Source: a virus
Virus record (IMG/VR): IMGVR_UViG_3300045988_111050
Coordinates: 1-38,818 of that record
Length of the DNA stretch: 38,818 nucleotides
Direction: 5' to 3' (one strand)
Shown here piece by piece: positions 1 through 38,818 of the stretch (the stretch's first letter is position 1; every line of letters begins with the position of its first letter). The translations under genes were made by a program, and so were the position numbers. Below the pieces are notes generated by a model. The model did not search any database. It was not told where the DNA came from and worked only from the letters and a program-made list of their open reading frames with translations.

Positions 1-55
1 TGGAGCAAAGAAAAAAAGCGAAAACCTAGACCTCGCAAGTTTAAGTAATCGCCTT
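1..55. repeat. 55-bp terminal overlap, identical to 38764..38818 (duplicates the 3' end of CDS 38665..38811)
   Basis: Base-by-base identity of the first 55 nt with the last 55 nt. The length matches a common assembler k-mer. Confidence 0.95.
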
Positions 56-181
56 TGGGATAAGGGGAGCGGCAACTCCCCTCAGTCCCTATTATATCAT
101 GAAAGGGAATAAAAATCATGGAAATTTTAATCATCAACATTTTGATAGTAGCGATTTGCTACTTATACTTAAGGAGCACAA

Positions 182-355
182 ATGAGAAGAGCAATCGAAG
201 AACTGCTAAAAAGCGAAATAAGCACCTACGCAATCGCAAAGGGAGCTAATGTCCCATACACAACTGTACTAGACTTGAGAACTGGAAAAACCAGCTTGGA
301 CAAAATAGCTTTACTCACTGCTGAGAAGCTATACAACTACGCAAAAGAAAAATAA
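182..355 (+). CDS. Small helix-turn-helix DNA-binding protein (57 aa), candidate autoregulator of the accessory operon
   Basis: ATG is preceded by AAGGAG 6 nt upstream. Translation is MRRAIEELLKSEISTYAIAKGANVPYTTVLDLRTGKTSLDKIALLTAEKLYNYAKEK, with an HTH-like core STYAIAKGANVPYTTVLDLRTGK. It falls below the ORF-track length cutoff. Confidence 0.7.
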   Translation: MRRAIEELLKSEISTYAIAKGANVPYTTVLDLRTGKTSLDKIALLTAEKLYNYAKEK

Positions 356-360
356 AAACA

Positions 361-400
361 CCTTACAGCCACTCAAACGCCAATCCGACTGGTTGTAAGG
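361..400 (+). other. 10-bp stem-loop (ccttacagcc / ggttgtaagg, one G-U) with 20-nt loop, no U-tract
   Basis: Complementarity read directly at 361-370 and 391-400. It sits immediately after the HTH stop codon. Confidence 0.5.
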
Positions 401-420
401 CAGGTGCACTCACTAAAAGC

Positions 421-482
421 AAGTACTTTTGTATTGTAGCATAAAGTACTTGTTAACGCAACAGGTACTTTATTTAGTACCT
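421..482 (+). promoter_or_regulatory. Cluster of four (A/G)GTAC(T/C) half-sites, including inverted repeat AGGTACT-N6-AGTACCT, upstream of orf112
   Basis: AAGTACT at 421 and 444, AGGTACT at 463, AGTACCT at 476. It lies in the intergenic region before the 504 start. Confidence 0.45.
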
Positions 483-503
483 CAGAAAAGAAAGAGGTAA
501 GAT

Positions 504-842
504 ATGCAAACAATCACAATGAAATCACTCCCATTTTACATTATCCAAAATGACGAATGTTTTGAACTGCTCGATTCGTTCCTGGCATCTGTCGAGTCAA
601 TAGATGACGAAAAAACGATAAAAGATAAAAGAGCTTTAGACAAATGTGTGGAAATTTTGGAGGCTAGTGGATATCGTATGGGATTTAGCTGCGCAACTCT
701 AAAATGCTTTGAAAAGCAAATGCTTGTGTCACTATCCACCGAATATAGGGCTGCTAAGAGATTGGCCCTCTTAGGGCAAGATAAAAACGAAAGTTTTGCA
801 AATTGGTGTAATAATAGAGCTGCCGCTAAGCACTCACTATAG
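504..842 (+). CDS. Hypothetical protein (112 aa), translationally coupled to the downstream recombinase
   Basis: ORF has a GAAAGAGG RBS. Its stop lies 11 nt before the recombinase ATG. No recognisable motif. Confidence 0.6.
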   Translation: MQTITMKSLPFYIIQNDECFELLDSFLASVESIDDEKTIKDKRALDKCVEILEASGYRMGFSCATLKCFEKQMLVSLSTEYRAAKRLALLGQDKNESFANWCNNRAAAKHSL

Positions 843-853
843 GAGGCGAAAAT

Positions 854-1639
854 ATGAAAGCGGCTATCTATACAAGGGTGAGTACCTTTGATCAGGCAAA
901 TGGTTACTCACTTGATATGCAGGAAAAACTGGCAACATCTTATTGCCAGCAACACGATATCGAGATATATAAGCATTATTCCGACGAAATTACTGGCGCA
1001 AAGATGGATAGGCCAGCTCTGCGTCGGTTGCTGGAAGATGCGAAGCATCAATGTTTTAACTTTGTAATTGTCCATAAATTGGATAGACTAAGCAGGTCTC
1101 AAAAAGATACCTTGCATATCATTGAGGATATATTTTTAAAAAACGAAATAGCCTTTATCAGTTTGTCCGAAAATTTTGATACCAGGACACCAGTAGGAAA
1201 AGTATTGGTTGGAATGCTTGCTGTATTTGCACAATTTGAAAGAGATCAAATAAGGGAACGAATGCAATTAGGAAAAATAGGGCGAGCATTACAAGGTAAG
1301 CCTATGACCTGGTCACCCCCTTTTTGTCCATTTGGGTATGATTACATTGATGGCCAATATCAAGCCAACGAATATAGTCATTGGATCAGATATATCTTCG
1401 ATCGCTTTTTAATAGGTGATACAATAAACACCATTGCTCACGATATGACTGACAGAAAAGTATTAAATAAAAAATGGTATTACTCAACTGTTAAATGGAT
1501 TTTGAAAAACCCCGTCTATATTGGAAAAATAAGATGGAGAGGTGAACTCTATCAAGGGATGCACTCGCCTATCATTCAGGAAGAAATCTATTATGAAGCA
1601 CAACTCAAAATCCCGACAACAAAAAAGAGCCCCAGCTAG
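854..1639 (+). CDS. Truncated large serine recombinase (resolvase catalytic domain plus recombinase domain, no zinc-ribbon/coiled-coil C-terminus)
   Basis: AIYTRVSTFDQ (catalytic Ser) and VHKLDRLSRS motifs are present, with an AGGAGG RBS. The protein is only 261 aa versus about 450-550 for functional LSRs. Its last codons (KKSPS) run into the lysin terminator hairpin. Confidence 0.8.
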   Translation: MKAAIYTRVSTFDQANGYSLDMQEKLATSYCQQHDIEIYKHYSDEITGAKMDRPALRRLLEDAKHQCFNFVIVHKLDRLSRSQKDTLHIIEDIFLKNEIAFISLSENFDTRTPVGKVLVGMLAVFAQFERDQIRERMQLGKIGRALQGKPMTWSPPFCPFGYDYIDGQYQANEYSHWIRYIFDRFLIGDTINTIAHDMTDRKVLNKKWYYSTVKWILKNPVYIGKIRWRGELYQGMHSPIIQEEIYYEAQLKIPTTKKSPS

Positions 1640-1651
1640 GAAGCTGGGGCT
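1620..1651 (-). terminator. Intrinsic terminator of the late/lysis operon
   Basis: Perfect 10-bp stem agccccagct/agctggggct with loop agga, followed on the minus strand by CTTTTTTG. It overlaps the 3' end of the recombinase ORF. Confidence 0.8.
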
Positions 1652-1695
1652 AGATGATTTATTGAGTCTTTCTTTTTTATTTTTTTAATGATATT

Positions 1696-1720
1696 CCGCA
1701 GTTTCCGCTGCGGTTTTATT
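1696..1720 (+). terminator. Intrinsic terminator of the plus-strand accessory operon
   Basis: Stem ccgcag/ctgcgg with a 6-nt loop, followed by TTTTATTT. It overlaps the lysin stop codon. Confidence 0.55.
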
Positions 1721-2423
1721 TGCCGAAAGTTTCGACAAATTTTAAAAAGTCCTTGTCAGACAAAGATACCACGGGCAGCTGCAGGCTGTCCCTAAAACTG
1801 TTGACGGTCCCCATATCAGTCAATCCCATATACTTACTGCCGATATAGATTCCAAATCCATATTTTCCATTTTTTAAGATAAAATCTTTATTCAATTCTA
1901 ATTCCTCCAATTTTGTTGTATTTTCTTCTGCTGTTGTCCCATCGAACGGGAGTTCGAACCAGCCTATCAGTTGCTGATCAGGAGCTTGCCAGTTGCCATA
2001 GCCGAACGCCCCATCGGGTGTTAAGGTGTGGGTAACTTTGCGCGTCCAACCACCGACAAATAGTGCGTCTCCATTCCCGTCGATATTTTGCTCGACAGTA
2101 ATTATCGTTCCGTCCGGATTATATCCGGTTGTAAATCCAATATGACCAAATTCATGATATGGCAAGCAGTCTGACACCCACACAGATCCGATAGGTGGTT
2201 TATTCGAGCCATTAAAGTACGTTACCTTAAGACCGAGTTGAGCAGCTCTATACAGACAATCAATAGCATTGACGTAACCAAAATTTAAGTCAAATAACCC
2301 TTGATACTGCAGTACGTTGTCAATTAAGGCCACGCACTGACCGCCATATGGATTCGTCGGTACTGTCACGCGTTGATTGACCAAACTATCCAACTTGTCT
2401 AAAAGTTGTCTTTGTGTCGTCAA
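1716..2423 (-). CDS. Endolysin, N-terminal CHAP (cysteine/histidine amidohydrolase-peptidase) domain plus short C-terminal domain
   Basis: YGGQCVALI (catalytic Cys) and EFGHIGF (His) motifs. TTG start after AGGAGGAGGTG. It is the last gene of the late operon, after the holin-like genes. Confidence 0.85.
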   Translation of the reverse strand: MTTQRQLLDKLDSLVNQRVTVPTNPYGGQCVALIDNVLQYQGLFDLNFGYVNAIDCLYRAAQLGLKVTYFNGSNKPPIGSVWVSDCLPYHEFGHIGFTTGYNPDGTIITVEQNIDGNGDALFVGGWTRKVTHTLTPDGAFGYGNWQAPDQQLIGWFELPFDGTTAEENTTKLEELELNKDFILKNGKYGFGIYIGSKYMGLTDMGTVNSFRDSLQLPVVSLSDKDFLKFVETFGK

Positions 2424-2437
2424 GCGATCACCTCCTC

Positions 2438-2737
2438 CTAATTATTTTTCTTCATCTCGGCCAATGCCCATTCGATAGCGCCTGAGATTTGCTCCTCGCT
2501 AAATCTACCAGCCAAGCCATTAGCTCGTATACGCCTGCGAACCAGTCTCATAGCTAGGTCTTTTTTTTCTTGCCCAGGGTTGGAATACTGTTCTGCAAAG
2601 GCCACAGCCTGCTGTGCCCAGCTTGCAAACATAGCGATATTTTTATTTTTTGTGTTCGCTATTATTAGTCTAATCGCATAAAAGGCGACAGCGGTCAAAA
2701 TCCCGCTGTCCCATAAGTTCTTTAAAAAATCTAGCAT
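2438..2737 (-). CDS. Holin-like membrane protein (resembles LL-H family holins)
   Basis: 99 aa with a single N-terminal TM (GILTAVAFYAIRLIIA). It lies immediately upstream of the endolysin with an AAGGAG RBS. Confidence 0.65.
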   Translation of the reverse strand: MLDFLKNLWDSGILTAVAFYAIRLIIANTKNKNIAMFASWAQQAVAFAEQYSNPGQEKKDLAMRLVRRRIRANGLAGRFSEEQISGAIEWALAEMKKNN

Positions 2738-2739
2738 AG

Positions 2740-3021
2740 CTACTCCTTATTCGTGATAAGTTGTTTGAGTTCCCGAACATCTTCGCTCAGTCCCTTGATT
2801 TGTTCAGCGAGGACTAAAATTGTCTTATTCTGTTCCTCATGATTATTTAGGCGCTGAGTAGCCGAGCCTTTGAACTCCTTTAAATTTTCGATATCTTTTT
2901 CCAGCACAACCAAGCGCTTTTCTTGCGCTATAATTGTACTTTTAAAACTGCCGTAGATGCCCAGACAGACACCGACAAAACCAATAATTAGGCTGATATC
3001 CTCGGGTGTAAAGCGGATCAT
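2740..3021 (-). CDS. Membrane protein with N-terminal TM and coiled coil (second holin / XhlA-like candidate)
   Basis: TM segment ISLIIGFVGVCLGIYGSF followed by a heptad-like helix. ATGA overlap with the upstream gene. Lies in the lysis cassette. Confidence 0.55.
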   Translation of the reverse strand: MIRFTPEDISLIIGFVGVCLGIYGSFKSTIIAQEKRLVVLEKDIENLKEFKGSATQRLNNHEEQNKTILVLAEQIKGLSEDVRELKQLITNKE

Positions 3022-3161
3022 AAATCTCCCTTCTTGCTTTCCTTATTTCCGAGGTCGGACAGATTCACCAGCTCGGCTACTTTCGCACGATAGCGTTTTG
3101 GCACTTCTTCAAGGGTGATCCACCCCAAATTGACTTGCATTGCAAAATAATTGATCATCAT
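3018..3161 (-). CDS. Small XkdX-like phage protein (47 aa; ORF-track start at 3212 is probably too long)
   Basis: AGGAGG lies 7 nt before the ATGATG at 3161. The motif GWITLEEVPKRYRAKV is typical of small proteins found before holins. Confidence 0.55.
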   Translation of the reverse strand: MMINYFAMQVNLGWITLEEVPKRYRAKVAELVNLSDLGNKESKKGDL

Positions 3162-3180
3162 TGCTGATCCTCCTTTAATT

Positions 3181-3630
3181 TTATTCTTGATTTGGTTGAT
3201 TAGACGATTCATGTTCTACCTCCTCGCCTGCTTCGTCGGCGGAGTCATCAATACCGCCTGCGATGATTTGATTGAGCGTTAGCGTGACCATTTTGACAAG
3301 CTTACGATTCTCATTCGTAGATTCTTCAGCTTTTGCGATAGCCGCTTCCATTTTGGCCATTAAAGTCTTAGACTCTTTGATAGCTTGATCCATCTCTTCG
3401 ATCTTCTGGACAGATTCCGCCATAGCGCGATCCGAAAATTCGGACTTAAACAGAGCTTCCAAAGCAAGGTCTACCAGCTCTTTCTCGCTCTTGTTCGCAT
3501 GGTCGCCAAAAACTCGCTCAGAGAAGGTTGCGTAACCACTGGAGGTGGACGCGATAGCGATTTCGGTGTGCGAAATCTTGTTATCATCGTCATAAATTGG
3601 ATATTTCCCTACTACAGTCCAGTTTCTCAT
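3181..3630 (-). CDS. Hypothetical phage protein (149 aa) between tail tip and lysis genes
   Basis: Tightly packed ORF with a 4-nt overlap with the upstream gene. No family recognised with confidence. Confidence 0.6.
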   Translation of the reverse strand: MRNWTVVGKYPIYDDDNKISHTEIAIASTSSGYATFSERVFGDHANKSEKELVDLALEALFKSEFSDRAMAESVQKIEEMDQAIKESKTLMAKMEAAIAKAEESTNENRKLVKMVTLTLNQIIAGGIDDSADEAGEEVEHESSNQPNQE

Positions 3631-3824
3631 GGCTCTACCTCGCTTTCTGGTTCTTCTTCTGCGCGTGGTTCGTATGCTTGCGATTGCTTTTCAAGCTCTT
3701 CATTGCGAGTGAGAGCTTGCTCCAGTTGCGCTTGTAGCTCTTCATTTTGAGCTACAAGCGTTGCGATTCTTAATGATTTATTAGCGATTTCGATCGCTAA
3801 ATTATTTTGTATGCTTTCGTTCAT
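3627..3824 (-). CDS. Small coiled-coil protein (65 aa from the ATG at 3824)
   Basis: AAGGAGAAAAAATG RBS/start at 3824. The longer ORF-track start would overlap the Tal stop. Confidence 0.55.
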   Translation of the reverse strand: MNESIQNNLAIEIANKSLRIATLVAQNEELQAQLEQALTRNEELEKQSQAYEPRAEEEPESEVEP

Positions 3825-3835
3825 TTTTTCTCCTT

Positions 3836-6800
3836 TTATCCTACGTTCCGGACGATGTCCCAAGCGGCCTTCCTTGAGTTAATCAAGTTTTTCATTGCTT
3901 GGGTCATCGTGACTTGACCGCTTGCTGCGTGAGTTAAGATATTCCAAATCGCAGCTACACTTTCCTCTAAGCGGATAAACTGCGTTGGGCTATCTGTGTC
4001 TCCTTTTGTGTTACGAGGCACGACGAAATGTCGCGCCCAAATTTCTGAGTTTTTGTTCCAGACGCCGGGCGTCATCACCTGAGTTACTACGCTAAAATTC
4101 CAGCCATCATCACCTTGCGCGTGTCTTAGATAGTTATAGTCACCAAACTGGTAGATTTTATCAACGCTGTTGTTCGAGTTGTTGTCAATAACAAGGCCTG
4201 CGAATGAGACAGATTTCCAAGCGTTCGTACCATTTCGGTTGCTTCCGATAATAGTCCGGCCGTGATTCTGGCCGTTTTCCACTTTGTTTTCGTATCGGAT
4301 GAATTGAGTTGGGTAACCCTCTAAAACTCGCTTAATGGAGGCGTCGTCGTTGTAAAACAGGATATGACCATCGTTTAGATTGATTTGCATCGCATCGTTT
4401 TGAGCAGAGATGACTTTGCCTTTCATCCACTCGATAAACGCTAACTCAATCTTAGACTTAATGAAATTCGCATCTAAGCCGACAATCTTATTAGCATTTA
4501 AGTTGACAATGTTAACGTTCGCAGCGTTAAGCGTGCCCGCTGTGATTTTATCCGCTAACATGCTTTCAATCATGGCGTTCTTGATGACGCCGTTTTTAAT
4601 GTGAGTCTTATCGCCGATAGAGATCAGCCCCTCGTTGATTGAGACTGATCCATCTGGATTTAAATTGAGCTGACCAAGGATATCGCTAGCTGAATTGAGG
4701 TTTTTAATTGACCAGCTCCCTGCTAGTTGGCTCTGGACAGTTCGCAAGCCTTGGTTTTTCGAGACCTCGAGCTGAAACAGCTCGTTAGACAAGACCATGC
4801 GAGAGACCTTGTCTGTGATCTCTTTTTCGGTTGAGCCGATCAGTCGCTCATAGAGCTTGCTAGTCTCTTGTACGCGCTGAAAATCAGTTTGGTTGGCTTT
4901 ACCAGAAATCTGACTGGATATAGTAGCAAACTGGCCATCAACCGTTTGACGATATTCAGCCAGCTTCGTCTCAGAGCTGGTCTTCAGCTCCTCAAACCGC
5001 CTTGTCAGCCCTCGCACATCCTCTGTGTGCTGTGCCCTGGCCACATATCCAGCCTCAATGAGCTTGCGCTCGGCTGTTAGCTGACGGGCCGTCTCTTCTC
5101 TGGAGTAGCTACGCAGAGCTTCCGCTCTCGTACCGTCAGCGCTAACGTAGCTCTGGATAGCCGACAAGTCAGTCCGCAGTCCTTGAGCTGTGCGTTCGAA
5201 GGTTGCCTTAGCCTCTGTGATGAGGCCTTCGGTGTCTTCTGGGGCTGGTGACCAATCTGTCTTAAATGAGCCTTGCTCTACTTTGACCTCCCAAACGCTT
5301 TTCAGCTTTTCGGGGTCTTTGCGATAGGTGTTGACTCGCAAGTGATAGGTACCCGTCGGACGATTCCATACAAACTCTGTGCCGGTTGTACCAGTTTTGG
5401 CATCTGACACGATTTGGTAATTACTTACAGCTTTGTCCATCAACCACAAGACTACGTTGTCATTTTCGTTGTTTGGGCTGTGCCAAGATGTAAAATTACC
5501 GTCAGATTTCGCAGAGATTCTGTATTTCTCATTTTGGACAAGATATACTGATGTTTCCTGTGAATACAGCGTTTTATTATCAAAATTCGCAGGATTTCCG
5601 TTTGGCTTAAACGGCCCTTTTGAGCCCTTCAACAGATTCCGCCCACCAACCCTAAGACTAGCCAGCTCCTCCCTCAACCGCCCAGCCTCTGTCGTTACCA
5701 AAGCTTTGTCAGCCTTGTCCTTGGTCGCGTTGACGATTTCTTGACGGATTCCAGACGCCCGCACCTCAAATTGGGCTATGCTCAATTTTGAGTCCAGCTT
5801 GTTATCCATGCCGGTCTCAAGCGACTTGACAGACTGCTTGATACTATCTGAGAGCACTGTCAAGGCACTGCTATCTGCCTTGGTCTTGAGACCCTCACGC
5901 AAGCTGGACACACCAGCTTCCAGTGAGTCGGCGCGTTGCTTAAAGGTTGACTCAACGGCTGTGACACGCTCATCTTGGTCTTCTGGAGCGGGTGACCAGT
6001 CACCGACAAGATTACCCTCAAAAAGGGCAGGGGCGCAGATTTCGACCCATACCCCCTCTTTACCGCCTACTTGAGGGCCGTGTCGGCCAATGATAACTCC
6101 TTTGGCTGTGTCAATTGCGGTTTGAGTCCACTTGACCCAGCACAATTGCCAGTCTGTCGAGAGACGGATAATAGACAAGCCATCTGACGACCTTGACTTA
6201 TATCCGCTGCTGTTTTCCGATAACGTGACTGTGTTTGGATTGTATAGATGACATCGTACAGGATAGTCATTTTCGCTTGCTCTCGCATAAAAGATAGCTA
6301 TGTACTCTGTCCCAGTCGTTGGTATAACGGTTGTTTCTTTGTAGCTATCCTGATAACCAGTTGCTCCTGCAACCGTCCTGATGACCTTAAAACCGTTGTA
6401 TTCGCTGGCTGGCTTGTATCTCGCAAGCTCTTTTGTGCCTTTTAACAGATTTCTACGGCCTAAATGCACACTCGCAAGCCGACTACTCAATTCCTGAGCG
6501 GTCTGCACCAGCTCCGACTTGCTGGCTTTGCTGTCGGTCACGTTGGCCAGCTCTGCTAGCCTGCGTTGTGTGCTCTGCTCGTAATTAGCTTGAGCAGATT
6601 TGACACCCGCAAGCTCAGTCTTGGTCGCATTGAGTGCTGCGACTTGCTTTCCGATTTCGGTTTCAGCTTGGCTCTGCTTGGCGCGGATGTTGGCCAAGTC
6701 ACTTCTTAGTAGCGCTGTTTGGTCGCTTGCCGCCTGTTGCACACTAGCAAAGTCAGATTTCAGCCGGTCAATTGCAGCCTGATTAGTCTGCTTGGCGCCA

Positions 6801-8188
6801 GCTAAGTCCTGATTGAGCTTGGTGATAGCTCCCTTGGCCGCCTCGATAGCTGAGGCGTTGGCTCCAGCCGTGCGGAGGGCTTGGGTGGTTTGCTGGGTCT
6901 GGTTAGCCATGGATTGGTTGATCTCTTTAGTTTTGGACTCGTATTCCTTGCGAAATTTCACGAGATCCATTTCTAAAGGGTTGAGTTCCCATTCTGCCCC
7001 ATTCCAAAAGTACAGATTAGTCTTTTCTCCCTCTTTTAGATAAAGCTGGTCGCCTTTTCTAAGAGTCCCTACGGGCTCGTCTCTCGGTTTGCTTTCACCA
7101 AAGTAAATCGTGTTCTTTCCATCGGCAGAAACAAGTGCTTTGGTCGCTGTAGCAATAGCCTTAGCATTCTCTGCAGCAACGTCCTGAACTGAACGAGCAA
7201 GACTACTCATTTCGCTTGCCCTTCGTTGAACAGAGCCGATATCATTGCAGACAACCTTACGACTGATTAGATTGCCACCCACGTCGTATTCGCTGGTAAA
7301 CGACACAATACGAACCTTTTGGCTAAATCCTAACGTTTCGTTAATGGCCATAATGTAGTCGCCCGGATTTGGACGACTAAGTCGATAACCAGCGCGTGAC
7401 AAGTCTTCCATATCAATTTCAACAGAAACCTTATAAGACTTATCGACATTCTCTTTTAAGCGTTCTAAGAGCTTGCCAGTTTCTTTGTAGCGTTCATCTA
7501 CGACAGGCTCTGCTTCGATTCGTCCATAGATTTTGGCTAGCGGGCTTTCGTACTCAGATTCATAGCGACCTTTCGAATGATCTTCATCGTCTTTCCAAGC
7601 ACCAAGCCCTCGCTGATAAGTCACAAAGCTGTTGATATTCTTTTCGATTTTCAACTCGTTCATATTAAAATCTTTACGAACGATAGCGGAAAGATCCGTC
7701 CCTACTCTCTTTAGGATGCGGACGACATGCCCGCGCACGGAAAACTCCAGACCAGCAGCCTTGATGATATCGTTAAAAAGCGACAGTCGAGATTTATTTC
7801 CGAAATTTTCTTTTCGAATAGACCCGACTGTCGTTTCTAAATTGTAAGAATAGCCACTACCTGAAAAGATCGCTTGTAGATAAGTTTCAAATGGTTTTGA
7901 ACCATTCAAAGTATCATAGACCATTGATTTTGACATATCGTAGAAGAATTGATGCACTGCGTCAAATTCAACTTCAATCTGTCGTCCTGTATCATTAGGT
8001 TTTGCATAAGTAACCCGATAATATTCATCGTCTAAGCGAAAACGCCAGCCACGATCTATGCCGTGCAAGACTTTATCGTTGGTGTAGATTGTGCCTTTTA
8101 CAGACAATTCACCGTTGACCGCATTAGTCACAGAGTAAGCGACTAAAGCGCTGTGCTCTGTACCTTTTTCATCAATAAATGTAATCAA
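3836..8188 (-). CDS. Tail-associated lysin/host-specificity protein (Tal; prophage tail endopeptidase-type N-terminus, coiled coils, two CBM-like modules, C-terminal receptor-binding region)
   Basis: 1450 aa, following Dit. N-terminus GIDRGWRFRLDDEYYRVTY matches the phage minor structural protein N-terminal region. TTG start after GGAGGTGG. Confidence 0.85.
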   Translation of the reverse strand: MITFIDEKGTEHSALVAYSVTNAVNGELSVKGTIYTNDKVLHGIDRGWRFRLDDEYYRVTYAKPNDTGRQIEVEFDAVHQFFYDMSKSMVYDTLNGSKPFETYLQAIFSGSGYSYNLETTVGSIRKENFGNKSRLSLFNDIIKAAGLEFSVRGHVVRILKRVGTDLSAIVRKDFNMNELKIEKNINSFVTYQRGLGAWKDDEDHSKGRYESEYESPLAKIYGRIEAEPVVDERYKETGKLLERLKENVDKSYKVSVEIDMEDLSRAGYRLSRPNPGDYIMAINETLGFSQKVRIVSFTSEYDVGGNLISRKVVCNDIGSVQRRASEMSSLARSVQDVAAENAKAIATATKALVSADGKNTIYFGESKPRDEPVGTLRKGDQLYLKEGEKTNLYFWNGAEWELNPLEMDLVKFRKEYESKTKEINQSMANQTQQTTQALRTAGANASAIEAAKGAITKLNQDLAGAKQTNQAAIDRLKSDFASVQQAASDQTALLRSDLANIRAKQSQAETEIGKQVAALNATKTELAGVKSAQANYEQSTQRRLAELANVTDSKASKSELVQTAQELSSRLASVHLGRRNLLKGTKELARYKPASEYNGFKVIRTVAGATGYQDSYKETTVIPTTGTEYIAIFYARASENDYPVRCHLYNPNTVTLSENSSGYKSRSSDGLSIIRLSTDWQLCWVKWTQTAIDTAKGVIIGRHGPQVGGKEGVWVEICAPALFEGNLVGDWSPAPEDQDERVTAVESTFKQRADSLEAGVSSLREGLKTKADSSALTVLSDSIKQSVKSLETGMDNKLDSKLSIAQFEVRASGIRQEIVNATKDKADKALVTTEAGRLREELASLRVGGRNLLKGSKGPFKPNGNPANFDNKTLYSQETSVYLVQNEKYRISAKSDGNFTSWHSPNNENDNVVLWLMDKAVSNYQIVSDAKTGTTGTEFVWNRPTGTYHLRVNTYRKDPEKLKSVWEVKVEQGSFKTDWSPAPEDTEGLITEAKATFERTAQGLRTDLSAIQSYVSADGTRAEALRSYSREETARQLTAERKLIEAGYVARAQHTEDVRGLTRRFEELKTSSETKLAEYRQTVDGQFATISSQISGKANQTDFQRVQETSKLYERLIGSTEKEITDKVSRMVLSNELFQLEVSKNQGLRTVQSQLAGSWSIKNLNSASDILGQLNLNPDGSVSINEGLISIGDKTHIKNGVIKNAMIESMLADKITAGTLNAANVNIVNLNANKIVGLDANFIKSKIELAFIEWMKGKVISAQNDAMQINLNDGHILFYNDDASIKRVLEGYPTQFIRYENKVENGQNHGRTIIGSNRNGTNAWKSVSFAGLVIDNNSNNSVDKIYQFGDYNYLRHAQGDDGWNFSVVTQVMTPGVWNKNSEIWARHFVVPRNTKGDTDSPTQFIRLEESVAAIWNILTHAASGQVTMTQAMKNLINSRKAAWDIVRNVG

Positions 8189-8200
8189 TCTACCACCTCC

Positions 8201-9064
8201 TTACTTATACAACTCTTTGAAACCAAAGATTTTGATAGTGCCCCTGAAATCCGTGGAATAGCGTACTTGTTTCTGCGGATTTGGCCGGATGACAAAATAT
8301 TCGTAATTCGTTCGAATGTTGATATTCAAGTCTGGCAATGCCACGCCTTTATAAATCACGTTTTCGACACCAGATAAGCGTAATTTGTCACCTTCTTTAA
8401 TTGGCGTTGAAGCATGATTGTAGACCCAACGCCTTCCGTCGATCTCCAGGAAGAAACTTGTTTGATTAGCGCTTGCAGTCAATTCGACTACATAAGGCAC
8501 TTCTAGCTGACTAAGAGCTGCCGTGCCTTTGTACGGAATGACTCCACCAGTCAAAACAACATCTCTAGGAGCAGTTTCACCAAATGGCAACTCAGCAGTC
8601 ACCAATTCAAAAGAAATGTTATATTTCAAACCCGCTGCTGATTTGCCAATAAAGCTATAGTCAATTTCATTTCCAATATGTACCTTATATCGATACTTCC
8701 AAGGCGTATGCGGGATTTCCAAAAGGTTCAAATCCCCTTTTTTCGCTCCCGGCAATTCAAACCCGTACAAGTCATCTTGTACTGGGTGCATTTTTGTAAC
8801 GAAATAAGGTTCATCGCCGTACAACAAGCCTGCAAGCTCGTCTTGTTTTTCCATAAAAGCCGAAAGGCTAGCAACTGCCAGCCTTCCAGAAACTTTAATT
8901 GTTTTTTGACGCAGGGTAACTCCATCGTGAATATACCCGCTGCGCCCCTTGACTGTACGCCTGTCCACCTCAATAGAAGGCGTACTATCATCAATTTTAA
9001 TATTATAAATGCCTAGCTGAGATAATTTAGTCTCAGCGTTAGCATGTGTAATCAGTAAATCCAT
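8201..9064 (-). CDS. Distal tail protein (Dit, siphovirus tail component)
   Basis: 287 aa located between TMP and Tal. Position and size are typical of Dit. Confidence 0.75.
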   Translation of the reverse strand: MDLLITHANAETKLSQLGIYNIKIDDSTPSIEVDRRTVKGRSGYIHDGVTLRQKTIKVSGRLAVASLSAFMEKQDELAGLLYGDEPYFVTKMHPVQDDLYGFELPGAKKGDLNLLEIPHTPWKYRYKVHIGNEIDYSFIGKSAAGLKYNISFELVTAELPFGETAPRDVVLTGGVIPYKGTAALSQLEVPYVVELTASANQTSFFLEIDGRRWVYNHASTPIKEGDKLRLSGVENVIYKGVALPDLNINIRTNYEYFVIRPNPQKQVRYSTDFRGTIKIFGFKELYK

Positions 9065-9076
9065 TGCGTAGCCTTT

Positions 9077-12000
9077 CTATTCGTAGACAAAGTAGTCATC
9101 CTTGATACGGTCACGCGCTTCCTTCTCTTTAACAGTCGTATAGATCTTGTCTCCCACCATTTCATTGTGGATTTCAAATTTCGTATCCGACAGCTGAGAA
9201 TGCTTCACATCATCACTCAGATTTTCAAGAGACGAACGAATGCCGCTATTATTTACGCTAGCCGAGGTAGTAACTACGCTATCAACTCCGTATTTCTGAT
9301 CAGTGATGGCCATGGCGTAGTCTTTTGCGACTCCATCAATCGCTTTTACCCAACCGGTCATACCGTTATACATCCCTTCGCCTGTAAAGCTACCAATCGC
9401 AGTCGTGACGCGAGAAGGAGAATGGATATCCAGAGCAGAACGCATCACACTTGCGATGTTAGAAGCAATTGAATATGCGAGCGAGTAAAGACTACCGGCC
9501 ATGCTTGCTAGTCCATTGTAAAGACCAGAACCAGCATGGACACCAACAGAGTACAGATGACTAGCTAGTGTATTGAAAATAGCCACAATCTGACTATTCG
9601 CAGAAGACGAAATGCTGACAGCTTGGTTCATTCCGCTATTAAAAGCAGATGAAACGGTAGACATCCCCTGTTGAACAGAACTCTTGACTTTATTCAAGGT
9701 ACTATCAAATGTCTGAGCCATCTTGTTTCCGCCTGACGTTGCAGCTTGATCAACTTTATTCATGCCGTCTGTGACAGCCTTAGAAACGCCGTTCATGGCA
9801 TTTGTCGCAGCCGTTTCAGCATTCTTAAAGTTATTTGTTACTGCATTTGCGACCGCTTGAGAGCTACTTTCAGCGTTAGACTGCATAGTAGTAAACGCCG
9901 AAGTGGTAGAACCCTGCATATTATTTGTTGAGCCTGTCGCATTTCCGCTCATGGTATTGTAATTGCCCGAAACAGCGGCAGCCGTACTACTAGAAATAGC
10001 ACTAGCATTAGTTTGAACGGTCTGGAATGCAGCATTTGAGTCCGTTTGAAGCGCCTGCATGTAGGAGCTAGCGCTTGTATTCAAACCGCTCAAATTGCTT
10101 GATACATTGGCATTCATGGTTGCTGACTCAGTTGTAGCGGTCGCCTGTGCTTGTTGCATGTTACTTGATACATTGCTACTTAAAGCCTGCATGTTAATAC
10201 CTGTAGTCGTAACGAGCGCTTGCATGTTAGTGTCTACATTTGTATTCATGGTCGTTACTTTATTTAGCGTATCAAGCCCCATCAAATTCATAGAATTGCC
10301 AACGTTTTGTTGCATAGTCTGAGCCTGCAACGTCGCATTGGTTTGAGCCTGTGTCATTCCATTTGTAACGTTAGCACCCATCGTATTGACCGCATTAGAA
10401 GCATTCAGCCCCATCGTGTCCATATTAAATTGGACACCTGTGGCCATATCTTGAGTATTAGTCTTCGCAGCCGTGGACATTTCAGCTGTTTTAGTCGACA
10501 CAGAGGATGTCAAATTATCCATAGTAGCTTTGGTCTTGCTAGCACCTTCTTCGTTCTTGCCAGTGATCCAGTCCCAAATCCCGCCGAAGAACTCGCCAAC
10601 TTTTTGACCAATTCCAACAATTCCGTCAATCAAAGCACCGCCTAGAGCTTTGATAAGCTCCCAACCAGCTTCTAAGACTTTCGGTATGCCAGTTATCAAA
10701 CCGATGACTAATTGAGCAATCAACTGCAGACCGCCCATAATCAATTGAGGTGCCGCTTGTATCAAGCCAGAAACGAGCGAAACGATGATTTGAGCTGCTG
10801 AAGCAATGATTTGTGGCAAGTTTTGTATCAAACCTGTCACAAGAGACATGATCAGCTGGATACCTCCCTGAATAATCGCAGGTAAGTTAGATACCAAACC
10901 TTGGATAAAGGACGTAATGACCTGTACCGCAATTTGCAAAATTGTTGGTAATGACTGGACAATTCCAGTTATCAGATTTTGCAGAATTTGGATCCCGTTT
11001 TGGATAATCTGTGGCATTTGTTGACCAAGACCAGTCAAGAAGGTCGTTATGGTCTTTTGAGCGTTAGCCATCATTTGAGGAATGTTGTTTAGTATTCCTT
11101 GAGAAAGATTTGCCAACAACTCCATCCCTGCTGACAAGAGAGTCGGCAGCGCGTTTAACAACGAGCTGACAAAAGTGCTTAAAATAGTATTGGCTGAGCT
11201 AATCAAGGAAGTTGCATTCTGGCCAATCCCTTGAACCAAACTCACAATCAGGCTCACTCCAGCTTGTACCAAGACAGGGAACATAGTTGCAAAAGCACTA
11301 GCGAATTTTGCTATTAAATTCGCCCCTGAAGCGATTAGAGCGGGAATAGCATTCGTGATCCCTTGAACCAGATTATGGATAATTTGAGGCCCTTTTGTCG
11401 TTACTGTATTTAGCAATTGGTCAATTTGAGTGCCAAATTGATTGTTGATGATCCCCAAACCAGCTACGACCAAACCAAGGATGGCAGCTGGACCGATAGC
11501 AGCCAAAGCTACACTCATGACAGAGCTGATGCCGCTCGTCATCATAGACAAGACAGACAAGCCTTTTGATGCTGCTCCCCCTAAAACACCACCTAAACCG
11601 CTAACTTGAGCAGCAAAGAGGCCGACCATTCCAGCGGCTGAGCTAAAACCGCTACTCAATATACCTCCAAGGACTCCTATTTTAGTCCCCAAACCTCCTA
11701 AAAGGCCAGTAAGCAATGTTAGCCCCTTAGTTGCAGGACCAAATGCGAGTAGGCCACCGATTAGGCTAAGGATGGGTGCTGCAGAGGACATCGTACCTTT
11801 AAATTTCTCCATGACACCATCGGCCAATTTAGTACCATTCAAGAAATGGTCTAAGACAGGATTGATAGTAGCCATAGCATCAGTAAAGTTTTGGATGCCT
11901 TGCGATTGACTAAATTTATCTACCAGCTTATCCACATATTTTACGATTGTAGTAAACAGTGGCAGGACGGATTCCCCGAGCTTAATTTGTAGAGTCTCAA

Positions 12001-13558
12001 ACGATCCGCTCAAGCCTTCAATAGCGCCTTTTAAGTTGTTTAACTTTTCAGCAGCAACTTGTGCAGCGGTAACCTTGCTGATTTCCGCTTGCATCTTGTT
12101 CGCGCCATCTGCACCCTCATTCATTGCGATAGTTGCCGCACGCACAGCGTCCGTACCAAACATGGTCTTGAGTGCTTGTTGTTGCTGTTGCTCCGTCAAA
12201 CCGCTCAAGCTTTCTTTTAATACTTGAGATACTTCAGCAAATGATTTGATTTTACCTTCTGCAGTAAAGAATCTATTAGACCCATCTTCTGTGATGATGC
12301 CTAGTTCTCTCATCATATTCGTTTGTGCCTTAGTTTGAGGTTGCAAGTTCATCAGCATTGTTTTGAGTGATGTACCCGCATCAGACCCTTTAAGACCATT
12401 CTGAGCAAACACTGCAAGAGCATTTGTTGTGTCTTTGAATGATAACCCAAGACCGCTAGCTACAGGAGCAACTGCAGAAAGCCCGTACTTCAATTCATGG
12501 ACATCAGTAGCCGACGCATTCGCAGCGCCCGCTAATTGGTTCGCTGCATCTACTACGCTCAGATTATCTCGTTTGAAGGCATTCAAAGCCGTAGATGCGA
12601 TTTCTGCCGCTTCTTTCAGGTCAAGCTCGCCTGCTGTCGCTAAGTTCAAAGCACCCGTAAGGCCGCCGTTTAAGATATCTTTGGTAGATACCCCAGCTTT
12701 TGCCAATTCTTCAATAGCATCTGCCGCTTCTGTAGCAGAAAACGCTGTGTCAGCACCCGCTTTAATGGCTGCATCATGAAATTGCTTCATCGTTTCGGCA
12801 CTAGAGCCAGTAACAGCTTTGATGCTGCTCATACGAGCTTCAAAGTCAGCCGATTTGGTGATCGCACCGCCTATCGCATTCTTGATGAAGTTAAATCCTG
12901 CATAAGCTGCAGAAATTCCCAAGGCCGTCTTGATGAGGTTGCTTGTAGCGGAGGCAGCTTGGTTCGTGTGATTCACAATACCCATCAAAGCATTAGTAGC
13001 TTTACTACCTGCTTGTTGAAAAGCATTGCCAAGTCCGCTTGAAATTTTGCTAGATAAAGTGCTGACTTTGCTGATCAGCTTGCCACCTAACGTATTGCTA
13101 GCCTGATTTGCAAAATTATTTACTCTTCCTAACGCAGAACTAAAAGCGTTCCCGATAGAGCTACCGACCGAAGTCATTTTAGCTGTTATTGGAGATAAGG
13201 TACTAGAAATCTTGGAATTAAGACTAATAAATGCTTGAGCTACTTTGTTTAGCCCGTTTTGTATGGACTCTGGCAAACGCTGCCCAATATTGGATGCAAT
13301 CCGATGGATTTCACCAAGAGCAATATTCAGACCGCCTTTGAAGCCTTGACCGATTTTCTGGCCAAGCGTACTGCTATTGCTAGCCAGCTCATTCATTAGT
13401 TGGCCGATTTTTTGGATCATCTGATTTGAGCTATTAACCGCAGCTTTTTGAGCGTTATCAAAAGCTTGTTTGGTCATGACAGCAATTTCATTCATAGCGC
13501 GCTCATACGCTCTGGTATCTGCGCCAATCTCAGCGAAGATTGAGCCATCAAAACTCAT
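9077..13558 (-). CDS. Tape measure protein
   Basis: 1493 aa with central glycine/alanine-rich TM-like repeats and a low-complexity N/S/T/Q-rich C-terminal part. Follows the G/GT chaperones. GGAGGTGG RBS. Confidence 0.9.
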   Translation of the reverse strand: MSFDGSIFAEIGADTRAYERAMNEIAVMTKQAFDNAQKAAVNSSNQMIQKIGQLMNELASNSSTLGQKIGQGFKGGLNIALGEIHRIASNIGQRLPESIQNGLNKVAQAFISLNSKISSTLSPITAKMTSVGSSIGNAFSSALGRVNNFANQASNTLGGKLISKVSTLSSKISSGLGNAFQQAGSKATNALMGIVNHTNQAASATSNLIKTALGISAAYAGFNFIKNAIGGAITKSADFEARMSSIKAVTGSSAETMKQFHDAAIKAGADTAFSATEAADAIEELAKAGVSTKDILNGGLTGALNLATAGELDLKEAAEIASTALNAFKRDNLSVVDAANQLAGAANASATDVHELKYGLSAVAPVASGLGLSFKDTTNALAVFAQNGLKGSDAGTSLKTMLMNLQPQTKAQTNMMRELGIITEDGSNRFFTAEGKIKSFAEVSQVLKESLSGLTEQQQQQALKTMFGTDAVRAATIAMNEGADGANKMQAEISKVTAAQVAAEKLNNLKGAIEGLSGSFETLQIKLGESVLPLFTTIVKYVDKLVDKFSQSQGIQNFTDAMATINPVLDHFLNGTKLADGVMEKFKGTMSSAAPILSLIGGLLAFGPATKGLTLLTGLLGGLGTKIGVLGGILSSGFSSAAGMVGLFAAQVSGLGGVLGGAASKGLSVLSMMTSGISSVMSVALAAIGPAAILGLVVAGLGIINNQFGTQIDQLLNTVTTKGPQIIHNLVQGITNAIPALIASGANLIAKFASAFATMFPVLVQAGVSLIVSLVQGIGQNATSLISSANTILSTFVSSLLNALPTLLSAGMELLANLSQGILNNIPQMMANAQKTITTFLTGLGQQMPQIIQNGIQILQNLITGIVQSLPTILQIAVQVITSFIQGLVSNLPAIIQGGIQLIMSLVTGLIQNLPQIIASAAQIIVSLVSGLIQAAPQLIMGGLQLIAQLVIGLITGIPKVLEAGWELIKALGGALIDGIVGIGQKVGEFFGGIWDWITGKNEEGASKTKATMDNLTSSVSTKTAEMSTAAKTNTQDMATGVQFNMDTMGLNASNAVNTMGANVTNGMTQAQTNATLQAQTMQQNVGNSMNLMGLDTLNKVTTMNTNVDTNMQALVTTTGINMQALSSNVSSNMQQAQATATTESATMNANVSSNLSGLNTSASSYMQALQTDSNAAFQTVQTNASAISSSTAAAVSGNYNTMSGNATGSTNNMQGSTTSAFTTMQSNAESSSQAVANAVTNNFKNAETAATNAMNGVSKAVTDGMNKVDQAATSGGNKMAQTFDSTLNKVKSSVQQGMSTVSSAFNSGMNQAVSISSSANSQIVAIFNTLASHLYSVGVHAGSGLYNGLASMAGSLYSLAYSIASNIASVMRSALDIHSPSRVTTAIGSFTGEGMYNGMTGWVKAIDGVAKDYAMAITDQKYGVDSVVTTSASVNNSGIRSSLENLSDDVKHSQLSDTKFEIHNEMVGDKIYTTVKEKEARDRIKDDYFVYE

Positions 13559-13578
13559 GCATCCACCTCCTTCATTAT

Positions 13579-14363
13579 TTATTTTCTGTTCGCAAACATC
13601 TGACTAGCTTTTTCAAGCTTGGCCACAAATTCGCTTTTGTTTTTGATTTCTTGTTTTGTCGGCTTGTGGAAGCTTCTTCGCACCTTTTCTTTTTCCTTGC
13701 GCTTGCTAAGTTTGTTGGTATCAACCTTCTTACTATTGAGCGTGTAGCGCAGTTCCAAAGCTAGTCCTGACAAGTTTTCGCGTTCTTCAATCTGCCTATA
13801 GTGCAGACCTTCAAGAATAGCATCAAGCTCCCACTTATTACAATTTAGAATCGTTTCTTGGTCAGTTAGACCAAGCCTTGCGCATTCGGTTAAGAGAGCG
13901 CGCTTTCCATCTTGCCAATAATTTCTGAAATGGCCTTGGCTTGCATTTGAGCTGTTGCGTCGTTTTCGGTAGCTTGGCTCTCTGCTAATTCCAGCCCAAG
14001 ACGCATGTTCTTGATATATTTCAAAATCTTCTTCTTGAAAAAACCGGATTGAACCATTTCTTCCTGAATTTCTTCGAATAGGGCTTCTTGCGGATCTTCA
14101 GCGTCAGATTTTTCGAAATAATTTTCAATAGCTGACAACGCTTCATCTTCACTGACCGCTTTTCCTTTTTTGCTGCCACAAAACTGGATCAAATCCACAA
14201 TGCCTTGGTCGTCGCGATCGACGATTTTATAAAACAGAGCACCGATTCCGTTTTTTGAAGACTGACCATTTGCGTCTTTTGTCGCAAGATCCTTGTCAAT
14301 TCTAAACATCAAACGAAAATCAAATTTGATTTCCACAATTTTGTTACCGATTTTAAATTCCAT
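13579..14363 (-). CDS. Tail assembly chaperone GT fusion (requires -1 frameshift at 14037..14043)
   Basis: The -1 frame is open from about 14085 to the stop at 13579. A T_TTT_TTC heptamer sits in the G frame. The arrangement lies directly upstream of TMP. Confidence 0.6.
13890..14363 (-). CDS. Tail assembly chaperone G (157 aa from the ATG at 14363)
   Basis: AAGGAGAAAAAACACTAATG at 14363. The longer ORF-track start (14492) would overlap the major tail gene. Confidence 0.75.
   Translation of the reverse strand: MEFKIGNKIVEIKFDFRLMFRIDKDLATKDANGQSSKNGIGALFYKIVDRDDQGIVDLIQFCGSKKGKAVSEDEALSAIENYFEKSDAEDPQEALFEEIQEEMVQSGFFKKKILKYIKNMRLGLELAESQATENDATAQMQAKAISEIIGKMESALS
14037..14043 (-). other. 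Candidate -1 programmed ribosomal frameshift slippery heptamer U_UUU_UUC
   Basis: Read in the G frame as ggt ttt ttc. The -1 frame has no stop from here to 13579. Confidence 0.55.
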
Positions 14364-14386
14364 TAGTGTTTTTTCTCCTTTGAACC

Positions 14387-14418
14387 AAAAATAAAAGGGC
14401 GACCTGTTAAAGCCACCC
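14387..14418 (-). terminator. Leaky intrinsic terminator after the major tail protein gene
   Basis: On the minus strand: GGGUGGC-loop-GUCGCCC (7 bp, 2 G-U) followed by UUUUAUUUUU. The pairing is worse on the plus strand. Confidence 0.55.
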
Positions 14419-14427
14419 TCCTGAAAA

Positions 14428-15012
14428 TTAGCGTTGAATGTTGTCGTAATCGCCAGTTGTTTCGCCTGGGTTTTGATATGCGTAGATATCATTTAACAAA
14501 GCAAGTTCTGCAGCAGAAAGTGGGAATTTACCATCTTGCAAACGACCAACGATTCCAGCTGTGTATGAAAGCTCAACGAATTCTTCTACGCCATCGTTGA
14601 ATTCGACATCATCAGTGATTTTAGCGTAACCGAATTTAGCTGGATAAGCATCTTTTTGATTACCAGACTCACCAATTTTTGTTTTGACACTTTCATCAAC
14701 GATGACACGCCAAATTTTGATTGACTCACCTTTAGCTTGAGCATTCAAGATTACATTTACTGACGGATCCATCGGCGCAAAGTATTGAGTCAACTCAATT
14801 GAGTGCTCGTCGCTTGATTTTTCAAGCAAGCGGCCTTGTTGCGTTTGCTCATCTTGATACTCACCGCCAAGCGTTGTGCTTCCATCTGTACGATAAGCCG
14901 GCAAAAGCGCTCCTTCGCCTTTTTCTGCATGGATTGATTGGATAAAGTAGAATACCTTCTTACCAACAATCGGCTTAGCTGTAGTAATTTTCACTTGTCC
15001 TTTTTCAGCCAT
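14428..15012 (-). CDS. Major tail protein
   Basis: 194 aa located immediately before the chaperone pair. AAGGAGG RBS. Resembles phi13-type major tail proteins. Confidence 0.8.
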   Translation of the reverse strand: MAEKGQVKITTAKPIVGKKVFYFIQSIHAEKGEGALLPAYRTDGSTTLGGEYQDEQTQQGRLLEKSSDEHSIELTQYFAPMDPSVNVILNAQAKGESIKIWRVIVDESVKTKIGESGNQKDAYPAKFGYAKITDDVEFNDGVEEFVELSYTAGIVGRLQDGKFPLSAAELALLNDIYAYQNPGETTGDYDNIQR

Positions 15013-15027
15013 TTAGGACCTCCTTGT

Positions 15028-15393
15028 TTAAAATATTGTTTCGGTCGTTTTAATTACGATATGATAGACCTCTCGACCGATTGAGTTGTCCATCAAAATA
15101 GTTGATGTCATCCGCCTATTGCGACCTAATAACCGAATAGCTTGTGATTTGATGTTTTCTGCGTAGACTCGACTTTTTGAACCCGGCAGAAAGATATCGA
15201 TCTGAATAGTACTATCTTCGATTATCAGCCCTGTCTGTGCCGTTTTTGACGTATCGGATGTAATGCCACCGACTACCAGAAACGGCTCGACTACGGACGT
15301 GTCGGGTAACTTAAAATGGATTGGAATGTTTAACACTCCCAATCGCTTTTTTAAGTCTCTTAGTAAATTGCTTGTTGGCGAATCCATAATCAC
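15028..15393 (-). CDS. Tail completion / tail-to-head joining protein (start more likely the ATG at 15387)
   Basis: Position between the gp10-like protein and the major tail protein. AAGAGGTG lies 5 nt before the ATG at 15387. Confidence 0.6.
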   Translation of the reverse strand: MIMDSPTSNLLRDLKKRLGVLNIPIHFKLPDTSVVEPFLVVGGITSDTSKTAQTGLIIEDSTIQIDIFLPGSKSRVYAENIKSQAIRLLGRNRRMTSTILMDNSIGREVYHIVIKTTETIF

Positions 15394-15734
15394 CTCTTAA
15401 ACATCTTATTTAGATTTCTCATCAATTTTGGATATTCCTCTTGTACAGCAGGGTGCATAAAAGGCTGCGGAGCCATCTTCCGTGTGCCTAACTCGACATA
15501 AATTGAATAGTAAGCTGGAGAGATAACCTTATAGCCCATAAGCTTCGCTTGCATGCTATAAATGTTCTCGCTCATCCAGCCAGTATCCCAAGGAGCGTAT
15601 AGCTTAGCCAAACGCTCAACGCGTAGACTGGAGCGATTCAATTCCCTATCCACAGCGACCGGGGCTTGCCGCCCTTTTCTCTGTACTTCGCGCAGAAATT
15701 TATCTAGACCTTTAACCCGATAGGTCAAACTCAT
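15390..15734 (-). CDS. HK97 gp10-like head-tail joining protein
   Basis: 114 aa in the conserved position. N-terminus LTYRVKGLDKFLREV is typical of the gp10 family. Confidence 0.6.
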   Translation of the reverse strand: MSLTYRVKGLDKFLREVQRKGRQAPVAVDRELNRSSLRVERLAKLYAPWDTGWMSENIYSMQAKLMGYKVISPAYYSIYVELGTRKMAPQPFMHPAVQEEYPKLMRNLNKMFKR

Positions 15735-16009
15735 AGATAAATCACCGTACTATTTTTGTGGTGTTTCTTGCCTTTGACAGCTCGGCGCTTACCTTTATAA
15801 ATGACTTCTGAGAAATCTTGATGAATACCTTGTAAATGTAACTTAAAACTGTCTAGATTGTACTTTCCAAAGATTCCCATCTGCTCATTATTGGTTAGCG
15901 CACTACGCTGGCATGGCAAGGGGCCGACTTGCTCAGTCGCAACATCATCTTCGAGGCCGTCGTTTGAAACAGTCTCTTTTACCAAAGTGACTCTATCATT
16001 GTAAATCAC
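15731..16009 (-). CDS. Head closure (stopper) protein
   Basis: 92 aa with a GTG start. Synteny follows the connector protein. Confidence 0.55.
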   Translation of the reverse strand: MIYNDRVTLVKETVSNDGLEDDVATEQVGPLPCQRSALTNNEQMGIFGKYNLDSFKLHLQGIHQDFSEVIYKGKRRAVKGKKHHKNSTVIYL

Positions 16010-16020
16010 AGCATCACCCC

Positions 16021-16380
16021 CTAGATAAAACGCGCAATCCCTCGAGCCTTCCGCTTGCTAGCGAAAGAAATGAGAGCTTGTTTATCATCTTCAGACAAAT
16101 AACTGTCCTCCCATGTAAACGCTCGTCCTTCTTCGCTATCAGCCTTAGCACCCTCAGAATTCAACTTGTTAAATCGTTTTACTGCCACATCACGAACGAT
16201 ATAAGCTACGCTATTCGGAATTTCTGTAATTGATGATTCGGAGTAGCGATTGACAAAGGCAAGGATGCGCTCAATGCTTTCTTTGATGGTCAAATTCAGC
16301 AAGTCATCCTGCGCAGTATCGCTTACCCCTTTTAATAATTTGATTTCTTTCAAAATCTCATCCGCATCAATCGCTGTCAT
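16021..16380 (-). CDS. Head-tail connector / adaptor protein (gp6/gp15-like)
   Basis: 119 aa directly after the capsid gene. Acidic helical N-terminus is typical of this family. Confidence 0.65.
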   Translation of the reverse strand: MTAIDADEILKEIKLLKGVSDTAQDDLLNLTIKESIERILAFVNRYSESSITEIPNSVAYIVRDVAVKRFNKLNSEGAKADSEEGRAFTWEDSYLSEDDKQALISFASKRKARGIARFI

Positions 16381-16383
16381 TGA

Positions 16384-17274
16384 TTAGCCTCCAGGTACTG
16401 CTGCAGGAGCCGCTTTTTCGATAGTCGTTTCTACGACACCTTGAGGAATTTCGGCAAACAGCACATTAGCACCGAAGAACACTGATTCGTAAGTGAGGTT
16501 TTTCAAAGCACGATCGCGAGCGACTGCAATCAAACCAGTTTCATCTGTAAAGTCTGCGAACAATCCGCCAAGGTCTCCAGAAGAGACATTCAAGTTAGCA
16601 AATACAAGGTTTTCAATCGCTGTTGTATAAACCTTACCTTCTGGTACACCGTTCATTACGATGACGTTCTGCATACCTAGGAAGTTTTTGAGCAATGTTA
16701 AACCAAAAATATTTGACGCGTTGGCACCAACACCTGCATCACCAAGATATGCGGCTGCATCAAGTGGATTGATGAATGAAACAATAGGCGAACCTTCAAA
16801 CTCGTTAAATGTTGCAATTTTAGCCCAAGCTTGAGCAAGCGCCCCTTGTAAACCAGTGCCTTTGTTTTTTGTTGGATTATTTTTCAAAAACACAAAGAAT
16901 TGGTTCTTAATTCCGTTTTGGATTTCGCGCATCAAACGTGTATCAGCTTCTGTGATAGCGACGGATGCACCGTGACGAGCGATTGACTCAGCAGATACAG
17001 AACGACGTTTCTTGAACCATGCGACTTCGTAAGCGTTACCTTTAGTGCGTACCATTTTAGAAAGTGGAATGTCTTCCCCTTCTCCTGGATTTGTTGTGTC
17101 CACATCTGCGGTCCAATTGTAAGTTTGGATTTTCAGATCGCTTGTCAATTCTTGTCGACGTGTGACCCCCAAAAGTGTCAGCAAGTCGTTGATGTTTTTG
17201 GAAAACTTGTTAACAAAATCAATAGACTTGATTTCGCCCAAGTCAGCCATAGTAGTTAGTTTTTGTTCAGCCAT
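16384..17274 (-). CDS. Major capsid protein
   Basis: 296 aa directly after the scaffold gene. Strong codon bias and synteny support the call. Confidence 0.8.
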   Translation of the reverse strand: MAEQKLTTMADLGEIKSIDFVNKFSKNINDLLTLLGVTRRQELTSDLKIQTYNWTADVDTTNPGEGEDIPLSKMVRTKGNAYEVAWFKKRRSVSAESIARHGASVAITEADTRLMREIQNGIKNQFFVFLKNNPTKNKGTGLQGALAQAWAKIATFNEFEGSPIVSFINPLDAAAYLGDAGVGANASNIFGLTLLKNFLGMQNVIVMNGVPEGKVYTTAIENLVFANLNVSSGDLGGLFADFTDETGLIAVARDRALKNLTYESVFFGANVLFAEIPQGVVETTIEKAAPAAVPGG

Positions 17275-17277
17275 ATT

Positions 17278-17880
17278 CTAGCCCTTTCTAAAAAGATTGA
17301 TATTTTCGGCAATCGCAGCCTGACGTTTGTCGGTATCTTCAATTGCCATAATTTGTTCTTTCGTGATTCCTGTTGTAGTACCACGACGAGGCGCGCTCTG
17401 AACCAGTCGTTCGTTCACACGCTTTTCAACTTCGCTATCAAATACAGTTCGCAAAGCTGTGATTTTAGCTTTCACCTCTTCAGCCGTCGGAGCCAGCACA
17501 TGATCCAAAAACTCTTGTGGTAACCCTTCATCTGCTAAAAGAGATTGAGTGGCCAGCTTCATCTCACGCTCGGCTATATCCCGCTCGCGCTTTTCTAATT
17601 CTGCGATTCGTTTCGCTTCTTCTTCTCTAGCGCGTTCGTCCTTAGTCAGCTTTGCTAGTCGTTCACCTTCGCTTTTAGCCTGTTCAAGCGCCGTTGCTTG
17701 CTCAGCTTCCCACTTGGTGCGTTCGGCAGCTAACATCTTGCCGATTTCAGCACGAGTGAAAGTACGTTCGTGCTTCTCGCTATCTGCATTTGACTCTACA
17801 TCTACTGCTTTCTCATTCTGAGTGTCGACGGTCTCAGTTTGATCCACAGTCGTAGTAGTTCCGTTGATTTCTTCTGACAT
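17278..17880 (-). CDS. Capsid scaffolding protein
   Basis: 200 aa, highly charged E/K/A-rich helical protein upstream of the capsid gene. GGAGG RBS. Confidence 0.75.
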   Translation of the reverse strand: MSEEINGTTTTVDQTETVDTQNEKAVDVESNADSEKHERTFTRAEIGKMLAAERTKWEAEQATALEQAKSEGERLAKLTKDERAREEEAKRIAELEKRERDIAEREMKLATQSLLADEGLPQEFLDHVLAPTAEEVKAKITALRTVFDSEVEKRVNERLVQSAPRRGTTTGITKEQIMAIEDTDKRQAAIAENINLFRKG

Positions 17881-17979
17881 AATTGTCCTCCAGCGATTAC
17901 GTCGCCACTCGATAGTCTCGTTTTACGCCCGGCGGCGAAACAGTACAGCTTTTAACGTCTTCAGCAAAGTTTGGACAAG

Positions 17980-18008
17980 CAAAAAACCGTACGGGATTCC
18001 ATACGGTT
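17980..18008 (-). terminator. Intrinsic terminator downstream of the 97-aa ORF
   Basis: Minus strand: AACCGUAUG-loop-CGUACGGUU (9 bp, 1 G-U) followed by UUUUUUG. Confidence 0.75.
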
Positions 18009-18027
18009 TATAGTGATTTATAGCGGT

Positions 18028-18321
18028 TTATTCCGTTTCTTTAGGTACGACATTCTTTTCAACCCAGCTTTTAAAATCATCAAAAGTATCCATTTTTTTC
18101 AAAGATAGATAGTTCTCAATTTTTTTAATAGCTTTCTGAACCGATTCATCATTAAAACAGTAACCATTTATTGATAAATCAAAGATTTTATTGCCATTTT
18201 CTTTATCAACAATCCATAACTCGTTGCCGGTCCAACCGCTTAGTGAATCGTGGCATTTTTTAGATTGTATCTCAAAATGATTATCTTCGATCAATCCAAT
18301 TAGCTTTTTGTATTTATTCAT
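18028..18321 (-). CDS. Hypothetical protein (97 aa), AT-rich moron-like gene
   Basis: ORF is followed by a strong terminator. Its composition is more AT-rich than the flanking structural genes. Confidence 0.6.
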   Translation of the reverse strand: MNKYKKLIGLIEDNHFEIQSKKCHDSLSGWTGNELWIVDKENGNKIFDLSINGYCFNDESVQKAIKKIENYLSLKKMDTFDDFKSWVEKNVVPKETE

Positions 18322-18327
18322 TGAAAC

Positions 18328-18603
18328 CTACTTTCTACCAAACCAACTTGACTTTTTCTGTTTGCTAAACGAAACGACAGCTTTATCCAAATCAAGCTTC
18401 ATTTTCTCGTTGGCAGCTTCCAGCTTGTCAAAGCGCTCATTTGTTGCTTGGACGTTGTGAGAGTTGACGTTTTGCATCTCTTCAATCATCTTGCCTTGCA
18501 TGTTGACTGTAGCTTTTAGCGAAGCTACTTCAGCAGCTAATGCAGCGTTCTGTCTTTCAATCGCGCGTCTTTTAGATACTTTCTTTTTAATCCGTTTGTT
18601 CAT
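18328..18603 (-). CDS. Hypothetical coiled-coil protein (91 aa), basic termini
   Basis: ORF overlaps the upstream gene by 17 nt. Heptad-like sequence. Confidence 0.55.
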   Translation of the reverse strand: MNKRIKKKVSKRRAIERQNAALAAEVASLKATVNMQGKMIEEMQNVNSHNVQATNERFDKLEAANEKMKLDLDKAVVSFSKQKKSSWFGRK

Positions 18604-18775
18604 GGTTCACCTCATATTCTAATTTTGAAATATCTTCTACCAATTTTGGCAAGACATCGATTGAATCAATTATCTTACCACCAAACAGGCCTAATTCGAG
18701 TTTTAATGTGGGTCTCCTCTCTTTGGCCATAGCCGAAAAGCTAATATCTTCAATTCTGACTTGTATTTTGCTCAT
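18587..18775 (-). CDS. Hypothetical protein (62 aa)
   Basis: ORF lies in a tight array with its neighbours. No motif recognised. Confidence 0.5.
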   Translation of the reverse strand: MSKIQVRIEDISFSAMAKERRPTLKLELGLFGGKIIDSIDVLPKLVEDISKLEYEVNHEQTD

Positions 18776-18911
18776 GTCGTCCTTTCTTGCTACTAGCTAA
18801 CGCATTTTTAGCGCCTTCAAGCAATCCAGCTAATACGATGTAGCCAATAACTAATAAAATAAGCAGGACGATGGCGCCTGCTGTGATGAATACTAAATTC
18901 CAAATAATCAT
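18750..18911 (-). CDS. Small single-pass membrane protein (53 aa), not in the ORF track
   Basis: AAGGAGATAAAATG at 18911. Translation MIIWNLVFITAGAIVLLILLVIGYIVLAGLLEGAKN... It overlaps the next ORF by 26 nt. Confidence 0.5.
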   Translation of the reverse strand: MIIWNLVFITAGAIVLLILLVIGYIVLAGLLEGAKNALASSKKGRHEQNTSQN

Positions 18912-18930
18912 TTTATCTCCTTTTTGACAA

Positions 18931-18960
18931 CAAAAAAGCGCCTAGATTACTATCTAAGCG
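18931..18960 (-). terminator. Intrinsic terminator after the MuF gene
   Basis: Minus strand: CGCUUAGAU-AGUA-AUCUAGGCG (9 bp with one G-U; a C-A mismatch on the plus strand) followed by CUUUUUUG. Confidence 0.75.
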
Positions 18961-19060
18961 TAAGATAGGCGGGACCGCCGGATGTCGCCCGCATTTCTCG
19001 ACCCACTAGCTAAGTGGCGCGTTGGAGGCGGATACTTTTCAACCTCTATCTTTACTCCAA
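18961..19060 (-). promoter_or_regulatory. GC-rich structured RNA element with P1-like closing helix and antiterminator alternative (attenuator/riboswitch-like)
   Basis: AAGAUAG (19052-19046) pairs with CUAUCUU (18968-18962), enclosing about 77 nt. The enclosed region contains hairpins CCACU/AGUGG and GUCG/CGAC and pairings CCGCC/GGCGG and GCGGG/CCCGC. CUAUCU can instead pair with AGAUAG inside the terminator 5' arm. Confidence 0.35.
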
Positions 19061-19065
19061 GTATA

Positions 19066-20481
19066 TCACATATCATCTTTAGAGTAAAGTATCTTTTGCT
19101 CACGTTTCAATTTATTTAATTTTTGTTTTTTAATTTTGTGATAATGGATGATGTAGTTACCATCATCTTTTTGTATAAGCGCCGCTTCCATTAGATATTT
19201 CAAGCGTTCAGGGACTTTTTTATAGAGCAATACCGAATTGTTATGATGATCAGAATTATCTGCAGTGTAATCTGGATCAGTAACCAATTCTTGTAACAAT
19301 AACATTTGCTCCAACGGAAATTCTGTTCCGTGCTTTTCTAAGATTTTTGCCAAATTCTTACCGGTCACTTGTACACGTTTCAGTAACTCTTCGGTCCCCT
19401 TCACACTTGGCAACTGTCCAATTGTATAGCTCTCCGCAAGACTTTGTTCGATACTCTTGTAAGGTATGTTCCCTTTTGATATATCATCCCACAAATTAGC
19501 AAGATCATCTCTTAACTTTTCAAAGTTATGACCATAAATCTTGACATCGCCATTTAGTTCCTCTTCATCTGGCATCACACCCGACCTACAACCGAAATGA
19601 AAAGGTGGAGCATTTACCCCTACCTGCATTTCGTCAATCAGATACCGCTTGTCTTCCGCATGAATTCTTTTGCAGATTTCAGTTGTCCGATTGTCCAGAT
19701 GAACCAATATTCGATAGTATTTAAGCCCTGCATCCTTGTAACGTTGGATAGCGGAACGATTGACAATCATCGTCCCGTCTGTCCTGACAAGTGTTTCAGC
19801 CCTACTGTTGGCTACTTTGTATCTTTGTGCTAAATCTCTAGCCATCGTGCGCGGGTGATCTCCACGAACAAAACCAGCCTTCAGGACTTTTTTTAAATCC
19901 TTCACTAGATTGTCTGTATTACCCCACAATTGCTGACTGTAGTTATAACCGTTGAACGGAGTTTTCACCAACTCTTTTAGTGCTGGTTCGTTGATGGTAC
20001 CAGTCCGACCGCTCATAGCTTTTTTATAGCCCATGAGTGCCATTTTTTGCAAATAGCTTTCAAACTTATCAGCAATAAGACCTCTTGCGACGCCTGCACG
20101 AAAAAGCATATCCAGCTGCAATGACTCTAATCTTGTCGCGCGTGCAGTTGTGTACTGCTCATTCAGCCTTTTAAGCAATTCTGGGTCTTTCTCGGCTTGC
20201 TCACGATACTTTCTAGCATTCTCCCGATAATCTGACAGGTCGGTGCCTTTCAAGCGTTGCAGCGCCTCCTGATAGCTCATTGCGCCGCTTTCGGAATACT
20301 TGCTAACGAAATCATAAAAGGCTTTTTGCATTTCGTTAGCTTGCTCTTGATAAACCTTGTTTAATTCTGCAAAAAAATCAATATCTTTCCGGTCTAGATA
20401 ACGAAAAATCTCATCTGACCGTTCTGACCAGTAGTCAAGATGGTTTTGATTCGATTTCTTGTTCATCATCGACCACCTCAT
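19066..20481 (-). CDS. MuF/SPP1 gp7-like minor head protein with about 165-aa C-terminal extension (nuclease/toxin-like); real start probably the ATG at 20469 or 20466
   Basis: MuF core motifs: RAETLVRTDG, DNRTTEICKRIHAED, PPFHFGCRSG. It follows the portal gene. An AGGTGG RBS lies inside the first codons. Confidence 0.85.
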   Translation of the reverse strand: MRWSMMNKKSNQNHLDYWSERSDEIFRYLDRKDIDFFAELNKVYQEQANEMQKAFYDFVSKYSESGAMSYQEALQRLKGTDLSDYRENARKYREQAEKDPELLKRLNEQYTTARATRLESLQLDMLFRAGVARGLIADKFESYLQKMALMGYKKAMSGRTGTINEPALKELVKTPFNGYNYSQQLWGNTDNLVKDLKKVLKAGFVRGDHPRTMARDLAQRYKVANSRAETLVRTDGTMIVNRSAIQRYKDAGLKYYRILVHLDNRTTEICKRIHAEDKRYLIDEMQVGVNAPPFHFGCRSGVMPDEEELNGDVKIYGHNFEKLRDDLANLWDDISKGNIPYKSIEQSLAESYTIGQLPSVKGTEELLKRVQVTGKNLAKILEKHGTEFPLEQMLLLQELVTDPDYTADNSDHHNNSVLLYKKVPERLKYLMEAALIQKDDGNYIIHYHKIKKQKLNKLKREQKILYSKDDM

Positions 20482-21964
20482 TTACGGGTTCTAGTCGCGG
20501 CTCTGGCTGTTCCAAGGCTTCTTGCTCTTTCAAACGTTCCAGCTCGTCTTCAGCATCTACACCCGTAACTTGATTCAGCAATTCAAAAATAGTCTGATCG
20601 CTGACGATACCGTACAATGACTTAATCATCTCAACGATTTCTTTTTCATTTTGCGGAACGTTCGGACTAAAAACCACAGAAGTTTCGTTGATGAGTTCGT
20701 AAGCTGTGTTTTCGTTACCTTGAATCTTCCAGATATTTACCGCTAAACGCAATCGACGCATAAGACCGGCTTCAAACAGGTCTTCTTGCTGCTCTCTGTA
20801 GTTGTCGCTAGCCATGAGCTTGTACTTCATCGACTCGCCTGACTGCGTGCCAGCGAAGCTGTTATCAAGAGTGTCCGGCGTGAAAGTGAAACGTAAAATA
20901 TCATTGACTAAGCGTTGTTTATAAGCCTCTGCGCCTGCACTATCATACGATTTAATCAAATAGCTAGCATCAGGATTCGCTCCACCCGGATTTGGATTGT
21001 CATCCAAGATGAGGACTTGAGCTTTCTTGTAAGCCTGCGACACATACAGCCGACCATTGGGATTGATTCGTCCATCTTCCAAAAAGTCATTTTCCTCTGC
21101 TCCTGTGTACGGATTTCCCTTAATCATCAAGATGGCATCGTTGCTATTTTGCTGGAAATTAGCAAGCTCAGACTGCGATAAATCATAAGCATCGATGTTA
21201 TCCAAAACCGACTCATAAGATCCTAAACGGTCCTCATTGTTGCTGTACTCGTTAACTGGCACAGCTTTAAAATAGTGCTTTTGATCATCCTTGAGAGCCA
21301 TTTTATCGCTATCTGTGGACTTCCACTCATAACTATAGATATGATCCGCAGTATAGACTTTGATAATCGTCTTACGCTTGCTGTCACCATAATCTACATC
21401 GTAGTAGTTCACAGCCATGAGTGAGTTTTGCTCGTATGTATCATCGTAAATAACAAAAGTCTGCTCTGGACTGAGTTTGTACAATTTAACCCACGCTTTA
21501 CTATCGCGCTTTGTGACTGTTAAAAGCTCGTAAGCACGGCCGTACACACACAAGTCTTTCTTGATTGAGGAATTGTGTTTCTTCTCGTTGTTTTTGGCTG
21601 AAAAGCCCTTGATATGTTCAAGGATTGCTTTGTTTTCATTCTTATAATCGACCGGATTACCCAACATGTAGCCTTGCTCGAAAATTGTAATGTACTTAGC
21701 AAAATCACTAGAAATACGATTATCTGCCGCGGTTTCGTCCGTTTTAGCAGGTCGATACTTGATATTGTTATCGCCTTTGTAATATCGTTTCAGCTCTTTC
21801 AGCCTTGGCTGCTGCTCTGCTTTGTGACGATTCACATAGCGTTTTAACTGCTCAATCCAATTGTCAGAACCATATTCGATAGCTTCAAAATCCTCAAGCA
21901 TCATCATAAAATGCTCGTTTGATCTACTGTCAAAGCGTGTGCCTTTTAAAAATTTAACTTCCAA
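20435..21964 (-). CDS. Portal protein (SPP1 gp6-like)
   Basis: 509 aa directly after TerL. TTG start 5 nt after AGGAGG. Confidence 0.85.
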   Translation of the reverse strand: MEVKFLKGTRFDSRSNEHFMMMLEDFEAIEYGSDNWIEQLKRYVNRHKAEQQPRLKELKRYYKGDNNIKYRPAKTDETAADNRISSDFAKYITIFEQGYMLGNPVDYKNENKAILEHIKGFSAKNNEKKHNSSIKKDLCVYGRAYELLTVTKRDSKAWVKLYKLSPEQTFVIYDDTYEQNSLMAVNYYDVDYGDSKRKTIIKVYTADHIYSYEWKSTDSDKMALKDDQKHYFKAVPVNEYSNNEDRLGSYESVLDNIDAYDLSQSELANFQQNSNDAILMIKGNPYTGAEENDFLEDGRINPNGRLYVSQAYKKAQVLILDDNPNPGGANPDASYLIKSYDSAGAEAYKQRLVNDILRFTFTPDTLDNSFAGTQSGESMKYKLMASDNYREQQEDLFEAGLMRRLRLAVNIWKIQGNENTAYELINETSVVFSPNVPQNEKEIVEMIKSLYGIVSDQTIFELLNQVTGVDAEDELERLKEQEALEQPEPRLEPVNEVVDDEQEIESKPS

Positions 21965-21966
21965 CT

Positions 21967-23256
21967 TTACCTCCTGAAATAATAAGACGCGTTCTTCATA
22001 CGGTCTTGTGTCGATTTGCTTTGTAAAATCCTGTCTTGCAAAGCATACCTGATAGCGTCAATACAGTGATTATAGCTATCAACCGGCTCATTGATGTACT
22101 CGTTTGTCTTCTTGTCTTTCTTCCAAGTATAGTTTTCAAGTTCTTCAATCAGCTTCACGCATCGCTCATCTACTACCCAATCGTATTGCAAGAGATACTG
22201 GATCCCTTGCATGACAGAGCCGGGGCCTTTCTGCGCATCGACAACTCGAGGGATTCCAAGATTTCGCAATTCCTGATTCGATTTCTTTTCTGCTGAATCC
22301 GCACGAATGATTTCTTTTGCATATCCTAGTGCCTTGATGCTTTCTGCTATCTTGTCATTCGTCAATCCCTTTCTTACGAACTCCTCAACGACGTATAAGC
22401 GCTTGTTAGCATCGTCTATCCTTACATGAAGCAAGGCTGAAGGGTCGTTGATGAAACCGTAGTCAAGCCCAAAATAAGCCGGCAAATGCGCCAGCTCGTC
22501 TTTATTAAGCAATCGTTTCTCATATTTTGGAAAGACTAGCTTGTCCAATGTTGCGAACTCACCCAGAGCGTAAATCTTATAGTACGCTTCGTTTCTGTTG
22601 GCCAGTTCCTCAATATTTTCGATGGTTACCTGGTCTAAAAAACGATTATCTTTGTAGGATGTATGATAGACAACCGTATTTTTTGGTTTCTTGACAAAAA
22701 AGGCGTTGTAGGTCCAATTTACCTTGGACACTGGATTAAACATCAAGAAGATTTGTTTCAGCTTGTGTTTCTTATCCCGCAAACGCAAAGTCAGCTGCGT
22801 GTAATCGTCTAGCGTGAACTCAGAAGCTTCTTCCATGACCACGTCAGACACACCCTTAATTGACTTGATTTTCTCTGGGTTATCCAATCCCTTGAAGATG
22901 AATTGGGCACCGTTTGGTAACTCAATCCGATAAGCTGAATTATTGACCTTGCATTTATCAAGTAGACCCCAAACATCCAAACATTGCTTCACATCCTCAA
23001 AGATTGAGTCATAGACCGTTGACCCCACTTTTCGCAGAAAAAGGATCTTGCGTGGGTATTTCCAATCCTGACAAGCCTTAAAGACCACCTTTTGAATAAC
23101 GCCGTGGCTCTTGCCAGAAGATGCGCCGCCGTAGTGAACTTCAGTAAAGGTAGAATAGTCATTGAGCTTGTCATATATATGTTTATTGAAAACTCTGCTA
23201 GGTCGTTCGATGACAATATTGATTTTAGGTCTAGTCTTCGTCAGCATCCCAATCAC
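21967..23256 (-). CDS. terL: Terminase large subunit (PBSX/Terminase_3-like); alternative start ATG at 23247
   Basis: Walker A-like YGGASSGKSHG, 429 aa, follows TerS with overlap. Confidence 0.9.
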   Translation of the reverse strand: MIGMLTKTRPKINIVIERPSRVFNKHIYDKLNDYSTFTEVHYGGASSGKSHGVIQKVVFKACQDWKYPRKILFLRKVGSTVYDSIFEDVKQCLDVWGLLDKCKVNNSAYRIELPNGAQFIFKGLDNPEKIKSIKGVSDVVMEEASEFTLDDYTQLTLRLRDKKHKLKQIFLMFNPVSKVNWTYNAFFVKKPKNTVVYHTSYKDNRFLDQVTIENIEELANRNEAYYKIYALGEFATLDKLVFPKYEKRLLNKDELAHLPAYFGLDYGFINDPSALLHVRIDDANKRLYVVEEFVRKGLTNDKIAESIKALGYAKEIIRADSAEKKSNQELRNLGIPRVVDAQKGPGSVMQGIQYLLQYDWVVDERCVKLIEELENYTWKKDKKTNEYINEPVDSYNHCIDAIRYALQDRILQSKSTQDRMKNASYYFRR

Positions 23257-23761
23257 CTACTTTAATTTCAATAGTCCGTTGAGTGATATCGATGTTGTTT
23301 TGATACATGCCTAGCGTCTTAGCGTACTTGTCCGATGCTGACAACATTACAGACAAGTCAGGCGGTACTTCCTTGACTGACTGATAACCTTCTCCATCAC
23401 CGACAAGCTTGACATCTTTAATCTCACGTCTGATAATTTTTGCCCAAAATTGCTGAATATCAACCGAATTAAGCAAAGAAAGCTCCGTTCTGCGCTCGTC
23501 AAAGGCATTTTTTAGCTTTTCAACGACTGGTGGGATATGTACATACTTTTCCATACCTGCTAACATATTATGAGCTGTCTTTCCTGCACTTTTCTCACTA
23601 AAACCAGCTTCTTTTGCTGCTTGCGTAGCATTTTGAAATCCGTTGGCCATGTAATTGAGCACAAAAGACCTCTGTCTGCTCCGAGAGGTTGGCCAGTCTG
23701 ACATAAGGTCATTTGCTATCGTCTTCAATTCTTCAATCGCTAATTTCTCACGGTCATTCAT
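23231..23761 (-). CDS. terS: Terminase small subunit
   Basis: HTH-like NATQAAKEAGFSEKSA motif typical of P27-type TerS. AAAGGAGGG RBS. Lies upstream of TerL. Confidence 0.85.
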   Translation of the reverse strand: MNDREKLAIEELKTIANDLMSDWPTSRSRQRSFVLNYMANGFQNATQAAKEAGFSEKSAGKTAHNMLAGMEKYVHIPPVVEKLKNAFDERRTELSLLNSVDIQQFWAKIIRREIKDVKLVGDGEGYQSVKEVPPDLSVMLSASDKYAKTLGMYQNNIDITQRTIEIKVGDWDADED

Positions 23762-23780
23762 GGCCGCCCTCCTTTCTGAT

Positions 23781-23812
23781 AAAAAAAGAGCCAGACATCA
23801 ACTGTCTAACTC
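23781..23812 (-). terminator. Strand-specific intrinsic terminator between the late regulator gene and terS
   Basis: Minus strand: GAGUUAGACA-GUUGA-UGUCUGGCUC (10 bp, two G-U that are A-C mismatches on the plus strand) followed by UUUUUUUA. Confidence 0.7.
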
Positions 23813-23825
23813 TTAATTCTTGATG

Positions 23826-23853
23826 ATACTATAATAGCACGATTGATTGACCA
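23826..23853 (-). promoter_or_regulatory. Candidate late promoter (TGGTCA-16-TAGTAT) just upstream of the terminator
   Basis: Hexamers read on the minus strand. The match to consensus is weak and the call is mainly positional. Confidence 0.3.
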
Positions 23854-23865
23854 GTGCACTTAAAT

Positions 23866-24315
23866 CTAGTTCGCATTAGTTCGCATTAGTTCGCAGTTAT
23901 CAACTACAGCACCCAATTCACGGATTGCATCTTTCTTTTTTTTGTAAAAAGTTGTCTTGCTACAATCAAGATGATCCATCATATCATACACGCTTGCTTT
24001 CTGAATATACACCATTCTTAAAATTGTTCGACTTGCAGGTTTAGGCATTTTATCAATCAATTTACTGAGCTCAATTCTACGCTGGATAGCTTCAGCAGTT
24101 GCTTGCTTCATGTACTCTTTCAAGGAATCTTGCATACTAAAAATATCGATGTAACGTTCATCTAATCGAACCCTCTGACCACCTTGAACCTTATCCATGT
24201 TCATTTTGGGACTAGAAAGTAAACTAGCTTCAAGATTAGCAAGCTCGTCTATTCGATTCTGTATTTCTTCATCCAAATTCTTTAGTTCATCAAGTAGTTC
24301 TTTAGCTTTGCTCAC
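23866..24315 (-). CDS. Late gene regulator (sigma-70 region 4 / ArpU-RinA-like HTH at the C-terminus)
   Basis: C-terminal motif ASRTILRMVYIQKASVYDMMDHLDCSKTTFYKKKKDAIRELG. GTG start 7 nt after AAGGAG. Lies immediately upstream of terS. Confidence 0.7.
   Translation of the reverse strand: MSKAKELLDELKNLDEEIQNRIDELANLEASLLSSPKMNMDKVQGGQRVRLDERYIDIFSMQDSLKEYMKQATAEAIQRRIELSKLIDKMPKPASRTILRMVYIQKASVYDMMDHLDCSKTTFYKKKKDAIRELGAVVDNCELMRTNAN
23867..23896. repeat. Three tandem copies of a 10-mer (tagttcgcat x2, tagttcgcag) at the 3' end of the regulator gene
   Basis: Read directly. The repeats encode the C-terminal residues ...CELMRTNAN. Confidence 0.9.
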
Positions 24316-24330
24316 TCTCTGTCTCCTTTA

Positions 24331-24392
24331 TGATATAATAATCTTATTGTGATTTTAGCTGAGGCAGAGAGTGTCTTGGCTTTTTTGTTTTA
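24331..24392 (+). ncRNA. Candidate cis-antisense sRNA unit A (TGaTATAAT, ATTTTAG, weak hairpin, GCTTTTTTGTTTTA)
   Basis: Extended -10 at 24331-24339. Stem 24357-24364/24374-24381 (8 bp, 3 G-U, plus-strand specific). T6 at 24381-24386. Paralogous to 33878..33940. Confidence 0.35.
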
Positions 24393-24704
24393 CCAAGTTA
24401 TATGTATCTTCTTATCAGAGACATATTCCTGTCCTGTGAATAGGTTTTTAGAATAAGTTAATTGATACCCGACTGAAAAACCCTTTCCAAGCCGTTCTCT
24501 TAACTTTTCCAATGTTCTTTCATTCTCTAATCGATTCCTGAGATATCTGTCTCTAACTGACCAAACAGCGATTAAATAGCCTGTATAACCTTTTTGAGCA
24601 GAAGTTTTTAGTTTTTCTTCTAGGTTATATCTCTTAAAATAACGCTCGAACCATTTTGCGTGACTTTCTGAGCTAAGTTGTTGTACTTCATCAAATAGTG
24701 TCAT
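24390..24704 (-). CDS. Hypothetical protein (104 aa)
   Basis: ORF lies in the operon array. No motif recognised. Confidence 0.55.
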   Translation of the reverse strand: MTLFDEVQQLSSESHAKWFERYFKRYNLEEKLKTSAQKGYTGYLIAVWSVRDRYLRNRLENERTLEKLRERLGKGFSVGYQLTYSKNLFTGQEYVSDKKIHITW

Positions 24705-24725
24705 TTTAACCCCAATCTTTTATTT

Positions 24726-24905
24726 TTATAATCTTGAAATTCCGTAGTATTCATAACCACAATATTCAGAGCAGAAACCGTACGTATTAAAATATTCATC
24801 GAATACTCCAATCTCGCTATCACAAACAGGACAATGTGTCCTGCGATATCTTTCTTCTTTGTTCATACCGCTCAAAATTTTCTTTCTACGTTGTCGTTTA
24901 TTCAT
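24726..24905 (-). CDS. Small zinc-ribbon-like protein (59 aa), not in the ORF track
   Basis: GGAGGTGGCAGAATG start with ATGA overlap onto the upstream stop. Translation MNKRQRRKKILSGMNKEERYRRTHCPVCDSEIGVFDEYFNTYGFCSEYCGYEYYGISRL, with CxxC and CxxxC pairs. Confidence 0.6.
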   Translation of the reverse strand: MNKRQRRKKILSGMNKEERYRRTHCPVCDSEIGVFDEYFNTYGFCSEYCGYEYYGISRL

Positions 24906-25618
24906 TCTGCCACCTCCTCAATCTCAATCCCTGGGCAATCAAACACCCAGCCAAAGTTAGCTTCTTCCAGCTCTTTGCGAGTGTGAGTTCGCCCTTCGAC
25001 GATGGTCCCGAGTGTATCAATCCAAATCCAGCTATCGTCATGTTTGATACGAGTCAAAACACCTCCGCTCAAAGAAACATTAGGCATTACAACCTTATAC
25101 CGCTTTTCTTTCTCGACCTCGTAGCCATCCAGCCATGCTCGAGCGAAGAGGTTTTGGTTGTTAATTTTTCTAACCCATGAAATAAGTTTGTCACTTTTAT
25201 TCCACTGTTTCATAAAATCTGGATTCATAGCAATATATAACTCTATCGGCAAATTTTCTTTACAAACCTCAATCCAATCAGCCACAAACTGCGGGATTTT
25301 GACTTTTTCAGATTCGATCATACCCTCGAACTTGCCTTGCTCATATCCCTCGCGCCATTTTGCATGACTGAAATCCCGCTCAAACTCGCCCATGATAGCT
25401 TTCAACCAGACTTCCCTGTCATGCAATGGCAATTCTCGCAAGCGAGCTAGTATGTTCTTAACATAGCGCGGTGCTTCTTCAGCATGCCCGGAAGATGGTT
25501 CGTCTAGTAGTTCTTCAAAGATTTCTTTAACATCCTCCCACCAAACCGCATAACCCTGAAAATTCCCAATTATTGTTTTTCGTTCCTCTAATTTTTCAAT
25601 CAATTCCTGCTTATTCAT
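24902..25618 (-). CDS. Hypothetical phage protein (238 aa; resembles the DUF1642-type proteins of streptococcal/lactococcal phages)
   Basis: First gene after the origin region. The motif KIPQFVADWIE is recalled from that family; low certainty. Confidence 0.6.
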   Translation of the reverse strand: MNKQELIEKLEERKTIIGNFQGYAVWWEDVKEIFEELLDEPSSGHAEEAPRYVKNILARLRELPLHDREVWLKAIMGEFERDFSHAKWREGYEQGKFEGMIESEKVKIPQFVADWIEVCKENLPIELYIAMNPDFMKQWNKSDKLISWVRKINNQNLFARAWLDGYEVEKEKRYKVVMPNVSLSGGVLTRIKHDDSWIWIDTLGTIVEGRTHTRKELEEANFGWVFDCPGIEIEEVAE

Positions 25619-25669
25619 TTTCCAACTCCATTTTGTTTATTTATTCATTTATTTGTATATTTTAAACAA

Positions 25670-26004
25670 GGTTACAAGGTTACATCACTTTTCAAAAAAC
25701 ATATTTTATAAAAAACAAGAATGCTGTTATATCAACGTTTATAGCACTTGCTATTTTTACTTATTAAATATTTTATATAAATGATGTAACCATACTAATA
25801 GACACCTCAAGAACTCAATAGTATCAAGGCTTTAGGACGGTTACATCACTTTTTTGAAATTTTTATCAAAAACAGCACTCAAACCCTTGATACAACTGGT
25901 TTTTCTTGCGGTTACATCAATGATGTAACCTGATGTAACCGAAGCGTGATTTTTGACCATTTTTGGCCTAAAAGGTTACATCATTTTCACTGAGGTTACA
26001 TCAC
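25670..26004. repeat. Origin-of-replication-like iteron field: 8 full copies of GGTTACATCA(C) in both orientations plus one partial copy
   Basis: Direct copies at 25678, 25839, 25910, 25974 and 25994. Inverted copies at 25782, 25921 and 25931. Partial copy at 25670. A 21-bp perfect palindrome spans 25910..25930. AT-rich flanks. Abuts the helicase gene. Confidence 0.8.
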
Positions 26005-27396
26005 TTCTGTTTGTATATTTTTTCTAAAATATGCACGCATCGTTTTGCCTCTAACCTTTTTAACCTTGTATTCCCAGTCCTGATTATTATCCATAATCAA
26101 CTTGATTTTCCTAGCTATCTTTTCACCTCTCGCACTATCAATATCAAAGACATTCTTTAGTATTTGTTTAGCAGACACGCTTGATTGAAGTTTTACACCT
26201 TCATAAAGCAAACCAGCCTCATTGCGATAGCTGCCATCATTAAAGTAAGCCCAGGTATATTGATGCTGCTGAGTGACTGAGAAATCTTCCCATTCTTCTG
26301 GGACCAGCATTTCAAGGTAATCATAGACCTGCGATTCGGCTTCATCTTTATAAGTGAAGCGTTCCTTGTAAACTGCAAGCTCATTCTCAAAATCATCCTC
26401 AAAGGTAAGCGTAAAGCCTTTTTTGTAGATGGCCACTGCTTCGCCCCAAAGTTGAAGCACGTCATGATCAGTCATATCAAAGGGTTTGACAAATTGCTGG
26501 CCTGCATCCACCAGCACAGGCAGAAAGCGCCGTTCTCCAGTCTTATCGCCCAGGTATTCAATTTTATTACTGGTTCTAGCGATAACAAAGTTTTTAGGAA
26601 ATTTCTCGGCCCTGCGACCGTACGACCTACGAAAAGAAAGTTCTGTTTTGGTTACGAAGGCTTTAAGCTCGTCAAAAGTTGTTTTCCTGGAAGCAACCAT
26701 CTCGTCGTCGTTGACAATCAGTGATTTCAGCATAATCTCATAGTTATCCTTATCCATAAAATCCTTAGCTGAATCTGTATACCAATCGACGGCTATTTTT
26801 TGCAAGAAAGTAGTCTTTCCGGCCCCCTGGCCACCGACAAGATCAAGTGTGTAGTCGAATTTGACCCAGGGATTAAAAACCTTAGAGACTGCACCAACAA
26901 AGAACATGACGGCTATTTTCTGGACATAGATACTGTCTTCTGCACCCAACCAAGTTTGAAACACCTGGGCAAGTCGTTCTTTATGATCCCATGACTCATA
27001 AGCATTTTCCATGTATTCTTTAACCGGATTGTAGGTTTTTTCTGCAAAGAATGCTTCGATGCCATCCCTTAATGCTCCAGCCTTGAAAACTGTTTTGAAG
27101 TGATTTTCTAAGTAAACGCTCAAATAGGATTCAAAGGCAGAAGGCAGCTGGCCCTTCCTCAACTGAATAGCATCCAGTTTTACGTCCTCCACAATTTCGT
27201 GTTCTCCCGTAAACTCATTGTGTCGGAGAAAATCATTGAGCTTACTGTCGCTTTTCATGGCAAGTAGTACATTTCTGGGGCTGTCAGCCACAATAGATTC
27301 GATTTCAATCTGTTCACCTTCGTCATTCAAAATTTTCTTTTTTCGACGCGAAAACTGCTTGATTGAAATGTTCACGACATCACCTATTATGGTCAC
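25996..27396 (-). CDS. Replicative helicase/primase-associated P-loop protein (VirE / D5-like)
   Basis: Walker A GGQGAGKTTF and Walker B-like LIVNDDE. 466 aa. GTGA overlap with the PrimPol gene. Confidence 0.8.
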   Translation of the reverse strand: MTIIGDVVNISIKQFSRRKKKILNDEGEQIEIESIVADSPRNVLLAMKSDSKLNDFLRHNEFTGEHEIVEDVKLDAIQLRKGQLPSAFESYLSVYLENHFKTVFKAGALRDGIEAFFAEKTYNPVKEYMENAYESWDHKERLAQVFQTWLGAEDSIYVQKIAVMFFVGAVSKVFNPWVKFDYTLDLVGGQGAGKTTFLQKIAVDWYTDSAKDFMDKDNYEIMLKSLIVNDDEMVASRKTTFDELKAFVTKTELSFRRSYGRRAEKFPKNFVIARTSNKIEYLGDKTGERRFLPVLVDAGQQFVKPFDMTDHDVLQLWGEAVAIYKKGFTLTFEDDFENELAVYKERFTYKDEAESQVYDYLEMLVPEEWEDFSVTQQHQYTWAYFNDGSYRNEAGLLYEGVKLQSSVSAKQILKNVFDIDSARGEKIARKIKLIMDNNQDWEYKVKKVRGKTMRAYFRKNIQTEVM

Positions 27397-28208
27397 CCCC
27401 CCCTCATATGTTTCTTGATCATGGATTCAACAGTCCTGCTTAATTCTTTGTGACTAAGAGGCTCTACCGAGTTATTATTGGCTGTTTCTGCTAGCTGCAG
27501 TATACAGTTCGGATCTACCGACCTGCTCAAGAGTCCACCTACAAATTTCGCAAGCGTGTCATTTCTGCTACCTTCATCACCGAACCCCAGGACTACCATT
27601 TCAAATAGTTCAGTCGTCCTATTTCGCTTACCAGCACCTTTGCTGATTTGATAGTAAATATTATCCAGGTCGCTACCAGAGTTCTTTCGGTTGTATTCCT
27701 TCTTAATGGCCATAACTAACTTTCGGCTAGCAGTAACCATAGTGCCACCCTCTTTAGATTTTTCTAAATCCCAGGCATACTCACCTTTTGGAGTTTTAGA
27801 TGGGGCAACTAAAACATAGTTGTTTGGATGAGCCTTAACATCAACGCCAGGCAGAAAGGCTATCATTTGCGTCATGGTCACATCTGGATGCTTAAAGTAA
27901 AAGATATGTTTGCCACCGCTGGCAGTTCTTGCCTGCAGTGTTGGAGTTATCAAGTTCAGATGTTCCCAATTGGCCAAGCTCTCATATCCGTTATGCTTAC
28001 CATGCAAGTCAATATCGATTACGAAGAATTTGTCAGTCCGGACAGCAATATTGCTATCCGGATACTGATTCCAGTAATTTTCAATTTCCTGAGCAGTCAT
28101 AGCTGGCTTATCAGCAAACTTGATCGCTGGCTGCTTTCCGTTAGGCACGATGGGAATTACGGAAAAACCAGCTTTTTGATATTTAAGGGCATATTCTTTC
28201 ATTCCCAT
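27393..28208 (-). CDS. Bifunctional DNA primase/polymerase (PrimPol) N-terminal domain protein
   Basis: YQKAGFSVIPI...GKQP and FVIDIDLHG motifs typical of the Prim-Pol domain. Lies upstream of the helicase. Confidence 0.75.
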   Translation of the reverse strand: MGMKEYALKYQKAGFSVIPIVPNGKQPAIKFADKPAMTAQEIENYWNQYPDSNIAVRTDKFFVIDIDLHGKHNGYESLANWEHLNLITPTLQARTASGGKHIFYFKHPDVTMTQMIAFLPGVDVKAHPNNYVLVAPSKTPKGEYAWDLEKSKEGGTMVTASRKLVMAIKKEYNRKNSGSDLDNIYYQISKGAGKRNRTTELFEMVVLGFGDEGSRNDTLAKFVGGLLSRSVDPNCILQLAETANNNSVEPLSHKELSRTVESMIKKHMRGG

Positions 28209-28219
28209 TTAGTAACTCC

Positions 28220-28612
28220 TTAGAATGGCAAATCGTCATCTTGGATATCCATTGGGTTGCTATTTCCAAATGGTTTTCCTGAGTTTTGTTGGTTACGGCT
28301 TTCCAGAAGCTGGAAGTTGTCTGCAACGACTTCTGTGACATAGACACGCTGGCCTTGCTGATTGTCGTAGTTACGAGTCTGAATGCGACCAGTAATTCCG
28401 ATTAGAGCGCCTTTTTTGGCCCAATTAGCAAGGTTTTCTGCCTGTTGATTCCAGATAACACAGTTGATAAAGTCCGCTTCACGCTCACCACTTTGATTTT
28501 TAAAGTTGCGATTCACAGCCAGAGTAAAGGTTGCGACCGCTTGGCTTTGCGGTGTATAGCGAAGTTCAGCATCACGGGTCATACGCCCGACAAGTACAAC
28601 ATTATTGATCAT
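28220..28612 (-). CDS. ssb: Single-stranded DNA-binding protein
   Basis: [22 protein letters not shown]-fold start and acidic tail DIQDDDLPF. Confidence 0.95.
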
Positions 28613-29299
28613 TTATTCAATTCCTTTTGCTTTTTTTGTTTTTGCGATTAATTCTTGAGCTTCTGCCAATCTATCAGCTGGTATAAGCTCAATCTTTTCT
28701 ACGCCAAGCTGACCAATGAACCATACTCCAACCGTATTAACTGGACCGCCTGAAGCCTCCGCAATGTTTTTGATGTCTTCACGCAGCTTCTTCGCCTGAG
28801 CCCCTGTGATGTACTTAACATTACCAGATGCTCTCTGATTCTGTTTCTGATTTGATGCAGGTTTGCTTTGAGCTGGTTTTTGAGCTGGTGCTTGCTTTCC
28901 AGTTTGGCTTGCATATTCATCAGTATCAGGATCCTTGTTGTCATCGATAGCAAATAGTCCGTTCAAAGCATATTTTCTAGCATAACTCGAAGCTGTCCCT
29001 GTGATCTGACTGCCGTCCATCCCTTTTTTGGTTTCCTCTTCACGCGCTGATGCTTTGGCTCCAATAGCCTCACCTTCAGCAAAAAGTGTAACAGATGCCT
29101 CAACATAATGCCGCCCCTCGATGTAAACAATCTCGTCGCTCAAGGTAATTGCTGCATTATGCTTTTTTAAAATCGGCTTTAGAGCCTCTAGAATGTCCTC
29201 TGCGCTCCGGTAATTATATTTTCCAAAGGAGTTATACTGTCCCTTTGGAGCAACCAATTCACTTTGAATCGCTTGCAATACTCCAAATATTTTTCCCAT
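28613..29299 (-). CDS. ERF-family single-strand annealing recombinase
   Basis: Motifs GKYNYRSAEDILEALKPIL and GSQITGTASSYARKYALNGLFAIDD. Lies adjacent to ssb. Confidence 0.85.
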   Translation of the reverse strand: MGKIFGVLQAIQSELVAPKGQYNSFGKYNYRSAEDILEALKPILKKHNAAITLSDEIVYIEGRHYVEASVTLFAEGEAIGAKASAREEETKKGMDGSQITGTASSYARKYALNGLFAIDDNKDPDTDEYASQTGKQAPAQKPAQSKPASNQKQNQRASGNVKYITGAQAKKLREDIKNIAEASGGPVNTVGVWFIGQLGVEKIELIPADRLAEAQELIAKTKKAKGIE

Positions 29300-29308
29300 T
29301 GCGACTCC

Positions 29309-29626
29309 TTAATCAACTAAAAAATCCAATAACTTTTTAAGAGCTAATCCAGGTTGTTCCTCGGTTTTTATCTCCCGGATATCGCTGCCATTTGGATAGG
29401 TCAATTTATATTCTGCTTCAACCGCGACAATTTCACAGTCAAAAGCTGCAGCAAGGGCCTTGTAAGTCTTTTTGTTTTCTTCGTATTTCTTACGAGGGAC
29501 CTTTAAACAATGTTCCAGGCAGCAATAGTCAGTTTCAAATGCCAAAGTACCTCTGTCCTTATATGACTTAAGATAGGCATCTTTTACACGGCTGCGGAAT
29601 ACAATCATTTCAGTTTTTTTGTTCAT
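29309..29626 (-). CDS. Hypothetical protein (105 aa)
   Basis: ORF lies in the operon array. No motif recognised. Confidence 0.55.
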   Translation of the reverse strand: MNKKTEMIVFRSRVKDAYLKSYKDRGTLAFETDYCCLEHCLKVPRKKYEENKKTYKALAAAFDCEIVAVEAEYKLTYPNGSDIREIKTEEQPGLALKKLLDFLVD

Positions 29627-29639
29627 TTTTTGTTTCTCC

Positions 29640-30824
29640 TTAAAAATAAAATTCTACGACTCTAACATCGTGTTGTTGACGGCTACCAGTGATTCGCCAA
29701 AGCAATTGCCGGTAGTCATCGTAGTCTCCATCAGACGGACTGACAGGATCCAGAACCACAATAGTTTTAAATTTATGTTGAAGGCCATCAACTCCAACAC
29801 CCAAAACCTGGCTAGTAGCGACCATATTAGGCTTATCATGCCCTTCTTTCTTGTCACCCGTCCAGATACCGATTTCAGGGTGTCGCTCGTATATAACCTC
29901 GACAATCTGCTTGGATTTGCTAACTATCAACATTTCTGTCTTACTTGCCAGCATAAGATCCAACGTGAGCAGCATAGGAGTGTCTGCGTTGACAGCCTTG
30001 AGTTTCGGGAAGTCAATTTCAAAGCCTGTCTGGATCAAATACCGTTCAAAAGTCTTTCGGCCAAATGTCTGTTTGGCCATGGCGTACTTGCCATCTTTCC
30101 CAACAATATTCAACTTCCTAAATTGTTCCAATTCTTTCGGATTAGCAATTAGGCACCAGACTGGCTCAAAGATAACCTCAAATCCGTTGTTTTCCTCAGC
30201 CTCTTCAATAGCTTCAACTTCTTCCCAGCGGAAAAAGTTTGGCAGATTGGCCACGTAGGTTTCATAGTCTCGGAAGTCATCCCATTCTTGCTTAGAATAG
30301 CTAAATTTGGAATATTTCATCTTCCCATGGGCTAGTTGCCAGTTTTCCTTTTGGTTTGGTTCGGCCGTTCCAAAAAATGTCTTTTCAAGCGGATAGAAGT
30401 TTTGCCCCTTCTTCCTGATGGGTGTTGCTGACAAGCCTACAGTATAGCTGCGTTTGACCTTGCGATAAGCTTTCACATTGGCATCACTAGACATATTCTG
30501 CCACTCGTCAATAATGAACACATCGCACTCAATAGACTCTCCGCTTGCAAGTTTGTTCTGCAATCTGCGGTCTGTCATAGTCTCTAATTCAAAATCAGTG
30601 TTGTAGCCTAATTTTTGATAAGTGCTGTTCCATCCGTTCAGGATGGCTAGTCGATTATTGATAACTAGGACTTTTTTGGCTCCCTTGTGCTTTGCGATTT
30701 CAAAAGCGCAGATAGTTTTACCACGGCCTCCGTATGCCTCAAGGAAAATACCAGGGCAGTCGCGATCGCTACGTTTGACCGCTTCAGCTTGCCATTTGCG
30801 TAATTCGATTGCCAATGTCCACAA
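29640..30824 (-). CDS. SF2 (DEAD/ResIII-like) helicase
   Basis: Walker A GGRGKT, motif II IIDEWQ, motif III SAT. TTG start near AGGAGG. Confidence 0.8.
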   Translation of the reverse strand: MWTLAIELRKWQAEAVKRSDRDCPGIFLEAYGGRGKTICAFEIAKHKGAKKVLVINNRLAILNGWNSTYQKLGYNTDFELETMTDRRLQNKLASGESIECDVFIIDEWQNMSSDANVKAYRKVKRSYTVGLSATPIRKKGQNFYPLEKTFFGTAEPNQKENWQLAHGKMKYSKFSYSKQEWDDFRDYETYVANLPNFFRWEEVEAIEEAEENNGFEVIFEPVWCLIANPKELEQFRKLNIVGKDGKYAMAKQTFGRKTFERYLIQTGFEIDFPKLKAVNADTPMLLTLDLMLASKTEMLIVSKSKQIVEVIYERHPEIGIWTGDKKEGHDKPNMVATSQVLGVGVDGLQHKFKTIVVLDPVSPSDGDYDDYRQLLWRITGSRQQHDVRVVEFYF

Positions 30825-31248
30825 TCACCTCCTCGATGTCATTCCGTTGGGCATAAAATAGCCCAAGCCTTGCAGCTGCCCTCATATCATTGTGGTGGCT
30901 TTTTTCAAAGGACCATAACCCAAGAGCTTTCAACAAGTCATTTGGTATATCTGTCTGATACCCTGCATTACGTTGTAGGACCAAGTCCGGATAGCATAGT
31001 TCAATGGCCGCAATGGTCTCGACTACTGAGTTGTCTCTGGAATAATCATTGTCCCTGACCTCAAATTTTTCAACGACCACTATATCAAACTCGAGACTCC
31101 GACCAGTTGACTTGAACCAGTTTTTGAAGTTCTGTGCGCCAAAAGGAAGTACCCAGCTATCGACCAAACCAGCATTGTCCAGCAGGACAATTCCTGTTGT
31201 ACTAGTTTCAATTCGATTGCTTGACGGATCAATTGCTAGAATTCTCAT
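30784..31248 (-). CDS. RuvC-like Holliday junction resolvase
   Basis: N-terminal MRILAIDPS (catalytic Asp context) and VVVEKFE. 154 aa. ATGA overlap with the upstream gene. Confidence 0.65.
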   Translation of the reverse strand: MRILAIDPSSNRIETSTTGIVLLDNAGLVDSWVLPFGAQNFKNWFKSTGRSLEFDIVVVEKFEVRDNDYSRDNSVVETIAAIELCYPDLVLQRNAGYQTDIPNDLLKALGLWSFEKSHHNDMRAAARLGLFYAQRNDIEEVIVDIGNRITQMAS

Positions 31249-31727
31249 TTGATCACCAGCTTTTCTGTCCGGACAAGTTCCGCCCCTTTAACTTTCTTGC
31301 CAGATTTCAGCAACTCTTTGAGAGTCTTTTTATCCGGCGCAAGTGTCACTTTTTTTGTAAAATATTTTTTCGGGAGATCGTCTTCGTTGACCTTGACTGA
31401 TTCTGGATTCTTAGCGACTTTTATAGTAAGAGCACCGCTCTTAACTTCGGTTTGACCCGTGACATTCATAGCCGCTATAATGTTATCTTTGACATAATCC
31501 AGCTTTTTCTGTGCTGCCTGTTTCTTGGCTTTGAAGCTATCTTCCTCAGCCTTGTACATGGCCACGTCTGCTTCTAGATTCTTGATAACGTGGGCATATC
31601 CTTCCGCTTTCTGTTCGAATTGTTCTTGCCAATCGATAGCCTCAAGCGTGTCCGCTTTTGTTTCGTCATCAATATCCATCTGGTAAATTGCCAGGAATTG
31701 GCCTGTCAGCTCGTATAAACTAGCCAT
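31245..31727 (-). CDS. Siphovirus Gp157-like protein
   Basis: N-terminus MASLYELTGQFLAIYQM and coiled-coil KAEEDSFKAKK, typical of the Gp157 family of streptococcal phages. Confidence 0.7.
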   Translation of the reverse strand: MASLYELTGQFLAIYQMDIDDETKADTLEAIDWQEQFEQKAEGYAHVIKNLEADVAMYKAEEDSFKAKKQAAQKKLDYVKDNIIAAMNVTGQTEVKSGALTIKVAKNPESVKVNEDDLPKKYFTKKVTLAPDKKTLKELLKSGKKVKGAELVRTEKLVIK

Positions 31728-32493
31728 TCTTTTCTACCTCTCTAATTTTGTTTGTAAGTTTTGTTAGTCCAATACCAGATTTAGTCAAATCAGCGTCGGA
31801 CGTAAATAGATGATTTTGGTTCATTCTCGCAACTTCATTTTTTGATAGACAAGCCAGATTTGTAATATCATAGTTTGATCTATCTCCATCTAAAAATATG
31901 ATCGAATGCCCCCTTGGAATTGGTCCGTTGTGCTCAATCCAAGTCTTTCTGTGTAGTAATTCCCAGACGTTTGGATCAGCTACTTTGATTTTCGGATAGC
32001 CGTCTGTCGTTTGAGCAATGGTTCCTACCGGAACATAGTTCGGAGGTTTACTCCCCTTCTTAAACTGGCCGCTATTCTTAGGCATATTCGGAAATTTCTT
32101 CCCTTTGTTAGCTGGTGTATGTCCTTTTTCAAACTGGCCAGTTAAGCCGCTATTTAAACGATTGTTTCTTCGATAATTCTTGACTTGCTTGCTGGTTAAT
32201 GACAAACCAAATTTTTTATTCATTTCATTCGCAAATGCTTGCGCAGTTTTCCCAGCGTAATTTTTCAAGAAATAGTCATGCTGCTCGCTTGTCAGGATTC
32301 TCTTTTGGAATACTTTCCCTACCAGCAAGCCTAGACGCTTACGTACTCCGCCGATTTGCGAAGATGTGTAATTGGTTCCAAACTTTTCATTTAGCAGTTT
32401 TGTTACTTCAGGAGTCAGCCGCCCTGGACAAATCTCCTGCATATAATCAGTATATTCATTCTTCCAGCAAAGCGATCGGGGCATTGACATCAC
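31720..32493 (-). CDS. HNH homing-type endonuclease with N-terminal DNA-binding repeats
   Basis: C-terminal motif HNGPIPRGHSIIFLDGDRSNYDITNLACLSKNE. The start is ambiguous (GTG 32493, ATG 32490 or 32484). Confidence 0.75.
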   Translation of the reverse strand: MMSMPRSLCWKNEYTDYMQEICPGRLTPEVTKLLNEKFGTNYTSSQIGGVRKRLGLLVGKVFQKRILTSEQHDYFLKNYAGKTAQAFANEMNKKFGLSLTSKQVKNYRRNNRLNSGLTGQFEKGHTPANKGKKFPNMPKNSGQFKKGSKPPNYVPVGTIAQTTDGYPKIKVADPNVWELLHRKTWIEHNGPIPRGHSIIFLDGDRSNYDITNLACLSKNEVARMNQNHLFTSDADLTKSGIGLTKLTNKIREVEKNG

Positions 32494-32686
32494 CTACCTT
32501 ATCTTTAAATCTCTCAGCATCCAAGGCCAGTTGGCCAGCCTGCAAGATTTGGCCAGAAATTGCAACCATCTGCTTTGAGCGCTGGAGCTCTACTTTTAAC
32601 TCTTCTTCAGTGAGATCTCTGTCATCCAAAGTCTCCAGTTGAGCAAAGAGCGTGTTGGTTAAATCCGATAATTTATTTCTAACCAC
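32456..32686 (-). CDS. Hypothetical protein (76 aa)
   Basis: ORF lies in a tight array. No motif recognised. Confidence 0.5.
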   Translation of the reverse strand: MVRNKLSDLTNTLFAQLETLDDRDLTEEELKVELQRSKQMVAISGQILQAGQLALDAERFKDKVGDVNAPIALLEE

Positions 32687-33027
32687 TACTTCGTTACCTC
32701 TTTCATCAGTTTATTAGCTTCTTTGACCAGCAATCTCATCGTATTGCTGTCCGTTTCTTTTTCAGCAGCTCTGGTCAGCATCTCTACCGACTCTCGTCTG
32801 GTATCGTTCTTCCAATCCACCAAGTCAGCAAGTGCCTCTGATGCTCCAAAATGAGCCGAATAGTCCAACGATTTGTCTTCCAGGCGGACACATCTGCCTG
32901 CTTTGACATCTTTGGATACAGTCGCCCTGACATTTACATTTGTTGTTTTGACAGCTTCTGCCACCTCATCATAGCTGGCAGCGGGATATTCTTTATAATA
33001 TTCCCTGATGCGTTCCGCCTGTGTCAT
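32686..33027 (-). CDS. Hypothetical protein (113 aa)
   Basis: ORF lies in a tight array. No motif recognised. Confidence 0.55.
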   Translation of the reverse strand: MTQAERIREYYKEYPAASYDEVAEAVKTTNVNVRATVSKDVKAGRCVRLEDKSLDYSAHFGASEALADLVDWKNDTRRESVEMLTRAAEKETDSNTMRLLVKEANKLMKEVTK

Positions 33028-33028
33028 A

Positions 33029-33265
33029 TCATCGCACTCCTTTCACCGTGAATGACTGATTATCGTGCTTGCGAGCTTCAGCCATTCTTTGATTTTGCTC
33101 AATCATGTATTCATTTTGAGCCCAAAGCACATATCTAGCGTACAAGTCTATTTCTGCTTCTTTTTCAGCTTCTAGTCGCTTTTCTTTTAAGTCGATATGA
33201 CTAGCCCATAAAGCTCCCAGAAGCAAGCTGGAAACAAAGCAAACCGCTCCTATAACTTCACCCAT
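33029..33265 (-). CDS. Early membrane protein (78 aa; N-terminal TM plus helix)
   Basis: TM segment VIGAVCFVSSLLLGALWA. Confidence 0.55.
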   Translation of the reverse strand: MGEVIGAVCFVSSLLLGALWASHIDLKEKRLEAEKEAEIDLYARYVLWAQNEYMIEQNQRMAEARKHDNQSFTVKGVR

Positions 33266-33269
33266 TTTT

Positions 33270-33551
33270 TCACCCTCCCGGAAAATTTAAATCACCTGTC
33301 ATCTTATAGTGCTGAAACTCATAGTACATTTGGTTGAATTTATTGACCATTATGTCCTGCCGTTTGTTAGTATCAGCCTGTACGCGAATACTGTCGCGAT
33401 TGTCCTTGATTTGCTTCTGCAGCTCGTAGATTTGCTGATTCTGTTTGTCAATCGTCTGCACACCAGCGACGACCAGCAGCACGATTGCAACGACTTGCAA
33501 GATGGTCAATCTTTTAAGGTCTTTCAGACTCATCTGTTCCTCCTTATCCAA
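33270..33551 (-). CDS. Early membrane protein (93 aa; TM plus coiled coil)
   Basis: TM segment LTILQVVAIVLLVVAGV. Confidence 0.55.
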   Translation of the reverse strand: MDKEEQMSLKDLKRLTILQVVAIVLLVVAGVQTIDKQNQQIYELQKQIKDNRDSIRVQADTNKRQDIMVNKFNQMYYEFQHYKMTGDLNFPGG

Positions 33552-33858
33552 CTAACGCCCGCTCTTCAAATTTGATGTTTTTCAACATCTCGTCGAGCGT
33601 CTCTTTCTTGCTTCTGTACCTATTGCGGGATTTCCATTTGACAAATAAACGAAATCCCTCGTAATTGATAAAGACAATCTTGTGTGTTGGGTTGTCTATG
33701 TACCTTCTAAAGTCTGGGTGTTCTCTCATTTCTTTTGCCCAAACTTTAGCCGTGCTGGGTTTTAAACCCTCCCAAATTTGGCAAAGATGCTCATAGTCAC
33801 CAGCCTCTGCTTTTTCGGATTGATTAGCAGGCCTGTAGACTAATTCCGCTTTTGGCAT
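33544..33858 (-). CDS. Hypothetical early protein (104 aa; excisionase/antirepressor-type position, function unassigned)
   Basis: ORF with a GAGAGG RBS. It is the first gene after the second HTH gene. Confidence 0.55.
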   Translation of the reverse strand: MPKAELVYRPANQSEKAEAGDYEHLCQIWEGLKPSTAKVWAKEMREHPDFRRYIDNPTHKIVFINYEGFRLFVKWKSRNRYRSKKETLDEMLKNIKFEERALVG

Positions 33859-33877
33859 GGCATTTCCTCTCTTTCTG

Positions 33878-33940
33878 TGATATAATTCAGTTAATTATTT
33901 TAGTAAGCGCCTGACTTCTGTTAGGTGCTTTTTTGTTTTA
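33878..33940 (+). ncRNA. Candidate cis-antisense sRNA unit B (TGaTATAAT, ATTTTAG, strong plus-strand-specific terminator, GCTTTTTTGTTTTA)
   Basis: Extended -10 at 33878-33886. Stem 33906-33915/33920-33929 (10 bp, 2 G-U that become C-A on the minus strand). T-run 33929-33934. Confidence 0.45.
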
Positions 33941-34126
33941 TCTTAGTTCATCTATGCTGATTTCTAACGCATCAGCAATTTTCTTAACAGTATCAAAATA
34001 TAAATCTTTCACCTCTCCATCTCTTAAACGATAGATTCCAGCTGGTCCGATACCTGCTTTTAAACAAAGCTTATAAACTGTCCAATTTTTCTCTGAAAGT
34101 TTTTCGGATATTTTTTCCCAAAGCAT
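33938..34126 (-). CDS. XRE-family HTH protein (62 aa)
   Basis: HTH motif WTVYKLCLKAGIGPAGIYRLRDG with C-terminal ADALEISIDEL. AAGGAG RBS. Confidence 0.75.
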   Translation of the reverse strand: MLWEKISEKLSEKNWTVYKLCLKAGIGPAGIYRLRDGEVKDLYFDTVKKIADALEISIDELR

Positions 34127-34165
34127 AGCCGTTTTCTCCTTAATAATTTGATGAAAGTGGGGTAC

Positions 34166-34288
34166 TTACTCTGCTTTTTTTAAAATTTTCAAAATCATTG
34201 AAAGACCACTAACTACTCCAGCTAGATACCCTCGCCCATAGTCTGTCATTAAGAATTTCAATAATTCAATTGCTTCTTCTTCAGTCAT
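34166..34288 (-). CDS. Possible small protein (40 aa), not in the ORF track
   Basis: GGGGGTGAAATATATG start. Translation MTEEEAIELLKFLMTDYGRGYLAGVVSGLSMILKILKKAE. Confidence 0.35.
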   Translation of the reverse strand: MTEEEAIELLKFLMTDYGRGYLAGVVSGLSMILKILKKAE

Positions 34289-34310
34289 ATATTTCACCCC
34301 CTTTCAAATA

Positions 34311-34319
34311 TGGTATAAT
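34311..34319 (+). promoter_or_regulatory. Extended -10 promoter element TGgTATAAT for the 219-aa gene
   Basis: Read directly. It lies 27 nt upstream of the ATG at 34346, with a GGAG RBS in between. Confidence 0.6.
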
Positions 34320-34345
34320 CAAAATAAAAACGATCGGAGAAAAAC

Positions 34346-35005
34346 ATGACTGAAAAGATTTGTTTTATTGTAACTGCCATTGGTGAATCTGGAACACCTA
34401 CCAGAGAACGAGCTGACAACGTATATAGATATCTTATCGCTCCTGTTTGTGAAGAACTTGGTTATAGACCTGTTCGTGTTGATCACGTCAATGCGGTTGA
34501 CAACATCAACGAAACAGTTATAAACTACCTCAAAACTGCCCCTATGGTCATAGCAGATATGACTGAACATAATCCTAATGCGTTTTATGAATTAGGTTTC
34601 AGGCAAGCCCGAGAACTCCCCCTTGTACCAATCATAAAGGTAGGAGAAAGACTTCCTTTCGATGTTATTACAACTCGTACCGTATTCTACGATACCGATG
34701 TGGCAAAAATTGAAGATTCTAAAGAAAATTTGAAATCTAAAATACTAAGTTTTGAAAACTTCGAAATGCCTGAGAGTCGTGCCGAAAGAAGTCTTACACT
34801 TGATGATCTCAATGACAATTTGACCAAAAAGCTAAACAAGATACTAAATCTGTTAGAAAAACAACAGTCTTATTCTTCTTTCACACCAATCAAAGATATA
34901 AAAGTAAAACCGTTTATATCCGAACATCAGTCATTGATTCAACAAGCTCAAGAGATACTCAATCGGACACAGAACCATCCATTATTCCCCGAAGATAAGA
35001 AATAG
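34346..35005 (+). CDS. Hypothetical 219-aa protein, lysogeny-strand moron; N-terminal Rossmann-like alpha/beta domain (NDT/TIR/SLOG-like by pattern), helical C-terminus
   Basis: It is the only plus-strand gene within the minus-strand block and has its own promoter, RBS and terminator. Pattern: KICFIVTAIG...YRPVRVD...PMVIADMTEHNPNAFYELGFRQA...PLVPIIK. Confidence 0.8.
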   Translation: MTEKICFIVTAIGESGTPTRERADNVYRYLIAPVCEELGYRPVRVDHVNAVDNINETVINYLKTAPMVIADMTEHNPNAFYELGFRQARELPLVPIIKVGERLPFDVITTRTVFYDTDVAKIEDSKENLKSKILSFENFEMPESRAERSLTLDDLNDNLTKKLNKILNLLEKQQSYSSFTPIKDIKVKPFISEHQSLIQQAQEILNRTQNHPLFPEDKK

Positions 35006-35111
35006 CTAGCTCTTGCTGACTTTGAAGTTCAATAACCTCAGCAACTTTTTGATTTATAAGTCTAACCGTCCTCAATACTTCATTGAGGGCTGTTTTTTCT
35101 AGTTCGTTCAT
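34959..35111 (-). CDS. Possible small protein (50 aa) following cro, convergently overlapping the 219-aa gene, not in the ORF track
   Basis: AGGAGGATAGCATG start at 35111. Translation MNELEKTALNEVLRTVRLINQKVAEVIELQSQQELAISYLRGIMDGSVSD. Confidence 0.4.
   Translation of the reverse strand: MNELEKTALNEVLRTVRLINQKVAEVIELQSQQELAISYLRGIMDGSVSD
35068..35098 (+). terminator. Intrinsic terminator of the 219-aa gene
   Basis: Stem (gt)cctcaat / attgagg(gc) with loop acttc, followed by TGTTTTTT. There is no U-tract on the minus strand. Confidence 0.7.
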
Positions 35112-35120
35112 GCTATCCTC

Positions 35121-35327
35121 CTACTCAAATTTTTCCCACGACTCGCTGATCCGCAACTTTTTATTGATGCGAAGTTTCAAGTCATCGCTCCCTTTTCCAT
35201 CTTTAAATAGCTGTGTGATGGCTGATGAGCTAACACCAACTACGATAGCTAGGTCAGTTTGCGACCATCCACGTTTATTGATGCGCTCTTTCACAAGCTC
35301 AATCCACTTACGATGTTGTTGGCTCAT
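35121..35327 (-). CDS. Cro-like HTH regulator (68 aa), first gene of the early lytic operon
   Basis: HTH motif WSQTDLAIVVGVSSSAITQLFKDGKG. It diverges from the cI-like gene across the switch region. Confidence 0.8.
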   Translation of the reverse strand: MSQQHRKWIELVKERINKRGWSQTDLAIVVGVSSSAITQLFKDGKGSDDLKLRINKKLRISESWEKFE

Positions 35328-35389
35328 ACACTCTTCTCCTTTCTAACTAGTTTAAAGTTAAAGAGTTAGTAAAATATTTTATAAAACAC

Positions 35390-35418
35390 TTGACAATTTT
35401 AAATAAATAATTTAAAAT
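35390..35418 (+). promoter_or_regulatory. Rightward promoter TTGACA-17-TAAAAT in the genetic switch
   Basis: Hexamers and spacing read directly. The -35 element overlaps TTGTCA on the opposite strand. Confidence 0.6.
35393..35416. promoter_or_regulatory. Operator-like 24-bp repeat copy 1 (ACAATTTTAAATAAATAATTTAAA, containing TTAAAT-N5-ATTTAA)
   Basis: Identical to 35569..35592. Confidence 0.6.
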
Positions 35419-35568
35419 GAAGGCATAATTAAAAACCTTGATAAAACGTTGTATCTATCAATTTTCTTGCTCGCCAAAGCCATTTATTTTTAGATAAGTT
35501 TTAACTTCGTTTTTTACTAACTCATTAACTTACAAAAACTATTTTAAATCATTTATTTAATTTTGTCA

Positions 35569-35592
35569 ACAATTTTAAATAAATAATTTAAA
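35569..35592. promoter_or_regulatory. Operator-like 24-bp repeat copy 2
   Basis: Identical to 35393..35416. It lies 38 nt upstream of the cI-like start. Confidence 0.6.
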
Positions 35593-35629
35593 TATTTTTT
35601 GTCAATCTCCTAGAAAGGTTGATAAAACA

Positions 35630-35983
35630 ATGTTACTAACTTTTGAAAGAATAAAAGAACTTGCAAATAAACAAGGGCTTTCGATAAATGCATTGGAAGA
35701 AAAGCTTGGATATAGCAGAAATACACTCTACTCTTTAAAAAAACAAAAAGCTAGTACAGAAAGAATGCAAGAAATTGCCGACTATTTAAATGTATCTTTG
35801 GATTATTTACTCGGTCGCACAGACAACCCAGCGATAGCAAGTGGTGACACAATCGCAGGATACACGTCTGACGACTTGCGAAAAATGGCAGAAAATGCCA
35901 AGACCTTCGATGGTAAACCACTCACAGAGGCGGACATCGACGCTATCCAAAATATCATTGAGATTTATTTGAGAGGTAGATAG
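35630..35983 (+). CDS. cI-like repressor (XRE HTH, 117 aa)
   Basis: HTH motif LSINALEEKLGYSRNTLYSLKKQK with ADYLNVSLDYLLGRTD. It is followed by an ImmA-like gene. Confidence 0.85.
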   Translation: MLLTFERIKELANKQGLSINALEEKLGYSRNTLYSLKKQKASTERMQEIADYLNVSLDYLLGRTDNPAIASGDTIAGYTSDDLRKMAENAKTFDGKPLTEADIDAIQNIIEIYLRGR

Positions 35984-35986
35984 CTT

Positions 35987-36367
35987 ATGACTATTGAAGA
36001 GCTTGTTGACTCGCACGGCGTTACTCTCGCTTACTTTGATAATGAGCTTTGGCACAGACCAGGCATCTACATCAAAGATATCAATATTATCTTTATAAAT
36101 CGTGAGTTGTCTGAGAACGCCAAAAAACGGGTCATATACCACGAATTAGGACATCTGGATCATTCTGCTGAACTTTATCAAAACAATCGTACTCGATGTG
36201 AAAATGAAGCAAATAGGCACATGATCCATAAGTTGCTCGAAGAAGAGCTTGCAGCATCAGATGACCACAAGTCTTTTAATTATTTACATTTTATGCAAAA
36301 ACACAAATTAAAGACGGTGACAGATGAGTTGATGGTCATTGATGAGTACTACGAATTGATAGGATGA
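35987..36367 (+). CDS. ImmA/IrrE-like zinc metalloprotease (anti-repressor protease)
   Basis: HELGH motif (VIYHELGHLDH), 126 aa, immediately downstream of the repressor. Confidence 0.8.
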   Translation: MTIEELVDSHGVTLAYFDNELWHRPGIYIKDINIIFINRELSENAKKRVIYHELGHLDHSAELYQNNRTRCENEANRHMIHKLLEEELAASDDHKSFNYLHFMQKHKLKTVTDELMVIDEYYELIG

Positions 36368-36371
36368 AAAT

Positions 36372-36917
36372 ATGGACTTCAAAAAAATAAAAGATCTAGC
36401 AAAAACTGCAGTCGATAAGACCGCAGAAGGTATAAGTAAAGCTAACGATATGAGAAAAAAGGCAGCACTAGAAACAAAAATAACTTTACCGGCAAGTAAT
36501 CAATTTTCTAGTCCTACTACTGTTCGAAAAACGGTTGATGGCCAATACTACATTGGTATGTACTCAGAAGAACCTGTGCTTTACGAATTTGAGAACTTTA
36601 GTTTTTCTGGCTCTACAATTATCGAACGTACAACTACTACAGGAAAAACCAAGCAAAAAGGCAAGAAAACTAGTACACTTGCTGGTGCTGCTTTAGGCAC
36701 TGCTTTAGCGCCGGGACTTGGAACGATCGTTGGCGGAATGGTTGGGGCTTCTGGTAAGAAAAAAGGAACCATCAATTCTACATCAGTTACTACACAAGAA
36801 GAAAAACCAGGATCAGCATCGGTATTACTAAGAAATATTGCAACTGGTGAAATCAAAACCATTTCAACTAAATTAACACAAGCGCAAGCAAATAATGTCG
36901 AAAGATTTTTTGAATAA
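36372..36917 (+). CDS. Hypothetical protein with glycine-zipper membrane segment (candidate superinfection-exclusion protein)
   Basis: Segment LAGAALGTALAPGLGTIVGGMVGASG. Its position between the repressor module and the integrase is typical of sie/ltp-type genes. Confidence 0.65.
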   Translation: MDFKKIKDLAKTAVDKTAEGISKANDMRKKAALETKITLPASNQFSSPTTVRKTVDGQYYIGMYSEEPVLYEFENFSFSGSTIIERTTTTGKTKQKGKKTSTLAGAALGTALAPGLGTIVGGMVGASGKKKGTINSTSVTTQEEKPGSASVLLRNIATGEIKTISTKLTQAQANNVERFFE

Positions 36918-37038
36918 ATAAAAAAATCCCCACACTCTCCGACGGCAATCTTGAGTGTGAGGATCAGCATGTATAGTAAAAGGCATTAAAAAGCTCTCTT
37001 TACTGTACCCATTTTATCAAAAAGTGAGGTGAAAATCA

Positions 37039-38190
37039 ATGTGGATGGAAGAACTTGCAAACGGAAAATATAAATTTTTTGAGCGCTACAAAGATCCCTA
37101 CACTGAAAAGCGGAAAAGAGTATCTGTGACTCTCGACTCAGGATCGGCAAGAGCAAAAAAAGAAGCTCAGAAGCTTTTAGATGAGAAGATAGATAAGGTT
37201 ATTCAGAAACTTTCGACATCAGATAGATTGTTTGCTGATTTGTTGGATGAATGGTGGACCTTCTACCAAAGGAGCGTAAGGCGGTCTAGTGTCCGGGCTC
37301 GTAAACCAGCGTACAAAAGATTATTAAAAGACTTTGCCTCGAACGTTCCGATACGCAATATTGATGTTGCTTATGTTAAAAAATATATTGCAAATTCCGA
37401 CTACACAGCTTCCCAACTCAATCATATCAAAGCTGTTTTAAATGGAGTTTTTGATTATGCCCAGGAACTAAAAATTATAAACGATAACCCAGCTCGAGCA
37501 ACTACGCTCCCTAAGCGCATTTTAACGCTGGACGATATAAAAACAATCAGTGAAAAGTACCTGGAACCTGAAGAACTCAACTCGCTTTTGAAAGAATTAT
37601 ACAGAACCCCCCGAACCTATAGAGCAGGGCTACTCGCTGAATTTATGTCTTTGAACGGCTGCCGCATTGGCGAAGCTGTAGCTATCGAAAAACACAATTT
37701 TCACCGAGAAAGTAGAGAATTGGATATACACGGGACATTAGATAGCATTGATAAAAACGCTAAGAAAGAACTAACGAAAACTCTATCAAGCTACCGCACG
37801 ACTAATCTGACTAACCGAGAAAAAGAGATTATAGATGAATTTATCAAGCTAAATGACCTAGCCAAAAACACGGATCCAAATTGGCCTGATACAGACTACA
37901 TTTTTCTCAACAATCAAGGAAAGCCAATACAGCGAAACGCTTTTAACATTACCCTGCAGAAAGCCAATCAGAGATTGGATAAGCCGATTAATAAGCCCCT
38001 CAGCTCCCACATCTTTAGGCACACCTTAATTAGTATGCTTGCTGAAAGAAACATACCTGTAAAAGCCATTATGGCCAGAGTCGGACACAAAGACTCTAAA
38101 ACCACCATGCAAATCTACACCCATGTCACAAAAAGTATGAAAACGAATATAGAGAATATTTTAGATGCGATTGCCAATGACAGAAAGTAA
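37039..38190 (+). CDS. int: Tyrosine integrase
   Basis: C-terminal catalytic motifs LNGCRIGEAVAI (Arg), HIFRHTLISML (HxxR) and GHKDSKTTMQIYTHV (His...Tyr). GAGGTG RBS. Confidence 0.95.
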   Translation: MWMEELANGKYKFFERYKDPYTEKRKRVSVTLDSGSARAKKEAQKLLDEKIDKVIQKLSTSDRLFADLLDEWWTFYQRSVRRSSVRARKPAYKRLLKDFASNVPIRNIDVAYVKKYIANSDYTASQLNHIKAVLNGVFDYAQELKIINDNPARATTLPKRILTLDDIKTISEKYLEPEELNSLLKELYRTPRTYRAGLLAEFMSLNGCRIGEAVAIEKHNFHRESRELDIHGTLDSIDKNAKKELTKTLSSYRTTNLTNREKEIIDEFIKLNDLAKNTDPNWPDTDYIFLNNQGKPIQRNAFNITLQKANQRLDKPINKPLSSHIFRHTLISMLAERNIPVKAIMARVGHKDSKTTMQIYTHVTKSMKTNIENILDAIANDRK

Positions 38191-38195
38191 AAATT

Positions 38196-38212
38196 TGCCC
38201 CTTTTTTGCCCC
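38196..38212. repeat. 17-bp direct repeat TGCCCCTTTTTTGCCCC, copy 1 (itself two TGCCCC units 11 bp apart)
   Basis: Identical to 38412..38428. It lies 6 nt after the integrase stop. Confidence 0.9.
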
Positions 38213-38223
38213 CTGCAACAAAT

Positions 38224-38270
38224 AAAAACCCTGCTAACAACGCCAGAACGTTGATATAGCAAGGTTTTTT
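38224..38270 (+). terminator. Long imperfect hairpin plus T6, terminator of the integrase operon (A-run upstream makes it potentially bidirectional)
   Basis: Outer stem aaaaacc(c)tgcta / tagca(a)ggttttt, with inner stem caacg/cgttg. Confidence 0.65.
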
Positions 38271-38411
38271 AATTATTATTAACGTACTGTACGGATATAG
38301 ACAGCATCAAACTGGAAAAGATAAAATGCGATAAAACCCCATAAAATAAGCCTTTATGAGCCGCAAAGTACGTCTGCTTCTTGCTATAAAAATACAAAAG
38401 TTTACTACTTA

Positions 38412-38428
38412 TGCCCCTTTTTTGCCCC
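38412..38428. repeat. 17-bp direct repeat, copy 2
   Basis: Identical to 38196..38212. Confidence 0.9.
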
Positions 38429-38602
38429 TCTTTTGCTTGGCTTTCGCGTGAAAAATTACGCGCAAACAGACCGACATCGCTGTCGGCCTGCTCAAGTCCG
38501 TCAGAGCGGACAATTCTGAAAATGTCCTCTAGAAAAGAAAAAAGTAGGAGATTATATATTTATATAAATTATTTTAAAAAAATAATTTTTTTGAAGAAAA
38601 CA

Positions 38603-38631
38603 CTTGACTATAACGGTATACCGTTATATAA
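38603..38631 (+). promoter_or_regulatory. Near-consensus promoter TTGACT-17-TATAAT with a 20-bp perfect palindrome (38608..38627, TATAACGGTATACCGTTATA) filling the spacer
   Basis: Hexamers, spacing and palindrome read directly. An AT-rich inverted repeat lies upstream. AGGAGG RBS and the ATG at 38665 lie downstream. Confidence 0.75.
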
Positions 38632-38664
38632 TATAATCAAGGATAAGGAAAGGAGGTGAGGAAA

Positions 38665-38811
38665 ATGGACAAGGAAGATTGGCTCAGGTTACTTGATAAA
38701 GTAATCGATAATGGGCCAGCCTACATCACAGCTCTAACGGGTGCGTATGCGACATACAAACTCTGGAGCAAAGAAAAAAAGCGAAAACCTAGACCTCGCA
38801 AGTTTAAGTAA
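38665..38811 (+). CDS. Small protein (48 aa) with a strongly basic C-terminal tail; first gene of the accessory operon, not in the ORF track
   Basis: AGGAGG lies 8 nt upstream of the ATG. Translation MDKEDWLRLLDKVIDNGPAYITALTGAYATYKLWSKEKKRKPRPRKFK. Its 3' end lies in the terminal overlap. Confidence 0.6.
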   Translation: MDKEDWLRLLDKVIDNGPAYITALTGAYATYKLWSKEKKRKPRPRKFK

Positions 38812-38818
38812 TCGCCTT
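38764..38818. repeat. 55-bp terminal overlap, identical to 1..55
   Basis: Base-by-base identity. Confidence 0.95.

Follow-up and report, generated by a model that had tools for sequence, protein, structure and literature searches.

Why does a single gene of a streptococcal prophage run against the early lytic operon, and what might its product do there? The window, the whole 38,818-nt stretch of viral DNA analysed here (IMG/VR record IMGVR_UViG_3300045988_111050), carries within that operon a 219-aa open reading frame (ORF) with an ATG start. Greedy ORF tiling assigned the block from 1716 to 35327 to the minus strand with the exception of this gene and a few gap ORFs of 43-74 aa, leaving 34346..35005 as the only plus-strand ORF there that is credible as a gene, as the initial annotation had described. 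The same annotation placed the gene between two HTH genes. Both HTH genes are present, but they do not flank it directly, as two small minus-strand ORFs intervene. The locus is laid out as follows.

33938..34126, minus strand: second small HTH gene of the early operon (HTH_26, E 5.6e-12)
34166..34297, minus strand: lytic-strand ORF of about 40 aa (phrog_4791), one of the two intervening ORFs; its start and ribosome-binding site share sequence with the cassette promoter's -35 region
34346..35005, plus strand: the 219-aa cassette gene
34959..35111, minus strand: 50-aa lytic-strand ORF (SM1 gp10, phrog_20017) with the ribosome-binding site AGGAGG, the other intervening ORF, which forms the cassette's conserved right flank
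35121..35327, minus strand: Cro-like HTH gene that opens the lytic operon (HTH_3, phrog_1468)
35393..35592, no strand: switch region with three 24-nt operator-like repeats (35393-35416, 35538-35561 and 35569-35592) and two promoter-like sites
35630-35983, plus strand: ImmR-like repressor (SM1 annotation)
35987-36367, plus strand: ImmA-like metalloprotease (SM1 annotation)

The cassette gene thus shares its strand with the repressor and the metalloprotease; ImmAR-type regulation has been described in pneumococcal prophages (PMC12637031). An orthologue, SM1 gp11 (NP_862850.1, phrog_3634), is 83% identical over 219 aa and has the same position, orientation and small flanking ORFs. It is annotated as a hypothetical protein of 'unknown function', and the window protein differs from it mainly in residues 178-210. 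Another antisense gene of the same early operon, SM1 gp7, matches PD-T7-4.

The gene has transcription and translation signals of its own, with the following coordinates.

34294..34342, plus strand: conserved left flank of the cassette, which includes the promoter; its minus strand carries the ribosome-binding site AAAGGGGGTG of the next small lytic ORF
34311-34319, plus strand: extended -10 element TGGTATAAT, read directly in the sequence
34336-34339, plus strand: ribosome-binding site GGAG, 6 nt 5' of the ATG
35068..35098, plus strand: intrinsic, plus-strand-specific terminator, a hairpin at 35068-35090 followed by TGTTTTTTCT

Four signals had been proposed from the letters of the sequence, and each was found in its place: the extended -10 promoter, the GGAG site, the one-directional terminator and the AGGAGG site of ORF 34959..35111, which covers the last 47 nt of the cassette gene. 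The element TGGTATAAT was invariant in an alignment of the window, SM1 and Spn1. A two-hexamer promoter scan missed this promoter because its -35 hexamer is weak (ATTTCA, 34291-34296, 3/6). The hairpin at 35068-35090 is not followed by a U-tract on the minus strand, and no copy of the 24-nt cI operator repeat of the switch region lies near the cassette promoter. Control of the promoter by cI was rejected on account of this missing repeat. With its own extended -10 promoter, no operator repeat beside it and a one-way terminator, the gene has what is needed for transcription along the repressor strand that does not depend on the lytic operon. The terminator lies within the 5' coding part of ORF 34959..35111, whose C-terminal codons are antisense to the 3' end of the cargo. 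Rfam returned no RNA family in the cassette; skipping-rope RNA was its only match in the window.

To either side of the gene, the surroundings were conserved in phages that carry something else. The left flank showed about 96% identity in roughly 20 pneumophages with different cargo, and the 28-nt promoter core occurred without mismatch in 43 other streptococcal phage contigs of IMG/VR, in which it precedes four unrelated cargo families. The terminator was retained both where the cargo is NDT-like and where it is of the ZnF type; in L032 its stem carries one compensatory change. One of the cargo families is PD-T7-4/RAZR (PD-T7-4 match 8.7e-69), an experimentally validated abortive-infection RNase that phage proteins trigger via oligomer assembly. 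Two of the four families, a 229-aa protein with ZnF and DUF4145-like parts and a 197-aa TM/coiled-coil protein, are unassigned. Because an identical promoter stands ahead of unrelated cargos including RAZR, the slot is, to judge from these alignments, an exchangeable defence-cassette site of mitis-group streptococcal prophages. It combines a private promoter and terminator with an orientation that does not follow the lytic operon, and its alternative cargos include a validated defence gene, as expected of a defence moron at a hot spot. The earlier proposal that this is a hot spot for prophage defence genes gained from the finding that the same promoter drives PD-T7-4/RAZR homologues in other phages. 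We found no similarity between the window protein and the Spn1-type cargo; the slot is shared, not the protein.

The product of the window gene can be divided into three parts.

34346..34765, plus strand: residues 1-140, Rossmann-like NDT/DNPH1/TIR-class domain (alignments, AF2, Foldseek, Pfam and PADLOC matches of relatives, dN/dS)
34556-34558, plus strand: codon of D71, invariant in the 66- and 63-sequence alignments
34589-34591, plus strand: codon of E82, invariant in the same two alignments
34766..34876, plus strand: residues 141-177, linker and long predicted helix, with P142 and L152 kept across the wider family
34877..34975, plus strand: residues 178-210, hypervariable helical tail, a candidate specificity or sensor segment (entropy, dN/dS, pLDDT)

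Among 12 phage copies, dN/dS was 0.11 over residues 1-140, and the homologue family comprised 14,608 representatives of 50%-identity clusters (E<=1e-3). Given these two values, 34346..35005 is evidently a real gene under purifying selection, far beyond chance. The homologues are spread across bacterial phyla and phages, and most are chromosomal. The family is very large and still unnamed.

The window protein alone gave few domain matches. PF05014 was unmatched even at E<=1, the remaining Pfam matches were sub-threshold (DUF6376 and DUF4083) with no TIR match, NCBIfam returned nothing, and the PHROG assignment, phrog_3634, is annotated without function. Homology to an antirepressor or a core phage function, which the initial annotation had named as evidence against its own proposal, was absent from the Pfam, NCBIfam and PHROG searches, and a role as antirepressor, Cro or other core phage protein was unsupported by domain and PHROG searches. 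The relatives were more informative. PF05014 was matched by 23 of 66 diverse relatives (E<=0.01), with 34.4 bits against a cut-off of 28.8 for the relative P0167, and TIR models were matched weakly by two (TIR_2, 0.0021; CAP12-PCTIR_TIR, 0.0066). All 66 matched the PADLOC CBASS effector model PDLC00733 (best E 3.9e-25), as did the window protein (1.4e-17, residues 20-137 against profile positions 256-375 of 388); the label 'TIR' of this model is the PADLOC library's own. A wHTH-fused subfamily carries precomputed PF05014 matches and belongs to the same family as the window protein (hhalign probability 100%, E 1.4e-50). Because PF05014 is missed by the window protein and reached by its relatives, NDT membership is apparently one at superfamily level, by transitivity, and not that of a canonical NDT. 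A link to CBASS was sought through N-terminally extended relatives such as P0167, but they turned out to be clostridial wHTH-NDT fusions and were not CD-NTase-associated.

The AF2 model (pLDDT mostly 75-95 over the N-domain) has the NDT/DNPH1-type architecture, a three-layer alpha/beta arrangement around a parallel sheet. Foldseek recovered NDT, DNPH1 and TIR structures with E-values of about 1e-4 to 1e-3; for Chroococcidiopsis NDT and DNPH1 the TM-score to the target was 0.5-0.67 at E about 1e-3. BFVD also returned NDT matches. At the level of the fold, TcpB, SARM1 and TIR-STING were about as similar to the model as NDT was. A PDB search with the single protein sequence yielded coiled-coil noise and marginal Rcl matches. 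With profiles, Rcl/DNPH1, NDT and MilB were the only enzymes matched, at just E 0.015-0.08, and the sequence similarity of the window protein to these three was marginal (E 0.015-0.5). By sequence, the family is closer to NDT/DNPH1 than to TIR or SLOG.

In the PDB profile matches E82 aligned with the Glu of the YELG motif of Rcl/DNPH1, the catalytic nucleophile of Rcl. The 66- and 63-sequence alignments showed invariant C6, F7, I12, G13, R20, R22, R44, D46 and D71, followed by N76-P-N78, F80, Y81, E82, R86, P104-F-D106 and R111. In common with DNPH1/Rcl, MilB and classical NDT (PF05014), the protein has the alpha/beta fold, a strand 4 that ends in an acidic residue, and a [Y/F]-E-[L/I]-G helix cap that supplies the catalytic Glu; the GxxGxxxRxRxD loop that follows strand 1 is similar to Rcl's 5'-phosphate loop. 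The protein differs from these enzymes in an extra invariant NPN motif, a set of arginines and a C-terminal coiled-coil-like extension, and in a family context that is mobile and defence-linked rather than metabolic. Residues 1-140 form a divergent NDT/DNPH1-like (TIR-related) domain of predicted N-glycosidase type with Asp71 and Glu82 intact. The peptide motifs and the E82 codon given in the initial annotation were correct, and its suggestion of an NDT-, TIR- or SLOG-like N-terminal domain was borne out by the AF2 model with Foldseek, the Pfam and PADLOC matches of the relatives and the alignment of E82 with Rcl.

The C-terminal part behaved differently from the enzyme domain. Residues 141-177 gave weak coiled-coil-type PDB matches. 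Column entropy among 119 close homologues was 1.2-1.3 bits in residues 178-210 versus about 0.1 in the N-domain, and dN/dS among the 12 phage copies reached 0.86 for residues 178-204 versus 0.11 in the enzyme domain; this near-neutral value could reflect relaxed constraint instead of an arms race. pLDDT fell below 50 for residues 173-194 in the AF2 model. Across the relatives, C-terminal extensions are variable and helical, and fusions to wHTH, pentapeptide repeats and AbiEi-like domains occur.

We then compared the cassette with known systems. Retron-Ec86 (Eco1) likewise has an NDT-like domain of N-glycosidase type, which there acts in abortive infection as a toxic effector; it depletes NAD+/adenine nucleotides, and its active form depends on its dimer or oligomer state. 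The retron effector has a DNA-binding lobe caged by RT-msDNA, whereas the window protein has no partner and ends in a short helical tail that is hypervariable. When Pfam was run on the 10 largest remaining ORFs from the left end and from the early, replication and lysogeny regions, it showed no RT domain, Rfam found no msr/msd ncRNA, and the PADLOC retron and retron-effector models were unmatched by the window protein and by the 66 relatives. The enzymatic domain of the CBASS model PDLC00733 is homologous; there it lies C-terminal to about 250 further residues, whereas in the window protein it is N-terminal. No SMODS/CD-NTase was present in the 10 ORFs scanned or in 11 homologue contexts. As regards Thoeris, no ThsA-type partner (SIR2/SLOG, Macro, TM and others) was found in the scanned window ORFs, and no conserved neighbour accompanied the homologues; a partner might still be encoded by the host. 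RAZR/PD-T7-4, a zinc-finger and DUF4145 HEPN RNase, takes up the slot behind this promoter in sister prophages and is likewise a single-gene system of about 220-236 aa. The window protein has no zinc finger, HEPN domain or sequence similarity to RAZR, and its predicted chemistry is nucleotide N-glycosidic cleavage as opposed to RNA cleavage. The literature yielded no characterised stand-alone NDT-like defence and no description of this hot spot, only retron NDT effectors and RAZR.

Since this slot holds a proven anti-phage gene in other phages, the cassette gene most likely encodes a single-gene phage-defence enzyme. With a probability somewhat above even, we consider it a single-protein, abortive-type immune effector that is expressed in the lysogen and cleaves a nucleotide when triggered. 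In the lysogen, the protein would be made constitutively and held inactive. The variable helical tail may sense a component of a superinfecting phage, probably via a change of oligomeric state; NDT-type active sites span dimer interfaces. The activated enzyme would cut the N-glycosidic bond of a phosphorylated nucleotide, drawing on the NAD+, dNMP/NMP or NTP pool, and the invader might thereby be starved of a key metabolite. Upon prophage induction, transcription from the cro promoter would run antisense through the gene and lower its expression, sparing the prophage's own lytic cycle.

A more far-reaching reading, which we hold tentatively and regard as rather less than probable, extends this to the whole family. 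Its members would be stand-alone immune enzymes made of a DNPH1/NDT-like N-glycosidase and a fast-evolving helical sensor tail, working without a partner and perhaps with a new substrate or trigger logic. The enzymes might, for example, selectively destroy one nucleotide pool or modified nucleotides, with phage-protein-induced assembly as the switch. Exchange with RAZR could proceed through recombination between the conserved promoter and the terminator embedded in the small lytic gene, and silencing by antisense lytic transcription would give the prophage built-in self-tolerance. No conserved partner gene was found beside the distant homologues at 11 loci. About 7 of these loci lie amid TA, AbiE, SLFN, TIR_2, SIR2_2, DUF1156/DUF499, RHS, IS or integrase genes; the defence-island context is not universal, and at 3-4 of the 11 the homologue is solitary amid housekeeping genes, so a non-immune role is possible for part of the family.

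The gene could alternatively be an addiction or toxin module, in which an NDT-like toxin is checked by the opposite-strand 50-aa ORF or the antisense lytic transcript and serves prophage stabilisation or lysogen fitness. The convergent overlap of 44-50 nt between cargo and small ORF was kept in two different cargo families, relatives often lie amid TA modules, and released NDT-like effectors are toxic. However, the conserved N-terminal 26 aa of the small ORF are common to different, unrelated cargo types (phrog_4488, phrog_6249), which makes a cargo-specific antitoxin unlikely. The ORF also belongs to the lytic operon, presumed silent in lysogens, and the distant homologues have no conserved neighbour. 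We therefore regard a toxin module as unlikely.

That the protein is a counter-defence or host-takeover hydrolase, destroying a host immune signal (cADPR-type or cyclic-nucleotide) or rewiring NAD and nucleotide pools, seems to us quite improbable. The NDT/TIR-class fold does work on NAD-derived and nucleotide substrates, and the gene is phage-borne and widespread among phage contigs. Yet its orientation with the repressor and its private promoter and terminator favour expression in the lysogen over lytic expression, it is interchangeable with the Abi defence gene RAZR, and its homologues are mostly chromosomal, several of them in defence or TA islands.

We give a similarly small chance to a metabolic moron for ordinary nucleotide salvage or sanitising, whose product would be either a genuine deoxyribosyltransferase or a hydrolase that acts on unusual nucleotides as DNPH1/MilB do; in a defensive variant, the enzyme would selectively hydrolyse modified dNMPs needed by hypermodified phages. 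Close relatives are annotated in their sources as 'CMP/hydroxymethyl CMP hydrolase' or 'nucleoside 2-deoxyribosyltransferase', DNPH1/Rcl gave the best PDB sequence matches, and some homologues lie amid housekeeping genes. By contrast, the variable helical extensions and the wHTH, pentapeptide-repeat and AbiEi-like fusions are foreign to metabolic NDTs, the distribution is sporadic and tied to mobile elements, the slot is common to RAZR, and the canonical NDT models do not match the window protein.

An orphan signal generator, making a ThsB-like nucleotide messenger on infection for an effector whose gene lies elsewhere in the host genome, is very unlikely: the fold resembles TIR domains and one distant homologue adjoins a 790-aa TIR_2 protein, but NDT models matched 23 relatives against 2 for TIR models, neither the scanned window ORFs nor the homologue neighbourhoods offered a conserved effector partner, and a mobile cassette relying on a host-encoded partner would be fragile.

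If the preferred reading, a single-protein immune effector, is confirmed, one of the larger unannotated prokaryotic protein families would receive a name and an immune function. To our knowledge, NDT-like domains in nucleotide-depleting defence have so far been retron or CBASS effectors only, and a stand-alone NDT-like enzyme would join this repertoire. A compact, promoter-delimited cassette slot would also be defined in oral and pneumococcal prophages, which could be mined for more defence genes. Finally, the antisense position within the early lytic operon would offer a simple model of how a prophage escapes its own defence gene at induction.

The window is an integrated prophage, a temperate phage of mosaic make-up from mitis-group streptococci, and no GenBank phage matched its right-hand 25 kb by more than ~28%. 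Leftwards from a cro-like gene, the minus strand carries the early, replication, packaging, structural and lysis genes. Lysogeny switches of the ImmAR type are known in prophages of pneumococci (PMC12637031), and the following elements make up the lysogeny side and the switch:

37039-38190, plus strand: integrase
35630-35983, plus strand: ImmR-like repressor
35987-36367, plus strand: ImmA-like protease
35121-35327, minus strand: cro-like gene
35390-35418, plus strand: promoter-like TTGACA-17-TAAAAT, towards the repressor
35569-35541, minus strand: promoter-like TTGACA-17-TAAAAT, towards cro

The predicted promoters of the switch (35376-35605) appear face-to-face, so the repressor and cro transcripts would overlap by ~150 nt, and a 24-nt operator-like repeat (ACAATTTTAAATAAATAATTTAAA) lies on them in three copies. 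A 181-aa ORF (36372-36917, plus strand) between the ImmA-like gene and the integrase occupies the site where pneumococcal prophages have their szaL/spaL/thaL lysogeny cargo genes; it encodes a Gly-rich hydrophobic segment (GAALGTALAPGLGTIVGGMVGA), had no match in Pfam or PADLOC, and is possibly another cargo expressed in the lysogen. A 261-aa serine recombinase with Resolvase and Recombinase domains (854-1636, plus strand) is encoded at the far left end, past a CHAP-domain lysin (1716-2423, minus strand); it may be part of an adjacent element, or a second recombinase that has been truncated. An Rfam skipping-rope RNA (RF02924; 18961-19053, minus strand; 49 bits, gathering score 36.7) lies directly 3′ of a 471-aa minus-strand ORF (19066-20481).

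The initial annotation had described a self-contained plus-strand gene embedded antisense in the early operon, and its sequence features were all recovered at their coordinates. The 219-aa ORF (34346-35005) is preceded by an extended -10 element, TGGTATAAT (34311-34319), and by GGAG 6 nt upstream of the ATG, and is followed by a predicted terminator for the plus strand only (hairpin at 35068-35090, then a T-tract on that strand alone). Because its -35 hexamer is weak, the cassette promoter was missing from a two-hexamer scan. A 50-aa minus-strand ORF with an AGGAGG ribosome-binding site covers the last 47 nt of the gene. The proposed position between two HTH genes was confirmed, with the refinement that two small lytic-strand ORFs intervene:

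34166-34297, minus strand: small ORF, phrog_4791, between the gene and an HTH gene
34959-35111, minus strand: small ORF, phrog_20017, between the gene and an HTH gene

Since no minus-strand terminator-like site was found from cro to 33500, lytic transcription would be expected to run antisense through the cassette gene. The operator-like repeat of the switch was not present at the cassette promoter, which argues for switch-independent expression. The gap separating two minus-strand early genes at 33857-33940 contains another plus-strand extended -10 promoter-like site (33857-33886; ATGGCA-18-TATAAT with TG) and, 20 nt past it, a strong plus-strand-only terminator (33905-33930 plus T-tract); this pair could produce a very short antisense RNA or be a remnant or insulator of another plus-strand cassette.

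The window protein, an orthologue of SM1 gp11 (annotated as hypothetical), received no assignment in Pfam or NCBIfam and falls in phrog_3634 (E 4e-78), a PHROG annotated as function unknown. Several lines of evidence place its N-terminal domain in the nucleoside 2-deoxyribosyltransferase (NDT)/DNPH1 superfamily. Among 66 diverse relatives, 23 matched Pfam PF05014 (Nuc_deoxyrib_tr), and only one each matched TIR_2 and the CAP12/Pycsar TIR model. One relative (P0167) scored above the Pfam threshold. A clostridial wHTH-fused subfamily with precomputed PF05014 annotations proved to be the same family as the window protein in profile-profile comparison (probability 100%, E 1.4e-50). The only enzymes that family profiles matched among PDB sequences were Rcl/DNPH1 (E 0.015-0.08), trypanosomal NDT and the CMP hydrolase MilB, and the invariant Glu82 of the YELG motif aligns with the YELG Glu of Rcl. 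When an alignment of 63 sequences was modelled with AlphaFold2, confidence was good for the N-domain and poor beyond residue 145; Foldseek matched the model to TIR domains (TcpB, TIR-STING, SARM1), NDTs and DNPH1 at E-values of roughly 1e-4 to 1e-3. The top match in a viral structure library was a phage protein named 'CMP/hydroxymethyl CMP hydrolase', a name that some sources also give to close relatives. Residues C6, F7, I12, G13, R20, R22, R44, D46, D71, N76-P-N78, F80, Y81, E82, R86, P104-F-D106 and R111 were invariant across phyla; the apparently intact acidic catalytic pair and the many arginines would fit a hydrolase of a phosphorylated nucleotide.

When 1.84 billion cluster representatives were scanned in full with HMMER, 14,608 relatives passed E<=1e-3, and 5,215 passed E<=1e-10. 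The matched stretch was nearly always residues 1 to ~140 in proteins of 140 to >600 aa, indicating that the enzyme-like domain at the N-terminus is conserved and is combined with C-terminal parts that vary. In 12 phage copies, the pooled Nei-Gojobori dN/dS for residues 1-140 was 0.11. Column entropy among 119 close homologues was ~0.1 bit in the enzyme domain versus 1.2-1.3 bits at residues 181-210. The dN/dS for residues 178-204 was 0.86, a pooled estimate that does not distinguish diversifying pressure from relaxed constraint; the variable tail could be a specificity-determining sensor under diversifying pressure or could reflect mere relaxed constraint. Helices were predicted in the AlphaFold2 model at residues 119-134, 152-178 and 191-210, and coiled-coil-type matches of the C-terminal helices were regarded as noise. 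In the 12 phage copies, dS was ~0.70 in the N-domain versus ~0.18 at residues 141-177 and 205-219, which suggests that the gene contains recombination breakpoints or is constrained by the antisense overlap.

By megablast, ~34294 to 35126 was the only segment that the window shares with SM1, IPP5 and several Javan prophages. Its 49-nt promoter-bearing piece (34294-34342) was also present, at ~96% identity, in about 20 pneumophages without the gene, and the exact 28-nt promoter core was found in 43 contigs in an IMG/VR search. The ORF that follows the promoter and GGAG belonged to four unrelated families:

18 copies: zinc-ribbon protein with weak DUF4145 similarity
14 copies: NDT-like family, including a divergent 231-aa paralogue
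9 copies: zinc-finger and DUF4145 protein
3 copies: membrane/coiled-coil protein

The zinc-finger and DUF4145 cargo matched PADLOC PD-T7-4 over its full length (8.7e-69). A match to PD-T7-4 was also obtained for gp7 of SM1, where it is another antisense gene in this early operon. PD-T7-4 is RAZR, an RNase characterised by experiment that acts in abortive infection and is activated by phage proteins via ring assembly (PMC13017515). On the right side, a small ORF (MNELE(K/R)TALNE...) with an internal terminator hairpin is kept behind the NDT-like and zinc-ribbon cargos and always overlaps the cargo 3′ end by 44-50 nt. A conserved promoter thus marks one border of the slot and a conserved terminator/small gene the other, and these borders could act as recombination arms for cassette exchange.

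The zinc-ribbon cargo (219-232 aa; DUF4145 E 1e-3) and the membrane cargo (197 aa; N-terminal TM segment and coiled coil) are unassigned families and, judged by position, candidate defence genes; they were located at L002 (3053-3742; Spn1 AHN84592.1), L012, L052 and others, and at L013, L020 and L035. In the small lytic-strand ORF (34959-35111 in the window; also in L002, L012, L021 and others), the N-terminal 26 aa are conserved, the DNA encoding them doubles as the plus-strand terminator, and the C-terminus is set by the overlapping cargo. One compensatory change was seen in the terminator stem (contig L032); selection may act on the protein, the hairpin or both.

Gene context was read at 11 loci of distant chromosomal homologues. 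About seven lay among TA pairs, AbiE, Schlafen-like ATPases, a large TIR_2 protein, a SIR2_2 protein, DUF1156/DUF499, RHS toxins, IS elements or integrases, and three to four were lone insertions amid housekeeping genes, one locus being mixed. No neighbour gene recurred across the 11 loci, so the protein appears to work alone. Two of the distant homologues, from unrelated metagenomes (L004 and L058), each adjoin an LptF/LptG pair, which may be a recurrent insertion site. In Clostridia (L053-L055), the wHTH-NDT-like subfamily shares a small, variable island with KilA-N and DUF6119 proteins, one of each, and the island is flanked by PTS/antiterminator genes and pyruvate formate-lyase.

The window protein matched the PADLOC CBASS effector model PDLC00733, labelled TIR (1.4e-17), as did all 66 relatives, indicating that its catalytic module is already on record as the domain that kills in a defence system based on signalling. 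Similarly, the effector of retron-Ec86 is an NDT-like domain, and NAD+/adenine nucleotides are depleted upon its activation. No CD-NTase, reverse transcriptase or ThsA-like partner was found within the window. A literature search returned no description of a stand-alone NDT-like defence gene or of the cassette slot. Immune effectors that degrade nucleotides are an established concept, as are defence hot spots in prophages, so the window gene is not a new category.

We propose that the window protein would be a lysogen-expressed, single-chain immune effector whose NDT/DNPH1-like domain would cleave a nucleotide N-glycosidic bond, with NAD+ as the candidate substrate that has precedent and (d)NMP or NTP pools as alternatives. 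The variable helical tail would mediate trigger recognition and oligomerisation, and during the prophage's own induction antisense lytic transcription would dampen the cassette gene. Rival readings would make the protein a toxin or addiction factor, a counter-defence enzyme, a metabolic salvage or sanitising enzyme, or an orphan signal generator. Domain homology, the PDLC00733 matches and the slot shared with PD-T7-4 support the defence role suggested by the initial annotation as a well-founded hypothesis, in which the gene may protect the lysogen.

What the first reader, a model, noticed from the sequence alone, without database searches (positions are those of the whole stretch)
38603..38811. 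Near-consensus promoter with a 20-bp perfect palindrome filling the -35/-10 spacer, driving a 48-aa basic-tailed peptide and (across the circular junction) a small HTH protein
TTGACT-17-TATAAT at 38603-38631 is the best sigma-A-type promoter in the window. The perfect palindrome TATAACGGTATACCGTTATA (38608-38627) runs from the last base of the -35 to the first bases of the -10, an arrangement expected for tight repression by a dimeric HTH protein. The operon starts with an unannotated 48-aa ORF (AGGAGG RBS, tail KEKKRKPRPRKFK). After the assembly junction it continues into a 57-aa HTH gene (182..355). A strong operator-occluded promoter, small gene(s) and a small HTH autoregulator at the prophage end next to the lysin gene is the layout of anti-CRISPR/aca-type operons. 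It is also the layout of some toxin-antitoxin and lysogenic-conversion cassettes. None of the products matches a family I recognise.
Basis: partly seen in the sequence, partly recalled or inferred. Interest (0 to 1): 0.65.

Follow-up and report, generated by a model that had tools for sequence, protein, structure and literature searches.

The report
Self-repressed tiny-peptide operon in prophage
A strong promoter with a built-in palindromic operator drives two tiny peptides and a small repressor related to anti-CRISPR regulators; this uncharacterised cassette recurs next to the lysin gene in many Streptococcus and Staphylococcus temperate phages, but its cargo does not look like an anti-CRISPR.

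Summary
TTGACT-17-TATAAT lies at 38604-38632. A perfect 20-bp palindrome (38609-38628) fills the spacer. The transcript crosses the 55-bp assembly overlap.

- ORF48
- a two-tier GC hairpin (57-89)
- a very hydrophobic micro-ORF (118-249)
- the 57-aa HTH (182-355)

The HTH belongs to the AcrIIA13-15 N-terminal domain / Aca11 repressor family (PDB profile E 3e-20 and 2e-10). Members of that family bind inverted repeats between -35 and -10 of their own promoters.

In 126 related Streptococcus loci the operator (TCWCGG-N4-CCGTGA), both peptides, the hairpin and the HTH are all kept. The peptides are under purifying selection. Pyogenic-group phages keep the cargo. They replace the palindrome and have a divergent Xre gene instead of the HTH. 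Staphylococcal phages, including phi11, have the same four-part architecture.

The Aca-type autorepression reading is therefore well supported. The anti-CRISPR reading of the cargo is not. The cargo is constant, basic and membrane-like, and it is carried by prophages of CRISPR-free pneumococci. Its function is unknown. My best guess is a tightly dosed membrane-acting accessory or anti-defence pair. I classify it as a new variant of a known kind.

The parts
38604..38609 (+). -35 hexamer TTGACT
   Evidence: 11/12 promoter match. Conserved as TTGACT in most of 124 related promoters.
38609..38628 (.). Operator. Perfect 20-bp palindrome TATAACGGTATACCGTTATA, with core half-sites TAACGG / CCGTTA separated by 4 nt (10 bp centre to centre).
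   Evidence: unique, and the longest palindrome in the window; family consensus TC(T/A)CGG-N4-CCGTGA at the same place, with a variable centre.
38627..38632 (+). -10 hexamer TATAAT. A second overlapping TATAAT lies at 38632-38637.
   Evidence: Conserved in related loci.
38650..38657 (+). Ribosome-binding site AAGGAGGT for ORF48
   Evidence: Conserved 5' UTR in all lineages.
38665..38811 (+). ORF48 (phrog_3399). 48-aa peptide with an acidic N-terminal helix, a weakly hydrophobic middle and a basic tail.
   Evidence: phrog_3399, E 1.4e-24, full length. Intact in 133 loci. pN/pS 0.08-0.24. AF2 gives a single helix 3-39 plus a disordered tail.
38764..38818 (.). 55-bp terminal overlap identical to bases 1-55 (circular assembly junction inside ORF48)
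   Evidence: Junction continuity shown by L049 and other loci.
57..89 (+). Two-tier GC-rich hairpin 8 nt after the ORF48 stop. Probable partial terminator or RNA 3'-end stabiliser.
   Evidence: -20.1 kcal/mol, z -2.5. The same fold occurs in four lineages with different outer-stem sequences.
118..249 (+). Hydrophobic micro-ORF (43 aa here, 21-24 aa in other lineages). One transmembrane helix plus a basic tail. Overlaps the start of the HTH gene.
   Evidence: Present in all 133 loci. Kyte-Doolittle 17-residue mean 2.4. pN/pS 0.10-0.17.
182..355 (+). 57-aa HTH repressor of the AcrIIA13-15-NTD / Aca11 family (phrog_1529)
   Evidence: Present at +270 to +376 in all 126 related loci with the CGG-N4-CCG operator.
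361..400 (+). Imperfect hairpin after the HTH stop. Possible operon end, with no U-tract.
   Evidence: I16. Conserved in L049 and L050. Its function is inferred only.

Best explanation
This is a negative-feedback ('Aca-type') accessory operon of a temperate Streptococcus phage.

Mechanism (inferred except where marked shown):
- A near-consensus sigma-A promoter fires as soon as the DNA is in a cell that has no repressor.
- It transcribes ORF48 and then meets a GC hairpin that probably stops or stabilises most transcripts there.
- Read-through transcripts also encode a transmembrane micro-peptide and the 57-aa HTH.
- The HTH accumulates and, as a dimer, binds the two half-sites TAACGG/CCGTTA. 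These lie one helical turn apart between -35 and -10. Binding occludes RNA polymerase.
- Expression would therefore be a burst followed by a low, copy-number-independent level in the lysogen.

Shown here:
- the anatomy
- the homology of the HTH to proven autorepressors
- conservation and purifying selection of every part
- the swap of operator together with regulator in another phage lineage

Inferred: binding, repression and hairpin function.

The cargo is a conserved pair of tiny peptides. One is a basic-tailed single helix and one is a transmembrane peptide. Their need for tight dosing and their membrane character suggest a membrane-acting accessory function. The candidates are anti-defence, superinfection exclusion or host take-over. 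Direct inhibition of Cas proteins looks unlikely. The exact target is unknown.
For: HTH homology:
- Full-length match to the AcrIIA15 NTD (phmmer E 7e-8; 45% identity).
- Family profile against the PDB: AcrIIA15 3e-20, Aca11 2.4e-10.
- These relatives bind inverted repeats between -35 and -10 of their own promoters and repress them (PMC10901769; PMC7104187; PMC12282945; PMC12658196).

Operator:
- It is unique in the window.
- The half-sites are conserved and the centre is free in 118 loci.
- The window and L049 carry a change on both half-sites together with recognition-helix changes. L048 has a hybrid operator.

Co-occurrence and lineage swap:
- All 126 related loci with this operator encode the HTH at a fixed distance.
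- Six pyogenic-group loci keep the cargo. They have the palindrome TACAAGA-N3-TCTTGTA, lack this HTH, and carry a divergent 69-aa Xre gene instead.

Conservation of the parts:
- The hairpin is conserved as a structure.
- Purifying selection acts on all three ORFs.

Wider distribution and neighbourhood:
- The same four-part architecture, with unrelated sequences, occurs in phi11, phiSP38-1 and a Staphylococcus-like contig.
- The module lies next to acr/aca11 and acr/aca12 loci in some phages.
Against: - No binding or expression data exist. Everything regulatory is by homology and comparative pattern.
- The related loci are not phylogenetically independent, so the 126/126 co-occurrence is worth only a few independent events.
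- The operator-HTH co-variation rests on three lineages.
- The hairpin's U-tract is interrupted, so termination is unproven.
- ORF48's middle segment is only weakly hydrophobic in this window (KD 0.64), so membrane insertion of that peptide is uncertain.
- The cargo function is a guess by exclusion.
Confidence: 0.6

Rival explanations
1. A genuine anti-CRISPR operon. ORF48 or the micro-peptide (or ORF112 downstream) inhibits a Cas9 or another Cas effector, and the HTH is its Aca.
For: - The HTH belongs to the Aca11 / AcrIIA13-15-NTD family.
- The operator sits in the promoter spacer, as for Aca11.
- The module lies in the lysin-att region where streptococcal acr-aca11 and acr-aca12 loci sit.
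- Mitis-group hosts can carry type II-A systems (general knowledge).
Against: - The cargo is invariant while the regulator is swapped. This is the opposite of acr loci.
- The cargo is basic and membrane-like.
- It shows no similarity to Acrs with solved structures or to the AcrIIA24-32 set.
- It is carried by S. pneumoniae prophages although pneumococci lack CRISPR-Cas.
- Analogous cassettes occur in S. aureus phages.
Confidence: 0.1
2. A toxin-type module (addiction, abortive infection or lysis-timing). The transmembrane micro-peptide is a membrane toxin like type I toxins or small holins. ORF48 modulates it, and the HTH keeps both at sub-lethal levels.
For: - The micro-peptide has the build of Fst- or PepA1-like toxins: a hydrophobic helix plus a short basic tail.
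- It is tightly repressed and sits behind an attenuating hairpin.
- It is always adjacent to the holin-lysin cassette.
Against: - No antisense promoter-like site lies inside the operon (a weak test).
- There are no hits to toxin or defence families in Pfam, NCBIfam or PADLOC.
- The orientation relative to the lysin gene varies: convergent here, co-directional in L137 and in staphylococcal phages.
Confidence: 0.2
3. The palindrome is bound by another factor (the phage cI-like repressor, integrase/Xis, or a host regulator), and HTH57 acts elsewhere.
For: No direct binding data tie HTH57 to this site. The site lies about 400 bp from the integrase gene end and the probable attP.
Against: - No second copy of the motif exists in the window, including the cI/cro switch region.
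- The motif travels with the HTH gene in cis in every locus and is replaced when the HTH is replaced.
- In pyogenic phages the module lies far from att.
Confidence: 0.07
4. Chance palindrome and spurious small ORFs.
For: A 10+10 palindrome occurs somewhere in 4.5% of shuffled windows. Small ORFs are easy to find.
Against: Position, sequence and reading frames are conserved in more than 130 loci, with pN/pS of 0.08-0.24.
Confidence: 0.01

Closest known systems
AcrIIA13-15 N-terminal HTH domain (Staphylococcus; PDB 8JFR/8JFO)
   Same: - 45% identity over the whole 56-57 residues.
- The promoter carries an inverted repeat between -35 and -10 that the domain binds as a dimer to repress its own operon (PMC10901769, PMC7104187).
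   Different: - Here the HTH stands alone, with no Cas9-inhibiting C-terminal domain.
- It is the last gene of the operon, not the first.
- The base-contacting residues differ (S25/Q26/K31 there, P25/Y26/D31 here), as does the operator sequence.
Aca11 and the acrIIA25.1-aca11 operon of Streptococcus prophages (PDB 9LX2)
   Same: - Same HTH family (profile E 2.4e-10). The phi11 counterpart is 46% identical to Aca11.
- A roughly 60-aa stand-alone repressor encoded downstream of its cargo.
- The inverted repeat fills a 17-nt spacer of a TTGACA/TATACT-type promoter (PMC12658196).
   Different: - Aca11's cargo genes are validated Cas9 inhibitors and vary between loci. Here the cargo is two constant micro-peptides with no Acr similarity.
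- Only one operator is present, whereas Aca11 controls two promoters.
AcrIIA1 locus of Listeria prophages
   Same: An autorepressed accessory operon beside the endolysin gene at the prophage end, with a palindrome in the promoter (from my own knowledge and bioRxiv 10.1101/787200).
   Different: The family profile found no detectable sequence match to AcrIIA1 in the PDB. AcrIIA1 is itself a Cas9 inhibitor.
Type I toxin peptides (Fst, PepA1) and small holins
   Same: The micro-ORF product is a 21-43-aa peptide with one hydrophobic helix and a basic C-terminus.
   Different: No antisense RNA was detected and there is no family hit. The micro-ORF is co-transcribed with a protein repressor rather than controlled by RNA.

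Membership tests
Aca11 / AcrIIA13-15-NTD family of HTH autorepressors | Significant full-length sequence similarity to a validated member | tested here: met
   AcrIIA15 E 7e-8 with the single sequence. With the family profile, AcrIIA15 scores 3e-20 and Aca11 2.4e-10. 45% identity over 56 aa.
Aca11 / AcrIIA13-15-NTD family of HTH autorepressors | Small (about 60 aa) four-helix HTH that dimerises and binds an inverted repeat in its own promoter | not testable with these tools
   The length (57 aa) and a cis-linked inverted repeat fit. Fold, dimerisation and binding were not tested. I ran no structure prediction of the HTH.
acr-aca (anti-CRISPR) operon | Inverted repeat overlapping the promoter of an operon that also encodes an Aca-family repressor | tested here: met
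acr-aca (anti-CRISPR) operon | At least one co-transcribed gene is a validated Acr or a homologue of one | tested here: not met
   - ORF48 and ORF112 have no PDB match.
- Fourteen Acr and Aca queries from Song 2022 find nothing in the window except the HTH itself.
- The PHROG families are of unknown function.
- Only a subset of known Acrs could be compared.
acr-aca (anti-CRISPR) operon | Cargo varies between related elements while the aca gene is the constant marker | tested here: not met
   ORF48 and the micro-peptide are present in all 133 loci. The regulator and operator are what differ between mitis-group and pyogenic-group phages.
acr-aca (anti-CRISPR) operon | Found in elements whose hosts carry the targeted CRISPR-Cas system | tested here: not met
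   The module is present in S. pneumoniae prophages. Pneumococci have no endogenous CRISPR-Cas (PMC8637289).
Type I toxin-antitoxin | Small hydrophobic toxin peptide | tested here: met
   Micro-ORF 118-249 and its homologues.
Type I toxin-antitoxin | Antisense or overlapping regulatory RNA with its own promoter | tested here: inconclusive
   No minus-strand promoter-like site lies inside the operon and no Rfam family matches. A consensus scan is a weak test.
Intrinsic terminator / attenuator (hairpin 57-89) | Stable GC-rich stem followed by a U-tract | tested here: inconclusive
   The stem is stable and structurally conserved in four lineages. The tail is U-rich but interrupted (UAUUAUAUCA here, UAUUUUAUCA in the PH10 type). 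The terminator scan did not report it.

The most novel reading that the evidence does not exclude
The four-part cassette consists of a sigma-A promoter with the operator in its spacer, a micro-protein, a hairpin, a transmembrane micro-protein and an Aca11-like repressor.

On this reading it is a widespread, undescribed class of burst-then-shut-off phage function in Streptococcus and Staphylococcus temperate phages, phi11 included. Its two membrane micro-proteins would act against a host defence or an incoming competitor that is not CRISPR. The cassette would also be the ancestral chassis from which Acr-HTH fusions such as AcrIIA13-15 arose.
Probability: 0.3. Interest if true: 0.75.

Novelty: new variant of a known kind. 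Interest (0 to 1): 0.58.

Why it matters
Aca-family repressors are used as bait for finding anti-CRISPRs. This case shows a large, conserved branch of that family controlling something else: a fixed pair of micro-peptides, in phages of hosts without CRISPR.

If the cargo proves to be an anti-defence, exclusion or membrane-toxic function, it would widen what 'Aca-regulated' means. It would also give a function to a gene set found in well-studied phages (phi11, PH10, 315.1, pneumococcal prophages) that databases list as hypothetical or leave unannotated.

The regulatory part is directly testable with one EMSA and one reporter.

Tried and rejected
- Pfam, NCBIfam and PADLOC gave nothing for ORF48, the micro-ORF or the HTH. 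PHROGs gave only unknown-function families.
- Rfam found no family for the hairpin or the 5' UTR.
- The word-indexed protein search returned only close relatives. The exhaustive profile search found just 7 representatives of the ORF48 family, so the family is narrow.
- The MAFFT/RNAalifold alignment of the hairpin region put the outer stems out of register and recovered only the inner stem. I parsed the stems by script and folded each lineage separately instead.
- The AF2 model of ORF112 was too poor (pLDDT 47) to use in a fold search.
- I recalled a paratox partner named 'JoiA' as a possible identity for the pyogenic 69-aa Xre. The library has no such name, and the paratox paper describes other partners, so I dropped the idea.
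- I considered excisionase for ORF48 because it is small, basic and near attP. I rejected it because the module is far from att in pyogenic phages.
- I considered a quorum or arbitrium-like pro-peptide for the micro-ORF. I rejected it because the charge and hydrophobic order is reversed relative to SHP/AimP-type peptides (my own knowledge).
- I considered cre, CIRCE and CodY-type host boxes for the palindrome. None resembles it (my own knowledge).

Full report
**1. What is in the sequence**

The window is a 38,763-bp circular assembly. Its last 55 bases repeat its first 55. It is a temperate Streptococcus siphovirus-like genome with these features:
- a tyrosine integrase at 37039-38190
- a cI-like HTH and an ImmA-like protease at 35630-36367
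- a CHAP endolysin on the minus strand at 1716-2423

- -35 TTGACT at 38604-38609
- a 17-nt spacer
- -10 TATAAT at 38627-38632 (11/12)
- the perfect palindrome TATAACGGTATACCGTTATA at 38609-38628

This palindrome is the longest perfect one in the window. Only 9 of 200 dinucleotide shuffles of the whole window hold any 10+10 palindrome. Seven sites in the window score 11/12 as promoters. This is the only one that combines the optimal 17-nt spacer with a perfect -10, so 'best' is a fair but slightly generous description.

ORF48 runs from 38665 to 38811, with AGGAGG 8 nt upstream. The reading frame and the operon cross the assembly junction. Independent contigs carry the same genes without a break (for example L049, 94% identical, with the HTH at +280 and ORF112 at +602), so the junction is not an artefact.

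**2.

Eight bases after the ORF48 stop lies a two-tier GC hairpin (window 57-89; -20.1 kcal/mol).

Next comes a very hydrophobic micro-ORF (118-249, MEILIINILIVAICYLYL...; Kyte-Doolittle 17-residue mean 2.4). Its 3' part overlaps the start of the 57-aa HTH gene (182-355), which has its own AAGGAG site.

The operon is therefore: promoter/operator, ORF48, hairpin, transmembrane micro-peptide, HTH.

**3. The HTH protein has known relatives**

A sequence search of the PDB matches the whole protein to the N-terminal domain of AcrIIA15 (E 7e-8; 45% identity over 56 residues). It matches Aca11 weakly. A profile built from nine family members raises these scores to 3e-20 (AcrIIA15) and 2.4e-10 (Aca11). 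The same profile finds no AcrIIA1. Aca12's N-terminus is also similar (37.5% identity over 40 residues).

What is published about these relatives:
- The AcrIIA13-15 NTD binds inverted repeats at its own promoter, one of them between -35 and -10, as a dimer, and represses it (PMC7104187; PMC10901769).
- Aca11 binds a 22-24-bp inverted repeat that fills the 17-nt spacer of TTGACA/TATACT promoters (PMC12282945; PMC12658196).

The base-contacting positions of AcrIIA15 (S25, Q26, K31) are P25, Y26 and D31 here. A different operator sequence is therefore expected.

**4. Comparative evidence that the palindrome is this protein's operator**

Scans with an ORF48 alignment returned 44 loci from Streptococcus species genomes and 80 of 154 viral contigs.

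*Mitis-group loci.*
- Of the 124 loci with enough upstream sequence, 118 carry TTGACT-17-TATAAT with TC(T/A)CGG-N4-CCGTGA in the spacer.
- The CGG and CCG triplets do not vary across these loci. The central four bases vary freely (TGTA, TATA, TACA, TATG, CGTA, TTTA and others).
- This is the pattern of two protein-contacted half-sites 10 bp apart. It is not the pattern of a transcribed hairpin, and the site lies upstream of the expected start point.
- All 126 related loci with this operator encode an HTH57 homologue 270-376 nt after the ORF48 start.

*Variants close to the window.*
- The window and L049 carry the same change on both half-sites (TAACGG/CCGTTA). Their HTH differs in the recognition helix (W26Y, S30L, K34T).
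- L048 has a hybrid operator (TAACGG/CCGTGA) and an intermediate helix.

*Pyogenic-group phages.* Six loci were examined (315.1, Javan172, Javan141, phi3396 and two GBS phages).
- They keep ORF48, the hairpin and the micro-peptide.
- They have a different palindrome, TACAAGA-N3-TCTTGTA, in the same spacer.
- They have no HTH57.
- They carry a divergently transcribed 69-aa Xre gene, annotated as 'repressor'.

The operator changes when the regulator changes, and the cargo stays. The motif occurs only once in the window, so the phage's main repressor is unlikely to use it.

One caveat applies. These loci are related to each other, so the number of independent observations is a handful of lineages, not 126.

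**5. Every part is under selection**

| Part | Presence | pN/pS |
|---|---|---|
| ORF48 | intact in 133 loci | 0.08, 0.18 and 0.24 in three lineages |
| Micro-peptide | found in all 133 loci, in three sequence classes of 21, 24 and 41-43 aa | 0.10 and 0.17 |
| HTH | see section 4 | 0.13 |

The hairpin keeps its two-tier shape in four lineages. The outer stems differ in sequence (AGAGGT/ACCTCT, GGGAT/GTCCC, GGACAG/CTGTCC, GATAGGT/ACCTATC). There are two inner stems (GGGGC/GCCCC, GGGGAG/CTCCCC). Each version folds at -20 to -22 kcal/mol.

The hairpin is followed by a U-rich but interrupted tail. I read it as a leaky terminator or a 3'-end stabiliser that would make ORF48 more abundant than the micro-peptide and the repressor. 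That step is inferred.

**6. The same architecture beyond Streptococcus**

HTH57 homologues occur in 74 Staphylococcus phage records. The table lists the three staphylococcal cases I read in detail, plus one more streptococcal contig.

| Phage or contig | Promoter and palindrome in the spacer | Gene order after the promoter |
|---|---|---|
| phi11 | TTTACT-17-TATAAT with TAAAC-ATTT-GTTTA | 42-aa ORF, GC hairpin, 36-aa transmembrane ORF, 61-aa HTH (46% identical to Aca11) |
| phiSP38-1 | TTGACT-17-TATAAT with ACGTTAG-AAAA-CTAACGT | 30-aa ORF, hairpin, 36-aa transmembrane ORF, 68-aa HTH |
| L134 (Staphylococcus-like contig) | not resolved | same gene order |
| L137 (Streptococcus contig) | TCACGG-CTAA-CCGTGA | 43-aa phrog_3399 member, hairpin, micro-ORF, HTH |

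In the three staphylococcal cases the cassette lies just after the lysin gene. In L137 the cassette runs in the same direction as the lysin gene and is followed by an orf5/Aca12 operon.

In Javan172, Javan141 and phi3396 the cassette sits next to the orf4 / Aca11-like / orf7 locus described by Song et al. 2022 (PMC8934645). The cassette therefore lives in the region where streptococcal anti-CRISPR loci are found, but it is a separate transcription unit.

**7. What the cargo is, and is not**

AlphaFold models ORF48 as one long helix (residues 3-39) with a disordered basic tail (pLDDT 75). Its pI is 10. Its middle segment is borderline hydrophobic: KD 0.64 here, and 1.5 in other lineages. The L137 variant has a visibly more hydrophobic middle segment. 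The micro-peptide is a clear single transmembrane helix with a basic C-terminus.

Neither peptide resembles any solved structure or the tested set of Acr and candidate proteins.

Four observations argue against an anti-CRISPR role:
- The cargo is constant while the regulators are exchanged.
- The cargo is basic and membrane-like.
- It is carried by prophages of S. pneumoniae, a species without CRISPR-Cas (PMC8637289).
- Look-alike cassettes sit in S. aureus phages.

A review of pneumococcal prophages mentions a conserved fragment of about 700 bp 3' of the phage lytA genes but gives it no function. PHROGs lists every family involved as unknown. My literature searches found no description of the cassette.

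**8. Most likely mechanism**

- On entry, or in a cell without repressor, the near-consensus promoter fires.
- Most transcripts end at or are stabilised by the hairpin and give ORF48.
- Read-through transcripts give the micro-peptide and HTH57.
- An HTH57 dimer then occupies the operator and blocks RNA polymerase.
- The lysogen holds the operon at a low, self-limited level.

This is the logic shown experimentally for Aca11 and AcrIIA15. Here it rests on homology and on the comparative pattern. The cargo most likely acts at the membrane and needs tight dosing.

I rank the alternatives as follows:
- a protective accessory role (anti-defence, superinfection exclusion or host take-over) first
- a toxin-like, addiction or lysis-timing role second (0.2)
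- a true Acr third (0.1)

**9. Verdict**

The anti-CRISPR half is not.

This is a new variant of a known kind: an Aca-family autorepressed operon with an unusual, conserved micro-peptide cargo and a built-in hairpin, widespread but uncharacterised. Interest is moderate to good, because it is directly testable in model phages.

Noticed in passing
window 356-503: The non-coding stretch between the HTH gene and ORF112 is more conserved (about 95%) than the flanking genes in L049 and L050. It holds a hairpin (361-400) and four GTAC-centred 8-mers (two perfect AAGTACTT palindromes and two variants) at about 420-482. It could be a second regulatory region or an RNA element for ORF112.
   Followed up: partly
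window 504-842: ORF112 is found only in the closest relatives (L048-L050, 71-88% identity). It has no hit in Pfam, PHROG, NCBIfam or the PDB, and its AF2 model is poor. A truncated homologue sits in prophage 315.1. It is a possible variable cargo gene.
   Followed up: partly
window 854-1639: A 261-aa serine recombinase (Resolvase + Recombinase domains) matches only the N-terminal 230-255 residues of large serine recombinase models of 442-558 positions. It lies beside the lysin gene in a phage that also has an intact tyrosine integrase. It is probably a remnant.
   Followed up: no
window 34346-35005: A 219-aa ORF beside the lysogeny switch matches a PADLOC TIR effector model (E 1.4e-17, residues 20-137). 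It has no Pfam TIR hit. It could be a prophage-borne defence or NADase-like gene.
   Followed up: partly
window 18961-19053 (-): Rfam 'skipping-rope' RNA motif above the gathering score (49 bits, E 8e-9), upstream of the putative portal/terminase region.
   Followed up: no
window 38196-38212 and 38412-38428: An exact 17-nt direct repeat TGCCCCTTTTTTGCCCC lies 216 nt apart between the integrase gene and the promoter. Similar GCCCC-T-rich motifs lie just upstream of the promoter in several integrated relatives. These may be attP core or arm sites.
   Followed up: no
L138 (phi11) 1605-1645; L134 2500-2535: Staphylococcal versions of the cassette carry an extra inverted repeat (GTAGGT...ACTTAC / TGTAAGT-N5-ACTTACA) just downstream of the -10. 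It could be a second operator or a 5'-UTR hairpin.
   Followed up: no
L138 (phi11) 2324-2439: A DUF3800-I RNA motif (Rfam, 54 bits) lies downstream of the phi11 cassette.
   Followed up: no
L001 (315.1) 1635-1874: SpyM3_0733 is a 79-aa, strongly acidic protein with its own promoter-like site, downstream of the cassette in 315.1. It has an anti-restriction/Acr-like composition.
   Followed up: no
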